Assembly: GCA_964016885.1 (NCBI GenBank)
Contig: OZ024740.1
Span: forward strand, 71,362,001 to 71,426,000
From: Eledone cirrhosa
Lineage: Eukaryota
Direction: 5' to 3'
DNA length: 64,000 bases
Positions within the stretch are counted from its first letter, which is position 1; each line of letters begins with the position of its first letter. Positions 1-64,000 of the stretch are shown here, piece after piece. Both the position numbers and the translations under genes were made by a program. The notes beneath the pieces are model-generated. The model did not search any database. It saw only the letters and a list, made by a program, of their open reading frames with translations, and was not told the DNA's origin.

Positions 1-231
1 AGATTGTATTTCTTAGGGTTGGTGTTAACAATTGAACAGGATTCAGATTTGAAACAGTATCAGATAGAATGCTTTGCAGTATTTGTTCTGGATTTCTCTG
101 TTTTATCATCTCCATGTCTATTTTACCAGCTTACACGGGTTAGACAGGCTATCACATCTATTTAAAATCCTAACAAGAAGGCATAGTCTATTATACAAAT
201 CTCCAACTATGGTTCTGAGTCAAATTTAACT

Positions 232-570
232 ATTACTACTAAATAATTGTTTCTACCCAGTACATTACTGGTACTTTATTTTATCGACCCTGTAAGGATG
301 AAAGGCAAAGTTAACCTCGGCGGGATTTGAACTCAGACTGTAAAGGGACGTAACTATTACTACTAAATAATAATTGTTTCTACTATTGGCACAAGGCCAG
401 CAATTACCCAGTACATTACTGGTACTTTATTTTATCGACCCCGTAAGGATGAAAGGCAAAGTTAACCTCGGCGGGATTTGAACTCAGATCGTAAAGGGAC
501 GTAACTCTTTGCGTCCGACCCTCTATTGATACTGCCAATCCACAATACTACTAAATAATAATGTTTCTTT
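232..570 (-). mobile_element. Two tandem tRNA-derived SINE copies
   Basis: Minus strand has B box GAGTTCAAATCC followed by core GCCTTTCATCCTTACGGGGTCGATAAAATAAAGTACCAG; the unit is duplicated. Confidence 0.8.
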
Positions 571-2611
571 AAATTTAAGTGAAGGGTACAGTCATAGATG
601 TCTATAATTAAGTCAACTGCTCCATGTACCATCATCATTGTATAATGTTCTGCTAGCAAGAGTGTGACAGTATATTATGCAGCTTCATTCCACTGGGAAT
701 TCTTGGCACTTTACAACTATCAACAATTCTTATAAATAATTAAGTGTGTTTGTGGTGTGCACATGAATATATATATGCACATACTATATTTTTATATACA
801 TTATTTAAAGATTCTGATAAGATAAGAAAATATACCTAATGACTTTTATGACATTTAAAGAGTCTGCTAATTATGTGTTTATAAAGAATGTTGGTACTAA
901 TGGTGTCAGTGTACTTTATGAAAAAATACAATGAACCTTCTCTTCTACCACCACCACCACCACTATCTGCCAAATCTAAGTGAAAAGGTTCTACTTTTAG
1001 CCAGAATAACCAGTAATAGCTGGCAAAATTTGAAATAATTGGCAGTAACTTAATGAACTAGATGTAAATAATATATATAATGCAAAAGTGGGAGACAATG
1101 TAATGAGATCGCATTGATGAAGAATGGCTTTGATCAATAAATAATTTATGATTGTGCTAAGAGAATTATTCTTATCGTTATAAGGAAACACAAGTGTCAC
1201 ATGACAACCCACTTTCAGCTAACTTTGACAGGGAAATGGTAATATCTTCCTCCCTACTTAGCTTTCTATCTCACAGTATTGTCAGTGGTTAACTGCTGCT
1301 TTCTTTAGCTACCTCTCATAGGACAATAAAAACATCTATCTACCTACCTACCCACCTTTCTACCTGTCTGACATATGTATCTATTTTTAGACAATAGCAA
1401 TAACAAAAACAAATCACAAATCCCAATAACAGCCGGAAGAAAAATAGATAGATAGATCAAAATCATTATAATGTAGTGCATATGTTTGTTAATGATTAAA
1501 CAAAATATGGAAGGAAACTATTGCAATTGATTTAAATATGGCAATGGTCGGAATAACAAGGCCAAGGAAAATCAATGATTCAAGCATCTTTAAATAGAAT
1601 GTTGTAATGTAATCAAGGAATTATTGAATTAAATATTTTTTACAATAAACCCATTCATTTTTGGTAGGGATTATGCTGGTTATACAATAAATGATGAATA
1701 TAATAATTTTAGATTGCTAGGTGGCAGGATGAGAGAAAAAATAAAGCACCAGACTATATAACTTTCAATGGTTAGTTCAGTCCCTATACAATATGAAGTG
1801 TGTGGGGGGTATGAGCATTAACTCTTAATGCCCTGTACAGTATGAAATCGCATTAGCAAAATATTCTTAAAAAGTATAAAATAGCACTATGACTGAATAT
1901 TACAATACTGTTAATTTTCACAATGATCTGTCCACTAATAAAGAAACTATACTGTAAATATTTGAGTTAACTCTTCTCTGCACACCTATTCCTGAAAGGG
2001 TTGTGTGAGCAGAGTCATGCCTTCCAGAAGCAACCGTCTCCAAATGATCTGGCTGGATCTCTAAGACCAGCCAAGCTTATGAATGTTAGTTATCCAACTA
2101 TGTTACTTGTGGTTTACTTCTGGGCCTCCTGCCAGTCGGCTTTGCCCATAAAATCTGTCCAGCGATTTTTTCTTTAGACATTCTAACCACATATCCGTAG
2201 TACCAGCTCTCCATGGAATGACACCCTGATATCTGAGCTATACACCCTATCAAGTAATAATTCTTGAATAAATAGTCTTGTTTTAAGATATTTTCTGCTG
2301 AATCATGATATGAAAATATAGATGAAGTGGTTCCAAAGGATCATAGGCTTATCCTATCAAGAACTTGGGGAGGAAATAGTCAATTATATTAACCTCAGTA
2401 CCAACTTGGTGTTTATTTTATCACATGATGAAGTTTAAAATGAACAGAAATATTCAACATGGAAATATTCATAATACAAAACACATCACATCAAAGAGTG
2501 GGAAAGTACATGATTTAATGTAACAATAAAAATTTCATTACATGAATGTTATTTACAATGAATATAAAATCTTTCCAGTTTAGGTACGACGGGAAGGAAC
2601 AGTTTTCAAAA

Positions 2612-2664
2612 CTATAGGTACAAGCTGGCTGCAAACACAATGTCTCTCTTTATTTTTCTGATAC
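2612..2664 (-). CDS. MTREX: MTR4 exon 26 coding part ([16 protein letters not shown])
   Basis: Conserved SLYL C-terminus and TAG. Confidence 0.96.
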
Positions 2665-5600
2665 CTGGAAAGAAAGAATAAATAAATTTGGTTATAATAA
2701 AATATCTCAACTTTTCTACTGGTTCCAGCCAGTGGACTATCAAACTAGGACATTACTCTTTTAAAAAAATTATTCACAAAGTCATCGACTCATATTTAAC
2801 ACTTTCCAAAGTCTCTAATTTTGTAAAATTTTATAAAGATATTTTAAGTACAGGTTGATAATGGCTATCAGAAGTAATGATCACAATTTTCGAAAAAGGA
2901 ATACAAGAAAGATTGCTCTAATTATAGAGGAATCTCCTTGTTAAGCTTCCCCAATAAAGTTTATGCTAAGTGTCTGGCAAAGAGATGTAGAGATATTGTC
3001 CAAGATAGCTGATGAAAAGTGTGGTTTTTGTCTCGGATGAGTACAGCCATCTATATATTCATTCTGTAGCAGGTCTTCGAAAAATTTTGGGAGTATTGCC
3101 AAGCAGTATATGCTAATCCTCAACATCAAGAGATCATGACTCCAGTATTATGGATATGTAATTAGAATACCTATGGAATGGATTGCAGATTTTATAGGTA
3201 AACTTAACCAGCAAGAGGCCCAAAGGTTATCAGCAAAATGGTTGGATAAACATCTATAAGCTAAGTTGCCTTTCGCTTGGGATCCAGCCAGATCATTTGG
3301 ACACTTTGGAAGGTGTGTCTGAGGACTCTGCTCACACAACCCTCTGAAGAAGAAGACAAAAACAAAGAAGAAGCAGAAGAAATAATAGGACCCCCACACA
3401 CACACTCAATCAATAGTCTTGACAATTTTACTATACCTTCTGAAAATTTATTTTCAAGTTCTGTATTTCCTATAGCTTTTGAAGCTTGACACATTTGTCT
3501 CAACATTTCCTCTAGTCGTCGCATGATCCTTATAACACTCCCTGTTAAAATAATATTAAACCATGTTACAAATTTAGTAGATGGAATATAACAACACTGG
3601 TAGGGAGTAATCCTCATTAAGTTATAAGAACACAACAGAAATCATAATTAAAGAGAAGAAACAGTTCTATACAAAGTTTTCCAAGATACATAGCAAAATG
3701 GCCTTGTGGATTTGGCATTGGAGGAGCAGCAGTTCATAGTCTTAAGTTTAAAACCACAATAGGTACTGTTGTGTACTGGGGCAGTACAATTAACCCTTTG
3801 AACTCTGACTATGCTATGTGCACAGGCCCCAAACCTAGACGTCACTAGAAAAAATTAAATGTACAAACTTGGTAAATATCATGGCAATACCTGCTTGATG
3901 AGCTCATATAAAAGCAATGATGTAAAACAATCACTGATCATGCAGAAAATAGTGAAAAATCAGTTGTAAATACAAGTGTGTGGCAGAATGAGCTGGTAAG
4001 ACATTGTCAAACATTATCAAGACTAGTAGAAAACCGAGCCAGTAGGTTCAGTTCACTTAAATGGTGGAAACCGTTTCTATGCCCTATCAGAGAAAAAAAT
4101 CTTGTCTTTCTTCTGTTTTATGTCAAATTCTAATTAAGCACTGGCTCTTAAAAACTATGTGAGTCTTAGGAAACAGTATTGGCTCTTAAAAGCTATATGA
4201 GGTTTAGGAAACATCTTGTATTGAACAAACCATTCAGCTGTAAATAAACATCAAGTTGAGACACACCTGACTGCTCTATTGGAATACTGTAAACCAATCA
4301 GTTTTGTTAGCTTACAGTTTTAAGTTCAAAGCCTCTAATGGACAACTGAAGAAGGAACAGATCTTTATTACATTCCCCAACAAGAGAGCATCAACATGAT
4401 TTCTCAAATTGCTAGAAATAGCAGTAATATCTTCCTCAAATTAAACTTTACTGTTTTAAACAAAGATGGAAACAAGAAAATTCGGTGTTAGACGCACCTG
4501 AAAAGGCAAGATGGTTGTAACTGGAATACTTTTGACCACTTAACTGTTTAATCAGACCCAGGGCTAAATAAAAACAACCACTATCCACCAATATATATCT
4601 CTTTTATTAGCTCTGATTAAATTACTCATCTACCCAGTTTAGAATAGGTACACCGTATCTCTGCATGTCATAAGAAGCAACTAAAAGAGTTTGCCCAAGA
4701 ACAGCATCTAGCCTTAAAACAATGCCCCAAAAAGGACCTCCTTTTCCTAACCTTTGCTAGCAGAGGAAATGGACATTTGATAATAATTATGATGACTAAT
4801 AGCAACAGCATTCAAGCGAGTCAATGGCTATAAACATCTCCTTTGTAATATTAATACCATATCTTTAAAATAAGAGTAATGATTTATATTTTCAAACAAG
4901 GATTATCAAAGAAAAATTAAAAACAACTTTAGGACAAGCTATTTTATACCTTCAAATATATCAGTCATTTTACAAATTTGTGCAAATTCAGCACCATTGC
5001 ACCAAGCATTCACAACATCCATCATGTGGGGTTTGAAAGAATCAACATAACTTTCTTCGTCCATCTCTATCTTGGCTTCTTTGCTCACCCGTGCAATTCT
5101 TCTTGCAGTATCCTGTAAAATAAACAGACAATTCTAATAGGAAACTTCTGGGTAAACATAATTCTTTCAAACATTGGATCAAGGCCAACAATTTGAAGGA
5201 AGAGGAAATTCAATTATATTAACCTCAGTACTTAACTGGTACTTTACATTTCATCTATTTGAGGTTGATGAATAAAGTTGAGCTTGGTGGAATTTGATCT
5301 CAGAACAGAAAGTTGTATCTAAATGCCAAGAGGCATTTTGTCTGACACTCTACAGATACTGCAAATCCACAAATAAAGGAGACTTGGAAATAACAAACTA
5401 AAGCAGTAACAAATACAGAGTAGAGGGGGACTCTTCAGTTTGGTCAGTTAAACCATCCTAGAGCCAGTGGTATAAAATACACCCAGTTCATGCTGTAAAG
5501 TGGTTGGCAATCAGAAAAGCATGCAGCTGTGAAAAGATATGGCATATACAACAGTTTTTTCTCTCTCACTGAATGTTTCAGATGATCAAAAACTAGTGCT

Positions 5601-8600
5601 GAGAGACTCAGCCAACCCATATCGACATGGGAAAATGATTGTAAAATGATGATGGTGATGATGACTGATTGACTCTAACAGACGTTTGAATTAGCATTGT
5701 AAGCTACTGGGTTTTAAGGTAAAATAATAATTGCTTCTACATTTGGCAGAAGTCCAGCAATTTGAAAGAGAGGGAAATTGACCCCAGTACTTGACTGAGA
5801 CTTTATTTTATCGACCCCAGAAGGATGAAAGGCAAATCTAACCTTGGTGGAATTTGAACTGAGAACATAAAGGGCCATAACTATATGCCGTAAAGCATAT
5901 TGTCCGATGCTCTACCGAGACTGCCAATCCACCGCCCTTATCACCATCATCATCACTATTAAACGTCCATTTTTCCATGCTAGCATGGGTTAGATGAGCT
6001 GTCCTGTTGTGAGACACGCCAGATCAGATGACTGTGTCTTGCTCATACAGAACTGATTTTGGCTTGGTTTTTATGGCTGGATGCCCTTCCTAACGTGTCA
6101 ATATAATAATAATAATTAGTTTACATGAAATAGCTAACAGAATATCCCATTCTAACTAGCATGATTTTAAGCTAGGCTGGCTACAATCTGAAGCTTGTAG
6201 ACACATTATTGTGAAACAATATGAATGAGAGAAATGGTTTAATCCTTACAGAAGCCAAGAAACCTGGTAGTTTTAAAAACTAACAAACAATTGCTGCAAA
6301 GACTGAGACACTTGTTTTCTCAAAGAAGCCTGTGAAGTGCACTCTGCATGTGAATTGAGTTCCACTAAAGTGGAGAGGTTCAAGTATTTCAAGGTCATTT
6401 TCACAAGTGATGGAAGGCAGGAGACTGAATTAAATGCAAGAATTGTTGGAGCTGGTGCAGTAATGTGTCAGCTTCAGCACTCTGTCATTTATATCTATCT
6501 CCATTCTTCTGAAGACTAACTCGTTATCTTCAATTTGGTGTTTGTGCTTACCCTTACATATGGTCATGAGTCTTGGATAATAGCCAAAAGAATATGATCA
6601 CAAATACAAGTGACTGAAATAAGATACTTCTGAAGGGTCTTTGGAGTAACATTACACAATAGGGTGCCTTGCTCATAGATCAAGCTCCAATACAAAGAAT
6701 ATGTGATTAGCATGCCTAAAGAAAGAATCACAGGGCAGATTTTACAAGCCAAGTCAACCAGTAAAATGGTAGAGATGGTGCCATGATAAAAAGTACCCTG
6801 CCTCCTCTGTAATGTGGTAGTGCTGGTGACACAATAAAATGTACCCAGGATTCTCTGTAAAGTGGCAGAGTTGGTGCCATGATAAAATGTACTCAGTACA
6901 CTCTGTAAAGTGGTTGGTATTAGAAAAGGCAACTAGCTGCAGAATCCATGCCAAAAATGAAGCATACAAGTGAGATGAGACTCCCCAACCAGTCCAGTCT
7001 CAAACTGTCCAACTCAGCATAGAAAGCAGACATATGATGATGATGATGATGATGATATATGAAAAATACTAATGGGATGTAATCACTTTTTCAATTAAAA
7101 TTCAACACATGGCTTAATGAATTTTAACAAGTGCACATACCTGCATGATTTTTAAGGGTCCACGTAATGTTTCCGTCAGTTTGGGATTTTCTGATGCTTT
7201 TTCTTGGCAGACAAAACAACTGAGAAGAGCACAACTCTGTTGAACAGTGAGATCAGTGAAAACTCCATGGAATAACAACTCAGTAAGGAGTAATTCTTGA
7301 CCACTGAAAAATCAGTCATGAAAGAGTCGATTATTTTCAAGAAACCAGATTACCCAACAAACAAAAACAATATAAATATGATTCATAAATGTTTAACAAT
7401 TTTATTTATAAAACTTTTATATATTCAGAAACAAATCATCCTTCTATTTTAATTAACTCATAAATTTGATAAGCTATTAACCCATTTGATACCAAACTAC
7501 TGTTTTTATGATGAAAAAAAAACATTTGTTTTAAAGTGTTCATACTTTATATTTAAACCTTCCATTATAACTTTTGTGAGAACCTTTTCAAAGATTATGT
7601 TCTAAACACCAACTTAATAACAAGGATGTTAGTTATATTACTAAATCTCTCTCCATTTTTTATTATTTTCAAAATTATGTGAAAATAATAGGCAGTCTTT
7701 CATTAGAAATATGGTAATGAAGGGGTTAAAAAACATTCAAGTATTAAACTATTAGGAAAATGTGCACATTGAAACTATGACAGAATTAATAAAGCTTCTC
7801 AAATCAGTATATTGACATATGCAGGTAACTGCAATATGTTGTTTACAATCCAGTGATCCAACTGATTACAACCTACATTTATGAGCCATTGAAGGAACCA
7901 CCATGTAATCACTTGAGCTGCTAGAAGTAACTGTCAAATTACACCTACTATCATGTAATAAGAACACACACGATGTAGGCCTAAATATATAAAAACATGG
8001 AATGGTTAAGGCTGGAATGTCTGCTCACTAAGGACTTATTATATTTGTTTTCTTTCTCTAAAGCTTAAGTATTTTCTTTTAAAGCAAACATTTTTCATGG
8101 ATCCCTAAAATACTACAGTAAACTCCAGTTAAGACTCACAGGTATACAGCAATAAATTTAACTTGAATTTTAACTAAAAATATCTGGATTTATGATTTAA
8201 GTTCAATCTCTTCCACAATAATAACTAAACCTTGCAAATTCCACAATTAAGAAAAGGTTTTTAAGAAACCAATTACCTGTCAATTTCACAAGCAACTCTA
8301 CCCTTCATTTCAATAACATCCGAAGATGTAGCATAACCAAGTCGCCTCAAGACACGTTTCCGGCATTTCAACTCATCCATTTGCAGCAATGATTTTTTTT
8401 TCTTCATTTCAAGTTTTATTTTTTTTATATCTTGTCCAATCTAAAATACACAAAGAAATCTTCAAAAGAATGTTATGCGCAATTGTTTCATCATCATCAT
8501 CTGCTTTCCTTGTGTACTTTCACTAAAATATTCTACTCTCCACTTTTATGTTAGTATGTGCCCTAAGACAAAACACATAAACACACTATTCTCTATCTTT

Positions 8601-11600
8601 CTAGCTGACAAAAAACTCTATTATTCTGGTTAACAATAAAAAAAATAATCTAGTCATAAAACAGAACCAAAATTGTTCAAAGAATCACACCCAGCCATGC
8701 TAGCATGGAAAAGTGAATGTAAAATTGATAATGATGATGATGAATCACATCCAGTTATGCTAGCAGGGAGAATGGATGTAAAACAAAAGAATGTCAACAA
8801 GGGCAATATAGTTCTTCATCATCATCATTGTTTAACATCTGCTTTCCTCATTAGCAAAGGTTAGATGGGTTGTCAGCAGACCAGCTTGGTACGCAACATG
8901 AAGGTACTGACTCATAGTGGACAGGGAGCCTGCATCATACTCATGTTCCAGCACACAAGAGCTCAGACAAGCTGGTCGCCCACACACACACTACAAGTGC
9001 ATATTATTGCAACACTAGCACAGGTTTTCTATGGATTAACATCCCATCACCAACCACTTTACAGAATGTACTTCTAAATTGTACATTTTTCATGTGAATA
9101 GTTGAAGTAGGAATATTGCAGTCTTTCAAAGAATAGGGATATGAGCTTTATAATTAAAGCATGTTGAAGAGCTAAGGAAAATAATAAGGCTTGCCAAAGA
9201 ACAAAATACAATTATGCTAACAGGATTTGTGTTCATGACCTTATAGTCAGCAACCAAACTTAAAATCACAAATAAAGTAACATGCTATGCATTTAATAAT
9301 TCATTTGTACTAGGTAATCCCAGTGGGAGGAAACTGCTGTAGAGGGAGACTGAGCAAAGGTAATGAGAACTGGTCTCAGATCGATGAGGCTCACAGAGGA
9401 GAGATAACGAAGGAACGCAACAAATGAAAAGATGCTGTATTAGAAAGACCCATCAAACCCATGCAAGCATGAAAAAGCAGACATAAAATGATGATAATAA
9501 TAGCTTGATTAAAGAATAATGGACAGTATCAACAGTCAACTTATAGACAAAATCAGATTGATGTATTTGATTTTTATTTACCTTAGCTTTCCGTTCATAT
9601 AGAGAATAATATTCCTCCAGTTTCGGATCTTTATGAAGAGGATGAGAATACATACGGTGCTCAAAAGCTTCAATTTTCTGAAAAGATAAATAATAGAATC
9701 AAAATTAAATTTCATGCCAACATGTAACAGACTGTATATAAAATATCATACACATACATACACACCTTGTTAGAAAAAGGGGAAAATGTTATCCATAGTT
9801 CAAATTTAGCAAAAGATGACATATGAGATAATACTAATGTTTATTTGATGGATTACAGTAATTTTAAAACACACTGGTACCTTAATTGTTTCCTTCAGAC
9901 CCTTTTCTCGGATACCCATATCATCAATTGGATCTAGCAGAGGTAAACCGTATGGGAACCTTCGTTGAACTTCCTGAAAGAATAAAAAAAAATGTATATG
10001 TATTTTAGTAAACTTAACTAAAAGTGAATTCACAATAACTGGTTTCATGAAAATAAAGCCAACATAAGCCTTCCACTAGCCTTTGAGACCATACATTGCA
10101 GCTACATTTATAAGCACAGGATTTCTCCTCATAAAGCCACGTTACAGATATTAAATATGTTTAAAGCATATACATATTACTGAAATGTATATGTTTGTAA
10201 ATATTGAAGAATTGTATGTTTACTCGTAATCATGACTTTGGAAAAAATAGTAAAAAAAAATTTTAATTAAAATTGCTGAACAATTGCATTTCATCAATTT
10301 TCACTTTCCTCCTTATCCTCTTCTCTAACACCCTTTCAAATACCTTCATTCTATGTTCTAATACCTTAACCAATTTAGAGGATCACCTTCCCCTTGTACA
10401 AAGGAATGAGTGTACTCAATTCCCAATCCACTGGAGTTTGGTTTTCTTTCACCACCAAACTAGATATGTCATCCTCTTCACACCCCAACTTCCCTGCTGC
10501 CTTTCTGTTGGAATACCTACCTTTCCAATACTTTCTCAGCTATTTCCTCTGCCAGTCTGAGAATAGCAAATGTTTATCTAGTCAGTACACTCTGTAAAAT
10601 GATTGATATGAAGGGTATCCAGCTGTGGAAATCTCTTCAGCTATGCCAAAGTCATGAGAACTTCTCTAGCATTGATACCACAATAAAATGCACTCACTAG
10701 AGGATGGGACTGTATGTCAGGTCCCCAGTCCAACCCTTGCTAGCATGAAAAACAGGAGTTAAATGATGATGATGATGATGACTTTGATTTTAAATATTAA
10801 TTAGATAAATCTGGCCTCACATGGTCTAGTATCTTTTGACTATAAACAGTTTAGTAATGAGAAAGATAAGGTGAGATTTATCCAAAATTTTAAATACCTG
10901 AACTGATTTTAGGACACTCTGCCTGCTGTCCAATGTCCGTAAGTCTTTAGGAACATATAAGCGTACAGAGCTTATTGAGGATATCAAATGGATGAGAATA
11001 GGCACAACCTGTAAATTAAAATAAACAGAAAAATATAGTAACCATATCTGAGAGAGAGAGACTAATGCAAAATATATAAAAAATATGAAATACCTGCATC
11101 TCTCCCTTCTGTCCAGGAGGACATGATTTGATAGATAGGCTACTATGAGCATTAGCAGATTCTTGGCTGAGATGGAGAAGGACTTCACATACATACTGAA
11201 CATCTGCTTCCAACTGAAAATATAATCATGATACTGATTCTACTATAGGCTAATATGGAGAAATTCAAATTTCATAAAACACAAATCCTTTTTCTTTGTA
11301 TTAGAAAACCTAGCGCTTAGATAATATAATTTTATTGCAGAGAAATGTCATAGCAAATATGGTATCAGATGTTTTAAATATCAATATTCTCTTTAACTCT
11401 TTCGTTATCACATTTTTAATGAAAGACACTGTCTACGATTTTCAATTAATTTTCTCATTTTTAAGATGGTGTTTGGAACAAAACATAAAAGTTCTTGCAT
11501 AAAATAATGAAGTTTTGTACCATACACCTTTGTGCTTCTTGAAACTTATTTCAAAGAATGCTATCGTTTTTCCAGTGATTGAGATATACAATATAATGAT

Positions 11601-14600
11601 GATCTATTCAGCAAGAACTGTTTGATAAATGATGAAATTAGTTAAAAACTATCTGCAGAGATTGCAATAACAAGAGAGTTCTATGGCCATGTACTTAAAG
11701 GACGGACATTAGCCACACTTGCTAGCAGGGAAAACAAACACAAGCTGGATGACTCTTCGAACTTCATGTACTGTTACAGCAAGTATTTTCCAATTCCTAA
11801 CAAATAATGATTTCTGTTTTAGGCACAAAAATCAACAATTTCAAGAAAGGACAAAGTCCATTATATCGATCTCAGTACTTGACTAGAACTCTATTTTATC
11901 GAGCCTGGAAGGATAAAAAGCAAAATTGACCATTACAGGATTTGAACTCAGAACAAATTCTGCTAAGCATTTGTGCTGTGTTCTAATGACTCTGCCAACC
12001 CACTGTCATTATCCTATCAATTAATAATTGTTTCTACTTTTGGCACAAGGCCAGCAATTACCCAGTGCATTACTGGTACTTTATTTTATCGACCCCGTAA
12101 GAATGAAAGGTAAAGTTAACCTTGGCGGGATTTGAACTCAGAATGGCAAGGGCCGTAACTCCATACGTCAAAGCATGGCGTCCAACCCTCTACTGATACT
12201 GCTAATCCACCATCCTATCAATTAATAATTGTTTCTACTTTTGGCACAAGGCCAGCAATTATCCAGTGCATTACTGGTACTTTATTTTATCGACCCCGTA
12301 AGGATGAAAGGCAAAGTTAACCTCGGCTTAATAATGGCATGTAAGTGGTATCTAACTTATCTCATCAAGTTGATATTAACTGGGGCTTCAATTACATAAT
12401 TTATGATAGCGCATAAATATATCACAGCAAAAATATTCAAAAACTGATATCAAGAGATAATTATCAAGGATTTTATTTAAAATTTATTACCATGGTACTT
12501 AAAATCAATTTCAAAGCACTCATAATGCATGAGGTCACACAAATTTCATGACAGCTATAGTTTTTCTTCAAAACACTGAACACAAAATTTAAAAACTAGG
12601 TTAACTATGTATTTCATAATTATCAGAAACAGTAATTTTTACTGAAATCCTTTCTGCTATACTTAATGGTTTTAACACATTTATAACTAGTGTAAGTAAT
12701 TTTAGCTGGTGAACTAGCAGTCATTAAAATGATGGATAAAATGCTTTTCAGTATTTATTCCGGCTCTTTCAGTTCAAAACCTGCCATGGTCAACTTTACC
12801 TTTCATCTTTTTGAGGTTAATAAAAAATATCAGTCCAGTAATGGAATGGATTCTTCCTCAATATCTTTTTCTCACTTCCTTTCTCTCTTTCTCTAAAAGA
12901 AATTGGCTGTATTCGGACCTAGAGAGGAGATAAACTGGGTCAGTTTTCTTAAAAACACATTCCCAAGACACATTGCATGTCTCTATGGCACTCACGATTC
13001 CATCTAGAGCTACAGATCCACACATACATATGTAATTTTGGTCTAATCAACAATAGAGCATGTATAATTAATTACAGCCTTATCTATAGTGTTTTGTATT
13101 GGCCCATAATACAATGCTTGTAGTTGAGATTTTATCTTCAACTTTCAGATTAGTTCTATACCATAACTAGTATATTCCATTCCAAAGATTTACCTTATTT
13201 TGATTAGCTTTCTTCTGGACATTAACAACAACTCCCCAACCAAATTCATCATCAGCATTTTTTACCTGGAAAAGACAGAAATAAGTCAATGAAAATATAT
13301 TAAACATTTAAATAGCAAATATATTTACATCACTAAATTCAGAAAGTACTCACTTTAACCAAACGACCTGGCTGTAAAAATTGCAATATATTTTGGGGTT
13401 TTGTGATAAAGGCCTGGAATTCAATAGCAAGGGCATCAAGCTGTTGTCTAATCTTATAGTATGTTGCTATTTGCTCTTCATTTGGAATTTTCAGAACATT
13501 GTGATCTTTTTCCCATTTGCGAATATCTAGACAGATAAAGAAAAATACAACATAAGATCATGAAATATTTATTTACATATAGAGATGATTTTATTTTCAA
13601 ATTGAAATATAGAAATATTTAACTTTATCATGTTTAATATAAAAGTTAACTTGCTCAAGATTTAAAAAATGAAAATTAAGATGTTTTCTTCACAAGCACA
13701 TAGTTTGAGGCTCATATATATATATATATATATGTGTGTGTGAGTGCATGTATGTAATTATACATTCGTGGGGAGATGGAAATACTTGAGCATGTGGTTA
13801 GCTCACCAGGAATGACAGACCCCCTAATCCTTGTTAGAACACCATTCTAGGAAAAAGAAAACTGATGTAAAACCAGTAACTCGATAACAGCCAATAATGT
13901 TGACCTGTCACCATTGTTCAGAGAGTGGGATTGATCCAGTGCAAGGCTTTTCTTTCACTTAAAGCTTCAAGCACAAGCATCACTTGATCTAAATGACTAT
14001 TAAATGTGTTGCATGGGCATGACTAAATAGAGATGATAGGGACATTTTTATTTTTTTCATTGCAGCTTATACAGAAAGACATAACTCTTAGACAAGGCTA
14101 AAAAGTCATGTTTGTGCCATTCATGTATGAGATCAAGTGATGGCAATTCTTGACATCAAGATGTAGTCATATATATATATATATATATAAATGATGGTGA
14201 TGATGACATATATTTTGTAAATAGGTGTGCATGACAGACTTCCACACAGTTTCTGTCTACCAAATTCTACTGACATGACATTGATCAAAGTGATGTGCAG
14301 TGAAATCAACCACAACCAGATAGTTGCAAAGCAAATTTTTTAACCACACAAGCATATCTTAGGGTTTTCTCATTTCACTTTCAATAGTCCAACTTTTAGA
14401 TTATTAACAATATATTTTGCCAAATTTAAATTCTTTTAAAATCCTGAAGCAAGAATATGAATACGTACTTTCAAGAAGTTGTGGTATTGTGGCATAGTTT
14501 TGGAACTGGTAGAAGGATCGTTCCAACATATACTCAGGATTAATTTCTTCAACTCTCAGCAAATTCAGAACCATATTGTAGGTAAGATGAAATGCACTGT

Positions 14601-17600
14601 TCAAAGGATCAGCATCTCCCTAAACAAAAAGTTTTAATATTTCCATAACTCTTAAAATTATAACAGAAAAAAAAAAATTAGTGTCTTCATTAAATATTTT
14701 GACCCTGCTAGCTCGGTATTCTGGCCATGTTGTTATTTAACTATACCCTGCTTGCCCAATATTTCATTCTGCCACACACTTCTGTTACATCATTACTTTA
14801 GTCTGAGTTCTTCACTAAGGCATTACTATGATTTTTGTCATGTTCATACATTTGTTATTTATTTAGATGTTAGATTTTCTTTTACATTTAATTGATGGAA
14901 TCCATTTTGTCACTGATTTATAACTGGATGCCATGGGGTGAGAACTTCACACATGTCAGGGTTCTAAAAAGTTAAAAACTAAAACTCCAAAAATAAAATG
15001 CTAGGCTTGATGTAATTATGTGCAATATATTACAGTAACTTAGTGATTCATCATCATCATCGTTTAACGTCTATCTTCCACGCTAGCATGGGTTTAGACG
15101 GGAATTGTCCTGCTTGAGGCAAGATTGGTCGGGTGACCATGCCTCGCTCGTATAGGACTGTCTGGCAGGTTTTCTACGGCTGGATGCCCTTCCTAACACC
15201 AACCACGTTTACAGTGTGGATTACATTTGAAATATAAAAACATTTCATTTTGCTGTAAGAAATTTATTCATTGTTATCATATAGTTATCCTTTCTCTGTT
15301 GTTATTTATTTGTCTTTTCTTCATCATCAGTAGCATCACCATTTAACATGTTTGGTGGGTGAGGTGGGTGTCATGTTATGAGGCTAAACAGATCAGGTGA
15401 CCATGTCTTGTTCATACACTCCATTTGGAGCTCGGTTTTCTGTCTAGAAGCCCTTGCTAATATACATATATAAGTAATATGTGTCAGTGATAAGATAGAA
15501 AATATGTAGCATAAATTGTGGTTACCCACTGGTTATCTGTTAAACAATAGCCATTGTCCACACTAAATATGTTTAAACGAGGATGATGATTCTGCACTGA
15601 GGCCAAGGAAAAATTCTGATTATTTGTGGGAAATTTGCAGAATTCATCAGATTAAAAGACTGTATTTGTTCCAGTTCTATGCTGTTTTAAATCCTGCTGA
15701 GGGGATGATGGATTGGCGTAATTGTTAAAGTATTGAATGAAATGCTTTGCGGTATTTGTTCCAGCTTCATATGTTCAAATCCTGTAAACAGTAATGCTTA
15801 TGTCAGGAGTTGTGATGGCAGATACTATCAGCAATGGAAAGACCAATATAAATGTAATTTCTCTGATCCAACCTAACAATCATTTTTTTTCCTTTCTTGG
15901 TTTTTAAAAAAATTTTTTTTTATTTTTATTCCTACACAAAATTTGTGTAAAGAATTCGCACAGATGTTTATAACTAAATGAGAGAACATACTTAGGCTTT
16001 GAACTTCATTTAACCAGTTACAAAGCCAGACTGTCTCATACCATACTGAGTGTATGCAGTTTAGAATAGGTACATGGTATCCTTGTATGTTGTAAGAAGA
16101 GTTGTGTCAAGAAGGGAATCTAGCTGTCACAAGAACTTCTGTTCAAAATATGCTAGCATGGAAAAGTTGACATAAAAACGATGATGACGATGACATTATT
16201 ATTGTCTTCTGATAATACCATGGTCCAGACTTTTGGCTGTTGCTTATTTAAACTATTCTTTTTATAAGCTAATTACAATATTTTAAAAGGAACTGCAGAC
16301 TGACTGGCTTTACAGATCGTTGACATTACCATAGTGTTAGTCACTTGCACTTTGCATTCTACTAAGATGAGACTGATATTACAAGTATATTATAAATATA
16401 AACTATATCAAGTGGTATTAACTTCCTTTGAATTTAATGTTACTTTTGGAACATTTAACCTCATATTTATACTCTAAGATGTCAGCAACTCCCAAATGTA
16501 CAACACTTAATGCTGTGTGTGCATGTATGTGTTATGTGTGTGTCTGTCCCTGCTAGCAGAGAAAATAGATGTTAAATGATGATGATGGCTATGAACACTA
16601 CTTTAGTATGACCTAAGCATATACAGTGAGAAGTTTATAATTTGTGATGCCAACACTAACTGATTCCATATGCTATTTTGCTGAGCTCTTCTTTCCCTAG
16701 TGTGACATTGAACATGGTTGTTACATAATTATAACACACCTTATTACTAAAGCTTCTTTGAATCTGATAAGACTCCAAAAATGGTAAAATGTGCTCATAA
16801 AAATGGAGTTTTACCTAAAAACCTCTCTACACAGCAAGAATGTTTTCATAGATTAAATATACTACTGGTATATCAAACAATTTTTTTTTTTTTTGGCAAA
16901 TATAAAATAAAAGTTGGAATGGAACTCTTGAATTACCATTTTCAAATATGTACCCCCTGCCCCTCCCTCAAAAAATAAAAACTATAATACATTTCTTTCT
17001 TTTTACCTGAAATTCCAAATTTAACAGAGTTAGTGGTAAGAAACTCTCAGGAGAGCTGGATAGCAGAAGATCTTCAGAGAAGAACCCTCCCACACACTCA
17101 CTTAAGCAAATGTATTGGCCCGAAACTTCTTACACTTTAAAAGGGCTGGGCTGCATCCAGGTTATGATTCCTGGGTGCCCTTTTGCTGAAAGTTCATTAA
17201 TATTTAATTTGATACATATTTTTATTCCTGAGAAAAGAGAAACTGAATGTGTGCACAGGATTAACAGTAAGCAATAACAATAATAATGATATTAAAATTA
17301 TATTTTATATAATTTCTTACTTGAACAATATTTTTGGCAGCCAGTGGACTCATTTTCTCATCAACCATCAAGATAACAATACCACGATCATCAATTCCAC
17401 GACGACCAGCACGACCACTCATTTGAATATATTCACCAGATGTTATCTAAAATTACAAAAGGAAATAAAATATATATAAAAAATAATATCATAAACAGTA
17501 AATTAATGTGGCAACTACATTTATGTGTAAATTGTGTATGGAGGGGAGGTGCAGATACAGAGGATGTTGAGCTGGAACTTGGACATGCTGTGAAGATGGA

Positions 17601-20600
17601 AGGTTTCAAAACATTTTGGTGCCTTGGAGACAAAATGAAGAATGGAGAAAGTGTATATAACTCAGCACCAGTGGTTATATTGAGATGCACATGGAAGAGA
17701 TTCTGGGAATTGAAGAGAATGCTAATGTGGAGGGGAGAAATGGAAAGGTTGTATGCTGTAACTGAAGGGAAAGCTATAAGCTACATGTATGAGAAGTGTC
17801 ATGGTGAGTGGGAGTGAAACATAAGTGGATGAGTGGTGTATCATTGAGAGAAAGGATGACAAACAAAGAACTGCAGAGGATGATGGGAATAGAGCCAGTA
17901 ATCAATGGAATGAGATGGTTGAGTTATGATTTGAAGAAGGATGAAAGTGACCAGGTGAGAGGAATGATGAAAATGAGTATAGAAAGTAGTAGTGATGATG
18001 ATGATAAAGCAAATGATAGACAAGCTGAAGGAGGAAGTAGAGGATATCGCAAAATGGCGAAGTCTGTAATGGAGCATGCAAGGCTAACGCCTGCTTGAGC
18101 AGGGATAATGGCCTTAAAATAACTGTTGTTGGATGTTGTTGTTAAAAAAGAAAAAATAATTTATGTAAATGTATGTAAGCTGTGAGTAACTGGTTCAGAA
18201 TAGGTACAACATGTCCCTACCTGTTGGAAGAAGTAACTAAAAAGGTTAGTATCAGGAAGGGCATCAGGTTACATACCATTACCTCAAAAGGTCCCGTCCA
18301 ATTCATGCCAGCATGGAAAAGTTAATGTAAAAATAATGATGATGATGATGATGTAATACAGCAGAATGTATGAATTTAATGGAAAAACTTTTTTATCAGA
18401 AGAGTTTTTTTCCCATTAAATTCATACATTCTGCTGTATTACATCATCATCATCACTATGTGCTGGCGTAAAAATGAATCAAACAAATATTTATATATCA
18501 GGGTGCTTTCTTATTCAACTGAGTCATTATCATCAATATCTGTTTTTCATTCTTTTCTTTTATTAGTATAAATTTAGATTTATAGGCACATTTCATGCAT
18601 TTTAAGTTTGTTTCATTTCTTCAAGTAGGTGCAGTATTCTCAGCTCTAACCTACCTGCTTCTCCCCAAATATATTTTGTTTTGTTGTTATATTAGCAGAA
18701 TTGTATATAAGTTACTTTTGTAATTTAATTATTTATTTACTTTGTGTAATTAGCTTATAATAGGCACACTGTATTCCTGCATATGAGAAGTGGCTAAAAG
18801 AGTTGGTGTCAGGAAGGGCATTCAGTTATAAAACACTGCCTCATAAACTGATGTCAGCTTGGAAAAGTCAATGTAAAAATGAAGATAATGATGCTAGCAG
18901 AATTCCATTTAATTTACTATTGTAATTTACCATACATACTCAAATATAATCCCAACTCCCCTATTTTTTGCAGGGGACCCAGGAGTGAGCCCCTAGCAAG
19001 ATGGTTAGTTAACATCCACAAGCTTGGCTTGTCTCATTTGAGAATAATACATAAATGTAAAATAATCACTGCAGATATTTTAGCACCTTAGTTACAGAGA
19101 TTTTGAAGTTGGTGAAAATTATCAAAATATTGACCTCAAATAAGCCAACCACCCATTTTACCATTGATTTTTTTACACATATTTCTCAGCTTATATACAA
19201 GTATATACAGTAATTATTTATATATATCCAGTTAAGCTGCACTGCATGAAGTTTTGGTTGAAGTTTATATACGCAGATGCCTTTTGGTTAAAAAAGAAAA
19301 AAATTAATCAACTCACCCATCTAAAGTCTTTACCATCAAACTTACGGGCAGAAGTGAATAAGACTGTCCTGGCAGGCATGTTAAGACCCATGGCAAATGT
19401 TTCTGTAGCAAAGAGGGCCTAGGAGAAAGATTAAAATAAAACAAAATTAGAAAAATTACTCATCGTTTATATGAAATTAAACACCAAGCCAGTCTCAACT
19501 GATCAAGTTGTTGCAATATCTAATTCTTGAATTTATAATTATCATCATTGTTTAGTGTCTGTTTTCCCTGCTAACAAGGGTTGGCTGTGTCGTCACAGAC
19601 CAGTCACTACTTAAGCAGGGACTCTGACCACCTGGTAGGCTGGGGGCTCAATATATGATCTTATGCTCTACTGAATGCATTTTATAGTGGCATCAACACA
19701 AGGGAAGTTGTCTTTCACACAGCTGAAAAGTCCTCTTGAGGCTTTATTTGTCAGGTTTTCTCCAGCTGGATGCCTTTCTATCATTAACCACTATACAGAG
19801 TGTATTGGCTGCATTTATCCTTTAACCCTTTAGCATTCACATTAATTTTCAAACGTCATGCTTATCTGTTCGCATTATTTTGAGTTAATCATACTCAAGA
19901 GGGTTATCAATTTTATTTGTTTGCAATTTTCTTAATTTTCTATGTGCAGGCTTGGAATTTTGTCAGTAGATGTTTAAATATCAATAATTTACAATTATAT
20001 AATTTTACCTGATTTTTTTGGTCAAATTTGACTTTTATGGGCAGGTGAAATTAATTAATAGGGGCATTTGAAGTATCAACCAGTGCAAATACTGGTTTAA
20101 TTTTAAATACGTTGTTTTCAGCATAATACTTGATATATAAGGATCACTAAACCTAATACCAGTGTTCCAGTAATTCCAGTCTTGGAAATTGTTTTATACC
20201 GAACAAAATATTTACGGCAAAAAATGCTTGCATTTCCGCAGCATCTGTTGTTGGGCATATCGATTAATCTCTTCTGCCACAACTTCGAAGACAGTTTGTC
20301 GTAAAAACAAAAAGAAATAATCCAGTGCTTTAGCATCGGGAGCTAATGTGTGTTGTGGAGCAGTATTTTGAATAAAATTGGGAACATATATTAGTGTGGT
20401 ATTTTTCAACCACGTTGCTGTAATATTTTCAATGCGTCCTGGAGATCTCCTTCGTTTTCACTTTCAAAACAATCATCGTCGGACGAAATTTCAGAAGTAT
20501 AAACATCAGATTCATTTGAAGATAAATCACTAATATTATCATTTGTTTCTTGTTCATTCTGAATGTCGTCGTGTGTAAAACCTTCAAAGTTAGTGTCGCT

Positions 20601-23600
20601 ACTTTCATAAGCCATGTTGATACAAAAAAAAAATTTGTTGTACTTTCAAAGTTAAAAAAACACTTGTAGTTTTAAGTTGTTTCACTATATTAAGTGTTAA
20701 TTTTCGCGGTAAGGGCCTAATCTCGCAGTAATCTTGAATTGACGAGATTTTGATGATGGTTTGTTTATTTTTAGAACAATTTTTTAGTGTGGGTGTTATT
20801 GGGCGATTTGAACACTAAAAGGTTAAATCACCAAAACTAAAGAAGTGTTACTGTTACTTCATTGAAGTTTAACTTTAAACTTTCTTATGTCACTTGTTGA
20901 ACTCACAATGCTGTTTATCTTTTCATTGCAATGTCTAACTATATTAGAAACAAATAACTTTCTGTTTGATATTTGCTATTCCTTGGTTCTTGATTTTTGG
21001 GTGCTATTTCTAGCGTCATTACAGACCTGATATATTGTCTTGGTGACCTTCATGACCTGGTCAACTAACTTAATGCCTCTATAGTTTTCTCTACCTAGAG
21101 CGTCTCCTTTGCCTTTGTAGCAGTTAACGATGCTGCTGCTATGACAGTCATTTGGTATGACCCCATTCTGTATTACTTGGTTTACTATCTGGGTGACTAC
21201 AGTATGTCCCACCATTCCAGAAGCTTTCAACATCTCAGCAACTATCTCTGAAGGCCCAGCTGCCTTGCCTGTCTTCATATCTGTGATTGGCTTACTTACT
21301 ATACTACCATTAACTTGCTTGTAATAGTAATAATATACACAAACAGCAAAATGTAAATGAACCAAGTGAGAAATTAGGAATAAGAGGGATCAGATGCAGT
21401 TTACTAGAGGGGAAATTACGTTGGTATAGTCATGTGATATGTATGAAGGATCACAGCTGTATAAAAAAGTGCAGGGCGATCAAAATTGCTGGAAGCTACG
21501 GAGGAGGTAGACCCAGAAAAACCTGGGATGAGGTGATAAAAACTGACCTTGCACACTTGTACCTCTCTAAAACAATGTCACTAGATCGAGATCTTTGGTG
21601 CTATGCAGTAATACAGAAGACCCACCTTCCCTTACGTACGAACTTAAACCTAGTCAGTAGGCACCTCTTAACCCAATATTCACCTTACACCCCACCCTTT
21701 CTCTGTAAAGTTATTGGTACCACAGAACATCCAGCCCACACTAAAGTGGTCGTGTAGGTGTCACGACAAAAAGCACCCAGCAGTCCACACTGTAAAGTGG
21801 TTGTGTAGGAGACACAGTAAAAAGCACCCAGCACGCACTGTAAATGTGGTTGGCGCTAGGAAGGGCATCCAGCCGTAGAAAACCAGCCAGAAACACTTCT
21901 ATACGAGCGAGACAAGGTCACTCGACCCAACTTGCTCAAGTGGGAGAAACCCGTCTAACCCATGCTAGCGTGGAAGATGGACATTAAACAATGATGATGA
22001 TATAATTTAGTAGCCAAATAACACAAATGTTGAATGCACCATGGTGTTTCGACAGTCTGTATGTTATCAATTGAATATTTTCTCTAATTCCAAAGAATTT
22101 CCCCTGATGACAATATTGTCTTGGTTTATTGAGATAACTGGTATTATTTCATAATTCCAAAAACTGCAGTTGGGGACCTTGTGTGTGTGAAACTGACTTA
22201 CTTAGTTTGTCTAACTATAACCAGATGTATTGTTAAACTATAGGTCACACTATAACCACACATATTGTTAACCAGGTAATACTAGGTGTCATACCAAAAG
22301 ATTGGTGCAGTAGCATCATTGTCAACTGCTACAAAGGTAAAGGTGATGCACTAGATAGAGGAAACTATAGAGGTATAAAGCTGATGGACCAGGTCATGAA
22401 AGTAACAGAAAGAGTTATAGCACAGTTGATTAGGGACCGGGTGAAACTAGATGAGATGCAATTTGAGTTTGTACCAGGAAGAGGCACCACTGATGCCCTC
22501 TTCCTTGTGAGGCAGTTACAGAAAAAGTACCTAGCTAAAAGTAAGCCACTCTACCTGGCATTCGTCGATCTCGAGAAAGCCTTTGACAGAGTTCCACGTG
22601 CTGTAATCTGGTGGGCTCTTAGAAAACCAGGAGTAGATGAATGGCTTGTGAAAGCTGTACAAGCCATGTATAGGGGAGCAGTCAGCAAAGTTAGGATTAG
22701 CAATGAGTATAGCGAGGAATTTAGCGTACAGGTTGGTGTCCACCAGGGCTCTGTTCTTAGCCCTCTCCTGTTCATCATAGTCCTGCAGGCAATAACGGAG
22801 GAGTTTAAGACTTGATGCCCATGGGAACTCCTGTATGCTGATGACCTCGCACTTATAGCTGAATCTATGGTAGAACTAGAGAAGAAATTCCAAACTTGGA
22901 AGCAGGGACTAGAAAGAAAGGGTCTCAAAGTCAACATGACAAAGACTAAGGTCCTTGTAAGTAGACGGGAAAACAGAACCCAGATGCCCCTGGGGAAATG
23001 GCCTTGCTCAGTTTGTAAGGAAAGGTGTAGGTAGGAACTCCATTCTCTGCCCCAAATGCAAACAATGGGTACACAAGAGATGTAGCAGGATCTCAGGAAG
23101 CTTAATTAAGAATGTTGGCTTCACATGTGCTGGGACAGCAAGCAGCAAACAGCCACAGGAAACAAGTACCACCAATCTCTGGGAGGGCTCTGTAGAAACA
23201 GTAGACAGCTTCTGCTACCTAGGTGACCGAATTAGCAGCGGAGGTGGGTGTTCAGAAAGTACAATAACTAGGGTAAGAACGGGATGGAAGAAGTTCAGGG
23301 AACTACTGCCACTGCTAGCTGCAAAAGGCTTCTCCCTCAAAATGAAAGGCAGACTGTATGATGCGTGTATCCGAACACCAATGTTACATGGTAGCGAGAC
23401 CTGGGCCCTGAAGGTGGAAGACTTACGTAGATTAGAAAGAAACGAAGCCTGCATGCTCCGATGGATGTGTAATAGTAATATACGCGAATGACAAAGCATA
23501 AATAAATTGAGAGAGAGACAGCATAAGAGGAATCAAATGCTGTGTGCAGGAGAGGCGGTTGCGTTGGTATGGACATGTGATGCGTATGAAGGATGACAGC

Positions 23601-26600
23601 TGCATAAAAAGGTGCAGAGCACTAGAAGTCAATGGAAACCATGGAGTGGGGAGACCCAAGAAGACCTGGGATGAGGTGATAAAAGCCGACCTTACCCAAT
23701 TACACCTCTCAAAGGCTATGACACACAACCGTGACCTCTGGAGTCACGCAGTAATACAGAGTACCCGGCCTCCCATGGGTACAAGCTGAAGCATATAGAC
23801 AATATGCCCCCACACCCTCCCACTGCAAAAAAGCACCCAGACCACACTGTAAAGTGGACGTGTAGGCGCCACGGAAAAAGCACCCAGCACTCACTGTAAA
23901 TGAGGTTAGTTTTAGGAAGGGCATCCAGCTGTAAAAATCAAGCCAAAATCAGTTTCTGTATGAGCAAGGCATGGTCAGTCTACCAGACACTGCTCACAAC
24001 AGGACAACCCGTCTAACCCATGCTAGCATGGAAGAATGGACGTAAAACGGTGATGATGATGATTCCCCCAATCAAGATTTTAGCTTAAGTTAAATATGTT
24101 TAAATGATTCTCTGATTTGTTGTTTGTCTTTTCATTGGGATGTCTAACTATATTAGAGACAAATAACTTTCCACTTTCTATAGATGTCCAAGCATGGAAA
24201 AGAGTACATAAAAACGATGACGATATATATATATATATATATACACACACTATGGTGATTGGCATTAAGAAGGACATCCAGTCAAAACTGGAGCATATGA
24301 ATAAGAGTTGGTCACCTGACTGGTCTGGGCTCATATTGTGATAACCTGTCTAACTCATGAAAGCATAGAAAATAAATATTAAACGTTAGTAATGATATAT
24401 ATGTATGTGTGTCAGTTGTGTGAATATTGATACAGTTAAATGAAAAGACCATCAGTGACATTTATTTATGTTATCTATAAAGAAACAGCACACAGTACAG
24501 AAAATGTTAGCAATATATACCATACTTAGCATAAGGTATGGGTCAGCATCAGAAACGGAATTTGGCCAGAAAAACCTAGCCTCAAAATGTTTCATCCAAC
24601 ATAATGATGATGATAAGTACTAACAATTTTCAATATGTTTACGTATTCATATGATGACAGTAAGAAAATTATGACTTCAGTTTAATTTGGTAGGGTATCG
24701 ATTTAACCAGTTCAAAGGTAAGCAATATGATAAAAATCCATCTTAAAATACAAACCTTGATGAGACCTTCAGCAAACAATATCTCAATGGTTTCTTTCAG
24801 AAGAGGTAGTAAACCACCATGATGGATCCCAATACCTTTCTTAAGTAAAGGGAGCACATTTTCAACCTGAAAATATTAACAATTAATGGGAAACGTTATC
24901 AAAAATAATTTAAAACAAATTCTTTTGAGTGTTAATTTAAAAATACATTTCAACTTTTTATATTTGGAAAAAAATATTTTGAAAACTTTAGCTTATCAGC
25001 CAAACAAGCATGTTTTTACTTTTACATCCTTCTTCTTCTCCTACTTATTCTTGAGAGGGTCATGGAGAGAAAGTCCTCAGACATGCCTGAAAATCTGTCT
25101 AGCAATTTTTTCCCTTAGATATTCTAAGAACATGTCCAAAGAACCAGAGTTGTGATCTCTTAATGCGGAGACTGAATGGCTTTACCTAGAGTGGCTCCTT
25201 AAACGCATCCTATCAGGGAGCATTACTCCAAAGACCCTATGGAGGAACCCCATTTCGGTCACTTGTATTCTTTCAATCATTAGCAAAGTCACAAACACCA
25301 AATTGAATATAATCTGTTTGGCCTTTACAACTACCTCCCTTCTGATGACTGAATGCTGAAGCTGGTGCATTATTGCACCAACTCCTGCAATTCTTGCATT
25401 TAATTCAGCCTCTTGCCTTTCAACATTTCTAACTGAATATTACTGGAGAAAAATATTTATAATATGTAACTCCTAATGAAATTGTAGGGACACCATAACA
25501 TACAGTACCTTGGACATTTTTTCTTGGAGAAAGAGAATCAGAAAAATCAACCCCAATACTGGACTGGTACCTTGAAAGGATAAAACAGCAAAATCGACTC
25601 CAATGGGTTTTGAACACAGAGCACAAAGAGCCAGAAGGAATATTGCAAAGCATTCAATCTGACGTTCTAACAACTTTGTCAATTTGCCATCTCGTAATAT
25701 ATAAGATCAATGAAAGGTGGATAGCAGAATTAGAAGACTGTCAAACAAATACCTTATGGTATTTGGTTACTATGCTTTATGTTCTGAGTTCAAATCCTGC
25801 CTGGGTTGAGCTTGCCTTTCATTTTTCCCAGAACACTAAAATAAATACTGGGATTATTGGAAATAGATTAAGACAGAATTTATTGTGAGTTCTAGTAGCA
25901 CCGTTAGTAATGCACCAAAGCGATTCACAAGATGTGAATTTAATACCTACCAAGTGCTCATGGCATCCTCTATTCTTTCTGTTAACTTTCAGTTTAAAGT
26001 ATGCAAATAAAGTACAAGCCTGGGCACCATGGCCCATGATATGAAGGAGAGGAAAATAGCTAAATGCCAGGACTTGACGAATCACTTCCTTTCTGTGCGC
26101 ATTGACATTTGAGATCTCTGGTGTCCTCAGTCCCCAAACTAATTTTTCCTCTGCAAAATCGAGAAGAGTACATCCTGCCTGAGGAAGGAGCACCATGAAA
26201 TAGCATAGCTGATGAAGCTGGCTGTACTTCAAGCCAATGTATTTAATGTTTTGTCTGCAGGGCACAGTTGAGATATACCACCTTGAATGGGATGTAAAGT
26301 CTACTGCTTCCTCCCAACTTTACCTTATTATCACTATATTTTATTTCATTTTTTTTTTTAAATATGCATAGGATAATGAATTGTAAGTACTTATGTTATC
26401 CAAAAATTTTTTTTACATCAAACCAAATACATATTTGTGGAGAGAAACCATGCAGAGCAGTATTATATGAAAATACATTAAAACAAAAAACGAAAAAATA
26501 ATAATACTGACCTGTGGCAATTTCTTGTCACTGTCTGACAAGCTGTCAATAGCATTATTGAATACTTCCACAACTAGACTTTTTTCCTCAGCTTGAATTG

Positions 26601-29600
26601 AATAAAAACAATTTCAAAATCAAATAACAGAAAACTAAAACAATATTTTTTCATAGAACAGCACAAGGCAAATGTAGCCTTCAACATTCTACTCTTAATA
26701 TCTTTCAGAAATGCAATGAATACCACCAATTATGTTTTGCTATTTTTTCCCCCAAATATGTTCAACAAAACCAGTGATTAGCTCCATTTTCAAAATCATC
26801 AAGTGATTGAAGGATAAATCTTCTCCTAGAAGACTAGTCTAGTACTTAACCTTTCTAACAAGACCTGACACAGCATCTCAAAGTTTAGTGAAGCAATTAC
26901 TTTGCTGCTTCTCTTCAGTTAATATCTTTTGAAAAGAGAAAATTATTACTTCCACGACCTACCCTACTTTTTATTTACATATGTAGTTGTGAGAAGTAGC
27001 TAATTCATCTTTAACTACTCAGTTTTATTAAAATATTGAAATATTTCTTTTTAAATATAAAGAGGTGATTAATTCTTATCAGTTTCACTACTATATATGT
27101 GTGTATGTGACAGCTCACACCTATGCAGGTTTAGCTGGCCTCTTCCAAGGTATATCTCGTTGGAGGTATCTTGGGTAATTTAATGATAGGAATCCCAGTC
27201 TTATCATCTCATTTCTACAGCTGAGTAAATTGGAGCAATGTGAAATAAAGTGTCTTGCTCAAGGAAACAACACATCACCCGGTCCAAGAATTGAACTCAC
27301 AACCTTTCGATTGCAAGCTCAATGGTCTAACCACTAAGCCATGTGCCTTTACTATATATATGAATGGACCCAGAACTCTTGATAGAGTCTTAAGGATACT
27401 GAAGTAATATGTCTTAGGCTTTTTAAACCTGGTGGAACTCATCCCTCTCCAGGTAGGCAACATAACCAATTTCTTCTAGAGAAGGAGAGTGATAGACAGA
27501 AAGTGATACAGTGATGTGGAGGAAGAATCAACCCACATACTAGACTGGTATTTTTTTTTTTTATTGATCTTGAATGAAAGGTAAAGTTAACAATGGCAGA
27601 ATTAGGACTCAGAGGACAGAGAGCTGGAACGAATACAGCAAAGCCTTCTATCTCCCATTCTAGTAACTCTACCAATTTGCTGCCTTCCACCACTAAGGGC
27701 TCGTAAAGCACTCAAGTCTTTAAAGGAAATAATGAAACACAACAAATATGAACTCATTATCCAGTACTCTAATACATTAACCATTCAGCTATTTTGGATT
27801 TGCTTTGCCAAACAGAAAAAAAATGTTTTCAAACAATAGTTGACTATAGCTTTTGCAGTTGGAGAGTGCAAATCATTCTAAAATAAGAAAAATTCAAATG
27901 AAAATATTTCCCTATTATTGATTTTAAATTTGGTGAGGCAACTATTTCACAGCAGACTTGAGTGTGAAGTGGTATGTAAATATCTTGATTGCTTAGGTAA
28001 ACAGCAACATTTCTTGGCTGAAAACATATTATATTTGTAACAGTGACTTAAACTCATCATCTTTTTTTTTTCATTAATCATAAAATATCTTCACAAAATT
28101 GGGAGAAAACTTTCAATTTTATCTCATTTCACAAGAGCTATAATAAAGAGCTCTCATTAATAATTACTTGTACTGAATATTTGTTTCCAGACAATGCTTT
28201 CTATGGCTAATGGAGAATGGAGACTTGGGGCCCATGTAACTGCTTGCTTATTCCAAACACATTAATGATATCTATCAAATTAAATAGCTTATACTGATTA
28301 TCAAAATTTAATCATGGACATAGCACACTAATATCTTAACATCTACTCTAGATCTCACACCATTGTCAATTGAGAAAAGAAAATTAATGTCATATTTACG
28401 TGAGTTAAAATCCAGTTTGGTAAGTTGAAGAGCATAAGCTTCACATTCTTTTTTACTAAAACTGAACACAATTACTGGAGCAAAGTTCCTTTCCATAATC
28501 ATCTTCACAATTTTGTAGCAGTTGGAATTATCTGATGTGTTTCAATGAAAAGAGAAAGAGAGGAGGAAATTGCAATTTTTGTTTTGTGTCTTAACTCTTT
28601 TGATACTAATTAGGAAGTGGTTGGTATTAGGAAGAGAATCCAGCTGTAGAAACTAAGTCAAAATGGATTGTACAAGCAAGACATGATCACATGACTAGTC
28701 TGGCTTCAACACAGTACAATCTGTATAATCAATGGAAGTATGGAAAATAGACATTAATGATGAAGTAGATGTTATTTGAGGGAGATTTAACTGCTTTTCT
28801 TATCTCATGAATGCTTCCTTTAAGCACAAACTTAATTTTTAGGAGAATTGTATGGTCAACTGAATTACTGGGGAATTATTAACTCAACCATGAAAAGATG
28901 AAAGCCAAAGGCAATTCCAGCAATATTTGAACTCAGTATGTAGAGTGACAAAATTAAAATCTGTCAGACATCTACTAATTCTCTGCTCTTCATATTAATA
29001 TTGTAAAGGGAGACAGTATAACTGATGCATAGTTTAGTAACTTTTAATTAAGTAAAATTAATAAAGTAAATACAAATAGTATGATAGCAGATATCATCAT
29101 CGTTTTCACATTGAATTTTCCATGCTAGTTAGACAGGACTTTTTGAGGCAATGTTTTACAGCCAGATACCCTTCCTGACACTAACCTTCTCATCACGTCC
29201 TACAACACAAAGAGATACAGTATGTCTATTCTAAGCTGGATACACACAATTAATAGTAAAGATATTTAAAAAAATAAAAATGAAAATATTCTACATAATT
29301 AAGAGTGTGAGTCTTTTTGATTTGAGCTGAGCAGAACTATCTTGTAACAGTTAGCAAACTAGAAATATAACTTACCTCTGACACTTCCTTTCCTTCCACG
29401 GAGCCCCACATCACCACGAGCATTTCCACCGGCTTCCTGTAAAACCTGCATGGCAGTTGCAAAATTCTCCTCCCTGAATTCTCCCTGTTATATAGAGAAG
29501 AACACAGAATATAGATGATCTCACACTCATAGCTGAATCTATGGCAGAATTAGAGAAGAAATTACACACCTGGAAGCATGGCCTAGAAACAAAGGGTCTT

Positions 29601-32600
29601 AAAGTCAACCTGACAAAGACTATGGTCCTAGAATGTAGAAGGGAAATGGCCTTGCTCAGTGTGTAGGAAAGGTGTAAGTAGAAATTCCATCCACTGTCCT
29701 AAATGCAAAGTATGAGTACACAAGAGATGTAGTGGGATCTCAGGTAATTTAGCTAAGAACATAGGTTGTACATGTAGCCGTTGCACTGGAGCAGTAAGTA
29801 GCAAATAACCACAGGAAACAAGCTCTATCAAATTCTGGGAAGGTTCGGTAAAAGTGGTAGACAGTTTCTGCTACGTAGGAGACAAAATTAGCAGTTAAGG
29901 TGGGTTTTCTGAATGTACAGTAACCAGAGTGAGGACAGGGTGGAAGAAGTTCAGGGAGCTACTACCATTGCTAGCTACAAAAGGTTTTCCCCTCAAAATG
30001 AAAGGCAGACTGTACAACGTATGTATACGAGCAGCAATGTAGCATGGTAGTGAGACCTGGGTGTTGTGTGCAGAGGACTTACGAAGATTGGAAAGAAATG
30101 AAGCTTGCATGATTAGATGGATGTGCAATAGTAATAAATGTGAACAGCAAAGCATAAATGAACTGAGAGAGAAACTAGACATAAGAGGAATCATATGCAG
30201 TGTGCAGAAGAGGAGATTGCATTGGTATAGACATGTGACGTGTATGAAAGATGACAGCTGTATAAAAAGATGCAAAGTGCTCAAAGTTCATGGAAACCAT
30301 GGAGTAGGAAGACCCAGGAAGACTTGGGATGAGGTTATAAAAGCTAACCTTGCACCTCTCAAAGGCAATGACACAGGACCGGGATCTCTGGCGTTATGCA
30401 GTAATACAGAAGACCTACCTTCCCACGAGTACAGGCTGAAGCATACATCTTGTATGCACCACCTTCACCACCCCTCAACACACCTGCCACGTCCTAACAC
30501 ACAGCCATATACTCACCTCCTTAATCCCACCAAAACCCCTAGCCTACACTATAAAGTGGTCGTGATAGCAACAAGACAAAAAGCGCCCAGCCCACACTAT
30601 AAGGTGGTCGTGTAGGTGTCTTGAGAAAAAGCACCCTGTACTCACTGTAAATGTGGTTGGCGTTAGGAAAGGCACTCAGCCATAGAAACCAAGCCAAAAT
30701 CAGTTCTGTATGAGCAAGTCATGGTCATCTCACCTCGACTTGCATCAAATAGGATAACCCATCTAACCCATTTCAGTTAAATAAAAACGTGTTGCCTTTT
30801 AAATTTTAAAATACAATCATAATAGAAATATACTTACAGTCTCATCTACAACTAAATGAATCCCATCTCCACCAGCTGGAAAGATGTAATGTTGCAATGG
30901 AGTTGGGCGATTATCAGTGTAAACAACATGGCATGGCTGTAAAAATGATAAAAAATACAAATTATTTCTCTACTCAAACACTACGAAAAATTGTTGAGAA
31001 GAGTTTGAAATGCTACTTTTACTTCTTCATTTTGATTTCGTTATCCCCTTTTGTATAAAACTTTACTCTGCAAGAATTAAGTATGCTTCAGTTATAATAG
31101 ATTAATTAATCTGGAATAAAATAAGATGAAATAGTTGTTGAAGATCAACTCCATTCACATTTGTATGCTAAGTTCTTGGAATAATTGGTCTGAAAACAGA
31201 AGATCAACTATTTGATAAAAAATACAATTGCTAATACAAGCAGTCAAAATGAGGGTCCTTTGAAGTAACATTGTTTGATAGGATATAATTCAAAACATTT
31301 TCAATAAGAATTACCAACTTATCAACTTAACAAGTAATATCAAATGTTCTTAAAATGAATTCAGTATTGAAGTTCTAATAAGTACATTTATATTAATTTA
31401 TCTATACATATAACCTCTGACAACTTTCAATATCAAATACTTTAAAGATTCTTCACATACCTGGTTGTGAAGATGACATATCCACTCAGCAAACTGACGT
31501 GCATTAGGGATAGTGGCTGACAGAAATACATAGTGTACATTATCAGGCAAGAGGATAATAGTTTCTTCCCAAACAACACCTCGTTCTGTATAAAAATAAA
31601 AAGAACTTAATAGTAAGATAGTTATTTATTAATCAATTTAAATGTTCATGTAATGCTGGTAAGGTAAGGCAGCCTGAGAAAGGTATCTAATATCCCTTAT
31701 AAATTAAGAAATAATTGTTTCTACTTTAGGCACAAGGCCAGCAATTACCCAGTGCAGAGAGGCAAAAGAAATAAGAATCAGGAAAAGGTGAAAAATAGGG
31801 ACAGATATAGAGCAGTTAAATGTTTCTGTAGATGGTTCTTTTTATAGCCTCCATGTATTGGAAGACCTTATTTATGGTAGGTATATCTTTGACAGTATAT
31901 TGCACTACCAACCTTAGTAGTTTTTTTAAGAGCAGTTTTAAAATGTCCTCTCTCTCAAACTGGAAGTTTCAACATTGCTATGAGTGAATTTGATAGATGG
32001 TCATTTCAGGAAGACTCATGCATGTGAGTGTGTGTGTATCGTTTCATCATTTTTATATTGACTTTTCCATGCTGGCAAGGGTTGGATAGGACTGTTTTAA
32101 AGCTCTTCCTGACATCAAACCTTTTAGTCACAGGGATACAGTATACCTATTCTTAACCTGATACACACATGTCTATATATATATATGTGTGTCATATTGA
32201 CAAAAGTTAGCAGTACATATACCAAGCTTTGACTAAAGTATGGGTTGGTGGTAGGAAGAGCATCCAACCATAGAAAATCTGCACTCAAAAAAGTCTTATT
32301 ACAATTCACACAAGCATTGAAAAAGAAAAAAAAATGGATGTAAAAGTAATGATGGTACAATGTAGTGAAAGATGGGATGATACTCTCTTCAGTTCTCTAA
32401 TGATTACCATAACTATTAACCCCTTAGCATTTAAACAGGCTGTATCCAGCCAGAATTCTCTTACCTCTTTCTGTTCAAACCAGCTTCTCATACTTATGTT
32501 AAGATATTGTTCTCAAAATAAATAATATCAAAATCTCATAGATTCGATATTATGTGAGATATAATGTTTACAGTGAAAATACAATAGTATATACAGAGTA

Positions 32601-34734
32601 ATGTAAATGCTAAAGGGTTAATGTGTGCCATTAAATTCATTAAGGTGAATTAGAGACTTTCTATGAGTAAAAAAAAAAGAGAAAAATAACATACCTTTAT
32701 CTCTCATGTAATGAATCTCATCAAAGATGACCCAAGCAACTTCTCTCATGATCTCTGATCCTCGATATAACATACTCCTCAAAATCTGTGAAAGAATATA
32801 TATTACAATTACTTGAATCTCGTCATAGTCATAAAATATAATTGTTTATACTTGAATTGCACTTTATTATATAGACCTTGGCAGGTTTGGATTCAGAAAG
32901 TAAAGAGCCAGAATAAATACTGCAAAGCATTCCATCCGGTGCTCTAATGAGTCTGCTAATCAACTGCCTGAACTGTACTAGTAGTAATGATTTCATAGTT
33001 AGGCACAAGGCCAACAGTTTTGTAGGAAGAGGAAAATCCATTATGCTGACTCCAGTACTTTATTTTAACTTGAAAGGCAAAGCTGACATTGACGGGATTT
33101 GAAATCAGAATGTAAAGAACCAGAACAAACACAGCAAAGCTTTTCGTCTGATGCTCTAACAATTCTGCTAATCCTATGCCTTTGCTGTACTAATAATAAT
33201 GATTTCATACTCAGGTACACAAATTTCTGGAGGCTAACACGATCCAAATGACTTTCTGAAAGACACAAGTGTCAACCTCAACAAAGCTTTAAATCAATTC
33301 ACTCAACCTCTTACTCAACTGTAGTGCCACTCTTCAATAAATAACACCATTATCATTGTACTTATGATTACTTTTCCTTGCTGGCATGGATTAGACAGGA
33401 TGTTTTGAAACGTTTTTCAGCAAGATGCCTTTCTTAATACCAACCCTTTTAGTCACCTCTTACAACATACCTATAGCTACTAAATCTCTGTAAATGAATA
33501 TTTATAATGAATGAAAGTAATTTAATAAAACTTACTTCAGTTGTCATGACTAAGCAACTAGCAGTTGGGTTAATTGTTACATCTCCAGTCATCAAGCCAA
33601 CATCTTGAAACTCTTCAAACAATTCTCGATATTTCTGATTACTTAAGGCTTTAATAGGTGATGTATATATCACACGCTGCTTCTTTTGCAGTGACATTGC
33701 AATGGCATAGCTGAAAGTATAAATTGATACATTCTTGTATTCTTTCCAACTGAAGACAAATATATAGCAAGTTACCCAAAGCCTACCAAAACAAGGTCAT
33801 TGTTCAAGTCACCCCCATTGCCAAAACCAAAATAAACATCTTTATATCCATCTGGTTTGGCATAAATGGATTTGCAATATAGCATTTCTCCATTAATTTC
33901 AAACCTACTTAACCCCAATGCCCTCCCATGTCTTAACTTTGGATTCCTTTACTGCAATTCTTAGTGCCTGCTTGTACTGCAAGTGCAAGGAGGACTTATT
34001 TCCAAGCCAAGCTTTGTAGGACTCCTCCTTTGCTAGGATGGCATTTTTGACTTTTTGATTGAACCAAGGGGGTCCCTCCTGCCATCCGGTGCGACACCAA
34101 GCCTCTTTTGTCTGCAGCATTTAACAGCTGAAGCAGAAACTGCTGAGCTGAATAATCTCCACTATCTCAATGTCCTCAAGGAGTTCTCTAAATTTAAATG
34201 CAGCAGTATCTGCATACCTGGTCCTGACTTACTTATCCACCAACGCTTCCCACTTTTTCCTGTAGGTCGCCCTGCCAGTTTTGTGGGTTTCTTTGGTTTT
34301 ATGTAGTGTCACATTGCAGATAACTAGATGGTGATGGTGATCAGTGGACAGCTCAGCCCCTCTCTTAACACAAACATCTAGCACAGAAGTCAATAGTTAA
34401 CATTTTAAAAAATATTTTATATTGGCAAGGATCTACAAATTTTTAGCTATAGTTGATTGAAATTATCTCAATATTTGGTTGATACTTATCTTATTGAACA
34501 TCAGCTGAATAAAAATATTTAATATCTAAATTATTCAAAGATATCTACAATGAAGGGATTTTTTAATCTAAAATTATAGACTTGAAAAAGTAAAACCATC
34601 AACTTGCCTGTCTGGGATGTTGAAAAAGATAGTGTAAATTAAACAGAGTCAATTGTATTGAAGAAATGTTGAGTAAATTTTGAATTTTTTTAAAGTATGT
34701 TAACTGAACATAAGCTGCTTCAATGTATGCTGGG

Positions 34735-34765
<31 letters not shown>

Positions 34766-37700
34766 TACTATGAAATTAGTTTCTAGAGACTTAAATGCCC
34801 AACTTAAGCAATTATTTTTCAGAGTAAAAAAAACTTATGTTGAAGCAGCTTACTTTAAGTTAACATGCTGTAAATTAAATATCATATTTTACTTACACAG
34901 CAACAACTGTTTTGCCAGCCGATGTGTGTGCAGATACCAAGACAGACTGGTTGTTTTCTAAACATAAAAGTGCCTCCTTTTGGAAGGGATCAAGAATAAA
35001 CGGGAATTCTTGAACGGGCTTTTCGGGGGGAGGTTTCAAAGGAACAAATTCTTCATCTGGAGGTAGAGCAACCTGTGTGAGTGAGAAAGTCAGAAATTAA
35101 AATCACTTTCAATGTTATTATGTAAGTCTGATCATAAAAATAGATGTAATATATTACATGCTGAAATACAACAAAATGAAAAAGTAATAATTAAAAGCAG
35201 CATTTAAATAAATATAATAGTAGTGATGACAATTATGTCAAAGATATGACAACCTCCCTAATGTTGGGGATCAACATGATAAATGTACCCAATACACTCA
35301 GGGATGTTTGTTAGTGATAGGAAGGGTATGCAGTCATAAAATGCCTGCCAAACAAAGGGTTAGAAGGACGACCCTTCAGTTATGTCATAGACATAACATC
35401 CCTAGAGCATGGGATCATATGTAGGTGAGATGCAGGCCCCCAACCCAGCTGAGATTAGTACTCCTGCATGAGTACTGATCCAGTCAGTCAAGATCTATAC
35501 AACCCTTGCTAGCAGGGAAAACGGGCATTAAGTGACGATAATGATTTATAATTGGAAAAGGGTGATGAGCTAGTCAGAAGATGTGTATATACACATGCAA
35601 GCAGTATTTCAAAGCCTATAAAGATGGATATTGGAGTACAAGGCTCTAGTGAAAATATACAATTGCTGCACAAACATAAATAGGAACACAATTTTCCAAG
35701 AAAGAATAATTTTAAAAGATGATGCATGGGACAAGAAAAGTGATTACAGAGTGGTGTGAATATACTCAGGTGATATAGATCAAGTTGCTGAAAATAATTT
35801 AACAAAACTGAAATATATAGAGGATTGATAAAGAATGGAAACAATGATAATGGTTCAGTGGTAGTGCTGATGCCATGAAAGGAAGCACCTAGTTCACCCT
35901 GTCAGGTGGCAGAAAACAAACCAAGTACACACCATGAAATGGTTGGCATTAGGAAAGGCATCCAGTTATAGAAAGCATGCCAAAATGGAACATGAGCAAA
36001 ACACTGTTGTCTGACTTGCCTGTCTAACTTCAGAGCATGACAACTCACCTAACCTATGCAAGCATGGAAAAAAGAAGTAAAACTGTGATGATGATGGTAA
36101 TAGGAGGCATAAAGCTGAAGACCTGCCCCAAAATAGACAAAAATATCAAATATTGCAATAGTATCCACATAACATTAGAGAAGTGATTACCTCATGAGTG
36201 CAAGATTCCAGTGTCTCAACCTTGTGAACTTGGATCCTGGGCATAACCTCTGCAGCTGCGCTAGAAAAGAGAATAAATCAAGGTCAATTATGAGTTTGTA
36301 ATCATCCCTAACATCATTCAACCTCAGCATCATCTTATAAAATATAAAATGATAAAGCATATCCAATAGAAACTATTTGTTACAAATGCAGAAAGTAATA
36401 TAGTAAGATGAGATTTATTTTGGAATTCATTCATATCAGTGAGTAAAACAAACTGTAACTCATTATCATCACCATTTATTTTCCATGCTTGCATGGGTTT
36501 GATGGATCGTCATGTTATGAGACCAGACAGGTCAGTGACCACATCTTGCTCATACAATCCTATTTCAGCTTGGTTGTTTACAGTTGGATGCCCTTCCTAT
36601 GCTAACCACATTACAGCGTGTATTGGGAGCTTTTTGTTGTGGCAAAAGTATGAATGCTTTATAGGGTGGACTGAGTGCTTTTGGTTATGGCACCAGTATG
36701 ACCACCTTATAAAGTGGACTGTGATATACATTACCAGAAATAATATAGTAGGTGCAGGCATGGCTGTGGTCAAGAAGTTCAGTTTACAACCAATTGGTTT
36801 AGGGTTTGACCCTACTATGCAGCAATTTGGCAAAGTGTCTTCTGCTACAGTTTTGAGTCAACTAATGCCTTGTGATCATCTGGCCATAGAATGCTATCTA
36901 AAAGAATCTCATCCAACTCATGACACATGGAAAAGTGCAGATAAGAAGAAAATTATAGAATTTTTAGAACAATTAACAGCTAATGCCAGCCAGCAATCCA
37001 TGAAAAGAGAATGCTATTAATTTCCAGGCCTGTTGACTTGACACTTAATATCCTGTAATGATTTAGGAGAAAATATCTAAAAACAGGTTTGTTAATTTAA
37101 ATGTTTCTAGTATCTTTACTACTGGATAGATCGCTGTGAAAATCTACAATAAACTAAAATAAAGACTATAATTTTTAACTTGATGCAGTCATGTTCCACA
37201 ATGCAAATGGGACATTAGTAGTTAAAAATATAATAACAAAGATGCTACCTACCATGTATATTTATGGATATCTCTGTGCTGGAAGGTGTTCATAATAGAG
37301 TCCATTGCTAGAACAGAAGTCCAGTAAGGCCTCTCCATACATATTTAGATTGGGGTCGCCATTCCTTCCAATCACTCCTTTCCATGTCAGGTCATCAGTG
37401 CCAACATGTGCATTGAAGCCACCCATCAGGATATATGACTTCAGAGGTGCCTCCTTGCAAGGTGGAGAGAATACTTTGCTGATCTCCTAAACTTGATCAC
37501 AGCCGCATCTTCAAATGTACACAAGGCACATCTGGAAGCAGTGACTAATTTCTCAGAGGCAGAGGTCACAAGAGCAATTAAAAATCTAAAATGTGACAAG
37601 GCTGCTGAGGAAGATGAAATCCGACCCAAGATGTTAAATAGAGAAGGTATTCTCTGGCTGACTCGTGTATGCCAGGTGGCCTGGATTTCTGGAAAGGCAC

Positions 37701-40700
37701 CTAAGCAATGGCATTCGGGAGTGATAATCCCAACTTTCAAAAAGGGAAACAAAGAGAGATTGCTCCAATTACAGAAGCATCTTCTTGTTAAGCCTCCCTG
37801 GTAAAGTATAAGTGTCTGGCAAAGAGATGCAGGGAGATTGTTGAGTCCACACTAGCCAATGAACAGCATGGTTTTCACTCAAGATGCAGCACAGCCGACC
37901 AAATATTCACACTGCGGCAAGTTTCAAAAAATCATGAGTGTGCCAAGAGGTATATTCTTGTTTTGTAGACATTGAAAAGTCCTCATTGAATAGCCCACGT
38001 TCCTCAGTGTAAAAGGTTGTGCAGGAGTATGGGATCGATGGTCAGCTCCTTGCTGTCTCGATGTCTCTATATGAATGCCTAAGTATTTGTGTTCAAATAA
38101 ATGGTGTTAAATTGAAACCATTTAATGTGGGAGTCAGACTCCGTAAAGGGTGCGTACTGCCACCTCTCCTGTTCATTATTTTCATGAACAGGATCGCCAT
38201 CCGCAGCCAGGTTGGAAGTGATATCACGACTAGTGGGTGTAAAATTAGTTGGCTAGAATTTGAAGGCGACATAGTGTTACTTAACTCAACAGAAGGTGAT
38301 CTCAAATTTGTATTCGATAGGTTTGATGCCAAGTGCTGCATGGCTGGAATGAAAATCAGTGCTACGAAAACTGAGACACTCGTCCTCTCAAGGAAGCCTG
38401 TGCAGTGCACTACATGTGAATGGAATTCCACAGAAGCAGGTAGAGAAGTTCAAGTATCTCTGGAGCCATGTTCATGAGTGGTGGAAAGGAGGCTGAATTA
38501 AGTGCAAGAAATTGCAAGAGCTGTTGCAATAATGCACCAGCTTCAGCATTCAGTAATCAGAAGAAAGGAGGTAGGCGCAAAAGCCAAATTCCCTATCTTC
38601 TATACGGTATTCGTGCTAACCCTTACCTATGGTCATGAATCTTCGGTAATGACCCAAAGAATATGATCATAAATACAAGCAGCCAAAATGGAGTTCCTCC
38701 AAAGGCTCTTTGGAGTAACGTTACTTGATAGAGTGTGTGCCTCGGAGACAAGTGAGCCACTCCAGGTAGAACCACTACTTCTCTGATTTGAGAGATCACA
38801 GCTCCAATACTATGGGCATGTGGCTAGAATGACTTAGGAAAGAATCACTGGACAGATTCTATGGGCAAAACCAACTGGCAAGGGGACCCAGGAGTAGACC
38901 CCGAGCAAGATGGTTGGATAACATCGATGAGCTTGGCTGGTATTGCTTGGGGATCCAGCCATATCAGTTGGAGACGGTTGCTTCTGACAGGACCCACTGG
39001 AAGGAGTGTTTGATGACTCTGCCCCCACGAACCTCTTGGGAATATATGGGCAAAGATGATGTTACCTTGGAGTTGTTTAATAGGCTTTAAATATCCTGCC
39101 CCAATATCTGGTGTTGCTCTTAAGCAGCCATTTTTGAAAAATAGCAGCATAAAATGGATACAACATATCCTACCCCAAATTAGTTTCTTTAATTATTCTT
39201 TTGATGAAGGGATTTCATCCCCAAATATTAAGGACCATTAAACAACTCCAAAGTAACATTGCAACATTATTTTTAACAATTAATGCCTCATCTGCATTGT
39301 GGTAGCCTTCTAAAACCCTACATTCTATGGTTTACACAATGCATCCTGCAAACTATTTTACAAGGTTCAAATTAATTCAAGTAAAAAACAACTATATATT
39401 TTTACAAGATACCTTCTTCATTGAAGAAACACAATACTCACATAAGCTCGTCATGTTCAGTTTTTAATTTCTTGGTACTAATCACTTCAGGGTTGTCAAT
39501 CTCTCTCTTTTTAGCAATACTTCTCAGCAAATCTTCAGCCCTGTATAAAAATTTCAATTGTTTTAAAAATGACAGACAGTAGCATAAAACCTCATTCATT
39601 GATATTCATCATTGTAAATAATTGTAATCCATGATAGGTTTCAATCCCTAATTTCAAATGTTTTTAACTTATCGCTAATATAAATCTCTAATTTCTCTAA
39701 CAATATATTTGAGAGCTCACACATATCCTGTATCAGTTTAATGTCTGCTTTCCCATGACAGCACAGGTTGGACAATTTGTATAAGAGAATCATACCACTA
39801 CACTTGATCCAGGGTTATCTCATCTAAGGCTGAACAGACTAATGGATAGTATACAGTGAGTAAAAGAGCAATAGTTTCTTAAACATTTAATTAGCAGAGC
39901 TGATTAGGACTACTACTCAATAATATTAGTATAACAGTAACTTTACCTATTTCAATATCTGATCAATACAAACACTCTAAACCCAGCCTTTACTAAACTA
40001 TCACAGTTATGGTTGTTGTAGTTATAGTATGTGGATGCATAATAGAGCATCATAATGAAATGTTTGAACAATTTGATAGGAGCAGAAACAATAATAGTTT
40101 AAGATCCACGTGGAATGCAAATACTCGATGAAAAGTACAATTCTCATAGCCAAATTTGCTCCAAAAGTTTAAATCTCAAGTCAATTTGAGTTGAAACCAT
40201 TCTATTTCAACTCGAATTACATTAAACTTTAATTAAAATAATCACAACAATTGGATTGAAGGAGCTTGGCAAATACTAAACAATGGCATTTAGGGAAGTA
40301 AGCAAACACCCATTCTGGGTATCCGCAAGCAGGAAACCAAACAAACATGACCTTGAATCAGGGTTAAGGTAGAGGTTAGGAAAGCTTAGCAAGATGTTTA
40401 CACATTGCTGTCATAATGTTTAATCCTCGTCATCACCACTTGTCTATTTTCCATACTTGATGGGTTGTCACATTTTGGGGCCAGTCAGGTTAAGTGACAT
40501 CTTGCACATATAATATGGCTTGGTTTTCAATAGCTGGATGCCCTCCCAACATGTACTGGGTGCTCTTTTGGGGGCACCAGCACTATCTTACAAGGTGGAC
40601 TAGGTGCTTTTTGTACTGGCACCCGTACGATCACCTTAAAGTGTGGACTGGGTGCTTTTTGTCATAGCACCAGTACAACTATCTTACAGGGTGAACCAGG

Positions 40701-43058
40701 TGCTTTTTGTCAAGGTATCAGCATGGCTAGCTTACAGGATGGGCTGGGTGCTATGTTATGGGCAAAGTTGTTTAATAGCTTTAAAAAAAATCACAAAAGA
40801 CCCTGTTCAGACTGTCCTCATCAACTCCCAGAGACTATCCCAGGCCATTGTCACTCATATTTACAACTAACCATCTATAGAATGCAAGTGTGCGTGCATT
40901 TTTTTTTCTGGATTTATATTTCCTAAAGTATGTAATTAACAAAATTTACTAAATGTGAAGCAAATAAATAAATATAAAATATTTAAACATATATTATAAT
41001 CAAAGTGTATATGAAGGCATATACAGTGTTTATGTATAATAAACATACAAGAGTCTGGGTATGAATGTTTTAAGCTGAAATCATGTCACAGCTACCTCAG
41101 TAGCAGTGTGAGCACATCATGTTTCGGAATTTTCATCCGCCATTGGTAACATTAACTCTTTAGGAACTGAGACAAGAATGATATATATATTTTTGTGTAT
41201 AAAACATTGACTGAATGCATACAGTACAAACTTGACCAACTAGAATTAATCAACAGTAGCACTAATATATGTTTATTATACATAAAAATATGATACATGC
41301 CTTCATACAAACCTCTATTATCAACCACACTGTCAGTACTATTAATTAAATGTATATTAGTTTAAGTAGAATTTGTTAAACATAAACTAACATTAGTTAC
41401 AGATACAGTCCAGAATTAACTGAGACTACATGAATGTGTATTGGAGTCTCATCAAAAGTATTTAAATCATTGATCATTATTTAATCATTTTGATACCAAT
41501 CTACCTTCGATGCTACGATAAACTTGCCTATGTTAAGTATTCAGACCTATAATTTTGTATAAGAACTTGTTTATGTTCTATATGTCAACTTAATGAAAAC
41601 GATATTTTACTAAACTCTCCAATTTATTGGTTATTTTCAACATTAACAGAAACAAATGGTAATGAAGGGGTGAGTTTAATCATAGTGCTTTAATTTTCTT
41701 TCAACTCCACTAATTCTTACAGAAAGATGGGAATCCTTGACATTTGAGCAATAAGAAACGAAAATGTTTTATTAGATTGACTGGTTTCATTTAGTACTTA
41801 TACGTAGAGCATTATGATTTCTAATTTAGGCTCAAAGTCAGTAATTTTGGAAGTGTATTAAATCGACCGATGTACTGGACTGGTACTTTATTTTATCGAC
41901 CCCGGAAGGATGAAAAAACAAAGCTAACCTACCCGGGATTTGAACACAACGTAAAGAGTAACTATGTCGCTTAATACATATTCTTCAATAAAATTCTGCA
42001 GAGATGCGTTTTTAACGGTATGGATTACAATTATGATGATGATGATGATAAAAATGGGGGGGGGGGGGGTATAATTGTAGAAATGGCACGTTCCTGTTGA
42101 AAATCTGACATTAATCAGACTGATTTTATTTATTATCAACATGAAATTCGAAGGTATTATGAATTAAATTCCAAATTTACATGGCTTACAACAAACCCAA
42201 ATCGAAATAAATAAAAACACTAATGAACGGAAGAACGATACAATAATGAAAGTATTCAGTTCCAAGTAATCGTAAAAAACTAGCTTACGACCAAACATGA
42301 TTTTGTTTTTAGTTTCATCAATATGATCGTAATCTAAACCTTTAAAAATGTGTCTTAGCAAAATAACATGCATTATGAAAAAGGTTATGACGAAACAAAT
42401 TTGGTGGGGATGGGGCACTAAACGGTAGATATATTTCCGCTGTTTTGATAGGGGTATAGTCCCATCGTTGGCTCCTGTGTGTCTCTCTCTCATATATATA
42501 TATATAAAGCAGGGCATGCGAAGAGCTTCACTTTCTTATTTCCAGCCCTATTAGCAATAATCACTACCATTTTTTATCATAATTTTTCTTTCATTACAAA
42601 ACACTAATTGTTATCGGATCCGTGGAATACGAAAAACGTGTAGAAAAATTTGAATCAACTTCAATGTTCATTTATTTAAAGAATTATCGGACTTAATTTC
42701 TAAAATATTTTTGTAGTTTATTCATATAATCGCAGATATATAAAATTTAAATCAGTTGTCTCGAGTAAATTTCAAAAGGACTATATCAAAATGAAACAAA
42801 GATGTTTTATTAAGACCCAACAACTCATATATCTTACAAATTATATACGTAACAAAAAAAATGGGACGAGTACAACACGTGACAATACAAGAACATATAA
42901 ACATGTATATTACTTTATAATTATTAACAAATTGCGTTTTACCTTTGTGAATCATCAACAGATACTTTCTCTTCTTCATTTTTCTTATCAATTACACTAG
43001 AATTTTCGGTTTTCGACTCAAATATATCAAAAAGATCGTCTCCAAATGTAGACGCCAT
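2612..43058 (-). CDS. MTREX: Exosome RNA helicase MTR4 (Ski2-like DExH helicase), complete spliced CDS, 26 exons, about 1024 aa
   Basis: Manual exon joining gives an open frame from ATG 43058 ([14 protein letters not shown]) to TAG 2612-2614 ([12 protein letters not shown]). Motifs seen: [64 protein letters not shown], arch/[11 protein letters not shown] and the ratchet helix. All introns are GT-AG and phases match. Confidence 0.97.
3437..3541 (-). CDS. MTREX: MTR4 exon 25 ([16 protein letters not shown]...LENKFSE; ratchet helix)
   Basis: cag/gtatag splice sites. Confidence 0.95.
4950..5112 (-). CDS. MTREX: MTR4 exon 24 ([14 protein letters not shown]...ICKMTDIFE)
   Basis: cag/gtataa splice sites. 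Confidence 0.95.
5725..5940 (-). mobile_element. tRNA-derived SINE of the same family (another copy at about 5170-5370)
   Basis: Same core, with tRNA-like head GGCGGTGGATTGGCAG. Confidence 0.75.
6295..7055 (+). mobile_element. Decayed RTE-type LINE 3' fragment with (GAT)n tail
   Basis: KVERFKY...[14 protein letters not shown]; homologous to 38380-38900. Confidence 0.7.
7141..7303 (-). CDS. MTREX: MTR4 exon 23 ([15 protein letters not shown]...ALLSCFV...MQ)
   Basis: cag/gtatgt splice sites. Confidence 0.94.
7481..7725. mobile_element. piggyBac-type MITE
   Basis: TTAA on both sides; termini CCCATTTGATACCA / TGGTAATGAAGGGG; related decayed copies at about 11395-11680 and 41480-41672. Confidence 0.62.
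8277..8440 (-). CDS. MTREX: MTR4 exon 22 (...[18 protein letters not shown]...KGRVACEI)
   Basis: tag/gtaatt splice sites. Confidence 0.95.
9582..9677 (-). CDS. MTREX: MTR4 exon 21 ([15 protein letters not shown]...ERKAK)
   Basis: cag/gtaaat splice sites. Confidence 0.94.
9881..9973 (-). CDS. MTREX: MTR4 exon 20 ([21 protein letters not shown]...)
   Basis: cag/gtacca splice sites. Confidence 0.94.
10898..11008 (-). CDS. MTREX: MTR4 exon 19 (VVPIL...[12 protein letters not shown]...KSVQ)
   Basis: cag/gtattt splice sites. Confidence 0.94.
11094..11213 (-). CDS. MTREX: MTR4 exon 18 ([13 protein letters not shown]...KGEMQ)
   Basis: cag/gtattt splice sites; KGEMQ. Confidence 0.9.
11805..12330 (-). 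mobile_element. Three tandem SINE copies
   Basis: Repeated ataattgtttctacttttggcacaaggccagcaatt...gttaacctcggc units. Confidence 0.78.
13194..13265 (-). CDS. MTREX: MTR4 exon 17 ([19 protein letters not shown]; KOW domain)
   Basis: cag/gtaaat splice sites. Confidence 0.93.
13354..13526 (-). CDS. MTREX: MTR4 exon 16 (arch stalk ...YYKIRQQL...FLQPGRLVK)
   Basis: tag/gtgagt splice sites. Confidence 0.94.
14469..14619 (-). CDS. MTREX: MTR4 exon 15 ([24 protein letters not shown]...)
   Basis: Winged-helix start; tag/gtacgt splice sites. Confidence 0.95.
17321..17446 (-). CDS. MTREX: MTR4 exon 14 ([22 protein letters not shown]...)
   Basis: Motif VI; tag/gtaaga splice sites. Confidence 0.96.
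17560..18130 (+). mobile_element. Highly decayed RTE-type LINE fragment
   Basis: FWCLGD...WKRFWEL...[16 protein letters not shown] remnants. Confidence 0.55.
18341..18454. repeat. Intronic hairpin with arms of about 42-47 bp
   Basis: GATGATGATGATGTAATACAGCAGAATGTATGAATTTAATGG and its exact reverse complement. Confidence 0.88.
19317..19418 (-). CDS. MTREX: MTR4 exon 13 ([19 protein letters not shown]...KFDGKDFRW)
   Basis: Motif V; tag/gtgagt splice sites. Confidence 0.96.
19826..20822 (-). mobile_element. Internally deleted piggyBac element with transposase N-terminal pseudogene
   Basis: TTAA TSDs at 19822 and 20823; TIRs CCCTTTAGCATTCA / TGAACACTAAAAGG; minus-strand frame 20615 to about 20215 has an acidic N-terminus with FEGF, one stop, then LDYFFLF...EINRYAQQ. 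Confidence 0.82.
21035..22000. mobile_element. RTE-type LINE: inverted RT-region piece (21035-21315, minus) joined to a forward 3' end with (GAT)n tail
   Basis: GKAAGPS...[19 protein letters not shown] on minus; [10 protein letters not shown] and 3' UTR on plus. Confidence 0.8.
22260..24063 (+). mobile_element. 5'-truncated RTE-type LINE (RT pseudogene)
   Basis: [43 protein letters not shown], (GAT)n tail; several stops and frameshifts. Confidence 0.92.
24756..24866 (-). CDS. MTREX: MTR4 exon 12 ([21 protein letters not shown]...)
   Basis: HHGGLLP; cag/gtttgt splice sites. Confidence 0.95.
25045..25430 (-). mobile_element. Decayed RTE-type LINE 3' fragment
   Basis: [11 protein letters not shown]; reverse complement of the 38490-39030 family. 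Confidence 0.7.
26512..26591 (-). CDS. MTREX: MTR4 exon 11 ([26 protein letters not shown])
   Basis: AAG acceptor, gtcagt donor, phase fits. Confidence 0.9.
27200..27352 (-). mobile_element. Second tRNA-derived SINE family (related plus-strand copy at about 60430-60610)
   Basis: TGGCTTAGTGG A box, GAGTTCAATTC B box, then CCTTGAGCAAGACACT body. Confidence 0.7.
28400..28531 (-). CDS. MTREX: MTR4 exon 10 ([25 protein letters not shown]...)
   Basis: Motif IV; cag/gtaaat splice sites. Confidence 0.94.
29376..29484 (-). CDS. MTREX: MTR4 exon 9 ([15 protein letters not shown]...)
   Basis: FRE-NF motif; cag/gtaagt splice sites. Confidence 0.93.
29513..30772 (+). mobile_element. 5'-truncated RTE-type LINE, same family as 22260-24063
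   Basis: Begins at the (YA)DDL motif; [25 protein letters not shown], 3' UTR. Confidence 0.9.
30838..30936 (-). CDS. MTREX: MTR4 exon 8 ([23 protein letters not shown]...)
   Basis: RPTPLQHY; cag/gtaagt splice sites. Confidence 0.95.
31461..31585 (-). CDS. MTREX: MTR4 exon 7 ([10 protein letters not shown]...[14 protein letters not shown])
   Basis: Motif III SAT; cag/gtatgt splice sites. Confidence 0.96.
32420..32617. mobile_element. piggyBac-type MITE
   Basis: TTAA-CCCCTTAGCATTTA ... TAAATGCTAAAGGG-TTAA; same TIR family as 19826-20822. Confidence 0.8.
32695..32785 (-). CDS. MTREX: MTR4 exon 6 ([11 protein letters not shown]...[10 protein letters not shown])
   Basis: DEIH box; cag/gtatgt splice sites. 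Confidence 0.96.
33536..33710 (-). CDS. MTREX: MTR4 exon 5 (YAIAMSLQ...[12 protein letters not shown]...CLVMTTE)
   Basis: Motif Ia; cag/gtaagt splice sites. Confidence 0.96.
33800..34392 (-). mobile_element. LINE fragment (APE endonuclease C-terminus and linker)
   Basis: [26 protein letters not shown]. Confidence 0.7.
34897..35072 (-). CDS. MTREX: MTR4 exon 4 (VALPPDEE...LDPFQ...[11 protein letters not shown]; Q motif and Walker A)
   Basis: cag acceptor, gtaagt donor; motif I. Confidence 0.95.
36191..36260 (-). CDS. MTREX: MTR4 exon 3 ([19 protein letters not shown])
   Basis: ctag acceptor, gtaatc donor; CTHE motif. Confidence 0.9.
37250..39035. mobile_element. RTE-type LINE of a second family: inverted APE piece (37250-37460, minus) plus forward RT to 3' end
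   Basis: MGGFNAHVG...ALLDFC on minus; [34 protein letters not shown] on plus. Confidence 0.85.
39442..39540 (-). CDS. MTREX: MTR4 exon 2 ([15 protein letters not shown]...[10 protein letters not shown])
   Basis: tacag acceptor, gtgagt donor, phase 2 to phase 2; poorly conserved N-terminal region. Confidence 0.78.
40428..40760 (-). mobile_element. RTE 3'-UTR-derived repeat with internal tandem units of about 40 bp
   Basis: Repeated gtggactgggtgctttttgt units; same 3' end as the RTE copies. Confidence 0.65.
42943..43058 (-). CDS. MTREX: MTR4 coding exon 1 ([14 protein letters not shown]...)
   Basis: ATG in aagATGg context; N-terminus resembles metazoan MTR4; donor AG|gtaaaa. Confidence 0.88.
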
Positions 43059-43155
43059 CTTCTAAAATATAAATGTGGCTTCCGGAAGTGATAGAAGCAA
43101 GTCCGATAATCGAGGAACATAAGCTATATTTTCATAGTCGTCATATGGCGGGTAA
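43052..43155. promoter_or_regulatory. MTREX core promoter with housekeeping-type motifs
   Basis: Palindromic double ETS site CTTCCGGAAG(TG) at 43079-43090; YY1-like AAGATGGCG overlapping the start codon; opposite-strand ATGGCGG at 43145; local CpG enrichment. Confidence 0.6.
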
Positions 43156-43238
43156 TTTTGGTAGTGTGTGTGAGTGTATTATATAATTATATATAAGTAG
43201 AAGGGGTATTTAATTTGTTGGAAGTCCAACAAATATAA

Positions 43239-43603
43239 GGCATACGTCAAGACGGGCGGTCTCAAAAGTGAAACTAATTTTTGATATATATGTGGGGGTG
43301 TATATGTGTGTGTGTATGTATATATATATGTGTTTGTGTCATCATCATCGTTTAACGTCTATCTTCCACGCAAGTATGGGTTTAGACGTATATATATGTT
43401 TGTGTGTATATATGTGTTTGTGTGTATATATATGTGTGTTTGTGTGTATATATATGTGTCTGTATATATATATGTGTGTATGTATATATATATTTATGCA
43501 CACATACACATTTGTATGAATTTGTAGATGTAAATTCACAATCCAAATTGAAAGTAATCACTTACGTAACTTTCAAAAATTAGTTTCACTTTTGACGTAT
43601 GCC
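43239..43603. mobile_element. MITE-like inverted-repeat element containing microsatellite
   Basis: GGCATACGTCAA[+15]AAGTGAAACTAATTTTTGA at 43239-43284 versus its reverse complement at 43573-43603. Confidence 0.55.
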
Positions 43604-43705
43604 CAAATATAAATGTTTATAACTAATTTAGAGTACTCAACAATTTACTGGAGTAAATATTCAATGATATTAAATAAATGGAAACTATATTTATAAAACC
43701 ATATT

Positions 43706-43768
43706 TATTTTATTATATATATTTCAAGGGTACCAAGACACATTGATACGCTTTCATCAGATAAAATA
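43706..43768 (-). ncRNA. Minimal type I hammerhead ribozyme
   Basis: TATTTTAT-CTGATGA-AAGCGTATCAA...TTGGTACCCTT-GAAA-TATATA-TA-ATAAAATA. Confidence 0.82.
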
Positions 43769-43812
43769 CAAAGTTTGTTTTATAAATAGAGACATACCCA
43801 TGAAATCATACC

Positions 43813-43871
43813 TTATCGGATGAAAGCGTATCAATGTGTCTTGGTACCCTTGAAATATATATAATAAAATA
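43813..43871 (+). ncRNA. Hammerhead copy with mutated core and shortened stem I (probably inactive)
   Basis: CGGATGA at 43817 in place of CTGATGA; otherwise the inverted copy of 43706-43768. Confidence 0.6.
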
Positions 43872-44098
43872 AATATGGTTTTATAAATATATTTCCATTT
43901 ATTTAATATCATTATATATATAACTTTGCCTTTCATCCTTACGGGGTCGATAACATAAAGTACCAGTAATGCACTGGTTATTTGCTGGCCTTGTGCCTAA
44001 CGTAGAAACAATTATATATATATACATTCATATGTATGTACGTATGTATGTGTATATATATATATACATACATATATACATTCATATGCACGTATGTA

Positions 44099-44132
<34 letters not shown>

Positions 44133-44279
44133 ACAACTAGAAATTGATTAACATATAAATAAACATATGAAACAATCACAGGGGATAATTTTTACAAGTG
44201 TGTAAGCACACATAGATAGGTAGGTAACTAAATAAAGTTAACTAGAACTTCAAAAATAGATACCTTATAATCTTAATTT

Positions 44280-44360
<81 letters not shown>

Positions 44361-44410
44361 TACCTTGATTAAATCTTAACCATTTAACATCTCAGAGTAT
44401 GTCATGTATC

Positions 44411-44472
44411 ATTATATTTTGTCTGATGAGGACGTACTGTTGTACATCCGAAATATGTATAATAAAATGTAA
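44411..44472 (+). ncRNA. Minimal type I hammerhead ribozyme
   Basis: ATTATATTTTGT-CTGATGA-GGACGTAC tgtt GTACATCC-GAAA-TATGTA-TA-ATAAAATGTAAT. Confidence 0.82.
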
Positions 44473-44504
44473 TTGATCAAAAGAACATCTATTTTATTAA
44501 TACT

Positions 44505-44586
<82 letters not shown>

Positions 44587-44623
44587 ATTAAATAAATGGA
44601 AACTATATTTATAAAACCATATT

Positions 44624-44689
44624 TATTTCGTTATATATATTTCAGGGATATCATATTAACAATATGTTATGCCTTCTTCAGACAAAATA
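44624..44689 (-). ncRNA. Minimal hammerhead ribozyme in the left inverted arm
   Basis: Reverse complement of 47203-47268. Confidence 0.75.
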
Positions 44690-45111
44690 CAATATAAACA
44701 GTCTAAATAAATAGATACGACATACCTTTCAATCACCTTGCATTTGGGAGGTTGATTTGGCAGTAAAAAATATTGTGGACAGTTGTAAAAAGAAAGATAG
44801 AAAGAAAGAAAGAAAGAGAAACGAAGAAAAAGAAGAAATGCATGTGACTAAATAGAGAGATATAGAAAGATAGATAAAGAGAAGAACTTCATGTAAAGAA
44901 ACAGAGAGAAATATATATAGAGAGAGGAAAAAAAAGAAAGAGATAGATAGAGATAGATAGAGAAACTAGGAAGTTGAGTATCGGTTGATACATTTATTTA
45001 TTTATTTATTTATTTATTTAGCTCTAGTATTAATGTAAAGATAGATGTATGTAGTTAAGAGAGAAAATAGCCGTTATATAGAGAGAAAAAAGAGAAAATG
45101 AAAAAGAGAAA

Positions 45112-45860
45112 ATGAAAAACAACCTTAACAACTATAATAGAAAGCATTACAATAATTCCAAAAGCCATAAAAGAAATAGAACTAGGAATATAATATGGTT
45201 TGCCCCCCCCCCCCTTTCTCACTAAACATTAAAACCCACATTGCTAAACTATTTTTTAAAGCTCTCGATAATCGCTTCCCTAGAACACATAGGTATCACT
45301 CAATTTTCAATAGACATACTATAAAACTAACCTACTCATCCACCAAAAATTTAGCGCAAAATATTAATAGAATAAATAACAGGAACTTAAAACCTAGCGA
45401 CAATAGCATAAATAATATCCAAGTTAACAAATGTAACTGTAGAGATAGATCTAAATGTCCTTTAAATAACAACTGCTTAGTTAAAAATATAATATACAAC
45501 TGTAATGTTAAAACGGACGTTAATTCTTTTAACTACGTTGGTTCTACATCGCCAGAATTTAAACTTCGCTATAACAACCACAAGAATTCTTTCACAGATC
45601 CATCCAAAAAATCTTCAACAGCACTATCAGGCGTACTCTGGCAACTTAGGCATGATAACGTTAGATATTCGACGACTTGGAATATAGTTTCAAGGGGGAT
45701 TCCTTTTAATTCATCCTCTGAGACATGTGACCTCTGTGCGGAGGAGATATTCTTTATACTAAAATCTAAAAATTCCCTTAATCTACGGACAAATTTATTC
45801 AGTTGCTGCAGACATAGATTGAACTCAACGTTTAAATATAAATTTAAATTTAAAATGTAG
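45112..45860 (+). pseudogene. Penelope-type GIY-YIG endonuclease with Cys-rich linker; one frameshift in a C12 run
   Basis: RNIIWFAPP/FS...CNCRDRSKCPLNNNC, IIY...YVG, FKLRYNNH, STALS, CDLCAEE, LN, CRH. Confidence 0.85.
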
Positions 45861-45921
45861 TTATGTTTGATTTGATTTGTAATTATTTATGAAACTAGCC
45901 GATAAATCTTTCGATTTCTTC

Positions 45922-45989
45922 TTTTTATTAAAACATTCTTTTTATTAAAACATTCTTTTTATTAAAACATTCTTTTTATTAAAACATTC
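45922..45989. repeat. 17-bp tandem repeat, four copies
   Basis: (TTTTTATTAAAACATTC)4. Confidence 0.9.
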
Positions 45990-47202
45990 TTCATGAATAA
46001 TTAAACTACCCTAAAAGCTGATGCTCCAAATATATAGAATTAAATTTTACACTAGATAAACTTCTATATTAAATATAAGAACATATATAGACCAAATGGG
46101 TATCCTAAACTTTTGGAATGATTTCTGCTAGACAGGATTTGGTAAACAATTTTTGTTTTATCTGTTTCGACTCTGATGATTATGATGAACTTGGCAATAT
46201 ATTGTCAATTAACTTTGAAAGGCTGATCTCTGTGGCCGATTTGCGTGGCATACTAGGTTTATTTTTATTATTTTTTAATATTTTGTAATATTTTTTATTT
46301 TTAATATTAAATGTTTTAGTTTTCTGTTTATTTATTTATTTTCTTGTCTCTGATATTTTTATTTTTTATTTTTATTTATTTTTATTTTTATTTTTATTAA
46401 TATAGTGAAATCTGTTCTCTATTTCTGCTTGATCGACAATCATGTAGAGTAAAGACAAGAATAGTATTGTTAAAATTAATATAGACTCTATATATATGTG
46501 TATATATACACACATATATGTATGCTTGAATTTTTATAGCACAATGAGAATGTTTTCGTGTGAATTGGGAGTTTGTTTATAATTATGATATAAACATATG
46601 AATTTTTAAAAACTAGACATAAGATCATTACTTTTCACACATTATAGATACATGTCTCATTCATGAATACTGATATTTACATTATAATGCCTGTTTTATA
46701 CGAACTAATATTTTCTACGGGATAAAACATAGCGTTTTTAAATCCTGCCTCGTTTATGTCTGGTTATTTTTCATTTTCTCTTTTTCATTTTCTCTTTTCT
46801 CTCTCTATATAACGGCTATTTTCTCTCTTAACTACATACATCTCTCTTTACATTAATACTAGAGCTAAATAAATAAATAAATAAATAAATAAATGTATCA
46901 ACCGATACTCAACTTCCTAGTTTCTCTATCTATCTCTATCTATCTCTTTCTTTTTTTCCTCTCTCTATATATAATTCTCTCTGTTTCTTTACATGAAGTT
47001 CTTCTCTTTATCTATCTTTCTATATCTCTCTATTTAGTCACATGCATTTCTTCTTTTTCTTCTTTTCTCTTTCTTTCTTTCTTTCTTTCTATCTTTCTTT
47101 TTACAACTGTCCACAATATTTTTTACTGCCAAATCAACCTCCCAAATGCAAGGTGATTGAAAGGTATGTCGTATCTATTTATTTATAAGACTGTTTATAT
47201 TG

Positions 47203-47268
47203 TATTTTGTCTGAAGAAGGCATAACATATTGTTAATATGATATCCCTGAAATATATATAACGAAATA
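47203..47268 (+). ncRNA. Minimal type I hammerhead ribozyme, sense to and downstream of the GIY-YIG ORF
   Basis: TATTTTGT-CTGAAGA-AGG...CCT-GAAA-TATATA-TA-ACGAAATA. Confidence 0.78.
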
Positions 47269-47394
47269 AATATGGTTTTATAAATATAGTTTCCATTTAT
47301 TTAATATCATAAATATACTCCAAATACTTGTTGAGTGCTTTTATATCAGTTATAAATATTTACTCGTTGTTAACCCAACAATTTAAATATAACT

Positions 47395-47455
<61 letters not shown>

Positions 47456-47483
47456 AACAAAAGATGGTTAAAAGAGTTCCATG

Positions 47484-47554
47484 TATTTTATTATGCGCAT
47501 TTCAAAAACAAATATCATCATGCAATAATATTTGTGTTTTCATCAGATAAAACA
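47484..47554 (-). ncRNA. Minimal type I hammerhead ribozyme
   Basis: TGTTTTAT-CTGATGA-AAACACAAATATTAT...ATGATATTTGTTTTT-GAAA-TGCGCA-TA-ATAAAATA. Confidence 0.8.
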
Positions 47555-48363
47555 TGAAGACATGATATGAAGGTTAAAAAACACTTGTGGATAGTTCAGT
47601 TTTAAATCAACATATGAGAAGTAGTTTTAGATTGATGCGTGATATTGGGAAAAATATTTTATTTAGAGGGGGGGGGTGGAAAGGATGAAAAAGAGGAGGA
47701 GATGAGAGTAAAAAGTGGAGAGGGAGGAGTATAATGAGGAAGGATGAGATAGGAGGAGAGATGGGTGATAGATAGAGAGAGATAGCTTTTATAACTGAGA
47801 AAGATATATTGTTTTACATAGAGAGGTTGAAAACCGTTGGAAGATAATGAATAAATTAAAAGAATTTGAAAATTAACGAAGAGAAAAATAATGTAAAGTT
47901 AAGGTTTGTATATTGAGGGGTTTGATAATATGTGCGATGAAAAAAGAAAATGTTAATATGTATTGAGAATAATGTTTAAGGGTTTAATAATATGTGCGAT
48001 GTTAAGTAAGGAAATATTGTGAGATGAATGAGTTAGATGAAAGGGAGAAAAGAATAATGAATTGAGGATGAATAATCTAACGTCAAAAAAATGTATATGT
48101 TTACGAAGGATTTTTACAAGGTGATATAGAGTAAGAATGTATTGTATTATGTAATAATTGATTCTATGTTAGGCAAGAGTGAGAAAAGGTACAGATTAGG
48201 GGTTAGACATTAAAAGAAGAAGAGAAGAATGATTAACAAGTATTATAGAATGTATAATAACCTTTGAAATAAGGTAGAAAGATGGGTATATTTTTAAAAG
48301 AAGTGTATATATATATATATGTGCCTTTGAGAAAAAGATTCTAAATTGATAAAGAATTGAATA

Positions 48364-48909
48364 TTAGCTGTATACTTTGTGAAATGTTTTATGGAATTTA
48401 TGCAAGCAGATAGAAAACAAGTCAGTGCGTCTATTTATTATAGAATCTAAATTAGAAATAATGGTAAATTTTTCATTTAGGCAGAGATTGCAAATTTTGG
48501 ATAGAGAACTGTTCAAGTCTGAAGACGCAGAAGAAACCTTCTTCCAAAAGATGCTATATTTAATATTTTTGTCTTTCAAGGACCATATGAGTTCTGAGAG
48601 AGCCGTGTTGGTTCTTTTAAGTTTGTATTTAAAAGGCGAATGATGGTTATAAAGACGAGCTTTAAAAGAGGTGGAAGTGGAGCCAAAATAGGTGAAGGAA
48701 TTGGTGTCAGTTATAACTTTACATTCGTAAATTAAGTTTTTATCAAGACAATGGTTGTTGAGAGGACATTTATTTTTAATAGGGCAATTGCAATTGCGAT
48801 TAGAGAGATTATTAATGAGTGACCTAGTGTTATCTATAGAAGGAATTGGATTGGAGAAGTTATTTGCGATAGGAATAATAGTTTCTTGATTTAGAATGGG
48901 ATTAAGAAC

Positions 48910-48910
<1 letters not shown>
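48364..48910 (-). pseudogene. GIY-YIG endonuclease frame, stop-free but lacking a start
   Basis: CNCPIKNKCPLNNHC, LIY...YFG, FKARLYNH, TALS, CNLCLNEK, IN, CLH. Confidence 0.85.
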
Positions 48911-48944
<34 letters not shown>

Positions 48945-49682
48945 TCCCCTCTTCCGACCAATCTCTTCACGGATTACACATATGTGAACCTTGATCCCGA
49001 GAATCTACCGCATCCCAGGATTTTACTCAGCATTCCACCACATCTTTTTACGGAATTACCTTTACGACTCACCCCAGACACACACCCTCCAATTTTTTTT
49101 TCCCACACGCCACCTACATCCACAACACGCATAAACACCACACACACACACGTGCGTACCACCACATATTTACACACTCAGCCTCTGGAATCCTCTCCCC
49201 CACCCCTCTATCCACACACGCACACACACTCCGACCTACACCCCACCCCACACACACCTCTTCCTGAACATGCAACCCCGTTCTTCCCCCAACCCTTGCT
49301 TTCACATACACACACACACGTACACCTACACACACACACCACCTTCAGCCCTCCCCGCTCGGACACCCCGTCTCCCTCTCCCCACTCCACCCGCCACCAC
49401 CCCTACACGCCCCACATCTTCCACCACCTGTTTTACCCCATTTTAATTTTATTTTGATCATGCCTTTATTTTTAATTTCATTTGCACGGTTTCCTCTCAC
49501 CCCCTTTTTGCTATATGTCTCTCCACCACTCCCCTACACACCCTTTGAACTCTCTTTCCATACACTTTTCACCACAAGGGCTTATGCCCGAAACGTCGTT
49601 CCCCACCACCACCCCACTCTCAAGAGCGTGAAATTAATAAACCTTTGTTCGTACTGCCTCTGTTTTGTTCCCGTTCAATTTT

Positions 49683-49763
<81 letters not shown>

Positions 49764-49769
<6 letters not shown>

Positions 49770-50102
49770 ATGCTTTGGGAGGGTCATGTTGCCAATAAGA
49801 AACACATGCACCAGTTGCTTTCACTCCAATTTATTATAAATTAAATTCATAAATTTAAGAATTTATAAATTTCCGGTTGGCTGGTTGGTTCCACAACCGG
49901 ACGGTTGTTCATATATTGTCAAAGTTCTTTCGTCACACATTCTGTGACCTCTTCAGTGACTAGGGATTCTTTCCTTTGTTTTTGTGCCTCTCCTTTATTC
50001 TGTCCTCTTAAATTTATAAATTTAATTTATAATAAATTGGAGTGAAATCAACTGGTGCGTGTGTTTCTTATTGGCAACATGACCCTCCCAAAGCATAACA
50101 AT
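49764..50102 (-). mobile_element. Fold-back element with 97-bp inverted arms and an internal hammerhead-like motif
   Basis: 49764-49860 versus 50006-50102; related copy at about 52733-52852. Confidence 0.7.
49918..49960 (-). ncRNA. Hammerhead-like motif (atypical)
   Basis: GTCA-CTGAAGA-g-GTCACA gaatg TGTGAC-GAAA-GAAC-TT-TGAC; extra G and very short stems I and III. Confidence 0.5.
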
Positions 50103-50245
50103 ATCGGTTTCAACACACGTTTTCAGATAAAGAATCTTGCTAAACAAATTCAGAAACGAAATATATATATATACATTCATATGTACGTATGTATGTATAT
50201 ACATACATATATATACATATATGTATATATATACATATATATATG

Positions 50246-50278
<33 letters not shown>

Positions 50279-50390
50279 TTATATAATATATATTTATATA
50301 ATATATATATATATATTTATATAATATATATATATATTTATATAATATTAATTAAAAATATTAATAAATATAGACATTGACGTAATCAAA

Positions 50391-50462
50391 ATATATTTTA
50401 TTATATATATTTCGGAGGTACTGTGCTGTTTTTTTAGTGCGTCATCATCAGATAAAATATAT
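50391..50462 (-). ncRNA. Minimal hammerhead ribozyme with decayed stem II
   Basis: ATATATTTTAT-CTGATGA-...-GAAA-TATATA-TA-ATAAAATATAT. Confidence 0.62.
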
Positions 50463-50624
50463 AAATTGATGTATGACATACCTCAACTGTGCTGATGGTT
50501 CAATTCCAGTCAAGATATATATATTTATATACATATATATATAACAAAGGAATTGTGGTAAGGAACCAAATGGACCATAACGCACCAGAGTACTCAATAC
50601 TTAGGGTAGTAGAGTGGGAAATAG

Positions 50625-50746
50625 GAAAAAGTATGACCCCGACGGCAGAGCTCAAGCCGTTTCGACGGCTATTTCTGGACATATATCTGAGTCCAGAAAT
50701 AACCGTCGAAACGGCTTGAGCTCTGCCGTCGGGGTCATACTTTTTC
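50625..50746. repeat. GC-rich near-perfect hairpin (56-bp arms, 10-nt loop), apparently hammerhead-derived
   Basis: Arms 50625-50680 and 50691-50746, one mismatch. Confidence 0.9.
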
Positions 50747-50820
50747 ATATATATATATATTGAATATATATATATATATATGTGTGTGTGTGTATGTGTG
50801 TACGTATGTATGTGTGTGTG

Positions 50821-50889
<69 letters not shown>

Positions 50890-50903
50890 GATATATATGT
50901 ATA

Positions 50904-50977
<74 letters not shown>

Positions 50978-51488
50978 TAGATAGATAGATATAGATATAG
51001 ATACATTCATATGTACGTATGTATGTGTATATATATACACATACATATATATATATATACATTCATATGCACGTATGTATGTGTGTATATATATATATAT
51101 ACATTCATATGTACGTATGTATATATATATATATATATATATAAATTACACAATAATCAAAGTTATGTTCAAATCATTTAATTGCTGACAATCGTTTCTT
51201 CCAAACTTTCGTTTGCATTCATCGGAGCACTAGCAATGTTTGTACATATAGTTAACCTCCTATTCAACTGAACAATCATGTAGATACATGGATATTAATG
51301 CTGTCAACAAGTTTCGTATTTACAGAGTGGAATGGATGCGATATATATATTACAAGAGAATTGTACAATAACTAAAATTAAAAAGCTGATTATTGTGTAA
51401 TTTATATTCCTGCTCTGTAAAACATCTGATGTATTTACATTGAGCTATTATTCTTACTGGTAATTAGGTACCTTTCCTGTTTATAGTT

Positions 51489-52100
51489 TATGGATGTGAA
51501 AAACGTTCGCAAGTAGTGTAGAGAGTTTACAGCCGGTCGTACTGAAATTCACGATGAACAAAAGAGCGGGAGACCGTCAATTTATGATGAGACAGTCGCA
51601 AAGGTTGAGGAAAACATGCGTAAAGATCGGCGGGTCACTCTGGATGCTCTCTGCATTTTGGTTCCTGAGGTTTCCCGAAGCACCTTCCAAAAAAAAATTG
51701 CGACTCTCTCGTCGGAAATCGACGGTCTCCCGTTCTTTTGTTCGTCGTGAATTTCAGTATGACCGGCTGTAAACTCTCTACACCACTTGCGAACGTTTTT
51801 GACATCCATGCACGACTGTCCTTACACTTCCGTCAATTGGTGATGAATTGCAATCGGTTCAACGCCTTTTGTGTTCAAAAACCGAATAACTGCGCGAGCT
51901 TCGCACTTGGCGGTAGCGTTCAACGGGATCTCCATTCTCAACGGTTGCGAAGATAAGATTGAGCATCCCAGTGAAGCGCGCGCATGCATGCTTGTTTGGG
52001 AGCGAAGGAAACACCAATCACAACAGTGTTGCCAACAGCCGTACGAACAATTTCTCTGCGTCCCCATCGCTTTGGAGACCTTACTTTTGGGATTACGCTC

Positions 52101-52101
<1 letters not shown>
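51489..52101 (-). mobile_element. mariner transposon 5' fragment with internal inverted duplication
   Basis: TA-CGAGCGTAATCCCAAAAGTAAGGT terminus; HTH N-terminus RAVIRFL...IHHQL...VRKWCREF...GRPS. Confidence 0.82.
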
Positions 52102-52164
<63 letters not shown>

Positions 52165-52182
52165 TCATATGTACGTATGTAT

Positions 52183-52715
52183 GTGTACAGGGCCGTTGTT
52201 CTCACCAGCCTCCTCTACGGATGTGAGACATGGACCCTGTACAGAAGGCACCTGAAGCAGCTGGAACGGTACCACGTGCGCAGCCTACGGTCAACCATGA
52301 ACATCAAATGGCGGGACAAAGTCTCCAATCTCGTAGTTCTTGACATGGCTGAGACAACCAGTGTCGAAGCTATGATACTGAAGAGCCGACTTCAATGGGT
52401 GGGACGTGTCAACCGGATGGACGATCATAGGCTTCCGAAGCAACTGATGTATGGGGAACTCTGTTCGGCAAAACGAAAGTGGGGCAGGCCTCTCAAGAGG
52501 TTCAAAGACTGCGTGAAGTCCGGCATCAACAACACTGGAATCGCCCCAAAACAACTCGAGTCCCATGCTCAGGACAGGACTGAGTGGCGAGCCCTTACCA
52601 GACGCCAAAGACTCTTTTGAAGAGAAGAGATGGGCAGAGGTCACTGAGGCCCGTGAAAGGAGGAGAAAGGCATCAGCAGCTGCCTCAAGCGACTCCGGTC
52701 TCTTCCCCTGCCCCA
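52183..52715 (+). mobile_element. RTE/BovB-like LINE 3' fragment
   Basis: YRAVVLTSLLYGCETWTLY, RLPKQLMYGEL, GRPLKRFKD. Confidence 0.85.
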
Positions 52716-52854
52716 TTATCCCCGGACCTGCGATATATAAACGACCTTCCAGTTATCGAACCAACCAGCCGGAGATTTATAATAAATTGAAGTGAAAACT
52801 AACAGGTGCGTGTGTTTTTATTCGCAGCTTGACCCTCCCAAAGTATAACAACAC

Positions 52855-53762
52855 GTCATTATCATCATCGTCTAACGTCCATCTTCCACGCTAGCATGGG
52901 TTGGGCGGGTTTGTCCCATTTGAGGCAAGATTGGTCGGATGACCGTGTATCGCTTGTACAGAACAATTTCAGGCCAGTTTTCTACGGCTGGATGCACTTC
53001 GTAACACCAACCACATCTACAGTGTGGACTGGGAGCCTTTTTACTGTGTCTTCCACACAACCACTTTACAGTATGGGTTGGGTGCTTTTTGTCGTGTCAC
53101 CTATACGACCACTTTACAGTGGACAGAGGTGGGAGGGTGGAGTAGGGATGTGAGATGGGGGCGTATATTGAGTTAAGAGGTGACTACTGACTGTACGTTT
53201 AAGTTCGTATGTAAGGGAAGGCGGGTTTTCTGTATAACTGCATAGCGCCAAAGATCTCGATCCAGGAACGTTGTCTTAGAGAGTGTAAGTGAGCAAGATC
53301 AGTTTTATCACCTCGTCCCAGGTTTTTCTCGGTCTACCCACTCCGTAGCTTCCACCAATTGTGATCGCCCTGCACTTTTTTGTACAGCTGTTGTCCTTCA
53401 TACGCATCACATGTCCATACCAACACAATCTCCTCTCCTGCACACAACATATGATACCTCTTATGCTTAGTCTCTCTCTCAATTCGTTTATGCTTTGCCG
53501 TTCGCATACATTACTATTACACATCCATCGGAGCATGCAAGCTCCGTTTCTTTCTAATCTACGCAAGTCTTCTGCACACAACGCCCAGGTCTCACTACCA
53601 TGTAACATTGCTGTTCGTATACAAGCATCATACAATCTGCTTTTCATTTTTAGAGAAAAACCTTTTGTGGCCACCACTGGTATTAGCTCTCTGAACGTTT
53701 TCCATCCCGTTCTAACTCTGGCTACTGTACTTTCAGAACATCCACCTCCACTGCTGATTTTG
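52855..53762 (-). mobile_element. RTE-type LINE 3' fragment (family of 22260-24063)
   Basis: MLHGSETW...RLCWYGHVMR...[10 protein letters not shown], (GAT)n tail. Confidence 0.9.
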
Positions 53763-54335
53763 GAACTCAGCTGGACAGCAACTCCTTGCGCATCGATGTT
53801 TCTCTGAGGCTCAGCCACAGCGTCTATGAACCTCACTTGCTGCTGTGGTACCATTGTGGTTCCTTTCGGTCTCCACCCACTGTCATACCGTTACAGTGCT
53901 GGCTGCTTCCCACGTTATGCTGCTCTCAACGAGATCATAAAGTATGGCCTGGACGACGCAGGCTTCCCTTCCCAGCTCGAACCAGAGGGGTCAGCAAAAG
54001 GCAAAACGTTATGACAATCTTCTCAATTGGATGCTACATGCTGTGACACCTACTCTAGTGGCAACTTGGTGCATTCGGCTACCAGCCCAGGCTCTGCTGC
54101 CCGTCAAACCAAAAAGGACAAACTGTCCAAGTATCAGCTGCTCTCTGATAGAGCCTGTAGCAAAGGATATTTCCGGCGTTCTTGGCCCCCGGACCAGATC
54201 CATACTCGTTGTTATCTTGGCGGAGCTGGCCGCACGTAGATATGAGCCCCGCGACATGGAGTGGCTGTTACAGCGCGTCTCCCTCACCGACTTCTGGGGC
54301 AATGTATTCTCCATCCTGTCGACTGGGACCCAGTG
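53763..54335 (+). mobile_element. CRE-like non-LTR element, zinc-knuckle and RLE C-terminal fragment
   Basis: Across frames: LRIDVSLRL...CCCG...GLHPLS..SAG..PRYAALNEII...LEP, WDATCCDT, KLSKY, WLLQRVSL...GNVFSIL. Confidence 0.68.
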
Positions 54336-55254
54336 GCTGAGGGTAAGCTGGAGGATACTCTTTCGGGCATCACTTTCTATCTATTTCTTTAAAAAGCTAT
54401 CCGTATCTTTACTTACTATATATAGACTAGCCAAAATTCTATAAAAATATCAAATTATTGTATGATTTTTTTTTTACATATAGAAAAAAAATACATACAA
54501 ATGATATTCTGATTAGTCTATACAAGTGAGAATTACATCTATGCCAGTGGATTAGCCTTGTAGGGTAGAAAATCACTGATAAACTTTTTGAGAAGTCAGA
54601 TCAATTTTAGAGTGGAAGGGAAGTAAATATTGTATCATACAGACGAAGGCTTTGCGCGAGTTCTTTCCTTTTATTTGAATTTATTTAAAAGTTGTGACAT
54701 AACGACGAAGTTTTAGCTTGGTTGTTTGACGAGTTAAATAAACCTTGCACAAAAATAAAATCAGATTAAGAAACACCAATGCTGGTCATTCTACAGACTC
54801 ACGTGCCTTAATAGAATTATTAGAGAGATACAGTGTAAGACAAGGCTGACCCTTTAAATTACAAATTTCCGTTTACTCAGTTTTTGTCATTAGGTACAGG
54901 TCGACTAGAGGCTATATAGTAAATGACATATTCCCAGCGTGAACTTCTTACTCATAGTATATAAAGATATATTCACCAACGAAAATTTATCAATATTCGT
55001 GTACCAGGGACATCAATAATGACGGCAGTGGCGAAAAAGACATTTAGCTTTTGGAGTCCATGATTGTATACCACATTCAAAAGGATTACTGGATATATAA
55101 ACAACTACTAACTGGAAAATTTACGTTTTGATAAATTAATGGTTTGCTCATGAGAAACCCTGTATGTTAATTACTGACACGTGGAAGTGATTAAACATAA
55201 GAATGATATTTTAATAATTTATTTCTAGTATATAATTACATAAATTTCCGTGAT

Positions 55255-55438
55255 TCTAAAATACTGTGATCTCTCGGCTAACTACATTTTTCAGCCTGTG
55301 GCGTTCGAGACGTTTGGAGGAGTCGGGATTCTGACTGCGAGATTCTTATCTTCACTAGCGGTTCACTTAACAGAGGTAACTGGTGATGCTCGTGAGGGCG
55401 CTTGGTTGTTCCAGTGCATCAGCCTCGCCATCACCTGA
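55255..55438 (+). mobile_element. Second CRE-like RLE fragment
   Basis: KY..L...FQPVAFETFG..G...TGDAREGAWLFQCISLAI. Confidence 0.65.
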
Positions 55439-55454
55439 GCACTGTACACAATAA

Positions 55455-55650
55455 TTTCATTGGTTTGGCAGTATCGGTAGAGTGTCAGACACCATGCTTT
55501 GCAGCATAGAGTTATTATAGCCCTTTACGTTCTCAGTTCAAATCCCGCCGAAGTTAATTTTGCCTTTCATCCTTACGGGGTCGATAAAATAAGACACTAG
55601 TAATGCACTGGTGTAATTGCTGACCTTGTGCCAAAAGTAGAAAAAAATAT
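55455..55650 (+). mobile_element. tRNA-derived SINE, plus-strand copy (others at about 33000-33190, 41820-41960, 43921-44012, 56660-56800, 60800-60940)
   Basis: A-box-like TGGCAGTATCGG, B box GTTCAAATCC, same core. Confidence 0.78.
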
Positions 55651-57979
55651 TATTATTATTATTATTAAAGTATTATAACGCTGGGAGCGTGCTGGCTTGC
55701 CTCAAAAATCATTAGAGATGTTTCCCAGTGCTCTTCGAGATACTTTTATCATCTGCTCTAGTAGTGACTCGTTTGTCCACTCCTTTCTCCTACGCTTTGT
55801 TGTATGTGGTCCTAGATGTGTGTATTACCTGCTTATGTGTTTTTTTCTTTCTTTTCCTTTTTTCCCCCTTTCCCTTTCCTTTATTATACTAGCAGAAAAA
55901 CCACCCTTTCGGTGGTTTTCTGCTAGTATGTGTAGTATGTATATTGATATTATACGCAAGTATATATGCATGTAGATATGATACATCAAATAAAACCGTA
56001 ATTGACAATATACACAGAAATTGAACAAAGACTGGGTTACACTGTCTTCTGTAATCAGTAACGTAATCCATGATACATTAAAAAAAGACGATATTATATA
56101 TAAACTGCATTAGGAGAAAATTAGTGACAGAAATATATGAATATTTATTTAAACGATCGCTAACCGGAAGTGTTGACATTTGAAAATGTTAAAGAAGTGA
56201 ATCTTTAAATAAGTAATAAAATATATTTAATGAACAGCCACGAAATTTAGTAGATAAATTATTTAATATTCATTCATTATTTATTCAAAGTAATCCAACT
56301 TATTTTACTAAAGGGATAACAAATTATAAACCGTACGCAGTCCCGCGCTTCTTACTTTATTATAGTTTAGATTTGTTTGTGTTTTCGTTCGGTAAGCATT
56401 ATATTACTATATTTTTTTATACAACTATGAATAAAACAAGTAATTATATTAAGGATTACATAAATGTTCAGCATATATGTACAAATGACATACAGGAGTA
56501 ACTTTGGAGAAATAACTATTTACAATGACAAATGTAGAATTAGAACTTGGGACTTTGTGATTAGAAAGCGAAGATTTTATTGTAGCAATGACTGAGATAG
56601 AAAATACAATGCATGTTTGTGTGCGTGTGTGTAAATTTGATGGTGTATTATTATGGTTAATAATTGTTTCTACTTTAGGCACAAGGCCAGCAATTTGAAG
56701 GGGAGGGGGGGGAGAAGTCGATTAAATCGACCCCAGTGTATCACTGGTGCTTTATTTTATCGACCCTGTAAGGATGAAAGACAAAGCTAACCTCGGAGGG
56801 AGCTTAGCTTATTATGGTTAATAATAGCAACAAAAATAGCACTAAACTGAATCCCATTCAATATATTTAAATCGGTCCTTCTACAGGCCAGGGGTTTCTT
56901 CTTTTGCCGTACGGCCTCCTTAACTGTGTTCACTCGATTGGGCCTTTACCAATTTTTTCTGTTCCATAAGCTTTAGTTAAGACTTTTATCCATGTATTCT
57001 AGAAGAATGGACAGTTTTCTTCAGTGTGGAATTTTATCGGGTCTACACCTGACAGCCTCTTTGTGATTTCTTTCTCTAGCTACTGTTTGACTTCATCTTG
57101 TTATGCTTGCTTCTTGGAGTTTTCTGTTTCTATTGCTTTCATATCATCATTACTGGGCAATGGTCAGTGTCCAGGTTGATTTCAGGAACAACTCTAGCAT
57201 CAATGATGCGTCCCCTTGATCTACACATGTAAGAATAAAATCAATCTGGTGACACATTTAGGCTATTCTGTCTAGACCTGGCTAGGCTTATGTGTATTAT
57301 GCTCAGAGAGCAAGCAGTTAAGTTTCTCTCCATTGTATCTTGTAGTGGTGACACTATGAGGGCCAAGGTAAGCTATCCATAATTTTTATGAGGTCCAGTT
57401 CATTCATTTAAATCATCCATGATTTCCTATCTGACACGGAGCCAACGATATCTGCAAATACTTTTACTTCCTCTGAATATGAGTCATTGCATTTACTTGA
57501 CTACTTGGGCTTAGCTGTCAAATCTAATTCAAGCTATCTCTATTCTTCACTCATACTATTTGCTTGGACCCAAAAGGGTGACTCAGACTGACAAATTCCT
57601 GCCTCAACTGTTAAAAATAAAATAATCCTGATTGGTTTTAATTCACTATTTCCAAAGGAAATATTACTTTGTTTCAGCTTTATAATATTATATAAAAAAA
57701 ATTTAATCAGTTCAGTCCAGTCTCATAAATTTGGGTGCAGTAAAACAAACAAGCTGAATGATAAAAAATAGCCATGAGTGAAAAAGTTTAGTTTGTAAAA
57801 GTATATCTATGGTACGTTGCTGCTAAGCAACGTGATCTTTATAGTGTAGCGGATATACTATGTTTTTATCTGTGTTTCTATGTGGTGTATGTATGCATTT
57901 GTGTTGTCTATATTGTTCATCTGTGTGTGTGTATGAGAGAAAGAGAGAGAGAGAGAGAGAGCTTTAGAACTTCATGTTC

Positions 57980-59792
57980 CCACAACTGGTGCAGCCAGTT
58001 GTTGGGATACCACTCTTGACGCTTTTGCAATCAGTTGTTGCCAATGGTCTCTATTCCTCGTCATGCGTAGAAGGGTCTCAGTGTTGTAACCAGTCCACTC
58101 TTTGATGTTGTAGGACCAGGATTTTCTTTGTCTGCTTCTTCACCCTCCTTCGACTGTGCCCTGAAGTATGGTTTTGGAAAAGGAGCTGTGGCAGGATGCA
58201 TGACTATACCAGGCAAGCTTCCGTCTTTTCACTATCGCAAGGAGTGGTTCCTGTCTGCCAAGATATTTGTTAACTTGGTGCCTCACAAAGCTGTTTGTTT
58301 TGTCCTCTGTGTATTGGATGTATAGCATTCTTCTGAAGCACTTGTGCTCAAATGACTGGATTCTTCATTCCATGTCAGCTATGAGAGTCCAACTCTCACA
58401 CCTATGCAAAAGGATCGAAGTCACCAAGGACTTGTACAGTTTGAGCTTCGTTGGAAAACTGATGGAGTTGCCTCTCCATATGACATTCAGCTTTACCATG
58501 GCAGAAGTAACCAGGGCGAGACTTGTCAGTATCTCCTTTTCAGATATGCCATCTTTGATCAGAGTGGATCTTGGGTACTTGAAAGTGTCCACTTCTTGAA
58601 GTCTTCCTCCATTCAGTATGATGTTGTTTACTGTATAATGATTATTACTGTTAACCAGAATCTTGCTCTTTTCTGAGTTGATTTCCATTCCATATGCTCC
58701 TGATCCTTTTTTCAGTCTGGAAGTGAGCTCCTGGAGTTCTGCTTCATTGCTTCCTAACAGTTCAGTGTCATCAGCAAATCACAGGTTAGAAATGGGCCAT
58801 CCTCCAATGGAAACTGAGGTGTGGAAGTCGTGGAGAGTCTCTTGCATGATGTTTTCCAGGAAGATGTTGAAAAGCACTGGAGAAAAGAGGCACCTTTATC
58901 AAACTCTTACTGTTGTCTAGAAGAATTTTCCAGTGTTGTCATTCAGAACTGCACTGTTTGGGTTGTAATACAGTGCTTTAATTACTTGAATGAGGTCGAT
59001 GTCAAAGTTGTAATCTTTCAACTTCCACAAAGCCTTATGCCAAACACAGCCAAAGGCTTTTTAAAAGTCAAAGTTATGATAGAGGTCAGATTGGTGCTGC
59101 AGGTGTTTCTCAGTGAGCAGTCTGATGTTAAATATCTGCTCTGATGTACTTCTTTTGAGCCTGCCAGGATTTCTTCTGCTTTTCCCTTATTTCTGTTTAG
59201 AAGACTTCTTAGCAATACTTTGCTGGAGTGGTTAATTAGGCTGATTGTTCTGTAATTCTGGCAAAGTCTTCAGTTTCCTTTTTTGGGAATGGGTATCCTC
59301 AGTGATTGGGTCCATGCCTTTAGCCTCTTCTTTGTTTCTCATATCTTCTGACAGATAACTGATAGTGCCTTAATGAGTTTTGGCCCTCCATATTTTAGAT
59401 CTGATGGAAAGTTATCAACTCCAGGGAATTTACCATCTTTATACATGTGCACCGTCTCTGACTTCCTCATGGAGGATAGGAGTATCCTCAATTTCATTGT
59501 TCTTATTGGTGGAATTGTCCAGGATGTTGATATTCTGTCTGATTTTGTAGTTATAAAGGTCTTCACAATATTCAGATCATCTTTTGATGGGCCTCGTCTA
59601 TGATGCCCATGAAAAAACTCGTCTCCAGTTTTGTCTTCAATAGCAGTGGTAGTGTGTTGCTTTCTTTTTGTTAACATTTTGAGGATTTCATAAGCAGCCT
59701 TACTGTTGCCCTTTTTTTATTCCAGCTTCGATGTTTTCGTACTGGTCTGATATACACTTTTCTTTGGCTTCCCACATTTTCTTCCTGACCTT
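57980..59792 (-). mobile_element. Decayed non-LTR LINE (RTE-like, third family) RT region and 3' end
   Basis: GKFPGVD, LKLYKSLVTSILL..CESWTL, VKRRKLAWYSH, KTILQGTVEG; many frameshifts. Confidence 0.85.
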
Positions 59793-61149
59793 TCAAAACA
59801 TTTGGAGCTAATAAAATGTTAGAACAATCAATGAAAATCAGCAATATCTATTTATTCCAAGGCTCAGCTGAGTGATCACATGTCAACTTAGCACATTGTA
59901 AAATATTTTGTTTGAGAAAAAAAAACAAAAAAACAAACAAGATGGTTGGATAACATCCATGAGCTCAGCTGGTCTTGCTTGAGAATTCAGCTGGATCAAT
60001 TGAAGACAGCTGCTTCTTACAGGACTCTACCCTCACAACTCTTGAAGAAAAAGGTGGAGGAGAAGAAGCAGCAGCAAACCATGGATTGGTGTTCCAATAT
60101 CTATTTGTTTCCCTAAATTCGGAGTTCAAAACCCCCCAAAATGGATTTTGTCAATACAGTAGGTACCACACTCAAAGTACAGTAGTTGCCATAATAGAAT
60201 GTTCTACTCTACAGCAAAAGTTATAAGCTTTGTGCCTATTTTAGAAGTATTCATTTTTTACAAAGGCAAACACATCAAATTTGGGGATGGATATAGTCAA
60301 TAATCTGGAGAGATGGGCTCCACCAGGTTTTAAAATGCCCCAAGAAATGTTGTATATCAGTATAGCACACCTACAACTCCCGCAGGAGTTACGGGCTCAA
60401 GTATACATACATAGTCGATAATATAGTAAATACACGAAGTCTAGTGGTCCAGGTGTTGGACATATGACCACAATGCCATGGGTTCAATTCTTGGACCAGG
60501 TGGCACATTGTGTTTTTGAGAAAAACACTTCATTTCATGTGGTTCCATTTCATTCAGCTCAAAATGAGTACCAGCAGTAACTGGGCATTAACTCTGCGAT
60601 GGACTAGTGACTTTGCTTAGACATTTTAATCACATGTCCGTAGTACCAGAGCTGTGATTTCTCAGTACAAAGAAGTACCGGCTCTACTAGGAGCGACTCC
60701 TTGATATTTTATTCTCAGTCACTTAATGCTAATGAAACTGAAATAAGCACTGGCCGGGTGAACCTCTGGGCTTGGGACAAACTTTTATAGTCAAAATGAA
60801 ATTCAGTACTTGACTGGTAGTCATGACCCTAGAAGAATGAAAGGCAAAAACTTCCTTGGTGGGATTTGGAACCAGAACATAAAGGATTAAAGCTAAATAC
60901 CACAAGCCATTTTGTCCAAAGTGTTAAAAATGTTGCCAATTAGTATGTGTGTGGTTTAGTTTTTGTACGTTAGGTGATTGTGCTGGTGATACAATAAAAA
61001 GTACCCAGTCCACTGTAAGGTAGACATGACAAACATTAGTGGCTTCCTCAGCCTTGGTGACCGCCATGTGTCCACCACTCTCAAAACCAGAGCCAATGCT
61101 TATGGGAGATTAAAGGGTTGATGTGACAAGCTCAGTAATTCTAAAGCAC

Positions 61150-61348
61150 TTAGCCCACACTGTAAAGAGGTCGTGTAGGAATCACGACAAAAAGCACCTA
61201 GCACACACTATAGATGTGGTTGGCGTTAGAAAGGGCATCCAGCCATAGAAACCAAGCCAGAAATAGTTCTGTATGAACAAAAGTCACAACCCGTCTAACC
61301 CATGCTAGCGTGGAAAATGAACGTTAAACGACGACGACGACGATGATG
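61150..61348 (+). mobile_element. RTE 3'-end repeat (many similar short tails across the window)
   Basis: AAGGGCATCCAGCC...CCCATGCTAGCGTGGAA...ACGTTAAACGA(C/T)GA tail. Confidence 0.75.
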
Positions 61349-64000
61349 TAAATTATCGGCAAATTGCAATTTCCAGCCTGTTGCACTTAAGACGTTTGGG
61401 GAGGAGTTGAACTGCTGACGATGTGATTTTTGTCATCCTTAGAGGCTCACTTTATTGAAGTATTAGGTGGTGTTTATGAGTATCTTGGCTTGCTTGAAAC
61501 ATTTTTAGAAGGCAACACTAGCATTATTCCTTGCTGTAGTGTGTAATTGAGTATACAGGCCACTCCCGAGTTTTTTCTTTCTGATTTTTTTTTACAAATC
61601 ATAACAATAATATTCATAATAAAAGTTTTATGAACGAAAAAATTTCATTTCACCATAAATTGATCACAAAAATGTATATCTTTGATCCTCAAATATATGT
61701 TGATAGCCCCTTGAAAACATAGCTTGCAACTGACCATCATTCTATGCTTGAGATTTGGGTCGAGTCAACAATTCCAAATATGTATCAACATCTTTATACC
61801 AAACACACCACGACCTTGAATAATACAAAACAAACACTATCGTAATCTAAGTAGTCTTGTTTACAGAAATTTCATATGTAAGTTTGTTTGTTTGTGTCTG
61901 TTTGCTTAAGAGACTAAATAAGTTTGTTTTTGGTGATGCATGTATGAAAGGTGTGTATGGTAGATGTACGCGCATGTGTAGGAGTTATATTTGTGGACGC
62001 CTTTTAATGAGAGTATGGGCGTAAGGATGCTTTCACATTTATGCTCTTGTTACTTTCGTAGTCTACTGACTAAATTTGAGTGTTTATATACGTGCATAGC
62101 TAAATATGTGAGGAAGTGCACTTTAGGCTTATTCAAATATGTGTACGTGCAGGTCTGTTTTAGTCTTTGTACGTGTTTGTGTTAGTATGTAGTGTTGTTT
62201 AGCCCCAAATCTTACCATAAACATCCCAGCCGGAGCCATACTCTCTTTTTTTTTTAATCATGCATAGAAAACTCCGAACTACATTATTCTTTCCTTTTTT
62301 TTAAAGATGGAAGGATGTGATTTGAGGAAGATTTGGTTGCTATTACCAGCAAACTGGATGATCGCATACGGCAGGGATGGCGAGCCCCTTATCTGTGGGC
62401 GAAATTTCGCCCGCATTCAAATTTGTCTCTCACCCTCCCCGGACGAAGTTTTTAAAACACCCAACAGTAAAGAATGGTAATCTAACATATGTTGCATACG
62501 TATGAATTTGTAAAATTAAAAGATTCGCCCCCTCCCCCTTTTTTTCAGGTTCTTACACAGTTACAATTAGACCAAGGCTCTGAAAGGGTTGACGACCTCC
62601 TCTAGCGTAAGGGCTCCCTCATTGAGCGTTACGTAATCAATGTGCTTGATATTGGCTATGTGTATACGTGACTGACGAAATGTATGTGTCTATATTTGTG
62701 CATGTGTACATAAGCGAGGTGTGTCTGTGAGTGGATATTTTGTATGGGTTGGCACAGTAATGTAATTTTTTTTTTTATCGTAGTGGTGGGTTAAGATGAG
62801 CGTGTTGAGTGCGAGTATGAGCACGTGTGTCACACAGTTTTATGTCTGAGTGCCCATGAGCATATGGAAAACTACTTGCATAAATATCTGTTATCAAGAA
62901 CTACATGTGCATGTAAACTAGACTTCATTATTCTAAGTCTCGTTAGGTTTCTCGCTCGTGTTTGTCTTACTTTCCGGCAACCAATTCTAACCTCTCTACA
63001 TGTAGCTATTTATGAGACCGCCCACACGTGTGTCGTTCTTGATTCTTGTAAATGATGTAAACAAATGGGTAGCGCAGCCGCTCAGAAACACTTTGTTTTT
63101 GTTATGATAATAAATAACAAATATACATGGGTACAGAAACAAAAACATTTATAACGAAAAGGATTCAATTGAAAACAAATCAAATATTGCGAGTGTGTTG
63201 GCTTGTCTAAAAAATGATTAGAAACTCCAGCGCCCCTTGTGGTGTATGATTGAGTGTGCGAGTTTTCTCTCTCTCTCTCTATATATATATAATTAACCTA
63301 TAAAAAATTTAAATTAGCTTCTCATAATAATTTCTAAATATTGGCACGTCAATAAATATGTAAGAAGTGGTACACATTTAAATGACCGTAGCTGACAACT
63401 AGCGATATTTAAATTCAAATATATGGATACAATAATGTATACTTATCTAGTTATCTACTAACAGAGGTCTAGTATTAGTTAAGATGGATTTCAAAAAATG
63501 TATATCAAGTCCGTAATAGTCCCATATGGATTGAATTTGAAATGAAATAGTGGTGATGATAATGATGTTGGTTTATATATAAATCGATAAAATGTTTTTC
63601 AAGACTTGTCTATGAACAAGCAAACAAACACTGCCAACAAACATATTTTATCATCCACATCTATAACATTATGAAATTATTAAAAAATTGTGAGAAGTTC
63701 ATAAATATTTTGCAAAAAGTGCTTTTATAAATAATAATCAGAAAAAGAAAAGGAAAATTGGAATGTATATTAAATTAACTATCATAAAGAAAAATTAGTT
63801 GTGTTCGGCGTGGAGAATTTGAATTCCATTCTATTTTGGTAGCGAAAACATTCTGTTTGTTTAGGATGAAAACAATAGTGAGCGAGAAAAACAGACAGAA
63901 CAAAAAGTATGGAAGTTTATAGGCGCAGAAAATGTGTTTTTACCTATATATCCCGTCCTTGACCGATATATAAATATGGTAAACAATCTTCACATCTGGT

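Follow-up and report, generated by a model that had tools for sequence, protein, structure and literature searches.

In twin priming by L1 elements, the second target strand primes a second cDNA, and end joining yields a 5′ inversion; the inversion arises without duplication, and priming occurs at variable sites. For Penelope-like elements (PLEs), an inverted 5′ copy and a tail that is often one-sided have already been published, and the origin of these tandem and inverted structures and one-sided tails is named there as an open question (PMC8557442). The same source describes the Hydra clade as PLEs with a C-terminal endonuclease (EN+), mostly shorter than 3 kb (Craig, Yushenova, Rodriguez, and Arkhipova 2021), and its supplement includes an octopus member, Hydra-1_Obim, and Penelope-13_HM, a Repbase entry that has a 5′-truncated inverted copy and a hammerhead on each strand. 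Minimal type I hammerheads are carried by metazoan PLEs, and a circular RNA template has already been proposed (PMC4209133). In vitro, the Poseidon element PAc of Anolis starts reverse transcription at two internal sites that bound the tail, both strands of an AT-rich target are cut and extended, and a dimer is predicted; initiation was reported to be nonhomologous to the cut DNA, and hammerhead cleavage was not needed (Frangieh et al. 2024; PMC11167929).

The unit studied here occupies positions 44581 to 47398 of the window (the whole 64,000-nt stretch of DNA analyzed) and sits between two (TA)n runs. It is 2,818 bp long, which corrects the 2.7 kb given in a preliminary description of this DNA. 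That description's near-identical inverted arms of about 545 bp were recovered: by BLAST, 44575 to 45124 and 47317 to 46762 share 97.5% identity over 557 columns, and within their exact limits, 44581 to 45124 (543 nt) and 47311 to 46762 (550 nt), they differ by 5 substitutions and 3 small indels. On the right side, 87 nt (47312 to 47398) are additional and absent from the left arm. No reverse transcriptase (RT) sequence was found in 44581 to 47398, as had been reported. The features of the locus are as follows.

44505 to 44581, no strand: (TA)n target, left flank.
44581 to 45124, minus strand: inverted 5′ arm, a second and shorter copy of the element's 3′ end, without the 87-nt tail; its outer end is the short site (site B).
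44618 to 44696, minus strand: minimal type I hammerhead motif of the arm, with its core from 44681 and cleavage predicted after 44632.
45112 to 45114, plus strand: fortuitous ATG from the antisense 3′ untranslated region (UTR) of the arm, not a parental start.
45119 to 45124, no strand: junction of arm and body, unique in the genome, with an imperfect 6-nt overlap in which 5 of 6 letters fit both sides.
45119 to 47398, plus strand: 5′-truncated body, parental positions 1525 to 3741 (linker end, nuclease, 3′ UTR, hammerhead, and tail).
45195 to 45860, plus strand: GIY-YIG nuclease part of the parental open reading frame (ORF) with the CxCX5C linker, open from the internal ATG at 45195 (221 aa) by the phase of the C-run alone.
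45203 to 45214, plus strand: C12 run.
47196 to 47274, plus strand: type I minimal hammerhead motif of the right side, core 47211 to 47217 and 47249 to 47252, predicted cut after 47260.
47309 to 47317, plus strand: short end (site B), an AT-alternating patch at which tail-less ends stop.
47312 to 47398, plus strand: 87-nt tail, with the long end (site A) at 47398.
47317 to 47339, plus strand: copy B of the stem-loop motif, which consists of RCUC, an inner stem, a 2-nt bulge, GAGY, and RCU.
47399 to 47452, no strand: (TA)n target, right flank.

Relatives of the unit were collected by searching the 3.0-Gb genome of the same species with the nuclease as the query, and the best 150 of 70,671 candidates were scored. 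All 150 of these best matches had 97 to 100% amino acid identity, with open frames of 218 to 761 aa, and 9 of the first 20 stretches fetched started with the complete ORF. Full-length relatives with an RT, the search for which the preliminary description had proposed, thus exist. A natural copy, L035, defines the parent as a 3,741-nt unit with a 1.4-kb 3′ UTR and one 737-aa ORF containing both RT and GIY-YIG nuclease. The window body is 94% identical to L035, and the window arm corresponds to parental positions 3658 to 3118, inverted. Matches were fetched for 145 of the 150; after one duplicate view (L157) was dropped and palindromes with two ORFs were counted once, 140 insertions, the window copy included, made up the first family as sampled from the best 150 matches. 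A neighboring family, 41% identical in amino acid sequence over the nuclease part, served as a replication set (3,709-nt unit; 808-aa open frame in L261), for which 60 stretches were drawn from the best 150 matches, 58 in rank order and 2 picked for long frames.

Pfam returned no families for both window nucleases and the full ORF, and a sequence search of the PDB gave no significant match; the RT was assigned from its motifs, its homologues, and the predicted fold. Thirty homologues at 31 to 42% identity align across the RT and nuclease motifs, the best (P0001) being a hypothetical protein of Argonauta hians with 39% identity across 98%, and a predicted model of the parental protein (pLDDT of 81) has telomerase RT as its best fold match (E value of 2.6e-9). 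The IIY/YVG, R, H, E, and N motifs are conserved in the parents, and the window copy lost its RT by truncation. DKT replaces DKG (KSDKTNNLY), a Hydra-clade trait; the N-terminal motif is RWR in this family and RWK or RWR in the homologues; the window frame retains the CxCX5C linker as CNCRDRSKC; CCHH is absent inside the nuclease, which has one Cys between IIY and YVG; and CDLC before E700 and CRH after N712 supply the CxxC and CxH beside E and N. The insertions show the architecture known from PLEs, namely, 5′ truncation, partial tandems, an inverted 5′ copy, and a one-sided tail, and (TA)n was present at 127 of 131 right flanks and 91 of 95 left flanks. The units of both families (3,741 and 3,709 nt) exceed the clade's size of <3 kb, which is a descriptive figure. 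By its motifs, the element is a Hydra-clade PLE; the comparison with the published alignment was made by eye.

The preliminary description had offered two readings of the unit, a one-off truncated Penelope insertion, which stood, and a self-contained nuclease-plus-ribozyme element mobilized in trans as a unit, which did not. The proposed search for the junction, with a 35-nt pattern and at most 1 mismatch over the whole genome assembly, gave 1 match, the window itself. Upstream of the junction the parents run on into the RT, the 5′ ends of the 140 copies are scattered over positions 1 to 1631, and other family copies are cut and inverted at scattered points. Reads and contigs from four runs, which stem from other individuals or from a relative and so do not bear on the window copy, follow either the parent or the arm, with no listed one crossing the junction. 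The signs of an EN-only unit or a retrozyme were likewise absent: the junction is not repeated elsewhere in the genome, and the arms are inverted rather than in head-to-tail tandem. Two outward hammerheads and an intact nuclease frame, in which ATG 45195 opens 221 aa with C12, speak for a self-contained element, as do the stand-alone GIY-YIG ORFs reported with Terminons. That reading nevertheless fails, because the junction is unique, the relatives are near identical, full parents exist, and the breakpoints are scattered; together with the frameshift described below, these findings make it extremely improbable. The window copy is almost certainly a unique 5′-truncated copy of a young and abundant Hydra-clade PLE; it lacks an RT and is probably without function.

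The coding part bears on the same question. A stop-to-stop frame at 45186 to 45860 (224 aa) contains the IIY/YVG, R, H, E, N, and Cys motifs. The preliminary description placed an ATG at 45112 in frame with the linker; the ATG, its translation (MKNNL...RNIIWFAPPPLSH-stop), and the C12 run are all there, but the ATG derives from antisense 3′ UTR. It noted that 13 or 10 C would give a stand-alone nuclease of about 249 aa but overlooked that, with C12, the ATG at 45195 is already in the nuclease frame (221 aa). The run as a frameshift was borne out in the assembled sequence: the parental run is C7, which leaves the C12 assembled in the window out of frame with the linker. When C-run length was read across 151 runs of the family, it was 7 in 76 and 8 to 22 in 68 (range, 6 to 22), and it differed within the stretch in 10 of the 12 stretches holding two, while neighboring A6 and T6 runs were fixed in 140/140 copies. 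Short reads (other individuals or a relative) also varied, with lengths of 7, 8, 10, and 11, so the variation is not solely a long-read artifact; RT stutter or later slippage may have expanded the run. Among the 75 runs with lengths other than 7, the three phases occurred 29, 27, and 19 times, and the phase that opens the internal ATG was not enriched, which argues against a self-contained element and led us to reject selection for a stand-alone nuclease via C-run phase. The pN/pS ratio of the nuclease was 0.18 for variants common to at least 5 copies and 0.53 for singletons (133 of 140 copies; P = 0.02). Purifying selection is thus strongest in shared variants, the pattern expected of selected RT+EN source copies and decaying insertions.

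The outward-facing hammerheads, one per arm in the preliminary description, were confirmed as motifs, and folding recovered their stems I and II. The cores (CUGAAGA...GAAA) lie at 47211 on the plus strand and 44681 on the minus strand, both facing outward, and stem III is short and palindromic. Because the two motifs lie on opposite strands, a single transcript has just one in sense. Searches of Rfam at the gathering threshold and at an E value of ≤10 matched neither window hammerhead and returned microsatellite noise only, and fold stability showed no gain over shuffled sequences (z = −0.69). Six related motifs within the window keep the core with differing stem II sequences and have 8/8 stem I pairs. 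It is on the core motif and these six relatives that the call is based, and we treat the motifs as putative ribozymes.

Arms are a general property of the family. An outermost inverted arm was present in 102 of the 140 copies. The 3′ ends cluster at two fixed positions separated by 87 nt, the long site (A) and the short site (B). In 15 arm-bearing copies one end lay elsewhere, and the 2-by-2 table excludes these. Among the 87 copies with both ends at the two sites, the outer ends differed in 86 (45.8 expected if independent; Fisher P = 3e-23): 33 had a long arm and a short body, 53 had the reverse, 1 was short/short, and none was long/long. The 38 armless copies comprised 17 long, 18 short, and 3 other ends. 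The second family behaved in the same way. Arms were present in 43 copies, 6 of which were left out for an end at neither site, and the outer ends differed in 36 of the 37 that could be scored (P = 3e-8), or in 35 of 36 when two likely duplicates were considered. Concordant ends were found in two copies across both families, L045 and L259.

Long near-identical inverted repeats within repeat-rich DNA could be read as an assembly artifact or as the terminal inverted repeats of a DNA transposon, and we give hardly any credence to either. The window arms differ by the substitutions and indels given above, their asymmetry is typical of the family, arm lengths range from 55 to over 3,000 nt, and the coding part is the C terminus of an RT ORF. 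A DNA transposon, with fixed symmetric termini and a transposase, was rejected given the asymmetric ends, variable arm lengths, and retroelement ORF.

At the arm/body junctions of the 102 arms, 16 showed an overlap of 1 to 4 nt, 5 were blunt, 29 had gaps, and 52 were unscored. L049, L151, L128, and L251 (family 2) are near-perfect multikilobase palindromes whose two cDNAs have nearly coincident stop points, and L063, L071, L079, L085, L146, and L170 carry 5′ internal inversions or deletions, besides or replacing the terminal arm.

Arm and body of one insertion are close kin. An arm differs from its own body by a median of 0.3% and from other bodies by 3.1% (73 arms; own body jointly nearest in 47). 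Of 179 inherited minor variants, 143 are common to an arm and its own body, versus 11 expected. Such sharing could also reflect later gene conversion or a pair of RNAs from a single source locus. As an instance of same-template arms the window copy is weak: its arm and body are 0.9% apart, 12 of the 132 other copies lie closer, and 0 of 1 minor variant is shared.

The paired ends also bear on an alternative in which the arm forms by fold-back of a single cDNA and the tail is trimmed from one end by the element's nuclease; "EN-mediated resolution" has been suggested (PMC8557442). The arm lies wholly within the body in 53 of the 86 first-family cases, the window copy among them, as fold-back would allow; short internal inversions occur (e.g., L071, L085, and L146); and cleavage by the Drosophila virilis nuclease reportedly depends on the tail (cited in PMC11167929). 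In the remaining 33 of 86 cases, and in 26 of 36 in the second family, however, the tail is on the arm and not on the body. Neither copy then contains the other, so neither templated the other, and fold-back of one cDNA cannot produce these cases. Tail limits are, moreover, RT start sites in vitro (PMC11167929), and, as described below, a stem-loop follows both sites, not one. We therefore regard fold-back as improbable. The reading that we prefer, in which the window copy is a truncated Hydra-clade element whose arm is a second, shorter copy of its 3′ end, likely made in the same insertion by priming from both ends of one cut, is very probably correct.

Each end site is closely followed by one copy of a bulged stem-loop motif that occurs twice per unit and nowhere else in the unit of either family. 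Motif copy A lies just beyond the long end, in the 5′ UTR of the next unit, and is missing from the window insertion. Distances from the hammerhead cut are +56 and +146/147 in one family and +52 and +142 in the other. The stretches that follow sites A and B resemble each other, with a score of 41 (best of 634 control windows, 27); the two copies of family 2 align with a weak pairwise score of 17 and are linked by pattern, not by sequence identity. The motif follows 157 of 184 hammerheads that have enough unique downstream sequence (0.15 in shuffles), most of which come from the same two families and are not independent. In 15 distinct instances, 97.7% of cells were paired and 3 of 6 pairs had double changes; 0/500 shuffles scored as high, although the relatedness of the instances means that this control yields no probability. 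Inspection by eye of published Hydra families from other phyla showed this motif twice upstream of the Hydra-1_Ajap start codon and also after the hammerheads of Hydra-2_Ajap and Hydra-2_Amil. Both start sites overlap AU-alternating patches, which could pair with a (TA)n primer. That the stem-loops act as RT signals is slightly better than an even proposition.

Two-site twin priming would account for these ends, and we consider it probable. The protein of an intact copy would cut both strands of a (TA)n repeat; the two DNA ends would prime at different sites, one at A and one at B, on the AU-alternating patches by the stem-loops, which likely recruit one RT each. Both cDNAs would stop at random points, and the joining of their 3′ ends would produce head-to-head arms with a tail on exactly one side. 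For the window copy, the A-primed cDNA would have reached 2.2 kb and stopped before the RT, and the B-primed cDNA would have reached 0.54 kb. Since most arms overlap the body template far beyond 87 nt, priming on one RNA requires strand displacement. Priming at the hammerhead cut, considered for L100 and L133, was not borne out, as a finer walk placed both ends at 3629.

Motif A spans the unit junction, which makes a circular or tandem RNA likely, perhaps one made by the hammerhead. Of 110 exact long ends, 24 carry the first 4 nt of the next unit. Copies that end at site A with a span of >2.1 kb number 75 of 140, against a range of 135 to 2111 nt for the 23 5′ partial tandems measured. These counts favor a circular or tandem template, although unsampled tandem sources or read-through RNA may also account for them. 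A circle in particular is a plausible choice that we rate at somewhat less than even.

Alternatively, both ends may prime either on two separate RNAs or on read-through RNA that terminates in (AU)n, with no circle involved; the stem-loops would then have another role (promoter, translation, or packaging). The motifs lie in the 5′ UTR, where promoter and translation signals are expected; read-through RNA would pair with the target, given that long ends border on (TA)n; and hammerhead cleavage is dispensable in vitro for a Poseidon element (PMC11167929). On its own, however, this scheme leaves the absence of long/long copies among 87 unexplained, and the next-unit letters and long spans at site A described above also count against it. 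We consider it unlikely, if less so than fold-back. The full form of the two-site proposal is that, in Hydra-clade elements, two stem-loops about 90 nt apart, each with one RT, force the cut ends onto different sites of the same, probably circular, RNA; to this we assign an even chance.

Other insertions surround the unit. A truncated copy of the second, Hydra-type family (47454 to 48966, minus strand) shares one (TA)n run with the studied copy, the two lying tail to tail. At about 43600 to 43910 is an older head-to-head pair of 3′ ends from a related family, in which the minus-strand end has the tail and stem-loop (43632 to 43654) whereas the plus-strand end reaches only the short site and its hammerhead core is mutated. 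Two further 3′ stubs with hammerheads, from other families, lie beside (TA)n at 44413 to 44506 (plus strand) and 50224 to 50461 (minus strand). In this region, insertions are nested within the TA runs of one another. It also contains a 99-bp inverted pair, 97% alike and 145 nt apart (49762 to 50104), and broken RT frames at 20976 to 23491, 30043 to 30615, 51847 to 53890, and 58365 to 58778, which we take to resemble ordinary LINE fragments.

The window locus itself carries minor weight, being one of many truncated copies; it is the family pattern that bears on the origin of tandem and inverted PLE structures and one-sided tails (PMC8557442). A tail described as often one-sided becomes a near-strict rule in two families, and both arms are tied to one source allele. 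If true, one rule covers inverted arm, one-sided tail, and hammerhead, and the duplicated RNA motif and the intact 737-aa parents offer handles for tests of mechanism in vitro. In the literature consulted, older reviews and several supplements aside, neither a paired-end rule backed by counts nor arms from the same allele nor a duplicated stem-loop was found stated.

Compared with L1, the present family duplicates the 3′ end, and both of its sites are fixed. Like PAc, it has a tail bounded by two sites and an AT-rich target; PAc, however, belongs to another clade, and its start sites lie inside the ORF at an AC-rich stem-loop and lack target homology. In that study, no strand bias of the start sites was seen and no connection to inverted arms is made (PMC11167929). 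The hammerheads resemble those of PLEs and retrozymes in having a short palindromic helix III and in lying within a terminal repeat, whereas animal retrozymes are noncoding head-to-tail tandems and the hammerheads of the window copy are on opposite strands (PMC4209133; bioRxiv 10.64898/2026.07.22.740005). With the Hydra clade the family shares a single RT+EN ORF, DKT, CxCX5C, no CCHH, CxxC and CxH around E and N, a hammerhead, and a (TA)n target; it differs in its 3.74-kb unit with a 1.4-kb 3′ UTR (published members are mostly <3 kb), in RWR for RWK, and in a tail of 87 nt versus 30 to 40 nt (PMC8557442). The anatomy of Penelope-13_HM, as given in the supplement, is the same as that of the window copy.

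Follow-up and report, generated by a model that had tools for sequence, protein, structure and literature searches.

The palindrome at positions 50625 to 50746 of the Eledone cirrhosa DNA analyzed here (a stretch of 64,000 nt, called the window below) represents the end of a Hydra-clade Penelope-like retroelement (PLE) that was inserted in a TA repeat as a 5'-truncated, head-to-head pair of copies. It is one decayed stub among thousands, and the locus itself is ordinary. The stub cannot be a ribozyme. The junctions of its family favor an origin from two separately primed cDNAs and point to one base, the A of an AGTCC motif, as the candidate 5' end of the RNA that was copied.

Structure of the insertion

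As the original prediction had claimed, the sequence is a near-perfect palindrome. The 122-nt inverted repeat has 56-bp arms with one mismatch (C50669/A50702) and a 10-nt loop; its folding energy is -111 kcal/mol (z = -17.6), and none of 200 shuffled sequences folded as well. The span assigned to the element was nevertheless too short. The full insertion of 208 bp lies at 50542 to 50749 within (TA)n, with the palindrome as its center and an 80-nt tail on the left arm alone (Table 1; element positions are numbered from the A of AGTCC as +1). The short right arm carries the GGC/GCC stem, and the left arm is its exact reverse complement over the GAAAC...GTC region. The left-side GTATGACCCC and GACGG, which had been taken for stem I and stem II strands of the ribozyme itself, belong instead to this inverted copy. 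Over the long arm and tail, 138 of 139 nt are identical to the parent copy L118. The same segment (window 50542 to 50681, minus strand) holds an open frame of about 47 codons, which is probably due to chance, the element ORF beginning at +232.

Table 1. Parts of the PLE insertion and its flanks (window positions; element numbering in the first column)
Feature	Positions	Strand	Remarks
Left (TA)n target microsatellite	50515..50541	.	Siblings have (TA)n at either end
One-sided tail, 80 nt, +61 to +140	50542..50621	-	Between two fixed 3' ends (inferred RT start sites B and A)
Long arm, +2 to +60, hammerhead 3' half	50622..50680	-	
Content of the long arm		-	Stem II 3' strand, GAAAC, stem III, GUC at 50641-50643, stem I 3' strand
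Junction filler, 9 nt	50681..50689	.	Absent from parent; last base, G50689, is an extra G directly 5' of +1
Short tail-less arm, +1 to +60	50690..50749	+	Begins at the A of AGTCC
Features of the short arm		+	GAAAC 50708-50712; predicted cleavage triplet GTC 50728-50730; stem I 3' strand GGGG 50731-50734
G-to-A transition at +13	50702..50702	+	Source of the single arm mismatch
Right (TA)n/(TG)n microsatellite tract	50750..51140	.	

The stub family

A DNA search returned 1,730 candidates, and all 40 that were scored were full palindromes. Exact matching of the inner arms yielded at least 5,546 stubs of this kind in the 3.0-Gb genome, a number that does away with the idea of a one-off conversion at a single locus. 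Sibling stubs have (TA)n at both ends and an extension on one arm only. In a set of 136 stubs (139 loci less 3 duplicates), the tail was present on exactly one arm in 124, and 84 distinct centers were found; the junctions comprised 47 with overlap, 42 that were blunt and 47 with filler. The two fixed 3' ends of the stubs lie 80 nt apart. When loci were chosen by the tail alone, 29 of 30 had a short inverted arm directly in front of it, and the remaining one ran into a long element.

The A-C mismatch between the arms was also evaluated across the family. An A at +13 was found on one arm in 362 of the 5,546 stubs and on both arms in 5, against 6.2 expected if the two were independent. It occurs in 3.4% of arms, within the range of 1 to 5% seen at most other G positions. 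The mismatch is thus an ordinary post-insertion transition, that is, random decay. A parental G-U pair, an editing trace and a mutational hotspot were also considered and were rejected on the basis of these counts.

The parent element

The parents (L054 and relatives) continue from the arm upstream into a 3' UTR of about 0.75 kb and then into an ORF for reverse transcriptase (RT) and GIY-YIG endonuclease (EN). This ORF is linked to the repeat in L138, L140 and L143, where the ORF pieces are broken and the motifs were read by eye. In tandem copies, the pLTR, the tail, the 5' UTR and an ATG at +232 form one run, and a pLTR in partial tandem precedes the ORF at 14 of 30 loci, its sequence continuous with the tail and the ORF.

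The parent protein has a CxCX5C linker (CNCPDRSTC), DKT, RWR standing for RWK, CNLC (CxxC) and CKH (CxH), and no CCHH was seen in it by eye. Section 11 of PMC8557442 gives as diagnostics of the Hydra clade a CxCX5C linker, DKT, an RWK-like motif, CxxC and CxH near the end of the EN, and no CCHH. Because the motifs match, we assign the parent to the Hydra clade as a C-terminal EN+ PLE, an assignment based on motifs and on comparison by eye with Hydra-1_Obim. It replaces an earlier placement in the Neptune clade, which was given up once the diagnostic motifs were compared. Pfam returned no match in five ORF pieces of the parent, and 29 homologues were unnamed.

The hammerhead ribozyme of the parent

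The original prediction recognized the 3' half of a type I hammerhead in the right arm and held that a CUGANGA strand had been overwritten in place. The first part stands. The parent region folds as the three-way junction of a type I hammerhead, which is the minimum free energy structure in L117, L118, L162, L159 and L170 but not in L270, L272 and L275, members of a C3/A8 subfamily. The layout comprises stem I (CCCC/GGGG), the core UUGANAA, a G10.1-C11.1 pair, a 9-bp stem II with a long loop, GAAA, stem III and GUC. Across 14 parent copies, 89.8% of cells pair in this arrangement, compared with 31 to 54% when it is slid; no compensatory changes were found in the 14 aligned copies. Rfam gave no hammerhead match in the window or in seven parent loci.

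The second part of the claim did not hold, since the core of the parent is UUGANAA. It lies about 45 nt upstream of the point where the stub arms stop. Because the intact parent has this U3-A8 core, searches for CTGANGA fail: the predicted parent, with TGANGA just before GACGG, has a single chance-like match genome-wide, and a search for CTGANGA within 30 nt of an arm gave 39 matches, of which the 30 examined were junction fillers, chimeras or one degenerate parent. The UUGANAA core pattern matches 5,405 arms; among the first 100 matches, position 8 is always A, U3-A8 is present in 90, and N7 is occupied by all four bases. In the stub itself, the 5' core strand is absent, both arms ending at +1/+2, downstream of the core.

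In another subfamily, of 1,822 arms, an unpaired C3/A8 was present in 66 of the first 100 matches listed. With its core unpaired and three of its copies misfolding, hammerhead activity is not assured. That a large subfamily with this core (L270 to L299) has been amplified suggests that cleavage is not needed for spread. C3-G8 combined with this stem II was found in only 9 or 10 of 88 matches, about the number expected from point mutation, and such copies, first considered as true covariation, probably arose in the C3/A8 subfamily by point mutation. The arm ends also speak against cleaved RNA as the main template, with no pileup at the predicted cleavage site at +42 (2 of 34 and 5 of 104 are close to it).

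A fixed 5' stop and the candidate RNA start

Among 272 arms, 236 end at or 3' of +1, 120 of them at +1/+2, and 5 extend beyond -5; these arms come from pattern sets in which the two arms had to meet within 30 nt, a condition that limits long extensions. Incidental arms collected without the 30-nt filter gave a similar picture in a small set, with 31 of 34 ending at or 3' of -5, and the tail-selected loci (29 of 30 short) are likewise independent of that limit but few.

Arms that end at this point often carry an extra G directly before +1. In a fresh set of 80 junctions, it was present in 13 of 19 cases compared with 6 of 31 at other ends (Fisher's exact test, p = 7e-4), and in the pooled data in 24 of 36 compared with 13 of 58. 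The short arm in the window has it as well (G50689). The parent base before +1 is T, with G in only 1 of 96 long arms, and a model of strong stop and jump was left unsupported by this last count. C often precedes +1 as well (11 of 36), and templated filler could account for some of the extra G's.

The arms stop within the stem II loop of the ribozyme, 3' of the UUGANAA core. Every subfamily seen has TT-AGT or TC-AGT at this site, in a loop that otherwise varies. The motif resembles an initiator; read from the sequence, positions +28 to +32 do not match the DPE consensus. Arms that span the ORF behave differently. At 30 loci chosen at the 5' end of the ORF, the main arm continues through +1 without a break in 14 and stops at +18 to +113 in 7; no arm stops at +1. 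With none of these 21 arms that reach the pLTR stopping at +1 and 14 passing it, a second template that lacks this end, a tandem or circular RNA, must exist. In two other families, the 5' end was not sharp enough to show a fixed stop.

In L1 and SVA, a copied cap is known to leave an extra 5' G (PMC11702581, PMC2912911). On balance, we lean toward the reading that the RNA 5' end is a capped transcription start at the initiator-like TT/TC-AGT and that the extra G is the copied cap. A start inside stem II would account for stubs without the catalytic 5' core, in that their template would never have contained it. The alternative keeps two primings and ascribes the stop at AGTCC to stalling of the RT or to cutting of the RNA in the stem II loop, the G being an untemplated addition at the end of the template. 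It would accommodate the ORF-spanning arms, none of which stops at +1, and the unmatched DPE, and in the main subfamily +1 does sit in the 3' strand of a 7-bp inner hairpin. Stubs of other subfamilies, in which that hairpin is disrupted, nevertheless end at the same base, and retention of TT/TC-AGT within a varying loop speaks against stalling or cutting, as does the association of an extra 5' G with the cap in L1 and SVA. We therefore regard a stall or cut as rather unlikely.

Origin of the inverted arms

In the reading that we consider probable, the palindrome is a head-to-head insertion produced by dual cutting and by dual copying of the same RNA region. The GIY-YIG endonuclease would nick both strands of (TA)n; RT would be primed by one DNA end at site A (+140) and by the opposite end at site B (+60), and each cDNA would run off at the RNA 5' end before the two were joined by end joining with microhomology or filler. 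A precedent is PAc, for which cutting and extension of both DNA strands and RT initiation at two internal sites on either side of the tail have been described (PMC11167929).

The competing account is fold-back or self-priming, in which the inverted arm results when a single cDNA, or an antisense template, folds back and is extended along its own sequence. Self-priming has been proposed for head-to-head PLE junctions (PMC3846280), and it would explain why both arms end near one point in short stubs and why they nearly always share subfamily alleles. At the subfamily site +35, 207 stubs had A/A in 23, T/T in 177, A/T in 3 and other combinations in 4, and in long divergent arm pairs the core alleles, counted by eye, were common to both arms in 24 of 24 and 24 of 25. 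Most arm pairs thus derive from the same source RNA. Later homogenization of the arms is not the reason for the shared alleles, because random changes stay on one arm, as the 362 discordant and 5 concordant stubs at +13 attest.

Fold-back is contradicted by arms that differ by kilobases, and in both directions. The tailed arm is the longer one in L138 (2.9 versus 0.4 kb) and L143 (2.3 versus 0.7 kb) and the shorter one in L140 (0.4 versus 2.9 kb) and L142 (0.6 versus 1.8 kb); in the latter pair, the tail could not have been copied from a tail-less first cDNA. In four insertions (L060, L076, L083 and L254), an arm of this Hydra family stands head to head with an arm of another PLE family, with no TA between them. 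The parent loop is not retained at the apex of the stubs, where filler occupies 47 of the 136 junctions, and for long insertions fold-back stands contradicted already. Two separately primed cDNAs joined end to end are therefore favored, by an argument made at the level of the family; fold-back is improbable, though it may still have produced this one copy. The original prediction, which had allowed for fold-back during integration, was right in placing the origin of the palindrome at integration, while the fold-back itself is disfavored by the unequal arms and the two-family pairs.

A replication template switch that corrected a resident hammerhead quasi-palindrome in place, overwriting CUGANGA, has in its favor a loose self-complementarity between stems I and II of the parent ribozyme. 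Against it, (TA)n begins immediately outside the left arm, at the fixed site B, and no parent sequence follows; the parent that had been predicted is missing, and the centers differ among thousands of loci. We give this account hardly any weight. Just as implausible is a palindromic MITE (a DNA transposon) or an assembly fold-back artifact: short, high-copy inverted repeats in TA would suit a MITE, and no contig of public DNA runs spans the whole stretch, those contigs collapsing the repeat, but the ends are asymmetric, the centers vary, the two flanks differ, the arms carry a mismatch and filler, and continuity with an RT-encoding parent excludes the MITE reading of the siblings that had been raised with the prediction.

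Some further observations concern the start sites and the partners. The main arms at L176:1199-1366 and in L182 begin exactly at site B, and since the inverted arm of L176 is nothing but the tail, arms can also stop at site B. A hairpin after site B was predicted in L187 only, and the fold after site A is different. The two-family arm pairs imply shared machinery or complexes of two RNAs.

Joining dual priming to the candidate start gives a fuller model, which we advance tentatively from sequence evidence: a capped, short, SINE-like RNA from the stem II loop, with both RT start sites and no core, may be copied up to the cap from both ends of the TA break by a two-headed RT-endonuclease, and the run-off products joined.

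Genomic context

The stub lies 7.5 kb upstream of the start codon of the gene for MTR4, an exosome helicase, and outside its coding span. Complete coding exons of MTR4 run from 43058 down to 2624 (window 2624 to 43058, minus strand), and one MTR4 exon is 98% identical to its Octopus bimaculoides counterpart. No host-gene domain nearer than MTR4 was found in 79 of the 126 longer open frames, a survey that short exons would escape. Either strand of the stub is predicted to fold into a 56-bp hairpin, which is what the stub would be expected to form if it were transcribed.

Several other repeats lie in the window. An inverted PLE stub of a different family occupies 49766 to 50100 in (TA)n, with 95-nt arms and, in the longer arm, a hammerhead with a CTGAAGA core on the minus strand at about 49956. 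A short stub at 50400 to 50512, with a CTGATGA...GAAA-like motif on the minus strand, lies in the same TA tract and adjoins the insertion at 50542 to 50749. Other Hydra-like endonuclease ORF fragments, about 40% identical to that of this stub family, are found at 45210 to 45776 (plus strand) and 48427 to 48798 (minus strand). Positions 51490 to 51809 form a 320-nt imperfect inverted repeat (91% over 112 nt) that resembles a mariner-derived element. Two further short palindromes were seen at 18340 to 18455 and 43725 to 43852; the latter, some 700 nt upstream of the MTR4 start codon, contains a minus-strand motif that resembles CTGATGA...GAAA.

Discussion

The inverted arm with its tail, TA targeting, the Hydra clade and the U3-A8 core are already in print. 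The parent resembles Hydra-1_Obim (PMC8557442) in the order of RT and GIY-YIG, the CxCX5C linker, DKT, an RW-basic motif, and CxxC and CxH, and also in (TA)n targeting, an inverted 5'-truncated copy and a one-sided tail; the RT motifs of the two align by eye. It differs in its core, which is the canonical CUGAAGA in Hydra-1_Obim and UUGANAA with a long stem II here, and is thus a different family. The tail is 80 nt here, whereas 30 to 40 nt is quoted as typical in that paper, and stubs of about 200 bp are dominant here.

The hammerheads of the Cercyon PLEs of Schistosoma mansoni (PMC4209133) share with the parent U3-A8 in place of C3-G8, the G10.1-C11.1 pair, type I topology in the pLTR and motif pairs on opposite strands. 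Unlike in Cercyon, stem III here is a full 5 to 6 bp with a palindromic loop, a large subfamily has an unpaired C3/A8, and the stub holds the 3' half only.

As in PAc (Poseidon, Anolis; PMC11167929), two internal starts bound the tail, and cutting and extension of both strands at AT-rich DNA, as described there, is the pattern proposed here; ribozyme cleavage is reported there as not needed for insertion. An inverted arm and a fixed 5' stop are not derived in the portion of that paper accessible to us, and here the sites lie 80 nt apart, upstream of the ORF start. The proposed mechanism also resembles LINE-1 twin priming (PMC2912911, PMC11702581), in which both DNA ends prime RT, the cDNAs are end-joined and full-length products bear an extra G. 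L1 cDNAs are adjacent, nonoverlapping parts with an opportunistic second start, whereas here both starts are fixed and the same 60 nt are copied twice. A promoter with an initiator in the pLTR has parallels in Penelope of Drosophila virilis (PMC2377424) and in Adineta pLTRs with Inr-like sites (PMC3846280); in contrast to those, the start proposed here is deduced from junctions, sits within the ribozyme and lacks a matching DPE. In the literature searched, which lay outside subscription papers, bioRxiv supplements and Repbase, no fixed, capped 5' stop with an extra G was found for PLE stubs.

Searches restricted to CUGANGA miss whole hammerhead families. If the capped-RNA model is true, thousands of junctions would constitute a fossil map of the 5' end of the RNA, the mechanism would be general for the inverted pLTR and tail of Penelope elements and would replace self-priming, and most transposition events would bypass the hammerhead. 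The mechanism of inverted, tailed PLE insertion is called still undefined (PMC8557442), and head-to-head PLE junctions are explained by an untested self-priming (PMC3846280). The junctions of this Hydra family favor two primings and single out one base as the candidate 5' end of the RNA; they are of value for what they say about the way in which inverted, tailed insertions arise in Penelope-like elements, the closest relatives of telomerase.
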